DNA of 33,245 nt, taken from the NCBI RefSeq assembly GCF_025526975.1, contig NW_026515685.1, positions 558,001 to 591,245 on the forward strand, read 5' to 3'. Positions 1-33,245 of the stretch are shown here, piece after piece; positions within the stretch are counted from its first letter, which is position 1; each line of letters starts with the position of its first letter. The notes beneath the pieces are model-generated. The model ran no database searches, had not been told where the DNA came from, and worked only from the letters and a program-made list of their open reading frames with translations. This stretch comes from Fimicolochytrium jonesii (taxonomy: Eukaryota). The position numbers and the translations under genes are program-made.

Positions 1-853
1 CGCGCGTTCCACTTCGAACCCTTCGTCTCGGCGTTGACGGCCGTTGCGCCCTGTGTCTTTGCCCTTGTTGCGCCCGCGCATCAACGGTGTGTACGGGAGT
101 TTGTCACCGGAATCGCGCAGGTCGGCGAGCTTTTTGAAAGTGGGAATGTATTGATTGTTGTGCTGGGCCATGCATTGTTTGATGTAACATGCGGGCACGA
201 CAGGGTAGTCGATTTGCAATTGCTTGTAGCTGAGTGATGAAAGTAAAACTCAACTTCAAAGCCGTCCCTTATCACACGCTCAGCATAACAAATTAAAGGG
301 AGAAACCCAGAACTCACCATGAATCCTGATACATCGCATTCATGCCCCACTCAACAACCTCCAAATAATTCCTCTTCGCAACCCTCTTCGTCGGCCTGTC
401 CCCATCTTCTCCCTCCTCCCGCCCCCTCTTCCCCGCGCCCGGACTCCGCACCCCCGTCTCCCTTCTCCTATACGTTCCATTCGACGCAAACAACTGCTCT
501 ATCACCTCTTGCACGGCGTGATGCCCGCCGCCGTGCGATTGTAGGAGCTCGGAAATATGATCTGGATGGGCGTCGGGGAACATTTCGGTGAGGAGTTCTT
601 CGGGCGTCTGTTCTGGGATGGTGAACGAGGTGGACGGTCCCGGTGCTGCTAATGGCGGTGCCAGGGCGTTATTCCGACAGGTCGCTGAAGAAGACCCAGC
701 GTTTGGTGGGGACGAGGAGACCTCCACCAGTAAGCGGGACGCATCCTCCCATTCTTCGGCATCAAAGACCGGGTGGTTGCCTGTTAGGTCTATTGTATAG
801 GAGGGTGAGCGCGGGAGGTCGAGTGCTGTGGTTGCTGGTGCGGTTGTTTCCAT
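1..853 (-). CDS. 5' part of a probable RNF216/TRIAD3-like RBR E3 ubiquitin ligase with a CUE-like N-terminus; continues beyond the window start
   Basis: ATG at 853 (METTAP...). CUE-like segment EELLTEMFPDAHPDHISELLQ. GT-AG intron 230-317 joins in frame to CYKQLQIDYPVVPACYIKQCMAQHNNQYIPTFKKL, which resembles the region before the RING in this family. The RING/IBR domains are not in the window. Confidence 0.5.
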
Positions 854-1318
854 TTGAATTGTGGAATGCTTTGCGCCTTTGAACAGGGGTGGTGGGAAAC
901 TCTTTCTAGAGGTGAAGGAAAGGAGCAGAAGTTGGGGACTCCGCCCAGGCACAAGAGTATGAAAGAGCCAGCCGTCCCGTCCTGTCCTCGCCTCGCCGTG
1001 CCGTGCCGTATACCGTTAGCTGTCGTCAGAACATGCACTGCACTTTCGTTGAGAAAGGCCAAAGTTGGTTCTCCACGCGGAGGGCACGGAGGTCAAAATG
1101 CAAGCGCATCTTCCTCGTCACGCGTATCGGACAGGATGATGAGGCCGAGAAGATAGATGCCACACAACACAAAGGGATGTTCACTTTCCTTCCTCCTATG
1201 CATGACGGAACCCACTCCCGTTTCATTTCTTCAAGTGGTTTGCCCTTACTCCCATCCATCTCCCAAAGTTATACAACACCGCCCTATGTACAACATCCTC
1301 ACAGTTCCCTTACCACCC

Positions 1319-2538
1319 CTACTCCCTCGGATAAAGCACATCATAATGGCCCGGCCGATATAGCAACACCACCTCCTTCTTTCCCTCCTGCACGTCCAAC
1401 GGCTCCAACGGTTCTATCTCATGGTAATTGACAGTCCCTGACGAATCGGTAAGCGTCGGGTCAAGGTTGGCGATGCGGACGGTGACGCCTAGGGCGGTGG
1501 CGATGGCTACTATGTGGGGTTGGTCGGCTTCGATGTTCACTTTGGGGGGGAATGGGGGTGGTTAGCAGAGCGTGAAGGGGAGGAGAGAGCAGAGGGATGG
1601 GCACTCACTAGGCTCAACTTGAGAGGAGATGAAGAGGTCGAGGGAGGGGTAGCTGTCTAGGATGAAGGCTTCGAAGAGGTCTCGGTTCTAGCAACGGTGC
1701 GATGTGTGATGAGAAAATTTTCCCATCGCTTCTTCCCATGCCGCACCCCACACCGCACCATAACCCACCTTCTTCAAAACAGCAGCAGTGACCAATCTCA
1801 AATAACACACAATCGTATCACTCACATACTCCGTCCGCATCTTCTCCAACAACGTTTCCCCACCCTCCCCACCCTCCGTCTGTCCTCCCTCTTCCCCCAC
1901 CGGCCTTAACACCCCCTCAAAAACCTCCCAAAAATCCTCCAGCAACCCCACATCATACCCGACCTCGCCCAGCACGCCCCTTGTCCCCTCCGCCCGCTTC
2001 ACAACAGCCTTCGCCCAGGGTGTGTCGGAATGTTGATGTAAGAGCTCGCAGAGACGGAAGGAGAAAGCCCGGTAGAAGCAGTTACCGTCGCGTTTTGCGG
2101 TGCGGATGCCTGTGCTGGTTGAGGAGAGGTTGTGGGCTTTGGAGAGGAAGACTGGGGAGAGGGCGTATTCCTACATGAATAGACATACATTAGTATCTGA
2201 TGGGGAATGGACAAGGGAATTTCGGGACGTACGGCTAATAATCCATCAAACCCTGTCACATCGCCAATGAGAGGTGTATCCCCGACCTCGGCGGCTTTGA
2301 TTGCTTTTTCGTATTGAAGGATCTCTTCGTCTGTGGGGCGGTCGTAGGCTGGTGGTGGTGCGTTTGCTGAGGAGGAAAGATGCGTTGGTAGTTGAGGATG
2401 GGTTAGCGGATGCGGATGGGATGGATTCGTCGGTTGGTGGCATTTTGACGGTCCGGAGTGGGTGGGAGCGCTGTCTGCTGGATTTGATGTGGGTGAGAAT
2501 TGAGGTGGATGTTCTCTAGATGCAGAGGTCGATGTCAT
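1319..2538 (-). CDS. Otubain-family OTU deubiquitinase (peptidase C65), multi-exon
   Basis: Catalytic loop RDGNCFYRAF read on the minus strand at about 2063-2092; SDTIVCYLRLVTAA; EADQPHIVAIATALGV; C-terminal His box LLYRPGHYDVLY. Start codon and some exon borders are approximate. Confidence 0.9.
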
Positions 2539-3437
2539 GGGTTGCTGGGAGTGATCTTGGAAGTTGGTCTCGAGGGGCCTTGTTGACGCGTGAAGAAGCC
2601 TCGGCCATTCGAACCTACTCCCCTATTCCCTCCGCCCCTTATCTGCGCTCAACCCCTCTGATCCAAGAACCCCTTCCCCCCACCACAATCAAGGATCAAG
2701 GTTGTATTATATACAAACACAGCATCGAGAAAAGGCGAAAAGAAAATCGAAAGGGAACTGGGCGGAAAGAAACCGGGGTGAAGAAAACTGACAAATGTGA
2801 AACCTTCAAACGGGAACGAAACCGGGAGATTAGAAAAGGGTTGGGATGGTGGGTAGGCGGGGAAACCCTGCGATCGAGTGGCGAGAAACCGCAGGGATGT
2901 CTAAAGTAAGTAAAAAAGATGAGCGGATAACGGTTGCGAGGGGTTATAGGGGAACTTTCTTTCTCTTTCTCGACGGGGAGGGGGATGGTGGGAAGATGAC
3001 GTTTTCTTTGTAATGCCGCTTCGCTCGTTTCGTGGTGGGTTGAGTGTGGGTAGATTGGTCTGTGTGGGATTGGTGGTAGGGAAGGTAGGTCGCGATGCGG
3101 TGTAGAATCAAGTCTCAGATCACGGGGGTTTTCGACCCCATAATCCGTCGCTGGATAGGTTGGCGTACTTTTGTTGGTTTAAGATGTCTTTTTGTGTATG
3201 TTGTTTTTTTCGCCCACGCCTCCCAAGACCTCCAGCAATCGATCTCGATCCCCTCATTCCCCTCCTCCAAACTCTTCCATCCAAGCCCCACCCTCCAATC
3301 CAGCCCACGATATCGAGTGAGGTGGTGTCGAAAAAAAGCGCGCGGACGGTGATTGCGATTGTTGTCAAGCGAGAAAAGAGAAGTTCGAGTCGGCGGTAGT
3401 AGTAGTGGTGTAGTTATTGATTGGGTGTGAGAGTTCT

Positions 3438-4213
<776 letters not shown>

Positions 4214-5847
4214 GGTTTTTGTGTTTTTCCCGGTTTGTTGGTCACTCAAGGGGCGGTCGATAGCTTTTTTGGTCTGGAAATGCACGTGAACGGTAAAGTG
4301 AGCACTTCGTCAGAAAAGGCTTGAAATAGTTTGAAAGTGAAAGTCGGGTGTTTGGCGTGAGAGAATGCGATTCAAACGAATGCGGATGTCGGTCTAGCGA
4401 CCCGTCACAGCGGCCGCTCCACACACGCGCCAAGGCGTTTCCTTCCCTCATGATAGTCCCTGCACTCGGTGTTTCCACGCAACAACAGCAATCCCCGAAA
4501 ATATCACGGGAGGAGGGTTTGCATACCCAACCGTGCGCGATAGTCCGATTCGAAAACGCTAATCCCCGCCAAGTTTGGTGTTTGGCGTTTCCCACGGCCG
4601 ACAAGGAGACACTCACCGGATAATTGACAAGATGAGGGGGGCAAGTGACAGCGCTCTCTCTTTGGCGGGTGCTGATGGAATTAAAGCCCGTATATTCTCT
4701 ACACTCACAGACGGTGGCAGTAACGACCAAATTCTGCAAAAAAAAACAGGTCTCAGGTTAAAGACAGGGACGCGCGGGACCAGCGGCAGTTGTTAAAGTG
4801 GGCGTTTTCACCTATTGAGATATTGGTTCCAGACTGTAGGTGCTTCTGTGAAGGTGTTTTATCCGACCAGCGGCTAGACTCCGGGAGAAAAGGTGATTTG
4901 CGGGGTCTGAAGTGTCTGTGATTTGATAGCCGATGTCTGTCTCTGGTTCCTCTTCAGCGGGCGACGGACGGAGAGAGAGCTTCCTGAGAGGCGTTCTTTT
5001 TGGTCGCGTAACGCCGCAAATCGATTTAGAGCGGCCGCATATGCTGCAGCATTCATTAAGGAGGCTAATCACGGAAGTCGCCCATTCTCCCCCATTGATT
5101 TAGCGCCGTGATCAGAACGCCCATTTTGGACAGCTGCGTCATGGCGTCCTGTTGATAAGAATTGCGAGGCCATGGCGTAAGCAACTCAGCGTGTTCTCCT
5201 GTTGGAGTGGAAGACAGACCGGTTAGGGTTACAGCATCCCCCTGGTATGGCACGTAAATTTGTTCCTTGCCAGTGCTGTCTATCAGGGCTCCCAAAAACC
5301 GCATCACCGCAGTCCTTTCCTGAATCATCGTCTTGCTTCCTCTCAGCATCCGAGACATCAAGTCAGCCTGAAAAGACCTGCATCTTCTCTCGCAAAAAAC
5401 AACGCTATAGGTAAGAGTGTGCGACGCGCAAACGTCCTCAGTTTGGGCGACAGATCATATCCATCTCGCCTTGTCCTTCTTTCCCACGCTCCCGCCACTC
5501 ACATATCAACAACCCTGAAAACGCTAGCTCTAAACGGAGGGTCTCTACTTTTGGAACCACCTGTAGTACAGAAACACCATGAGCCGAGGATCGAGCTGTA
5601 AGTCGTGTCTTCGCTGCCAGCTGGGAATTCTAGTTACGTAGAGGTGGATAGTCCTAACCTGCGAATTTACGCTCGCTCTCAGCCGCCTACGATAGGCATA
5701 TCACTGTCTTCTCCCCTGAGGGATGACTATACCAAGTCGGTAGGTTGGACGATTAAGGTTTTGTGAGTCTCGTACATTTCTGTACAACACGGCCTGAGGT
5801 GAAGATCCATTTTACTAATAAATCAATATCAAAAGCACAAGTCTACT

Positions 5848-8800
5848 CTACACTCGCTTGGGCCCAGGAGCCGATTCAGCAGATCCAGAGGCAGGCGGTG
5901 CCTTCGATTTCGCCGCTAGTCTCCACTTGGCGCCATTGATCATGACTGTAACGACGAGACCAGCTGCCACCCAGGCGATGATGGAAACTGTGAGGAAGGA
6001 TTTCCAATAGCCAACTTCATCTACAAAAGGTTCAATGACAGCTGACCCGACGGCTGCTGCTGGATTGCGGAAGAGACTGTTCAGAGCCACGACTCCCGCG
6101 GCGGATCCGGGAAAGCTATCGATGAGATAGGTCGTGTTGCAGGAGAAGGTCCATGTAAGACCAAAGACACCTATGATCCGAGCAAGAGGACGAGAGCTCG
6201 TCAGTAAACGGCCATGGTTCTCGTCCCCGAGAAGCCATGATAGGGAAATGTACTTACTTATAAACATGGTCAAGAAAAGCACGGCAACATGCCAACGGAA
6301 CGAAGCTGCGAATCCAAACAGGAGTACGCCGAAAGGGAAAAGCACGAGGCCTACCCATTGGCAGCGCACCCGCGTCTCCGGAACAGGTTGACCTTCGGAT
6401 CTCTTGAGGGCGGCTTTTACCGTGCGATCCGCGTAACGGCCCGCGACATTGGATCCCAAAATGAAACCCAATCCGACAGGAATGTAGGAAAGACCCACTT
6501 GCGCCTCGTTATATCCGTACTCGTTCTGGAGGATGACAGGGATAGAGACATTGAAGCAGTAAAACGATCCTAATTCGAGAGAGGAATGCTTGCGATCAGA
6601 AACCCCGTGGTTGGATGAAAACGTCCGATGAGGATTGCGCCACCTACCGAATAAAATGGCAATGTAACTGAGACACAGTACAATGGAAGTGAACCTAAGG
6701 AACTTGAGAGGGGCCAAAGGGTTGTAACGAGCCCTGGACGGATCCCAAGGCTTCATGAGCGGGGCGGGAACAACGATCCACCCTCGTTCCGCGTACGCCT
6801 TCCCGTTCCCAGCCCTAGCTCGGAGCGTCTCTGGCAGAAAGAAAAATATAGCCACCCAGAGGGCGACGCCCAGACCCGCAAGGAACCAAAAGATGGCCTT
6901 CCATCCGGCATAGCGCGCCAAGAAACCCCCAATCAGCGGCCCGATCAACGGTCCGAGTTGAGGCCCCAAAAGAAAGATCCCCATGGCCTGACCACGCTCG
7001 GTGGGCTTGAAAAGATCCACGAGCGTACCCCCTCCAAGGGACTGCACTGATGCGGCACCGGTGGCTTGCAAGAGGCGGAACACGATCAGGTACGCGTACG
7101 AGTTTGTGAACGCAAGTGCGATACTTCCGGCCACGTAGACTGCGAATGAAATGAGATAGACGGCACGGCGACCTGTTCGATCGGCAAGTGATCCCCATCC
7201 CAGCGGCTGTGAAAAGACAAGTTGTACGAAGATGCTCAGATCGGATGCATGAATGAGGTTGATAAACATGGAGAAATGGGGCCGCACGTACCGCGACAGC
7301 GAACATCAACATGAAAATGGAAACGCTGATGTTGATCATCGAGGCGCTGGCATTTAAACTTTGCCCAATGGGTACCATCGCTGGCAACTTGAAACATGGC
7401 GTCAGTGAGTAAAGTGGCCAAGCGGTCAGGCACTTTCACCGCTAATGACCCCTTACATAGATGTTTCCTGCAAGTGGTCCAAGAGCCCCTGCCAACGCCA
7501 CGAGAGCCAACAGACAGTAGCGTCGAGTAGGGGAATATGCACAATAGGGCTCGACGGCTGTTGTTGTCGACGGCGTAGGAGGTCTAGGCCGAGGGGCGGG
7601 CGGTTTTTCATCCTTGAGGGGCACGATATCTGCCTTCACACTGCTAATATGCACGGTAGCTTCTGATATGGACTGCCCCATCGGCGCAAGGGTCTGGGGA
7701 ATGTTGGCTTCGGTTGCGACGTCTGCGGCGTCCCTGAAGATCTCGGTTGCTGTGGAAGGTTCAACCGTGGGTGTAGCGTCTTGTATCGACGACAAGCTGT
7801 CAATCAGCAAGTGGCTAGGTCTTCCATCATCGTAATGAACAACTTGCGGCTCCTCCCCATTGGCGTATCGGGTAGCTTCCGCCCTGGCCATAATGGCGCA
7901 ACGCCCTTGGCGGTCCATCACAACAACATTGTGCCAAGGGGTCGGGATGTGCAAGCTCGTGCTGCCTTCGAAGGCAGGGATGAACGCGTCTTTCGCCAAG
8001 AAGCTACGATGAATAAGCCTCACCCCGAATTTGGGGCCCTCACACGAATGCCCGTGAACGGAGATGCGGAGATGCAATGGGAACAACAGCTCTACCAAAG
8101 CGGAGTAAGCTTGATTGCGGATCATCATCTCGAACGCGATCTTGGTGCAGAGCTTCTTCTGGGCGCTCTTGGAAGGGAGGGCTTGCATTTCAGGCATGTG
8201 ACGCAAATCATCGAGCAAAAAGCGAGAGAAGGCGCGGTACAGCGCCGTCGTAACATGGTCGCTCGCAATGTCCTTGCGCAGGATCGAGCGAGAACTGCCG
8301 GCAAGGACGCATAGGAGTCGACGCGTCTCGTCCGCGATGGGGTTGGTGTCGGCTTGGAGGTGGTGTTCCACTGAGACGGCATACTGCGACGGAAGCTCTG
8401 ATTCGATTCTTGACGCGGACTCCATTACGGAGCGATCCGGGGCGTTGGAATCGGGGAAAGTCATGTCTCTGAGATCGAAGAAGCTGAATAATTCCGGGCG
8501 GCCTGTGGATTGCACGACTTGGGATCTCAGCGTTGCACCGTATTCGTTGACGTTGGCATCAGGTACACCGACTGAGCAAGACAGGATATCAGTCACAATG
8601 GTGATGGGACATTGCACTCAATAACCTTCGGCCACTTACTCAAGTCACTGAACACATGGCCGTCTGACACAATGACAAACTTGGCGCCAGGCGCGTATAC
8701 TTCTCGGATAAGATCTCCGATCGTTACCATCGAAGCGAGAGCAAGCTCTTCCCCTTTGTCAGGGAGATGCCCGAGAACTTTGTCGGCGGCGTTGGGGGAC

Positions 8801-9432
8801 TTGCAAGGGAACCCGGGAAGCATGAATGGAAGTGCCAGATTGCGTTCGATGAAGAAGGCGAGCTTCCTGCCAAAGTGCTCTCGACCCCTGGGATCCCACA
8901 TGTCGATGATGGGCTTGTACCGAAACTCCGAGTCAAAAATGTTCAGAACGGCGTCGACGGTGATTTTGGACTCGGCCGCCGCGGCTTGGAGGCACCATGG
9001 CACCACATGACTTTTGGTGAGCAGGATCCGCGCCAGATACTCCAGAACTGCCGGTTCGCTTTGATCGAGACGGAACAGCGCCGCGCCTTGCACCACGCGG
9101 GAATCAGAGCCATCTCCTGCAGCTCGTTCAAAGATGATCACGGTTTTGGTTTCCGGCGATGTCGGTGAAGCAAGGTCAACCTGATAGGTGTTGATCGCGC
9201 CGTTCTTGCCCAGCGTTTGTCGCCTTCCGATCGAAGCAGCCTCTGCAGAGTGCGGCTCAAGCAGCATCGAGAGGTTCTCTACTTTTCGGGATCCGGCGTC
9301 GTAGGAATAAGCTGCAAAGTGATTTAGGATGCCGAACTCGTCGCAGACATAGCAGAAGGCGACGGCATTGGTAGGGGCGCGATTCTCGGGGTCCGAAGGA
9401 AGCGCAAGAATGGCTTGGTACGGTTCGTTCAT
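5848..9432 (-). CDS. Fusion gene: Dit1/PvcA-family isocyanide synthase (N-terminal) plus DHA1-type MFS transporter (Dtr1-like, C-terminal)
   Basis: Synthase motifs LPGFPCKSPN, LGHLPDKGEELAL, SDGHVFSDL|IGV (intron 8572-8639), RISVH and HIPTPWHN. The same frame continues without a stop into LLALVALAGALGPLAGNIY, then intron 7388-7456 to LPAMVPIGQSL, intron 7207-7291 to PLGWGSLADRTGRR, then ERGQAMGIF...GPLIGPLIGGFL and WKAIFWFL. Two further introns are likely near 6570-6647 and 6170-6260. Stop at 5848. Confidence 0.88.
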
Positions 9433-10173
9433 GTCGCCTTCTTCGTTCTTCTCGTAGATCGCAGCGTACGAAGCTGGATGTATGTAGGAGAGAGATTGTC
9501 CAGCGCAATCAAGGGGAAGAATGATGTAGACAGGAGAGGATGAGGAGGAGGAGACAGCCGGATGTCAAAGAATCGCCTTCTTTTATCGGAGAGACCGGCA
9601 TATTGCTTTACTGTCGTCCGAATAAATTCTGAACGGTCAACAATGAACTTACAGGAGAGTAGCATGGGCAGGAAAGAAGAGAGACCTTGGTCGTCGATCC
9701 TCTTGCGGCTTTTGTGGACGTTAGCGTAATGCGACATCGTGAAAAACTTCAATCAAGAGCCTCTACGTTGGCTCAGACAGTTGAAATGTGGTGGAAGAGG
9801 AAGAAGGCAGGAAAAAGTGCGGGCGGCGATTATACAACTCGAGTGAACAAGCTACTCTCGGAGAGCGCACGGAGAAGCCAGTCGGGCCAGCATTCCCGTC
9901 CAGTCCCCAGCAGGATCTCTGCCACAGGCCTACAGATTTTGGGATGGGGATCGGGGCCACCGTCAAATTGCCTCTCGCTGTGCACAAGGCTGCCGCTGTG
10001 CAATGAGCCACAAGGACACTTTCATGGGGATTATGTACAACAAAAAAAGCGCCCGTCGTCACGGAGTTGGATGGCCAAACGGCCGCGGCATCGCTTGAGG
10101 CAGTTGTGAAAGCAATTGTTTCTGCGGCTCAATCAAGTCCTCGGCAGCAATCTTGCTTGATATGAGTGAGTCC

Positions 10174-10403
10174 ACGCGTGCATCCGAACGCGTGCAATAT
10201 GCCAACATGCGGGATTTCTGCCCAATCAGAAAGTTCTGTGTTTATGAGACGCCATGAGGATGATGAGGCCCCTCATGCCAACTTGCGTTGATTGACCCCA
10301 CATGCGGCATTTCTGCCCAATCAGAAAGTTCTGGACGAGGCGTGTGCGCATTTCGTGGAATGTGTTGTGGCCCCAAACCCAAAACTAAAACGCGTCGACG
10401 CGT
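10174..10403. promoter_or_regulatory. Motif cluster in the divergent intergenic region: four ACGCGT sites and a duplicated 34-bp CCAAT-containing element
   Basis: ACGCGT at 10174, 10188, 10390 and 10398. ACATGCGG(G/C)ATTTCTGCCCAATCAGAAAGTTCTG at 10205-10238 and 10300-10333. Regulatory function is inferred from position only. Confidence 0.45.
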
Positions 10404-10816
10404 GCGGTACACTTACATATGTACACTCCAATACATGAGGCTGCTCACACAGTCATTGCTGGTCGCTCTCCTCTTTTCTTTCCCTCCCCACCGACAGGTT
10501 GCAAAAACAAACGGAACTCTTTCTCCGTTGTACCCACCGCGGCGTGTCGACTGCTCATGCGATGTACAAATTGCAATACAAAAGGGAATTGCGAAATGTA
10601 ACCAAGCGCCAAGCATGGCCCCATGGCCCCGCCGCAGTGCCGCCTCCCAACCAGGCCGCAATTCAGCAATCTGGAAGCAGGATCTCCACCATCCCGTTGA
10701 TGCCCTCTTCGGAATTGCGCAAGTCGGCGACGCTTTAAAGGTCAGTCGACTCTCGACCGCTTCCGCAAAAACACCGCATCTCAAAGCGTTCAGTCAAGCC
10801 CACCCCAAGTGTCAAA

Positions 10817-12904
10817 ATGGAACACTCCGCCGGCGTCGAGGAAGGAGGTGAACAGCGATACCGGGTAGAGAAAGGAGATTCTGCAACCGTCGTAGAAGTT
10901 CATGAGGTGAAGGCTTCCGACACTCGCATCTTCCTCATTGTTGCCATGTAGGTTTGAGAAGGGTGCGGCACACATATTGCGGCTCCTTTATCGTCCATCA
11001 ACGGATTTCATGCCCTCCATCTTGTTAACCGCCCGCCATTTCCCTGCCATTACACAGCGTCACCCTATCCTATGTCATCGTCAACCTCGATGGTTCCTCA
11101 GCGGCCCTCTCAACGATCGGCAAGGCGTTGAACGCTTCGGCGCTCCAACTAGCCTGGGTCTACAATGCCTTCACTCTGCTCTCCACTCCGCTGATTCCCT
11201 TGTGGAGTAAGCTGGCGGACGCTTTCGGCCAGAGGAACATTGTTCTCTTCGGTTTGATTACCTTCCTTGCCGGATCCGCCGGCGCGGGCGCTGCGTCCAG
11301 CATGGCTGTACTCGGCATCTTCCGTGGTGTGCAAGGCCTCGGAAACTCGGCCATCGTTGCCATGTCCCTCGTCATTTTCACTGGTAAGATGCAGATCAAG
11401 ACGCTGTTTGTTTTCTTTTCTCAGAAACGTAGAAAGATTGACTTCATGGCTTTACGACACAGAGTATTACCCGATCCATAAGCGCGGCTTCGCATTCAAC
11501 ATTATCGGTGCCGCCATGGGTTTCACTATGGTAGGAAGGATTCGCATCAAAGCGCAGATGCTGTAACACTTTTCTCACATCTATTGGTTGATAGATCCTC
11601 GGCCCCATCGTGGGCGGATCTATTACCGACAATGCTTCCATGGGATGGCGCTGGAGCTATTGGATTCTTCTGCCACTCACCGGCCTGCTGTTCCCGCTTC
11701 CTGCCATTGTGTCCGGCAAGGCGGACGGAGCAAATTACAAACCCCTCAAGAACATGGACTACCTCGGCTTCATTACACTGGTTGGCACTACCGCATGCAT
11801 CTTGCTTGCCCTTGCATGGGGTGGTAAACAGTACAACTGGGCCTCCGGCCAAATCATTGGCCTCTTCGTCGCTGGAGGAGTCTTCGCTGCCTTGTTCATT
11901 CTCGTAAGTCTCGATAGTCGCAGGATTAGCGGGCGCAGCTGGTGTCTCATACCCGCTCCATCATAGGTTGAGATATTCGTCGCCAAAGAACCCGTTTTCC
12001 CGCCTTACATGTTCCGATCGCTCAACAACAACGCCGTCTTTGGTAAGAGCGGTGCTCCCACGTAGCTCTCGTACCAACAGAATGATTCCTAAAGCCTAAT
12101 ACGCTTCTTCCATTTGTTAGTCATGAACTTTTTCCAAGGTGGTGCGGCAATGGCTTTCATGATGTTTGGACCGATGTATTATAAAGGGGACCTTAAAGAT
12201 ACAGCTCTTCAATCCGCCGTGGACGTCACCCTGGCCATCAACCTCGCCTGGATGGTTTTCGGTATCATCTCCTCTCAGCTCCTCCGCTACGTGCCGGCGA
12301 ACATTCTGGTCATCATCGGGACGGGCTTGACGACGATCGGCACTGGCTTGTTTTCTCTCGCCATTTCTCAAGGGGTGCCTAGCAAGGGCGTTGCCGCCAT
12401 CTACCTCATCATCTTTGGTGCGGGCCAAGGTCTGTCAACCCAGAACTCGTTCCTCATTGCCCAGGCCCACTTGGAGAAAAAGCAAGACTCCAAGTTGATG
12501 TCCAACATTCCCGTCTATTTCCATCGTGTTGGGGGAAGTATCCTCGTTGCGATTTTGTCCGCTATTTACAGTCACGAGAATTCCGCCGCTGCCGCTGCCG
12601 CAATGCCGTCCGGTAGCGGAAACATGGTGAGTCCTCGCTGCATCAGTTACTTTCCTTCCTCCCATTGTAAACCATTGACCGTCTTTCCCACTTTATAAAG
12701 GCCAGCACGGGTATGGACATGGGCGGCGGTTCAACCTCCAACTCCACGATGCCGGCAAGCGGTTCCGCTATGCGCATGGGCAACTCGCGGCCCGGAACAA
12801 CAGCCGCCTTCCGGTGGGCCATTCTGTTCGCTGGGCTCTCCTTCTTGGCGTCCTTTGCTCTCAAGAAGACCTGGATTATCGCTGGCACACGCATGTCCCA
12901 CTAG
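10817..12904 (+). CDS. DHA2-type (14-TMS drug:H+ antiporter-like) MFS transporter, multi-exon
   Basis: Probable ATG at 10817 with a first intron joining in frame to VTLSYVIVNLD...; WVYNAFTLLSTPLIPLWSKLADAFGQR; FRGVQGLG; GGSITDNASMGWRWSYWI; DYLG...LALAWGGKQYNWASG; stop at 12902-12904. Confidence 0.85.
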
Positions 12905-13633
12905 CGCTTTTGCGAGAAAAGTTTCTTTGTCTCATACATACGGAGTAGTGCGATAAAATGCGGAGAAGCAATTATATAAACAGAGGTCATTCTCGTAAAC
13001 TCTTGCATCGTCTGTCATTTTGCATACAATGCGCATCATTCTGTGTCAAAATGGGCAAGGAACGGGTGAAGAGCCTCACATTGAGGGTTTTAACTATAAA
13101 AATAAACTTAAAGGCTTTCTGCATTTATTAGCGCGACATCTGCACGCACTGCATAGAATCGCAGTTCTTTTTCCCATCTAGATTTCAGCTTGCTTGGACC
13201 GCATGTTACCAAGCTACAACCGCAATTGGAAGGGCAGCCCGGAGCCCTCGGAGCCCACGACGGCCCGTACGACAGGAAAGCAATGGCAACAACTCCGCCA
13301 AATTTTGAAGCCCTCTATACTATACGGCCGCGGGAAGTGCAGTGCGGAGCGCAATAACTGCACGTCGGGATGTTGGTGCCCTTTCCAAACGAGCGGCTCT
13401 CAGCAACGGAAGAGGGTACTACACGATCCTCTGCACTGTCACTTATAAACTGAGCTGGCGACTACTACGTACCTAGAGGCGCCCGACAAAGTCCCTTAGC
13501 GGAAAAGTCCACCCATCACATGTAGCGGCTTGCTACCGGGGAGCTTGACATAGTATCTGGAACCTGCAGCAAAACAAGGAAGTAGAGAGACAATATCCTG
13601 GTCATATGAGACACAGATATCAGCAGCTCAACA

Positions 13634-23889: not shown

Positions 23890-25484
23890 ACTTAGCAGTA
23901 GTCGGCAGAGGAAGCAGATGACTGAGAGAACTCTATGTAGTGTGCAGTGCTGTACTGTGAAGTATGTATTGTCTTGTGTAGAAAAGTCTAAAGTGTAAAG
24001 AGGACGCGAGGTCCGAAGGGGAAGAAAAGAGTGAAGTCCCGTACGCGGAAGCGTGGCGTAAGCGGGAGGGGAGTCACGTGAGGAAATAAACTACGGGAAC
24101 CCTAACTGGGGACTCGGGAGGATGATACCTCCAACACCCCCACTCAAACTCACGAGTCTATCTAAGTGAAAAATAAAACAAACAATGAGTACAATGGTGC
24201 GGCCGTACGCGAAAAGCGGGCGGTCGGGGGGATGAACAGCTATGACTAAGAATGAAAGAAATGAAAGAGTAAAATGAAAGAAGAGGGAAACGCCGCGAGT
24301 ATAAAACAAGAGACAGCTGTCAGTCGCCCCAGAGAGGTCAGACCAACGTTCCCCATACTCAACTACCGTATCCCAGACTACCACACGATACGCGAAACAA
24401 TGCAAATGGAGGCAAGAACGGCGGGAGTGGCAAGAAGAGCGGCGACGGCAAGAAGAAGCAAACGGCCCGTATGACGGGAGCGCCCGCAGCCCCTCCAGCT
24501 GCACCTCCTCCGGGACCCTCACGTCCGACTACGCGCTCTACGCGCGCATCGTCCGCGGCGTCCGCAAGCGACTCTTCGAGGTCGAAACCCCGAGTTAGAG
24601 AAGCTCTTCGATTGGCGACGGAGGTATCGACGTTGAGGTACCGCAAGGATAACCATGAGAACCTCGCGAAGCACCTGGCGTTTACGAAGGGGAAACTGGA
24701 TCAATCGAAGCGGAAGAAGGGGTCGTTCGAGGCATTGATGGAGGAGGCAGACTACTTTGGATGTAAGGCAGTCTCGGAGTCGCAATATAAGGCAACAGGC
24801 GGCATCTCGAAAGAAAAGATGAAAGAGACAAAGCGCTGCAGTGATGCGGCCGAGAGACGGGAGCGAGACAAGATGATGAAGCGACTCCAGTACTTGCGAA
24901 CGCACATGGATGACTCGTCTTCGAGTGAGGATGGAGACGGTGACGGAGGAGGCGGGGGAGGTGGTCCAGGGGGTCCGCCTGGTGGAGGCGGAGCCGGAGC
25001 CAATGGAGCCCTTGGTGCCGGGGCAGCGGCGGCTATCACGGTGGCGGGTTAAGGTGCTGAAGTTGTAGATAGTGCCCAGAAGCCGTCCCGGTATGGGTGT
25101 TCCGTGTGTCTCATTCGGACGTAGTCGTCTCCAGCTGTCTGTTGCTAGCGACACGTCCTTCTTGAATTGCTTGAATAAATTTCGTATGTGTCTCGGGAGG
25201 AAAGGGCTTTGTAAAGTAATCAGCCAGTTGTTCCTGCGTCGCGGTGTTGAGGAGTACGACGTCTTTCTTCGCCACGGCGTTGCGTAGCTTGTGGTAGCGT
25301 ACGTTGATGTGTTTGGAGCGTTGAGTAATAGCCGTGGAGTTGGCAATCTCGCGAGCGCTCTGATTGTCGATATGGAGTGGCGTGGGGTCCTTGATGTTGG
25401 CGTATTTGTCGCCGAAGACCTCTGCGATGACCGAGCGGAGCCAGATGACCTTGTTGTAACCGAGGGATGCGGCGATATACTCAG
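23890..25484 (-). mobile_element. 3' part of a Ty1/copia element (RNase H end, 3' region, polypurine tract, 3' LTR 23890-24136)
   Basis: Minus frame 25111-25482 reads EYIAASLG...IDNQSAREIA...RSKHINVRYHKLR...EQLADYFTKPF, the copia RNase H motifs. PPT TTTGAGTGGGGG lies directly before TGTTGG at 24136. Confidence 0.9.
24471..25052 (+). CDS. Antisense ORF of unknown function (193 aa) in the copia 3' region
   Basis: Open ATG-to-TAA frame between the RNase H stop (25111) and the PPT (24137), with a Pro/Ser-rich start, a charged helical middle and a Gly-rich tail. Confidence 0.5.
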   Translation: MTGAPAAPPAAPPPGPSRPTTRSTRASSAASASDSSRSKPRVREALRLATEVSTLRYRKDNHENLAKHLAFTKGKLDQSKRKKGSFEALMEEADYFGCKAVSESQYKATGGISKEKMKETKRCSDAAERRERDKMMKRLQYLRTHMDDSSSSEDGDGDGGGGGGGPGGPPGGGGAGANGALGAGAAAAITVAG

Positions 25485-26891
25485 TGTTATGAATGGGCGG
25501 AGCCGACGGAAATAGAGGCTACTTGTGGTGCAGGTTGTTGACAGGTAATGGTATTCAGACCGAAACAAGAACTAGAACAAGACTAGAAAGAACTGGTGTT
25601 GATCTGCTGGGGGATCAGGAAGTGGGGAGCTCAGGGGAGGCGGCTATTTATGTTTTTCTGGGAAGGCTGGGGAAGCGTGGGGAAGCAGAAGGGTACGGAA
25701 TGAGAGGGAAGCCAAGAGAAGCGCCAAGGGTGGGGAAGCATAGAAACAGAAGACTGGGGATGGGGTGGCTACGCTGAGGCTGTGGGCGGGTACGTGGGGA
25801 AGTATGGAGAAGGGTTTGTAAGCGCCGAGTGTTGGGAGGTGTGGCTACGTGCGGCTGCGTGGAGAAATGAAGGCAGTGGCAGGTGTGGGGTAGCGCGGCT
25901 GCGTGCGGCTGCGAGGTTTGGCAGATGTCTGGTTTTGACAGGGAATTGACATTGACTGACTGTTGGGATGCTGTCATGAGGTAAGCGCATGGTATGGACG
26001 CGTCGTCCATAACATCACCCCCTCCTTTAGCCACGGCGTCCGGATGTTGTTTTGATGTTGGCAGGCTTTGGTCGGGGTTTGTCGGGGTACTTTTGGTGGA
26101 ACTGGGCAACAAGCTCTTGACAGCGGGCAAGGTGTTCCACTGGCTCCCATGTGTTCTCCGAGCTTGGCCAACCCTGCCACTTGATGAGGTACTGAAGGTG
26201 CGTGCGTCGAATACGGGAGTCAAGAATGTCTTCCACAATCCATTCCTCCTGTCCTTCGACTTCTTCTGGTGGGGTGGGTTCTGGCTCAGTTTGCTCCGGA
26301 ATGGTGAAACGTGGTTCAAGAAGGGAGACATGGAAGACGTTGTGAATTTTGTAGGATGGGGGAAGCTTGAGGCGATATGTGACCGAGTTGATCTTCTCCG
26401 TGATTGTGAAGGGGCCAATCTTACGGTGATCAAGTTTCTGGGAAGGTCGGAGAGTCTTGAGATTCCGCTGTAAGAGCCAGACACTGTCCCCGGGTTTCAT
26501 GTCTGGGCCAGGTGCCCTCTTAGGATCGGCAAAGCGCTTCATGCGTCCTTGGGCCTCCTTGAGCTCAGTGGCAAGCTGTTCATGGATTTCCTTGAGATGG
26601 TTGGCACGAGCTTCGGCTGCAGGATTAAGGGATTCGGTTGTGGTGGCGGAAGCCAGACTGAATCGAGGATGGAACCCATAGTTGGCGTAGAAGGGGGTTG
26701 TCTGGGTGGCGGAGTGGATGGTGTTATTGTAAGAGAACTCAGCAGAAGACAAGAGTTCCTTCCAGTTATCTTGTTGATAGTTGCAAAAGCAGCGAAGGTA
26801 TTGCTCAAGAATCTGATTGGTCCGCTCGGTTTGTCCATCGCTCTGGGGATGGAACGCCGATGAGAGGTTGACCTTGGTTCCCAGGAGAGCG
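25485..26891 (-). mobile_element. 3' part of a Ty3/gypsy chromovirus, truncated by telomere repeats; 3' LTR 25485-26014
   Basis: LTR bounded by the perfect inverted repeat TGTTATG...CATAACA; PPT AAAGGAGGGGGTGA; inserted into the copia RNase H. Confidence 0.92.
26027..26891 (-). pseudogene. Integrase C-terminal part plus chromodomain (5'-truncated pol)
   Basis: SSAFHPQSDGQTERTNQILEQYLR; AEFSYNN...TPFYANYGFHP; GPF...HNVFHVSLL; chromodomain WIVEDILDSR...YLIKWQGWPSSENTWEP. Confidence 0.93.
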
Positions 26892-29588
26892 AGGGTTAGG
26901 GTTAGGGTTAGGGTTAGGGTTAGGGTTAGGGTTAGGGTTACAAGACCCCCTGGGTTGGGTTTTATTATTGGGTTGCCTTGAACCCTAGGGACTTAGAAAT
27001 TTTCGAGTTTTCTGGCTTTTGGGTGTGTTCTACAGTTCGAATTTTTGACTCTGAGGGATGTAGTGGCGGGGGGTGTTGCGCACCTAGGCAAGTCGGGGAG
27101 GACTAGGTGTGCAAGGGCAAGTGATGGGTCATATGGGCGGTGGTGCGGGTACGGGGGGCGGCAGGGGTGCCAATAGGGGGGGGGGGTTTGATATAAAGGG
27201 GACATATATGTTATATATACGTTATAGGACTTGTGCAAATTGGGATTCTTATAGTGCCGATCCGGAGTTGGCGTCCTAATTGAAAAGTTGGACCCATATC
27301 ATATTCTCTAATTGAAGTACTCTCGGATTGGGTTAGGGTTAGGGTTAGGGTTAGGGTTAGGGTTACAGGACTGTTCCCGGTTATGGGTTATTTTTGGCCA
27401 TCCAAAAAGTGTCAAACAAAGTTGCTAGCAATGTTCAGGGGCATCTTACTGTAATGTGCTTCAAATTTTGGGGCATGTTTTCCACTCAATGCCCCGGGAA
27501 AATCTGTTTTTCCGATTTTTTACTATGAAAATATTGCCAAAATGCATTTTCTGAAACTCTGAGTGGATGGATTCCGCTTAAAGTGGAATATGTCTCGGAA
27601 AACATCCCCAAAAACATCTAGGAACCTTCATCTACTCTAGTATTCATCAACTCCTGGGTTAGGGTTAGGGTTACAGGACTGTTCCCGGTTATGGGTTATT
27701 TTTGGCCATCCAAAAAGTGTCAAATAAAGTTGCTAGCAATGTTCAGGGGCATCTTACAGTAATGTGCCTCAAATTTTGGGGCATGTTTTCCACTCAATGC
27801 CCCAGGAAAATCTGTTTTTCCGATTTTTTACCATGAAAATATTGCCAAAATGCATTTTCTGAAACTCTGAGTGGATGGATTTCGCTTAAAGTGAGATATG
27901 TCTCAGAAAACATCCCAAAAACATCTAGGAACCTTCATCTACTCTAGTATTCATCAACTCCTGGTACTTTTTGTTTCCAGGCAATATGGGGGTGTTCTCC
28001 AGTTGGCAGCAAATGACCCATTTTGGTTTGCTCTCAATTTGCTCCATGTTCAAATCCTTTTAAGGCCCAAATACTTTCTTTTCTTCCATTGCTCCTCCTG
28101 TTGGTGGAGGATGGCAAATGCCTTTTTGCATTGCAATACATGGATATGACAGGGTGTTTGTCAACCAGCAAATCATGCAAAAAGCATGCAGTGCATGTCT
28201 ATTTGCATGCCCTATGTCATCCGTACCACCTTGGACACCCAAGGAAAGGTATGCGGACTCAAAAGAAAATATACTTACGGAAGTGGAACCAGGGAGATTC
28301 AATGACTATTTAACGAGCTATGGCACACGTAAGTTCCCAGGAGTGGGACTTAGCACAATTTGAGAAAACATATCAGAGGAACTGGAGAACACACTCTTAG
28401 GGTTAGGGTTACAAGACCCCCTGGGTTGGGTTTTATTTTTGGGTTGCCTGGAACCCTAGGGACTTAGAAATTTTCGAGTTTTTTGGCTTTTGGGTGTGTT
28501 CTACAGTTCAAATTCTTTTAGGGTTAGGGTTAGGGTTAGGGTTAGGGTTACAAGACCCCCTGGGTTGGGTTTTATTATTGGGTTGCCTGGAACCCTAGGG
28601 ACTTAGAAATTTTCGAGTTTTCTGGCTTTTGGGTGTGTTCTACAGTTCGAATTTTTGACTCTGAGGGATGTAGTGGCGGGGGGGTGTTGCGCACCTAGGC
28701 AAGTCGGGGAGGACTAGGTGTGCAAGGGCAAGTGATGGGTCATATGGGCGGTGGTGCGGGTACGGGGGGCGGCAGGGGTGCCAATAGGGGGGGGGGGGGG
28801 TTGATGTAAAGGGGACATATATGTTATATATACGTTATAGGACTTGTGCAAATTGGGATTCTTATAGTGCCGATCCGGAGTTGGCGTCCTAATTGAAAAG
28901 TTGGACCCATATCATATTCTCTAATTGAAGTACTCTCGGATTGGCAATCCGTGCGGAAACGGCTTCAGAAACTTAGAAAAACGAAATTTTCACGCGACGG
29001 GGGGTAAAAAGTTGGAAAATGTGGTGATATCTCAACATCTGGCTGACTATCCAGTGTAGGGCACTTAATGAAAGTTGATTGTAGCCTATGGTTTGCATAG
29101 CTGATGTGGTAGCAAATCTTGTGTAACCTTGCTTTTGGCTGAAGAACAGGGCCCCTTTTCAATTCTCAAGTAGTGACCCCCAAGACCTCCTAACAAAAGA
29201 CACGAGTACGTATGTGCAGGCAAAGGGGTTTGGCTGTGTTCTCCAGTAAACATTTTGTGATTCCGCTGTGCATCGTAGACTGTTTGTAGGACCGTTGCGG
29301 AATGTCATTTACCAAAACTGTTAAACATTTTCCGTTTAAAGCAGTGTTCTACAGTTTGTCCATGCAGGTTAGAGCACGTGACCTGGGCTTGCTTGCAGGG
29401 TACGCAGAGTGAGAGGGTTGGGGTTAGAGATTTCCCAGATCACTTATTAAATTCAGCCAAACTGTCTCTGTCATGGAACATTTAAAATGGTGGAAAGTAG
29501 TATTGCATTTATTGATTTAGAGTACATTGGAAAAGCGCACATTCAGAAAAGGGTTTTGGTGTAAAGTTATCAACGACATTCAACAGTA

Positions 29589-30962
29589 CTAAAGGACTTC
29601 CGCAAGCATGTCACGGACTTGGTTCTGTCCAAAAGTCGTACGGCACTCAGGGTACCTGGCGCAGCGGAGACGGAAACGATGCTGACCGCCAATGCTATGA
29701 AAAGCTGAGCCTCCACAGTTGGGACATTGAAGCTGATCACGATGCTGATGGAAGAGTTCACGGATATTGCCAATGGGAGCAGCATCAGGCACTTCCCCAT
29801 CCCCATGACCCCACCAAGCACGAGCAGGATCAATGACGGGTGCAATGCCTTTGAACCATCCGGGATTGAAACCAAAAGAGTTGAGAACATCTCGGAAGCG
29901 CTGACAGTCTGTCACAGTAGTCTGTCTATTGCGATCTCCTCTGAATAGAACTCTGGTGGCAGCGTCCATGATGCCATTGATGAGACTGTAGTACTCTTCC
30001 ACCGGCACAAGCTTCAAGGAGTTTGCGCCCATGTGCTGGAAAATGGTCTCGATCTGGTCCAAATGGAGATTCAAAACCATCTGTTCTGCTGATTCCAACC
30101 TGGCGCACTGAACTCGCACTTCAACTCGCATGCCAGTAATGTGGAGCGGGTGACTGTTGAGCCATTGACGTAAACCTCTCAGTGTCTCACTGCGATCCCC
30201 AATGCTGGACTTGGTTTGGGGCATTCGCGAAGACAAAGTCGAAGAAGAGGCTTTGAGCGCATGAACAAGCTTTGGGTAGCAAGTAACCCGAACATTGGCG
30301 TGACCCGCAATGTCAAAGCGGGTGGACCCAAATCCCTCACCAAGGATGGTGAGCATGGGAAAGGTGGCGCCAACTCCACGTCCATTGTAGCGAACCAAAG
30401 GAATGACCCCATGAGTGTTCAACGTCTGACCAATGTCCCATGTGTTCAGTGCAGCATCGGGATGGTTGCTCACTTCCTGATCAAAGGAATAAGCTGGCAA
30501 AGTCCGAATGCGTTGCTTCATTCCATACTGCACAATGCGTACAGAGGGTGACACAGCACCAATGATGTCCTGGAACCCAGACATCAACAGATTTTGCCGC
30601 CCAGCAATCAATCGTGAGTGATCCGTGCTTTCCCTCACGATGATCGAATGTTCATTGTGAAGTAACTCAAGAATCCTTGCCTTTGACTCTGGATTGAATG
30701 GAATGCTAATGACACAAGGTCTGCTAGCGATCCGCATCCAACCGGCGAAAGCTTCACTGTCCTTGATATGCTGCATCACTCCAGACAGTTCAACCAAGGT
30801 GAAGGCACCAAAGAGGGTGGTCAGCTTTGTGGTAGGGAGCGTAAAGGCCATCCAGTCCACATCAAAGTAGCCAGTACTGCGAAAGACCCCAAACTGCTCA
30901 TCCTGAGGGGCAGGAGAGTGATGGTGTTCCTCATCTGAAGAGCTTGAGCGAGAAGTTGGCAA
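29589..30962 (-). CDS. Unknown protein with a C-terminal C4 zinc ribbon, within the longest A unit; possibly 5'-truncated
   Basis: 457 codons without a stop or obvious intron; CPNC...RLRCARYPEC; AATAAA on the minus strand at about 29508-29513. The frame opens immediately at the telomere junction with a non-ATG codon. Confidence 0.75.
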   Translation of the reverse strand: MPTSRSSSSDEEHHHSPAPQDEQFGVFRSTGYFDVDWMAFTLPTTKLTTLFGAFTLVELSGVMQHIKDSEAFAGWMRIASRPCVISIPFNPESKARILELLHNEHSIIVRESTDHSRLIAGRQNLLMSGFQDIIGAVSPSVRIVQYGMKQRIRTLPAYSFDQEVSNHPDAALNTWDIGQTLNTHGVIPLVRYNGRGVGATFPMLTILGEGFGSTRFDIAGHANVRVTCYPKLVHALKASSSTLSSRMPQTKSSIGDRSETLRGLRQWLNSHPLHITGMRVEVRVQCARLESAEQMVLNLHLDQIETIFQHMGANSLKLVPVEEYYSLINGIMDAATRVLFRGDRNRQTTVTDCQRFRDVLNSFGFNPGWFKGIAPVIDPARAWWGHGDGEVPDAAPIGNIRELFHQHRDQLQCPNCGGSAFHSIGGQHRFRLRCARYPECRTTFGQNQVRDMLAEVL

Positions 30963-30965
30963 CTC

Positions 30966-31014
30966 TTAGGGGTTAGGGTTAGGGTTAGGGTTAGGGTTAG
31001 GGTTAGGGTTAGGG

Positions 31015-31055
<41 letters not shown>

Positions 31056-31116
31056 GGTTAGGGTTAGGGTTAGGGGTTAGGGTTAGGGTTAGGGTTAGGG
31101 TTAGGGTTTAGGGTTA
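30966..31116 (+). repeat. Internal telomeric (TTAGGG)n tract
   Basis: About 150 bp with occasional TTAGGGG and TTTAGGG variants. Shorter tracts lie at 26892-26940, 27330-27365, 27656-27673, 28397-28411, 28518-28550, 31894-31947 and 32519-32556. Confidence 0.98.
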
Positions 31117-31468
31117 CAGGACTGTTCCCGGTTATGGGTTATTTTTGGCCATCCAAAAAGTGTCAAATAAAGTTGCTAGCAATGTTCAGGGGCATCTTAC
31201 TGTAATGTGCTTCAAATCTTGGGGCATGTTTTCCACTCAATGCCCCGGGAAAATCTGTTTTTCCGATTTTTTACTATGAAAATATTGCCAAAATGCATTT
31301 TCTGAAACTCTGAGTGGATGGATTTCGCTTAAAGTGAGATATGTCTCAGAAAACATCCCCAAAAACATCTAGGAACCTTCATCTACTCTAGTATTCATCA
31401 ACTCCTGGCACTTTTTGTTTCCAGGCAATATGGGGGTGTTCTCCAGTTGGCGGCGAATGACTCATTTT

Positions 31469-31893
31469 TGCTATGATCTCGGGGACGGAGGCGGAAGCGA
31501 AGTAGAGAAGACAGGGCGAGAGTGATAGGCGACAAGAGATTTTATTGGCAAAACAAGAAACAAGGACTAGAACAGGAGATGAGAAGAACTGGTGTTGATC
31601 TGCTGGGGAGGAAGGGAACGGACAAAGAGAGGCCGGCTATTTATAGATAGGCAACCCAGCAGATCAGAGAACTACAACAACAAGAGGGGACTGGGGGGGC
31701 ATCAGCTATGCTCCTAGAGCGTGCGTGGCGAGCGTAGAGAGCATTGCTACAGCTGCTGGCTATGGGGAAGTAGTGGGGGGTGTGGAGAAGCCGAGGGGGG
31801 GATTGGCGAAATGAGAGGAGAGAGGAGGAGTGGCGATATTGCAAGAGGATTGGCAAAATGAGAGGAGAGAGGGGGAGTGGCATTGACATTGAC
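31469..31893 (-). repeat. Gypsy-type LTR inserted in a B unit and truncated by telomere repeats
   Basis: Starts TGCTATGATCTC, matches 23537-23889, and ends ATTGACATTGAC (also present in the 25485 LTR) before AGGGTAGGGTTAGGG. Confidence 0.8.
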
Positions 31894-32809
31894 AGGGTAG
31901 GGTTAGGGTTAGGGTTAGGGTTAGGGTTAGGGTTAGGGTTAGGGTTACAAGACCCCCTGGGTTGGGTTTTATTATTGGGTTGCCTGGAACCCTAGGGACT
32001 TAGAAATTTTCGAGTTTTCTGGCTTTTGGGTGTGTTCTACAGTTCGAATTTTTGACTCTGAGGGAGGTAGTGGCGGGGGGTATTGCGCACCTAGGCAAGT
32101 CGGGGAGGACTAGGTGTGCAAGGGCAAGTGATGGGTCATATGGGCGGTGGTGCGGGTACGGGGGGGGGGGGTTGATATAAAGGGGACATATATGTTATAT
32201 ATACGTTATAGGACTTGTGCAAATTGGGATTTTTCTAGTGCCGATCCGGAGTTGGCGTCCTAATTGAAAAGTTGGCCCCATATCATATTCTCTAATTGAA
32301 GTACTCTCGGATTGGCAATCCGTGCGGAAACGGCTTCAGAAACTTAGAAAAACGAAATTTTCACGCGACGGGGGGTAAAAAGTTGGAAAATGTGGTGATA
32401 TCTCAACATCTGGCTGACTATCCAGTGTAGGGCACTTAATGAAAGTTGATTGTAGCCTATGGTTTGCATAGCTGATGTGGTAGCAAATCTTGTGTAACCT
32501 TGCTTTTGGCTGAAGAACAGGGTTAGGGTTAGGGGTTAGGGTTAGGGTTAGGGTTACAGGACTGTTCCCGGTTATGGGTTATTTTTGGCCATCCAAAAAG
32601 TGTCAAATAAAGTTGCTAGCAATGTTCAGGGGCATCTTACTGTAATGTGCTTCAAATCTTGGGGCATGTTTTCCACTCAATGCCCCGGGAAAATCTGTTT
32701 TTCCGATTTTTTACTATGAAAATATTGCCAAAATGCATTTTCTGAAACTCTGAGTGGATGGATTTCGCTTAAAGTGAGATATGTCTCAGAAAACATCCCC
32801 AAAAACATC

Positions 32810-32985
32810 TTAGGGTTAGGGTTAGGTTAGGGTTAGGGTTAGGGTTAGGGTTAGGGTTAGGGTTAGGGTTAGGGTTAGGGTTAGGGTTAGGGTTAGGGTA
32901 AGGGTTAGGGTTAGGGTTAGGGTTAGGGTTAGGGTTAGGGTTAGGGTTAGGGTTAGGGTTAGGGTTAGGGTTAGGGTTAGGGTTA
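32810..32985 (+). repeat. Internal telomeric (TTAGGG)n tract
   Basis: About 175 bp of TTAGGG with rare variants. Confidence 0.98.
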
Positions 32986-33037
32986 CAAGACCCCCTGGGT
33001 TGGGTTTTATTTTTGGGTTGCCTGGAACCCTAGGGAC

Positions 33038-33245
33038 TTAGGGTAGGGTTAGGGTTAGGGTTAGGGTTAGGGTTAGGGTTAGGGTTAGGGTTAGGGTTTG
33101 GGGTTAGGGTTAGGGTTAGGGTTAGGGTTAGGGTTAGGGTTAGGGTTAGGGCTAGGGTTAGGGTTAGGGTTAGGGTTAGGGTTAGGGTTAGGGTTAGGGT
33201 TAGGGTTAGGGTTAGGGTTAGGGTTAGGGTTAGGGTTAGGGTTAG
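33038..33245 (+). repeat. Terminal telomere (TTAGGG)n
   Basis: G-rich strand running to the end of the sequence, the orientation expected at a right chromosome end. Confidence 0.95.

What the first reader, a model, noticed from the sequence alone, without database searches (positions are those of the whole stretch)
5848..9432. Isocyanide synthase fused to its probable exporter (Dit1-Dtr1-like single polypeptide)
Seen: no stop between HIPTPWHN and the first MFS helix, a Pro/Thr-rich linker of roughly 90 aa, and splicing that rebuilds the DHA1 motif NIYLPA. Known: in Saccharomyces, Dit1, Dit2 and the MFS Dtr1 are separate proteins that make and export formyl-dityrosine for the spore wall. Inference: a membrane-tethered enzyme channelling a reactive isocyanide or formamide to export. 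I cannot say whether this fusion has already been reported.
Basis: partly seen in the sequence, partly recalled or inferred. Interest (0 to 1): 0.72.

Follow-up and report, generated by a model that had tools for sequence, protein, structure and literature searches.

The report
Chytrid dityrosine enzyme fused to exporter
In chytrid fungi, a gene like the one for the first enzyme of yeast's dityrosine spore-wall pathway runs in one reading frame into its likely exporter, beside a gene like the second enzyme, so these early-branching fungi likely carry a pathway so far described only in ascomycetes.

Summary
A 6-exon minus-strand gene (9432-5848, 1065 aa) joins a Dit1-type ICS domain to a 12-helix DHA1 MFS through a stop-free linker that scores as coding and has no splice donor. 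NCBI splits it into a partial ICS and an MFS starting at Met562; both equal my model letter for letter. Fused relatives occur in four chytrid orders, and three have no Met in the linker. All three genes branch as sisters of ascomycete Dit1, Dit2 and Dtr1, with moderate support and few P450 outgroups. Direct channelling is doubtful, because yeast Dtr1 exports the Dit2 product; co-location and co-expression fit better. Two surveys recognise only three ICS architectures and place dit clusters in Ascomycota, though one lists this domain pair unremarked in a supplement. No transcript or biochemical evidence. New variant of a known kind.

The parts
5848..9432 (-). Dit1-Dtr1 fusion gene, 6 exons, 1065 aa
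8983..9432 (-). N-terminal beta-rich domain, aa 1-150, shared with chytrid and Selaginella Dit1-type proteins; no Pfam hit
   Evidence: 35% identity to P0001; E 4e-6 to Selaginella P0128; strands in the P0001 model
7799..8982 (-). Dit1/PvcA (ICS-fold) domain, aa 151-522, interrupted by intron 8639-8572
   Evidence: PF05141 E 5e-28 and 3e-40; 45 of 46 columns conserved in >=90% of 146 ICS domains are kept, N441 is C; PvcA/PIsnA matches
7553..7798 (-). Linker, aa 523-604, stop-free, scores as coding, holds Met562 (codon at 7681-7679)
5920..7552 (-). DHA1 MFS domain of the Dtr1 group, aa 605-1042, 12 predicted helices, introns 7456-7388, 7291-7207, 6647-6570, 6257-6171
   Evidence: PF07690; tree; AF2 model of P0001; best PDB sequence match for P0001 is Qdr2
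10817..12904 (+). Second MFS gene (DHA2/TRI12-like by appearance), 7 exons, 539 aa, divergent from the fusion
   Evidence: model; PF07690; an MFS_1+TRI12 gene holds the same slot in Spizellomyces
13634..15809 (+). Dit2-like cytochrome P450, 9 exons, 485 aa, intact, heme motif FAEGGRKCLG
   Evidence: 33-36% identity to the P450 halves of 10 predicted P450-Dit1 proteins; B-C loop 61-72%; 280 bits from a dit-locus P450 against 86 for its best PDB P450

Best explanation
This gene encodes, in one reading frame, a Dit1-type enzyme joined by a loose linker to a Dtr1-type 12-helix exporter, and with the neighbouring Dit2-like P450 it likely makes N,N'-bisformyl-dityrosine (or a close relative) and exports it, probably to harden a chytrid cyst or resting-spore wall. 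Shown: one spliced frame, both domains intact, conservation across four chytrid orders, and an intact Dit2-like gene beside it. Inferred from established MFS topology: the N-terminal enzyme faces the cytosol. Inferred from yeast: Dit1 turns L-tyrosine into unstable N-formyl (or isocyano) tyrosine, Dit2 couples two of them, and the Dtr1 domain exports the dimer. The tether would fix 1:1 co-expression and keep the unstable product near the membrane where export happens, rather than form a tunnel.
For: Gene model and linker statistics. Both halves occur in 8 of 382 proteins held: Spizellomyces punctatus, S. 'palustris', Borealophlyctis, Cladochytrium tenue (2), Irineochytrium and 2 near-identical ENA proteins. 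A Zopfochytrium 'MFS' begins with the ICS tail motif DGRPSH, the only non-ICS protein of 384 with it. Orders. ICS tree: chytrid+Selaginella group 91/95, ascomycete Dit1 clade 99/97, the two joined 100/99 against TauD-type outgroups (30 of 55 rows). MFS tree: chytrid clade 95, ascomycete Dtr1/DtrA clade 100, joined 99 (SH-aLRT only). 24 residues are shared with the Dtr1 group against 7 shared with the other MFS. The P450 is sister to 13 dit-locus P450s at 91. Same domain order in S. punctatus: KNC96350 ICS+MFS, 96351 MFS/TRI12, 96352 p450. Separate dit1, P450 and Dtr1-like genes co-occur in 3 of 69 metagenome loci. A single origin of the fusion is not rejected (p-AU 0.41). Yeast and Coccidioides roles: PMC3744438, PMC7345447, PMC12077801.
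Against: No transcript, peptide or biochemical evidence was obtained. NCBI annotates two genes here (KAI8819265.1 and KAI8819266.1). Some chytrid relatives are predicted unfused: Geranomyces ICS (same family as the source named for P0270) and a 478-aa Cladochytrium replicatum MFS nested in the fused MFS clade; these are real fissions or split models, unresolved. Fused ICS domains form one group in only 5% of bootstrap trees, and the Cladochytriales/Chytridiales subgroup (96) dissolved in the careful tree. The chytrid ICS group is below the 95 bootstrap star and has a basidiomycete ICS (Violaceomyces) as sister. The P450 tree has few outgroups, none of them a full-length fungal non-Dit2 P450, and warns of long branches. 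S. cerevisiae Dit1, Dit2 and Dtr1 themselves were not in the trees. Predicted fusions can be merge artefacts: P0009 has an unrelated C-terminal extension. Product and wall role rest on homology alone.
Confidence: 0.62

Rival explanations
1. Direct hand-off: the Dit1 domain passes its unstable monomer straight to its own MFS, which exports it for cross-linking or metal binding outside. Dit2 and the second MFS handle a parallel dimer route.
For: The Dit1 product is unstable in lysate and must be used at once (PMC7345447 results and discussion). Step 1 is fused to the exporter, not to Dit2. A second MFS sits in the cluster here and in Spizellomyces.
Against: Yeast Dtr1 exports dityrosine. The MFS keeps Dtr1-group residues. 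The linker is 54-106 aa, unconserved, with pLDDT mostly under 50 at 535-573.
Confidence: 0.17
2. The cluster makes a secreted isocyanide secondary metabolite (metal chelator or antimicrobial), not a wall polymer, and the two MFS genes give export and self-protection.
For: The ICS fold matches PvcA/PIsnA. About 60% of fungal ICS clusters carry an MFS (PMC10153163 passage). Nickles et al. leave open what dit clusters make outside yeasts (sections 23-24).
Against: All three genes group with the dit lineages rather than TauD-type ICS. No TauD, NRPS or hydratase hit appeared in the Pfam scans of window ORFs (23, 85; short exons can be missed). Deleting DIT1/DIT2/DTR1 in Coccidioides thins spore walls.
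Confidence: 0.14
3. Two separate genes, or mainly a short MFS-only isoform from Met562, as NCBI annotates; the fusion is a gene-prediction outcome.
For: P0270 starts at Met562 and P0123 is listed apart. The chance of an open frame up to Met562 is 0.30. Some chytrid ICS and MFS proteins are predicted unfused.
Against: The ICS has no stop and no consensus donor before the MFS. The 117 nt before Met562 score as coding, above all 227 non-coding windows. P0123 lacks both start and stop. Fused relatives exist in four orders, and 3 of 5 checked have no Met in the linker.
Confidence: 0.07

Closest known systems
Saccharomyces DIT1 / DIT2 / DTR1 dityrosine pathway (ascomycete dit superfamily, Nickles et al., PMC10153163)
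   Same: Dit1-type monodomain ICS, Dit2-like P450 and Dtr1-group DHA1 MFS; each chytrid gene branches as sister of its ascomycete counterpart; the P450 is transcribed divergently from Dit1, as in loci L033 and L053.
   Different: Dit1 and Dtr1 are one reading frame, whereas yeast Dit1 is a free cytosolic protein with no TM segment. A second MFS lies between dit1 and dit2. The host is a chytrid; the survey describes dit clusters only in Ascomycota.
Fungal ICS architectures: monodomain, ICS-TauD, ICS-NRPS-like (Lim 2018, PMC5974471; Nickles 2023)
   Same: PF05141 domain with the conserved motifs kept.
   Different: ICS-MFS is a fourth architecture. The preprint says all ICS matched one of three, yet its Table S4 lists DIT1_PvcA and MFS_1 on KNC96350.1 and TPX60882.1.
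Spizellomyces punctatus KNC96350.1 ('multidrug resistance protein') and chytrid orthologues
   Same: Same fused architecture, 50% (ICS) and 64% (MFS) identity; same neighbour order MFS, P450.
   Different: Shorter linker (54 aa) with no Met; annotated under the name of one half only; no characterisation found in the searches run.
PvcA / PIsnA isonitrile synthases (PDB 3E59, 9DH4, 9DHM)
   Same: Same fold: TM 0.84-0.89 by target length for the P0001 model; shared motifs PxFPxKSPN, PDxxE, SDGxVFxDL, RxSxH, KFG.
   Different: Soluble bacterial enzymes of about 320 aa, lacking the N-terminal domain and the transporter. PvcA does not rescue yeast dit1.

Membership tests
Dit1/PvcA (ICS) family | PF05141 above the gathering cut-off | tested here: met
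   98.7 and 138.9 bits against a cut-off of 26.4
Dit1/PvcA (ICS) family | Conserved core residues retained | tested here: met
   45 of 46 columns conserved in >=90% of 146 ICS domains; N441 is C. A literature list of catalytic residues could not be read.
Dit1/PvcA (ICS) family | Makes isocyano- or formyl-tyrosine | not testable with these tools
   Needs an assay; even yeast Dit1's product is disputed
dit superfamily cluster (Nickles 2023) | ICS in or beside the Dit1 clade | tested here: inconclusive
   Sister to the ascomycete Dit1 clade, not inside it; the two are joined 100/99 against TauD-type outgroups; fungal ICS-NRPS types were not sampled
dit superfamily cluster (Nickles 2023) | Co-located Dit2-clade P450 | tested here: met
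   Intact P450 4.2 kb away; 280 bits against 86 for the best PDB P450; sister to dit-locus P450s at 91. Outgroups are few.
dit superfamily cluster (Nickles 2023) | dit1 and dit2 in the same orientation as in Saccharomycotina | tested here: inconclusive
   Divergent, as in L033 and L053, but with an MFS gene between them; the yeast arrangement was not fetched
Dtr1 group of DHA1 MFS | 12 TM helices and DHA1 motifs | tested here: met
   12 long helices over 582-1024 in the P0001 model; motif A GSLADRTGRR and motif C GPLIGPLIGG in the window model (motif names recalled)
Dtr1 group of DHA1 MFS | Groups with Dtr1/DtrA-named proteins apart from the Qdr3 group | tested here: met
   Joined at SH-aLRT 99; names are the sources' own; S. 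cerevisiae Dtr1 was not in the tree
Dtr1 group of DHA1 MFS | Exports bisformyl-dityrosine | not testable with these tools
   Needs a transport or complementation assay
Three published ICS architectures | Monodomain, ICS-TauD or ICS-NRPS-like | tested here: not met
   ICS followed by an MFS domain in one frame

The most novel reading that the evidence does not exclude
The full Dit1-Dit2-Dtr1 dityrosine module predates the split of chytrids from Dikarya. Chytrids fused the first enzyme to the exporter once, early, giving a membrane-tethered enzyme-transporter that builds a dityrosine layer in cysts or resting spores and solves the hand-off of Dit1's unstable product that is still open in yeast.
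Probability: 0.35. Interest if true: 0.75.

Novelty: new variant of a known kind. Interest (0 to 1): 0.58.

Why it matters
It adds a fourth ICS architecture that two surveys did not recognise, and it moves the dit cluster out of the Ascomycota into an early-branching phylum, which bears on the age and origin of the pathway. In yeast, Dit1 is cytosolic, Dit2 is on the ER, they do not co-precipitate and the intermediate is unstable (PMC7345447), so how it is handed on is open. A natural Dit1-Dtr1 fusion makes that testable by comparing fused with split constructs. It predicts a dityrosine-type wall layer in chytrids, which is easy to look for by fluorescence and HPLC. It also corrects a split public annotation.

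Tried and rejected
No whole genome is held for this window. The first AF2 model (pLDDT 88.7, pTM 0.59) used 61 rows of which only 8 were fused, so its low pTM says nothing firm about an interface. The second model on the 8 fused rows alone was poor (pLDDT 51.7) and was not used. My first P450 search used the wrong half of the query proteins and wrongly showed no P450; corrected. The metagenome scan gave 69 loci, none with a fused gene. The Atlas search on a P450 exon gave only generic P450 clusters. The shared 8-mer scan of promoters had no control and was not interpreted. The careful 55-row ICS tree did not finish; one search is the quick tree, and one search is a careful tree on 30 of the 55 rows. 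Paper searches that showed no report of the fusion or of a chytrid dit cluster. The published NAR version of Nickles et al., Felder 2002 and Drake & Gulick 2008 were not held. The preprint's media-1.pdf was unreadable and media-2.xlsx was cut when stored, so later tables (GCF assignments, Table S11) may mention the chytrid clusters. Earlier scan findings: nothing bearing on this.

Full report
Observation. The minus strand carries a six-exon gene from 9432 to 5848 with five GT..AG introns of 68-87 nt; splicing gives 1065 aa with no internal stop. Pfam finds DIT1_PvcA on exons 1-2 and MFS_1 on exons 4-5. Exon 2 runs from the ICS through an 87-residue linker into TM1, and intron 2 rebuilds NIYLPA. 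An open frame alone is weak (chance 0.08 over 82 codons). But the linker scores as coding only in frame, above all 197 non-coding windows, and it has no consensus donor or poly(A) hexamer. The ICS therefore has no visible way to end before the MFS.

Public annotation. Two adjacent NCBI proteins are exact substrings of the model: KAI8819266.1, a partial ICS (aa 151-482), and KAI8819265.1, an MFS that starts at Met562, which its source labels Fimicolochytrium jonesii. The ICS piece has neither start nor stop, so the split is best read as a prediction error. A minor MFS-only isoform is not excluded.

Conservation. Of 382 proteins held, 8 carry both halves: Spizellomyces punctatus, S. 'palustris', Borealophlyctis, Cladochytrium tenue (two), Irineochytrium and two near-identical ENA proteins. 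A Zopfochytrium 'MFS' starts with the ICS tail motif. These span Spizellomycetales, Rhizophlyctidales, Cladochytriales and Chytridiales. Identity to Spizellomyces is 50% in the ICS, 64% in the MFS and 9% in the linker. Linkers are 54-106 aa, and 3 of 5 checked have no Met. Against uniformity: Geranomyces and Phlyctochytrium ICS proteins and a Cladochytrium replicatum MFS are predicted unfused. The word-indexed searches scored only about 8000 candidates each, so the counts are lower bounds.

Neighbourhood. A second MFS gene (10817-12904, +) and an intact nine-exon P450 (13634-15809, +) follow upstream of the fusion. The P450 is 33-36% identical to the P450 halves of ten predicted P450-Dit1 proteins, and 61-72% in the B-C loop. 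A P450 from a metagenomic dit locus scores 280 bits on it and 86 on its best PDB P450. Table S4 of PMC10153163 lists the same domain order in S. punctatus: ICS+MFS, MFS/TRI12, p450. Cdc42-like and otubain genes lie on one side, and a Ty3 gag on the other.

Phylogeny. ICS: the chytrid group with Selaginella (91/95), with a basidiomycete ICS beside it, is sister to the ascomycete Dit1 clade (99/97) (30 of 55 rows; quick 55-row tree). MFS: the chytrid clade (95) is sister to the ascomycete Dtr1/DtrA clade (100), joined at 99 and apart from the Qdr3 group. P450: sister to 13 dit-locus P450s (91), with few outgroups and a long-branch warning. The window groups with Spizellomyces and Borealophlyctis in both the ICS (99/97) and MFS (99) trees. 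One origin of the fusion is not rejected (p-AU 0.41) but not shown (5% of bootstrap trees). Three sister-type placements fit an old shared module; ancient transfer is not excluded. The S. cerevisiae proteins were not available for the trees.

Structure. AF2 on P0001 gives confident domains (mean pLDDT 88.7), a beta-rich N-terminal domain, 12 long helices in the MFS and a low-confidence linker. Foldseek matches PIsnA and PvcA first, then MFS transporters. The window ICS keeps 45 of 46 highly conserved columns. The interface question is left open.

Mechanism. In yeast, Dit1 and Dit2 make dityrosine in the cytoplasm and Dtr1 exports it (PMC3744438, passages). Dit1 is cytosolic, Dit2 is on the ER, they do not co-precipitate, the Dit1 product is unstable and PvcA does not rescue dit1 (PMC7345447, end of methods, results, discussion). 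Deleting DIT1/DIT2/DTR1 in Coccidioides thins spore walls (PMC12077801, passages). The fusion joins steps 1 and 3 while step 2 stays a separate gene. A tunnel from enzyme to transporter would bypass Dit2, so co-expression and co-location are the likelier gain (inference, 0.62). Rivals: monomer hand-off (0.17), a secreted isocyanide metabolite (0.14), separate genes (0.07).

Novelty. Lim 2018 (PMC5974471, passages) and the Nickles preprint (abstract, passages, sections 17, 18, 23, 24 and searched rows of media-2.xlsx) recognise three ICS architectures. The preprint places dit clusters in Ascomycota; 'chytrid', 'Spizellomyces' and 'fusion' do not occur in its main text. Its Table S4 does list both domains on KNC96350.1 and TPX60882.1 without comment. 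Nine searches (listings only, apart from the papers named and passages of PMC11433233) showed no report of the fusion. The published NAR text, the preprint's PDF supplement and its later tables could not be seen and may bear on this.

Verdict. A real, conserved chytrid Dit1-Dtr1 fusion inside a likely dit cluster; new variant of a known kind; interest 0.58.

Noticed in passing
P0128, P0267 (Selaginella moellendorffii): A lycophyte Dit1-like protein falls in the chytrid ICS group in both trees and shares the DGRPSH tail and N-terminal domain; possible fungus-to-plant transfer.
   Followed up: partly
P0012 (Phlyctochytrium arcticum), P0011 (Blyttiomyces, partial): These chytrid ICS proteins end in a hydrophobic helix after a linker. 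P0012 looks like a tail anchor or a cut TM1; P0011's resembles TM1 of another MFS type (recalled motif). Membrane tethering may recur.
   Followed up: partly
P0013, P0015, P0019, P0022, P0023, P0060, P0066, P0072, P0073, P0074: Ten predicted P450-then-Dit1 single proteins in Chaetomium-like fungi: real Dit2-Dit1 fusions or merged gene models; not checked at DNA level.
   Followed up: no
P0024 (Magnusiomyces paraingens): Predicted Dit1 joined to a DJ-1/PfpI domain, the fold of isocyanide hydratases (recalled).
   Followed up: no
P0054 (Violaceomyces palustris): A basidiomycete Dit1-like ICS branches next to the chytrid group, while the preprint reports no dit cluster in Basidiomycetes.
   Followed up: no
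window 19013-22521 (-): GmrSD restriction-endonuclease-like N- and C-terminal domains on separate ORFs in a fungal window; stops or introns lie between them.
   Followed up: no
window 16329-17852 (+) and 26027-26992 (-): Ty3/gypsy-type gag with zinc knuckle, and an integrase SH3/chromodomain fragment: retrotransposon remnants flanking the cluster.
   Followed up: no
window 18247-18558 (-): Diverged histone-fold fragment, Pfam Histone E 1.6e-11; looks H3-like.
   Followed up: partly
window 3441-4309 (-) and 1322-2170 (-): Ras-family gene with a Cdc42-like N-terminus (recalled motif) and an otubain gene downstream of the fusion.
   Followed up: no
window 29589-30965 (-): 458-aa uninterrupted ORF with no Pfam hit and a C-terminal Cys-pair motif.
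   Followed up: no
window 10210-10235 and 10306-10331: A repeated stretch of about 25 nt in the divergent promoter between the fusion and the second MFS, seen by eye.
   Followed up: no

Follow-up and report, generated by a model that had tools for sequence, protein, structure and literature searches.

Mobile elements stacked at chromosome ends are exemplified by MoTeR and FoTeR of Magnaporthe and Fusarium, in which 5'-truncated copies of two families, with LTR elements lying within copies, form mixed head-to-tail arrays separated by short to long telomere tracts. MoTeR ends are reported to heal from seeds of 1 to 4 nt, a seed having been found in 19 of 24 events (PMC7367193). The endonuclease-lacking (EN-minus) Penelope-like elements (PLEs) Athena, Coprina and Terminons likewise have a fixed polarity and carry C-strand telomere repeats at their 3' ends, and are defined, as outlined in PMC8557442, by a PLE reverse transcriptase (RT) together with hammerheads beside the repeats. 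We analysed a 33,245-nt stretch of DNA from Fimicolochytrium jonesii (the window) which ends in an array with all of these architectural features, but neither the RT and restriction-like endonuclease (RLE) encoded by MoTeR1 nor the PLE RT and hammerheads were found here. Membership of the MoTeR/FoTeR type of RLE non-LTR retrotransposon was rejected, as the 3'-most open reading frame (ORF) encodes a Rep_trans-like protein rather than an RT and endonuclease. Because of this nickase-like gene, the failure to find an RT in the sequences examined and the same telomere adjacency in other fungi, the array element and its fungal relatives likely represent a new group of DNA transposons capable of attaching to the ends of chromosomes.

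Array architecture and outer junctions

The array comprises nine co-oriented units in the order A-B-B-A-A-B-A-B-A, all starting at one common base after GGGTTA and stopping at differing points, just as the original prediction had described, and no (CCCTAA)2 run is present on the + strand anywhere in the window. Its host-side anchor is the 3' part of a Ty3/Gypsy chromodomain integrase (26027-26891, - strand; Pfam SH3_Tf2-1 E 9e-22, Chromo E 5e-19, also Integrase_p58_C), the LTR of which lies at about 25540-26013. The integrase ORF is interrupted by the first telomere tract (26892-26940, + strand), which extends the broken gene by 49 nt. The units follow on the - strand, with the first coordinate of each being the first base past GGGTTA. 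A copy 1 (26941-27331, 392 nt up to the next tract) holds ~390 nt of the element's 3' terminus, with its fixed end at 26941, and is followed by B copy 1 (27366-27657, 293 nt), B copy 2 (27674-28396, the longest pure B at 723 nt), A copy 2 (28412-28516, 105 nt) and A copy 3 (28551-30965, the longest A at 2415 nt). B copy 3 starts at 31117, measures 781 nt up to the next tract and is chimeric, having 352 nt of B (31117-31468) followed by an inserted LTR fragment (31469-31897) that starts with TG, is 92.7% identical to 23537-23889 over 354 nt and was cut and then capped with telomere repeats. The outermost units are A copy 4 (31948-32522, 575 nt), B copy 4 (32557-32810, 253 nt) and A copy 5 (32986-33041, about 52-55 nt). 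Between the units lie eight (TTAGGG)n tracts (27333-32985, + strand) measuring 33, 15, 15, 34, 151, 50, 34 and 176 nt, each stopping in GGGTTA followed by CA(A/G)GAC and some containing variant repeats, and a terminal tract of 208 nt (33038-33245, + strand) runs to the window end.

Copies of A and of B differ by 0 to 12 changes over their shared lengths, and the A copy at 31948 has an additional 25-nt deletion within a G-rich stretch, indicating that the array is not one collapsed repeat; B copies 3 and 4 (253 nt) and A copies 2 and 5 (52 nt) are identical where they overlap. The sole long ORF in the array (29589-30965, - strand) lies in A copy 3 above a 1038-nt 3' region and is directed towards the centromere, which also agrees with the earlier description; this single copy provides the linkage between ORF and fixed end in the window. 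No family ORF was found within B copy 2, which at 723 nt is shorter than the 3' region of A.

Telomerase-healed breaks have a seed of 1 to 4 nt between the broken DNA and the added repeat, and the outer junctions of the array are alike. All five testable junctions overlap the telomere repeat, by 2, 4, 4, 2 and 1 nt (A copies 1, 4 and 5, with the last abutting the terminal tract, and B copies 1 and 4, respectively), whereas the null expectation averages 0.6-0.8 nt (P = 6e-4); a sixth junction, without a matching template, was left out. The predicted recapping of outer ends by a telomerase-type activity is therefore supported. Cutting and capping also affected the Gypsy integrase and the B copy that bears the LTR, with no element end involved in either case. 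An assembly artefact is hardly credible in view of the copy-specific substitutions, these non-random overlaps and the recurrence of the layout in other fungi that were assembled independently. It is plausible that the array is a chronological record of end extension, as first proposed, but insertion into inner tracts with later breakage would mean that unit order no longer tracks time.

Predicted fold and family of the ORF protein

The 458-codon ORF is 5'-truncated, having no in-frame ATG ahead of the first conserved motif, and this copy is probably not the source of the enzyme. Its product belongs to a family with 391 representatives, the closest being encoded by two adjacent identical genes of F. 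jonesii, and is predicted to consist of a core (residues 28-305) followed by a C-terminal zinc ribbon; an OTU domain was found in 18 of 46 scanned family proteins. Pfam and structure searches gave no RT match to the ORF. Pfam assigned no family to the window protein at E 0.1, including Rep_trans (PF02486), which was likewise not matched by the 46 relatives at E 0.01. PDB sequence searches returned no match, nor did an hhalign profile-to-sequence comparison with RepSTK1 (probability 0.3), and a G2P-like lead from Atlas (0.82) proved to be at chance level.

Structure comparisons place the protein with Rep_trans. The core model (pLDDT 94.9) has RepDE/RepDN at Foldseek ranks 1 and 2 (4cwc, E 2.8e-4; 4cwe, E 4.7e-4; probability 1.0) with the next unrelated row at E 0.11, and VIA-align against 48,161 chains ranks RepSTK1 first (Z 6.9-7.0, rmsd 4.3, 176-182 residues aligned), followed by RepDE and TBP tied at 6.0 each. 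The full-length model has Rep_trans at PDB ranks 1-6, and in a viral library inovirus Reps rank first or close to it. Rep_trans thus leads in four structure searches, with TBP next and a crescent TBP-like sheet topology, although the scores are middling (Z < 8, TM 0.33-0.35). An HUH fold, and with it membership of the Helitron, Replitron or IS91 groups, was rejected since the confident model matches the TBP-like fold instead; HUH and Rep_trans folds are unrelated. Pfam scans of the window protein, the 46 relatives and the related-locus ORFs identified no HUH or helicase family.

Five residues on predicted strands, D37 (185 of 186 aligned relatives), D177 (234/235), Y230 (242/246), R280 (235/240) and E282 (236/239), are 98-99% conserved among 186-246 aligned relatives, and form a putative active site encoded on the - strand, with codons at 30857 (D37), 30437 (D177), 30278 (Y230) and 30122 (E282). 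Also retained are G213 (243/245), H235 (244/248) and K228 (237/245), the last being T228 in the window copy. The order matches that of RepD (D46, D142, G180, R189, Y191, E196, R212 and E214; PMC4797284), with residues paired by motif and order rather than by superposition, and the first motif reads VDWM in the window protein and VDWL in RepSTK1. RepD R140 and D146 have no conserved counterpart among the aligned relatives. The fold and the conserved residues accordingly predict a tyrosine nickase of Rep_trans type, in which Y230 would attack the phosphodiester and D37, D177 and E282 would hold the metal, leaving the protein on the 5' end and freeing a 3'-OH.

Related loci in other fungi

In 20 of 66 related fungal loci the coding strand bears a telomere-type tract that is C-rich, and in none one that is G-rich, compared with 0.05 tract-bearing loci expected by chance; these loci were picked by the query, encode proteins 23-30% identical to that of the window and mostly represent one Tremellomycete-like clade. 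After clustering, a tract is present in 15 of 47 clusters at 95% identity and in 12 of 30 at 80%. Many contigs end too soon among the 46 loci lacking a strict tract, and where at least 1300 nt of downstream sequence is available (25 loci) a strict tract is present in 8 and a loose motif in 17, versus 0 and 6 on the other strand. Most tract-bearing loci have the same junction as the window, T(G/A)|TAACCC on the coding strand, which is the fixed inner end. A profile of the 26 nt preceding the junction, trained without the tail, located 18 further sites, of which 13 precede clear telomere-like repeats (6 not duplicating training sites), 2 precede degenerate repeats and 3, all scoring below 18, precede none. 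The junction tail fits the host group, the telomere motif of Kwoniella being TAAC(4,5) (PMC11185503) and the proteins clustering with those of Saitozyma, Kwoniella, Papiliotrema and Tremella (support 100). On contigs longer than 10 kb the gene is closer to the end opposite its direction in 10 of 13 cases (p = 0.046). Several copies per genome were present in Pseudozyma, Ceraceosorus, Saitozyma and Tremella, indicative of a mobile unit that is multi-copy and has a conserved end of specific orientation, and supporting the postulated mobile element that is associated with telomeres and fixed at its inner end. We conclude that A is the truncated 3' portion of a mobile element which targets telomeres and likely moves as DNA by means of the predicted nickase, and that B, which has the same end, is likely a sister family or a non-autonomous one.

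The terminal motif is kept across families less than 80% identical and in hosts with differing telomere repeats, and some element ends adjoin unrelated DNA after only 6-16 nt of repeat. Neither observation is explained by recombinational copying alone, whereby a tract would invade another chromosome end and the subtelomeric repeat next to it would be copied by break-induced replication (BIR), as for Y' elements, with the protein as a passenger; nor is the near-invariant nuclease-like residue set of about 240 proteins. The copies do differ as though drawn from several donors, with two identical pairs, and MoTeR arrays expand by BIR, which may contribute units under any model, but as the sole process we consider it very improbable.

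Cut-short inner copies and a second short family recur at two loci (L041 and L017), and five others (L004, L010, L013, L036 and L046) contain head-to-tail or circular units of 2.8-5.7 kb encoding the nickase-like protein, with or without an OTU or dioxygenase-like ORF and with no RT. L004, L010 and L046 assemble with terminal overlaps, a pattern that tandem arrays also give. A dioxygenase-like upstream ORF is carried by one subfamily (14 of 66 loci) and is absent from the window; it has the HxD...H...R spacing of 2OG-Fe(II) dioxygenases, with a weak Pfam match to Tet_JBP (E 0.12).

The original prediction proposed that RNA is reverse transcribed onto the telomere and named an RT of PLE or RLE type as a check. 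This step was not upheld: the ORF is not an RT, and Pfam found none in the 46 family proteins, the longest of which has 1454 aa, nor was any found among 219 ORFs of the related loci, for some of which 6-10 kb of upstream sequence was available. Rfam at E 1, hammerheads included, had no matches in the array and 12 related loci, and the hammerhead core motif is missing from A and B and, in 17 of 18 loci, from the final 400 nt. In 4 of 6 whole units, intron-like motifs are found on the coding strand but not on the other, with 2 even or reversed, a heuristic count that speaks against an RNA intermediate, although PLEs can retain introns. An RNA ending in telomere C-strand repeats could still be copied by an RT, Coprina-like or telomerase, encoded upstream in full-length copies or supplied in trans, with the Rep_trans-like protein as its nickase or cargo. 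A tyrosine nick would free a 3'-OH able to prime an RT, distal ends vary even among the longest relatives, and the extra ORFs of Terminons include Rep proteins. Polarity and 5' truncation are as in MoTeR arrays (PMC7367193) and EN-minus PLEs (PMC8557442), and many additional ORFs are reported for Terminons (PMC5408684). Given the searches above, we regard this route as unlikely.

The apparently closed units of L002 and L010 start at differing points of a region that is longer in L024 and L027, and no fixed distal end was found among related families. This counts against a Helitron-like process, in which the same enzyme would act on the opposite strand and the C-rich coding strand would be inserted whole into tracts, the fixed end being the termination end and truncation reflecting later breakage healed by telomerase; the initiation end should then be fixed. 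Nor does a hairpin stand out at the fixed end (six folds of A and B ends, z 1.22 to -1.86), a point that also tells against the reading favoured below. Such a model has been proposed for the telomeric Helitrons of Paramecium (PMC13085455), MoTeR arrays likewise break and heal, and the capped integrase and LTR-bearing B copy would fit it, yet on balance we judge it improbable.

Proposed mechanism and comparison with known systems

The reading that we favour, with moderate confidence, is that of a DNA element encoding a tyrosine nickase by which the element's fixed end is joined to telomeric DNA. The predicted enzyme would nick the G-rich, non-coding strand of the donor at the GGGTTA/element boundary, host replication would displace the nicked strand, and its 5'-phosphotyrosine end could be resolved by a telomeric G-strand 3'-OH, either the natural overhang or a nick within a tract. 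This joining would create the fixed inner end, as with oriIS of IS91, while the outer end would be set by the point at which copying ceases or by later breakage of the new terminus, and would be capped by telomerase via 1-4 nt pairing; repeated rounds would yield stacked units. The more specific proposal that the displaced strand is ligated straight to the G-strand 3'-OH, so that ends are extended without an RNA step in alternation with telomerase, is possible but somewhat doubtful.

IS91/ISCR, Helitrons and Replitrons resemble the family in its predicted tyrosine-based strand transfer, oriented insertion and a fixed end downstream of the gene, but all encode HUH transposases (PMC10288648), and no HUH fold was found in the family. 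In IS91, oriIS is described at the right end with the bottom strand transferred, the same geometry as proposed here (PMC13181058); failed termination lengthens IS91, whereas the copies in the array are shorter than full length. Helitrons also share the OTU accessory domain (PMC11417382). The telomeric Helitrons of Paramecium resemble the family, as proposed here, in being rolling-circle-type DNA elements, flanked by telomere repeats, absolutely oriented and accompanied by non-autonomous derivatives, but encode an HUH-Y2 Rep-Pif1 helicase fusion in ORFs of 9-10 kb (PMC13085455), in contrast to the units of 2.8-5.7 kb described here, in which no helicase was found. Fungal transposons with TET/JBP dioxygenases, reported from DDE-type and Helitron lineages (PMC12730594), parallel the subfamily with the weakly called dioxygenase-like ORF.

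The closest likeness in the protein itself is to Rep_trans (RepD/RepC of pT181-family plasmids, RepSTK1, inovirus Reps, MOBT relaxases and archaeal Rep-Arvir), with which the family shares the predicted crescent sheet and, in the same order, the D, D, E metal set, a strand-end tyrosine followed by a helix, and RxE. It differs in having about 10% identity in structural alignments and no match in Pfam. YxK..E is replaced by YP[RK]xxHxxK, a long helical insert separates the tyrosine from RxE, and a C-terminal zinc ribbon is added, often with OTU. Rep_trans members are plasmid or viral proteins, described as bacterial with an archaeal sister family in passages that mention no eukaryotic members (PMC13107129), whereas the present family is fungal and resides on chromosome-end elements. 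A kind of nickase described so far from bacteria and archaea is thus predicted here on elements at the ends of fungal chromosomes.

Layout of the terminal array and its surroundings

The window ends in a 6.35-kb array (26892..33245) of nine co-oriented units of two families in the order A-B-B-A-A-B-A-B-A, measuring 392, 293, 723, 105, 2415, 781, 575, 253 and 52 nt in array order, with telomere tracts of 15-176 nt between units and a terminal tract of 208 nt. All nine units start at the same base, directly after GGGTTA, with CAAGAC... in A and CAGGAC... in B; their far ends all differ, and the coordinates of the nine units thus bear out the original prediction of a common start with varying far ends. 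The B family has only its first bases in common with A, no ORF was seen in it as no B copy in the array is long enough to show one, and no strong hairpin was found at the fixed end. Array copies differ at few positions and the array is therefore not a collapsed repeat, leaving an assembly artefact hardly credible. Two short likenesses within the window, one between B and 20633-20666 (34 bp, 82%, E 4e-4) and one between the A end and 5221-5246 (26 bp), were judged to be chance.

Five junctions can be compared with a longer copy that shows the continuation of the element; at these, element and telomere repeat overlap by 2, 4, 4, 2 and 1 nt, against a random-join mean of 0.6-0.8 (P = 6e-4); the A2 junction was omitted because its last bases match no template in the window. 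Seeds of 1-4 nt have been reported at 19 of 24 de novo telomeres (PMC7367193). We infer that the outer ends of the units were healed by telomerase, which retains the recapping step alone of the original prediction, in which RNAs ending in UAACCC are reverse transcribed on the telomeric overhang and telomerase then recaps the end. The first telomere tract of the array interrupts a chromodomain Gypsy integrase, and the B copy at 31117 continues as B for 352 nt and then as an LTR fragment that is itself telomere-capped. Since LTR and integrase are capped in the same way as the units, some truncation points stem from later breaks rather than incomplete copying. To attribute all truncation to such secondary events, following a Helitron-like insertion of the C-strand, is improbable. 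Recombinational copying may contribute some units in any case, although as the sole source of the array it is very improbable.

A Gypsy LTR and integrase adjoin the array in a region of nested LTR-retrotransposon debris (16329-17852 and 23310-26891) that includes a Ty3 gag identified by Pfam and an interrupted LTR (23310-24128); the segment at 25111-25518 we take, by motif, to be a copia-like RNase H fragment. A modification-dependent restriction gene of the GmrSD type (minus strand; GmrSD_N at 21688-22521, Pfam E 6e-18; GmrSD_C at 19013-20674, Pfam E 1e-17) and a histone-fold fragment (18244-18558) occupy 18217-22928 together with surrounding inverted repeats of 44-61 bp (18217-18261, 22496-22556 and 22867-22928). 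The former encodes a nuclease of prokaryotic type, here located in the subtelomere of a fungus, and is perhaps transposon cargo. Pfam also identified a DIT1/PvcA-family gene (7442-9564) and a cytochrome P450 (13610-15580), and with two transporter-like genes beside them these presumably form a dityrosine/isocyanide-type cluster (5848-15580), judging by motifs. An intron-split gene at 3438-4309, recognised from its translation, is presumably a Cdc42-like small GTPase.

Family and predicted fold of the A-encoded protein

The longest A copy carries a 458-codon ORF (29589-30965, minus strand) whose first conserved motif has no preceding ATG and for which Pfam returned only a weak zinc-ribbon match. 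Profile search identified 391 family representatives (E up to 1e-3), including multi-copy members in Ceraceosorus bombacis and Pseudozyma flocculosa and others in Saitozyma, Kwoniella, Tremella and Papiliotrema; 18 of the 46 family proteins scanned contain an OTU protease. The closest named relative is a chytrid protein from Fimicolochytrium jonesii itself (41% identity over 93%), encoded by two adjacent identical genes (EV422DRAFT_570366/7); the window protein groups with it in a quick tree at a clade support of only 89-93. No frame of the array contains the C-terminal domain that the four closest relatives have.

AlphaFold2 modelled the protein with a confidence of 91.7 overall and 94.9 for the core (residues 28-305). 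Foldseek placed the Rep_trans initiators RepDE and RepDN on top for the core (E 2.8e-4 and 4.7e-4; probability 1.0; TM 0.33-0.35), the next unrelated row having E 0.11, and VIA-align of the core against 48,161 chains gave RepSTK1 as best match (Z 6.9, rmsd 4.3, 176 aligned) followed by RepDE and TBP (both 6.0), with a concordant repeat comparison. For the whole-protein model the top six PDB matches are all Rep_trans, and inovirus Reps count among the best viral matches. With middling Z values, the structural matches are insufficient on their own, and the residue pattern of the predicted structure adds support. D37, D177, G213, K228, Y230, H235, R280 and E282 are conserved in 97-99% of 186-248 aligned relatives and lie on predicted strands and follow the order of RepD D46, D142, G180, R189, Y191, E196, R212 and E214 (PMC4797284), and the first motif is VDWM in the window protein and VDWL in RepSTK1. 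The window copy has T, not K, at 228, and RepD R140 and D146 have no counterpart in the family. PDB sequence searches gave nothing significant, and hhalign of the family against RepSTK1 was blank. An Atlas lead (G2P-like) was dropped as being at chance level. Taken together, a Rep_trans fold and chemistry is very likely for the window protein, as predicted from model and residues.

Related loci in metagenome contigs

All context data come from metagenome contigs scanned with a 20-sequence Tremellomycete-type subfamily, which gave 66 loci (the best 20 of the 66 share 23-30% identity with the window protein). With the window's own subfamily as query, neither metagenome nor viral contigs gave any locus, and the Tremellomycete-type query gave none in viral contigs. 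A C-rich telomere-type tract is present on the coding strand in 20 of the 66 loci and a G-rich one in none, a Markov control expecting 0.05, and after clustering the tract is found in 15 of 47 clusters at 95% identity and 12 of 30 at 80%. Of the 25 loci reaching 1300 nt downstream, a strict tract occurs in eight and a loose motif in 17 (other strand, 0 and 6). The junction reads T(G/A)|TAACCC, as for A (CTTG|TAACCC) and B (CCTG|TAACCC), and a 26-nt pre-junction profile trained on 21 sites found 18 further sites, 13 of them followed by clear telomere-like repeats (six being non-duplicates of training sites), two by degenerate repeats and three, low-scoring, by none. Tails range from 6 nt to many repeats. 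The majority type is TAAC(4,5), reported as the Kwoniella telomere motif (PMC11185503), and its proteins cluster with Tremellomycete ones (support 100); a locus of a different clade, L061, has CTTG then (TAACCC)3. Truncated inner copies occur in L041 and L017 as in the window, and L041:3850-3907 and L047:46-99 show a second short family resembling the window's B, a unit of ~60 bp ending ...CTATCAA|TAACCCC between telomere tracts. On contigs >10 kb the gene points away from the nearer contig end in 10 of 13 cases (p = 0.046; contigs not independent). Ends at L036:2466, 5274 and 6029 and L067:245 lead into a variant, TGACCCCC-type repeat, which suggests that their hosts have a variant form of the telomere unit. 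In L036 the tandem unit is compact (2.8 kb, Rep+OTU) and an LTR-like insert sits within a tract; this 755-bp insert was initially a candidate truncated copy and was dropped. A SIR2_2-domain ORF (L057:2380-3498, E 7e-18) lies immediately past an element end on a fungal contig.

Self-closing units of 5.7 (L004), 5.5 (L010), 4.9 (L013), 4.6 (L046) and 2.8 kb (L036) all encode the Rep_trans-like protein. In one subfamily (L002, L004, L008, L010, L013-L016 and L022-L027) an ORF of 345-490 aa upstream of the Rep ORF has the LHLD...PH...R spacing of a TET/JBP-like 2OG-Fe(II) dioxygenase (Pfam E 0.12 only) and, going by this motif, could be anti-silencing cargo. Tandem repeats of 175-197 bp follow the Rep stop codon in L003, L004, L009-L012, L016 and L020-L027, several holding an intron-like GTGAGT...CTGA[CT]...AG motif and a TT(A/T)GGGG(G)TC box. 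Rfam had no match in the array or related loci scanned. No RT was found among 52 + 87 + 80 ORFs scanned at related loci or in the 46 family proteins, and the reverse transcription originally predicted found no support in these sequences. The starts of L002 and L010 fall at different positions within a region that runs on in L024 and L027, so closed-unit boundaries do not define the real distal end. An RT further upstream or supplied in trans, with the nickase making its primer or riding as cargo, is unlikely.

Proposed mechanism and comparison with known elements

Our favoured reading, held with some reservation, is that the array element is a DNA element that targets telomeres and carries a tyrosine transposase of Rep_trans fold, of a kind for which the literature searched has no description. 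Rep_trans enzymes are reported to nick one strand, link a tyrosine to its 5' end and be capable of rejoining it to a 3'-OH (PMC5714925, PMC4797284). Of the two strands, it is the G-rich, non-coding one that has its 5' end there, at the fixed end. The enzyme would nick the donor at that point on this strand, host synthesis would displace it, and the adduct would be resolved by a telomeric 3'-OH, either at the overhang or at a nick inside a tract; an early copying stop or later break would then receive a telomerase cap. A DNA intermediate is quite likely if the opposite-strand variant is counted, and this particular choice of nicked strand and acceptor is offered tentatively.

If true, a several-hundred-protein fungal family of this fold on telomere-bound elements would carry the Rep_trans superfamily into eukaryotes and constitute a new class of transposase, and its sequence-specific nickase-ligase for telomeric ends could be tested with oligonucleotides and become a tool. 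Our full-text literature search, at the level of titles, abstract openings and passages, turned up no account of a eukaryotic element of the Rep_trans type, although Repbase, subscription papers or supplements may contain an unclassified entry; there is no such lineage among those listed in the portion of PMC12730594 consulted. Rep_trans, the other rolling-circle nickase family, is described from bacteria and from a recently discovered archaeal branch, for which the pre-mutagenesis evidence appears similar in strength to that for the window family (PMC13107129, 2026). Described rolling-circle transposons (IS91/ISCR, IS200/605, Helitrons and Replitrons) are all reported to use HUH enzymes (PMC10288648; for Replitrons and Helitrons also PMC11417382).

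Arrays of MoTeR (PMC7367193), FoTeR (PMC12857005) and EN-minus PLEs (PMC8557442, PMC5408684) are alike in layout, but the RT that defines these elements was not found in the window element or in the related loci examined. A DNA-only route to arrays looking exactly like those of telomeric retrotransposons would mean that layout alone cannot assign such arrays to RT. Paramecium Helitrons provide a precedent for telomere-targeted rolling-circle elements, although with an unrelated HUH enzyme (PMC13085455). In IS91, oriIS is reported at the right end with the bottom strand functional (PMC13181058), the same geometry as that proposed for the array element, whose fixed end would be oriIS-like.

Follow-up and report, generated by a model that had tools for sequence, protein, structure and literature searches.

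The stretch of DNA analyzed here (33,245 nucleotides, referred to as the window) contains, from position 26896 to its end, a chromosome tip in which nine segments, five copies of an element A and four of an element B, are arranged head-to-tail between TTAGGG tracts (Table 1). All nine segments start at GGGTT/ACA on the G-rich strand (the slash marks the junction), both elements begin with ACA[A/G]GAC, and the distal cut differs from copy to copy. The A copies are 95–98% identical to the longest A. When six shorter copies were compared with the longest, the cut was found to overlap the telomere repeat by 1–4 bases in five, the sixth being ambiguous. Read from its fixed end, the longest A comprises 1039 bp of non-coding DNA and then a gene, beyond which the element is cut. 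B is likely a non-autonomous partner of A; the repeat piece that continues its 782-bp copy is also present at 23537–23889 and is likely an LTR. The longest A and the longest B both carry ACTC at their distal end. A genuine terminus was entertained as an explanation and abandoned, since no end of this kind is seen in related units. The 12-mer GTGTTCTMCAGT occurs three times in the long A and twice in the long B, the second B copy being inverted and located beside the distal end (28381–28392). There are 10 matches against 0.27 expected, a count that is inflated by the A and B copies and that concerns a motif picked by eye beforehand; as judged from the sequence, the 12-mer is a candidate binding site. 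No notable hairpin is present at the fixed ends (z +0.5 to -1.6).

Table 1. Features of the telomeric array and of the gene carried by the longest copy of element A (positions in the window)
Feature	Position	Strand	Remarks
Element A, truncated, 393 bp	26940..27332		
Element B, truncated, 294 bp	27365..27658		
Element B, longest copy, 724 bp	27673..28396		fixed end GGGTT/ACAGGAC; longest frame 99 codons
Element A, truncated, 106 bp	28411..28516		
Element A, longest copy, 2416 bp	28550..30965		centromere-side fixed end GGGTT/ACAAGAC
12-mer GTGTTCTMCAGT	28635..28646	(+)	in A also 29236, 29344; in B 27992
Truncated gene, predicted Rep_trans-fold (TBP-like) tyrosine nickase with C-terminal zinc ribbon	29589..30965	(-)	458 open codons
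Zinc ribbon C413-x2-C416-x17-C434-x5-C440	29643..29726	(-)	Zn_ribbon_IS1595 weak, below cut-off
R279-x-E281	30120..30128	(-)	115/119 and 117/119
K/T227-x-Y229-x-K/R231-x-x-H234-x-x-K237	30252..30284	(-)	alignment columns
D176 in N-x-[WFY]-D	30435..30437	(-)	111/112; on model strand 174-182
D34-x-D36	30855..30863	(-)	conserved 84/84 and 82/83
Interstitial TTAGGG tract	30966..31115	(+)	caps cut A copy; source of the upstream stop of the frame
Element B, 782 bp	31116..31897		first 353 bp of B, then repeat piece, telomere-capped
Element A, truncated, 576 bp	31947..32522		
Element B, truncated, 254 bp	32556..32809		
Terminal TTAGGG tract	32810..33245	(+)	encloses last 53-bp A stub
Element A, truncated, 53 bp	32985..33037		

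Other features were observed in the window outside the array. The terminal part of a Ty3-type integrase, including its SH3 and chromodomain (26027–26895), is interrupted where the first telomere tract caps it, and marks an old break from which the array grew. An interior look-alike of the A junction, GGTTAGGGTT joined to ACAGCATCCCCCTGG, lies at 5226–5250, ~21.7 kb from the array, and is possibly a relic; a one-mismatch copy of GTGTTCTMCAGT is found nearby at 5191. Frames at 19013–22449 match GmrSD_C and GmrSD_N, bacterial-type restriction domains, in what is a fungal subtelomere, and two DIT1_PvcA frames by MFS transporters (5848–14000) resemble a small biosynthetic cluster.

The gene of the longest A is read on the minus strand as 457 codons without interruption (29589–30962); in 1000 shuffled versions of the element, no stop-free stretch exceeded 250 codons. 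The stop codon preceding the frame is supplied by the TAA within the first CCCTAA unit of the telomere tract, and the earliest in-frame ATG (M39, 30851) lies 3′ of the conserved residues D34 and D36. Because no ATG precedes these residues, the start must have been lost at the telomere junction, and the window copy, having no start codon ahead of D34, is probably silent. The frame, described as intact in the preliminary description, is open and real but lacks its 5′ start, which is cut off at the telomere tract; its assignment to the telomeric element A stands, as it sits in the longest of the five A copies. The stretches WDIG, VRVTCYPK, and GMRVEVRV that had been singled out are found at residues 175, 224, and 277, respectively. 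A Pfam scan of the window protein (P0001) bears out the reported absence of RT, gag, and helicase domains, its sole match being a sub-threshold zinc ribbon (Zn_ribbon_IS1595, E=0.005). The cysteines of this ribbon are spaced CPNC-x17-C-x5-C rather than with the x15 reported earlier, and are conserved in the alignment (C413, 85/88; C434, 79/85; C440, 79/80). Downstream of the stop codon, there is no trace of the extra C-terminal domain that the closest relatives carry.

Although the protein had been presented as an unknown, it belongs to a large family. A word-indexed homologue search returned a single relative, a protein of the chytrid Fimicolochytrium jonesii that is 41% identical and is annotated twice under consecutive locus tags. 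Three queries of this type gave 1, 0, and 2 proteins; such searches are therefore insensitive for this family. The one for longer homologues argues weakly against fusions. With the window protein and the F. jonesii protein used as a pair, a full HMMER scan matched 304 clusters at E<=0.001, 152 of them at 1e-10; the family has no name, and its clusters are unannotated. Organism names were available for five of the 21 proteins looked up, and all five are fungal: F. jonesii, Blyttiomyces helicus, Nowakowskiella sp., Cryptococcus floricola, and Puccinia triticina. None of the 52 long family members contains an RT or helicase domain by Pfam, and 22 contain an OTU domain (21 above cut-off). The C-terminus of one member, P0135 (residues 821–874), gives a weak, below cut-off match to Myb_Rap1 (E 0.002), a possible telomere-binding domain. 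In searches of limited sensitivity, no relative was confirmed in viral contigs (35 stretches), prokaryotic genomes (43 stretches), or plasmids (two weak matches), and PDB by sequence and PHROGs gave no useful match. The 119 of 151 proteins that cover at least 280 residues were aligned, with rows ~20–40% identical. In a quick tree of 50 hand-chosen rows, P0001 and the F. jonesii protein are grouped together at SH-aLRT 94, which suggests a chytrid as the host. The relatives of the gene are under purifying selection, with dN/dS values of 0.10, 0.13, 0.17, 0.17, and 0.29, and one further pair saturated. A single soil run contributed two 151-nt contigs on the gene, in which both listed differences are synonymous, too little data to weigh.

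The most conserved polar columns of the alignment are Y229, H234, D34, K149, D36, D176, K237, E281, and R279. Y229 and H234 are each present in 118/118 rows, K237 in 116/118, and Lys at position 227 in 110/118, with Thr at this position in the window copy and in F. jonesii. The spacing of the Y229 motif equals that of R189/Y191/K193/E196 in RepD (PMC4797284). Y229, the predicted nucleophile, is located on strand 221–230 of the structure model, so that the Y-x-K-on-strand arrangement of Rep_trans is present. D36 is likely the equivalent of RepD D46 and RepSTK1 D9, an assignment that rests on order and local motif, RepSTK1 reading VDWL where the window protein has VDWM. D176 is likely the second metal ligand (compare RepD D142), and R279-x-E281 likely corresponds to RepD R212-x-E214, with the third metal ligand. 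D36, D176, and E281 each lie on a predicted strand and follow the order of the Rep_trans N′ motif, motif I, and motif IV. The R-x-E of motif IV is present; the R-x-D of motif I is not, the family having N-x-[WFY]-D with position 174 variable. Taken together, the near-invariant D34/D36, D176, Y229, and R279-x-E281 are ordered and locally spaced as in the active site of Rep_trans. The earlier reading of the order R-x-x-x-Y-x-K...R-x-E-x-R holds in part: the Tyr and the R-x-E are conserved among homologues, R225 and R283 are not, and position 231, the Lys of Y-P-K in the window copy, is Arg in 71/118 rows and Lys in 11, the conserved basic residue being instead K227, which the window copy has replaced with Thr. 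There is no conserved H-U-H pair among the ranked alignment columns, and Y229 is on a strand, not a helix.

The structure model of the window protein (pLDDT 91.6) displays the TBP-like curved β-sheet of Rep_trans. In a Foldseek comparison with the PDB, the top six matches are all RepD or RepSTK1 chains, with weak scores, and TBP follows close behind the Rep structures, within 1 Z unit. HUH proteins are absent from the fold-match lists, which does not in itself exclude HUH. Fold comparison thus agrees with the guess, offered weakly in the preliminary description, of a Rep_trans relative; the profile–profile comparison suggested alongside it does not, hhalign giving E values of 0.58 and 0.35 against a small Rep_trans template and no link at the sequence level. 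PF02486 (Rep_trans) was matched by neither P0001 nor the 52 relatives. Atlas feature matches point toward G2P/Rep_trans-like clusters with scores of 0.79–0.86 and serve as a lead only. The protein is predicted to present D36, D176, and E281 for metal binding and Y229 as the nucleophile on a TBP-like sheet. Overall, the Rep_trans interpretation is supported, with nicking as the predicted activity.

Related loci were collected from one metagenome scan, in which 77 candidate stretches were reduced to 33 loci and, by DNA identity, 17 clusters. At least two telomere-like units are found on the coding strand in nine of the 33 loci (shuffles: mean 0.08, maximum 1). On the coding strand, 19 occurrences of T[AG]T/AACCC were counted in 15 loci (2.96 expected); on the opposite strand there are three, two of these in locus L008. 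An A-type junction is present in 16 of the 33 loci, or nine of the 17 clusters; among the 17 loci with no junction, 12 end at most 800 bases from the gene match, and five run for more than 1 kb. The repeats adjoining the junction are TAACCC, TAACCCC, or TAACCCCC, three telomere-type repeats. Homologous loci are thus linked to telomere repeats; the telomere motif given for Kwoniella is TAAC(4,5) (PMC11185503). In L005, L028, L031, and L033, interior copies adjoin one repeat unit followed by unique DNA. A short unit ending in TATCAAT/AACCCC occurs in the same arrays (L005:1-113 and L006:3847-3915) and may be another telomeric element.

Five of these loci are units that run from junction to junction or are self-closing: L004 (3841 bp), L008 (4377 bp), L003 (4541 bp), L021 (5492 bp), and L012 (5702 bp). 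Each contains an intact gene, the only long frame common to all five, and L003, L012, and L021 were assembled with overlapping ends. Neither Pfam nor a crude search for YxDD revealed an RT in the five units, and Pfam found no helicase, 64 of 140 long locus frames having been scanned. Both junctions of L008 face the opposite way relative to the gene, that is, its gene is reversed; a cysteine-rich frame 3′ of it (L008:2403-3092) looks by eye like a fungal Zn2Cys6 cluster and has no Pfam match. In L009, L011, L012, L014, L016, L017, L021, L023, and L028, tandem repeats of 175–197 bp are located downstream of the stop codon, before the fixed end, and Rfam assigned no family in the seven of these nine loci that were searched. 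One subgroup carries an extra conserved gene (L021:3581-4621, L007:943-1983, L012:4267-5724, L014:944-2392, and L018:408-1868) with no meaningful Pfam match and no PDB match; its H-x-D...H spacing is suggestive of TET/JBP-type 2OG-Fe(II) dioxygenases.

Direct observations are the anatomy of the array, the junction GGGTT/A[CT]A that is fixed both here and in relatives, the conserved residues, the purifying selection acting on relatives, and the failure to detect an RT in any of the units examined. We think it probable that they reflect a family of fungal DNA transposons, likely a new superfamily, that inserts into telomeric repeats by means of a Rep_trans-fold tyrosine nickase. With similar confidence, the frame in the window is taken to be the start-truncated gene of a telomere-resident mobile element that would copy itself by a rolling-circle, DNA-only route. 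Rep_trans enzymes nick a single strand, forming a tyrosine–5′ phosphate bond and a free 3′-OH, a reaction that a 3′-OH can reverse (PMC5714925). In the proposed mechanism, the donor junction GGGTT/element would be the origin and the telomere repeat, which also contains GGGTTA, the target. The enzyme would bind close to the fixed end, the shared 12-mer being a possible site, and nick the G-rich strand at GGGTT/AYA or one base on, after GGGTTA. The tyrosine would become covalently joined to the 5′ end of the element, and the freed 3′-OH would prime host synthesis, with the element strand displaced toward the chromosome tip. A telomeric G-strand 3′-OH ending in GGGTT, supplied by a nick in GGGTT/AGGG or by the natural overhang, would then attack the phosphotyrosine and join the element to a new tract. 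Early stop of copying or breakage of the array would leave the ragged distal end, later capped by telomere repeats, and B would be moved in trans. If truncation occurs by breakage only, the polarity would be uninformative about the strand, and insertion into the C-rich strand would be possible, as proposed for Paramecium Helitrons (PMC13085455).

Head-to-tail arrays in TTAGGG, whose units have one end fixed on the centromere side and are truncated variably on the distal side, are also the exact pattern of MoTeR and FoTeR, and could arise by retrotransposition if a telomere-targeting RT (MoTeR, Penelope-like, or LINE) were encoded upstream or elsewhere, with the Rep-like protein as targeting nickase or accessory. 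The upstream portion of A is missing, an AATAAA is found 27 nt before its fixed end, and the gene is directed toward the fixed end in the window and in 15 of 16 junction-bearing loci, all of which would suit such an element. The five units, three of them assembled with overlapping ends, have no RT; the 52 long family proteins have no RT domain and 22 have OTU instead; the gene of L008 is reversed; and the junction has no poly(A). The array and 20 of the 33 related loci gave no Rfam match, whether to a ribozyme or to another family, and a hammerhead-bearing Penelope-like end is therefore unsupported. On this evidence, we regard retrotransposition as unlikely.

The overlapping-end assemblies of L003, L012, and L021 are as expected of circles or tandem arrays, and the known Rep_trans proteins are initiators of replication or transfer and not transposases (PMC5714925). 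The protein might be a rolling-circle initiator that amplifies the unit in place or as extrachromosomal circles, with no catalysis of integration. Re-entry into telomeres would then occur by homologous recombination via TTAGGG, in the manner of yeast Y′ elements. A and B are interleaved and cut at different points, yet share the identical exact junction, and the single repeat unit adjoining the interior copies is too short for homologous recombination unless these copies are relics, which makes re-entry by recombination a rather improbable explanation. The proximity of TBP in the fold ranking and the missing sequence-profile link to Rep_trans would fit a TBP-like cargo protein that binds telomeres or DNA and has no catalytic role. 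The near-invariant set of D, D, Y, H, K, R, and E at ~20–40% identity is an active-site signature, and the gene is the only long frame shared by all five units; we consider a mere binder very improbable. The preliminary description had also offered an accessory nucleic-acid-binding protein, which is less likely because no other long frame is shared by all five units.

Returning to transposition by a tyrosine nickase, the broadest form of the proposal, which we hold at slightly better than even, is that rolling-circle transposition in eukaryotes has a third catalytic scaffold. It would be a fungus-wide Rep_trans-fold transposase, from chytrids to basidiomycetes, that uses the host telomere repeat as both origin and target, ligates to the telomeric G-strand 3′-OH, and lengthens chromosome ends with no RT. 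To our knowledge, the eukaryotic rolling-circle transposons, Helitrons and Replitrons, use HUH enzymes. No description of such elements was found in the literature searched (open papers, with imperfect coverage, so that an earlier name is possible), nor was anything found that combines Rep_trans, fungi, and telomeres. If true, the proposal would define a new transposon superfamily and extend the Rep_trans fold to eukaryotes; provide an enzyme, compact (core of ~460–560 aa) and sequence-specific, that nicks and joins telomeric DNA and whose cut site is predicted; add a route, based on DNA, by which fungal telomeres are extended and destabilized; and give 304 so far unannotated protein clusters a likely function.

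Several known systems resemble the elements described here. Similar to A and B, MoTeR1/2 and FoTeR are fungal, form head-to-tail TTAGGG arrays with distal truncation, and comprise autonomous and non-autonomous pairs and interior relics with a vestigial repeat (10.1101/845669, PMC12857005, PMC8381367); they encode an RT and a restriction-like endonuclease, whereas none was detected in the five units, and the gene of L008 is reversed. IS91 shares one fixed end (ori), a leaky second end, and single-strand transfer via phosphotyrosine, but is bacterial, with an HUH Y2 transposase and no telomere target (PMC5714925). The closest known behavior is that of the telomere-inserted HUH Helitrons of Paramecium aurelia, which are of rolling-circle type, lie in telomeric repeats with absolute polarity, and show variable ORF orientation between families, internal satellites, ORF-less derivatives, and purifying selection (PMC13085455). 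Polar insertion into telomeric repeats is likewise found in 9/9 window segments and 16/33 loci. The Paramecium elements have an HUH endonuclease and a Pif1 helicase in ORFs of 9–10 kb (PMC13085455), whereas the fungal elements have a gene of 1.4–2.3 kb, an unrelated predicted fold, and no helicase, Pif1 included, in the 52 long relatives or 64/140 locus frames.

In terms of fold, Rep_trans is treated as bacterial in a 2026 paper that adds archaea to its range (PMC13107129). There, Rep-Arvir/DUF7845 of archaeal viruses and plasmids is a divergent Rep_trans fold recognized only by structure, with E 2.8e-3 to an inovirus Rep and confirmation by mutagenesis (PMC13107129). Its weak structural-match scores are similar to those of the fungal protein; Rep-Arvir is an archaeal replication initiator with a wHTH fusion and a KHYYM motif (PMC13107129), whereas the fungal family belongs to an insertion element. 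With Rep_trans/MOBT (PF02486; RepD, RepC, and RepSTK1), the fungal protein shares the predicted TBP-like sheet, the D...D...Y...RxE order, and a tyrosine at a strand end with a basic residue at +2 and, in most relatives but not in the window copy or F. jonesii, another at -2 (PMC4797284, PMC5714925), as well as the N-terminal VDW motif of RepSTK1. It differs in having no Pfam or profile match, a motif I with no Arg (NxW/FD), His at +5, an extra invariant Lys at +8, a C-terminal zinc ribbon and often OTU, and in residing in fungal telomeric elements rather than in the plasmids, phages, and ICEs recorded for Rep_trans/MOBT.
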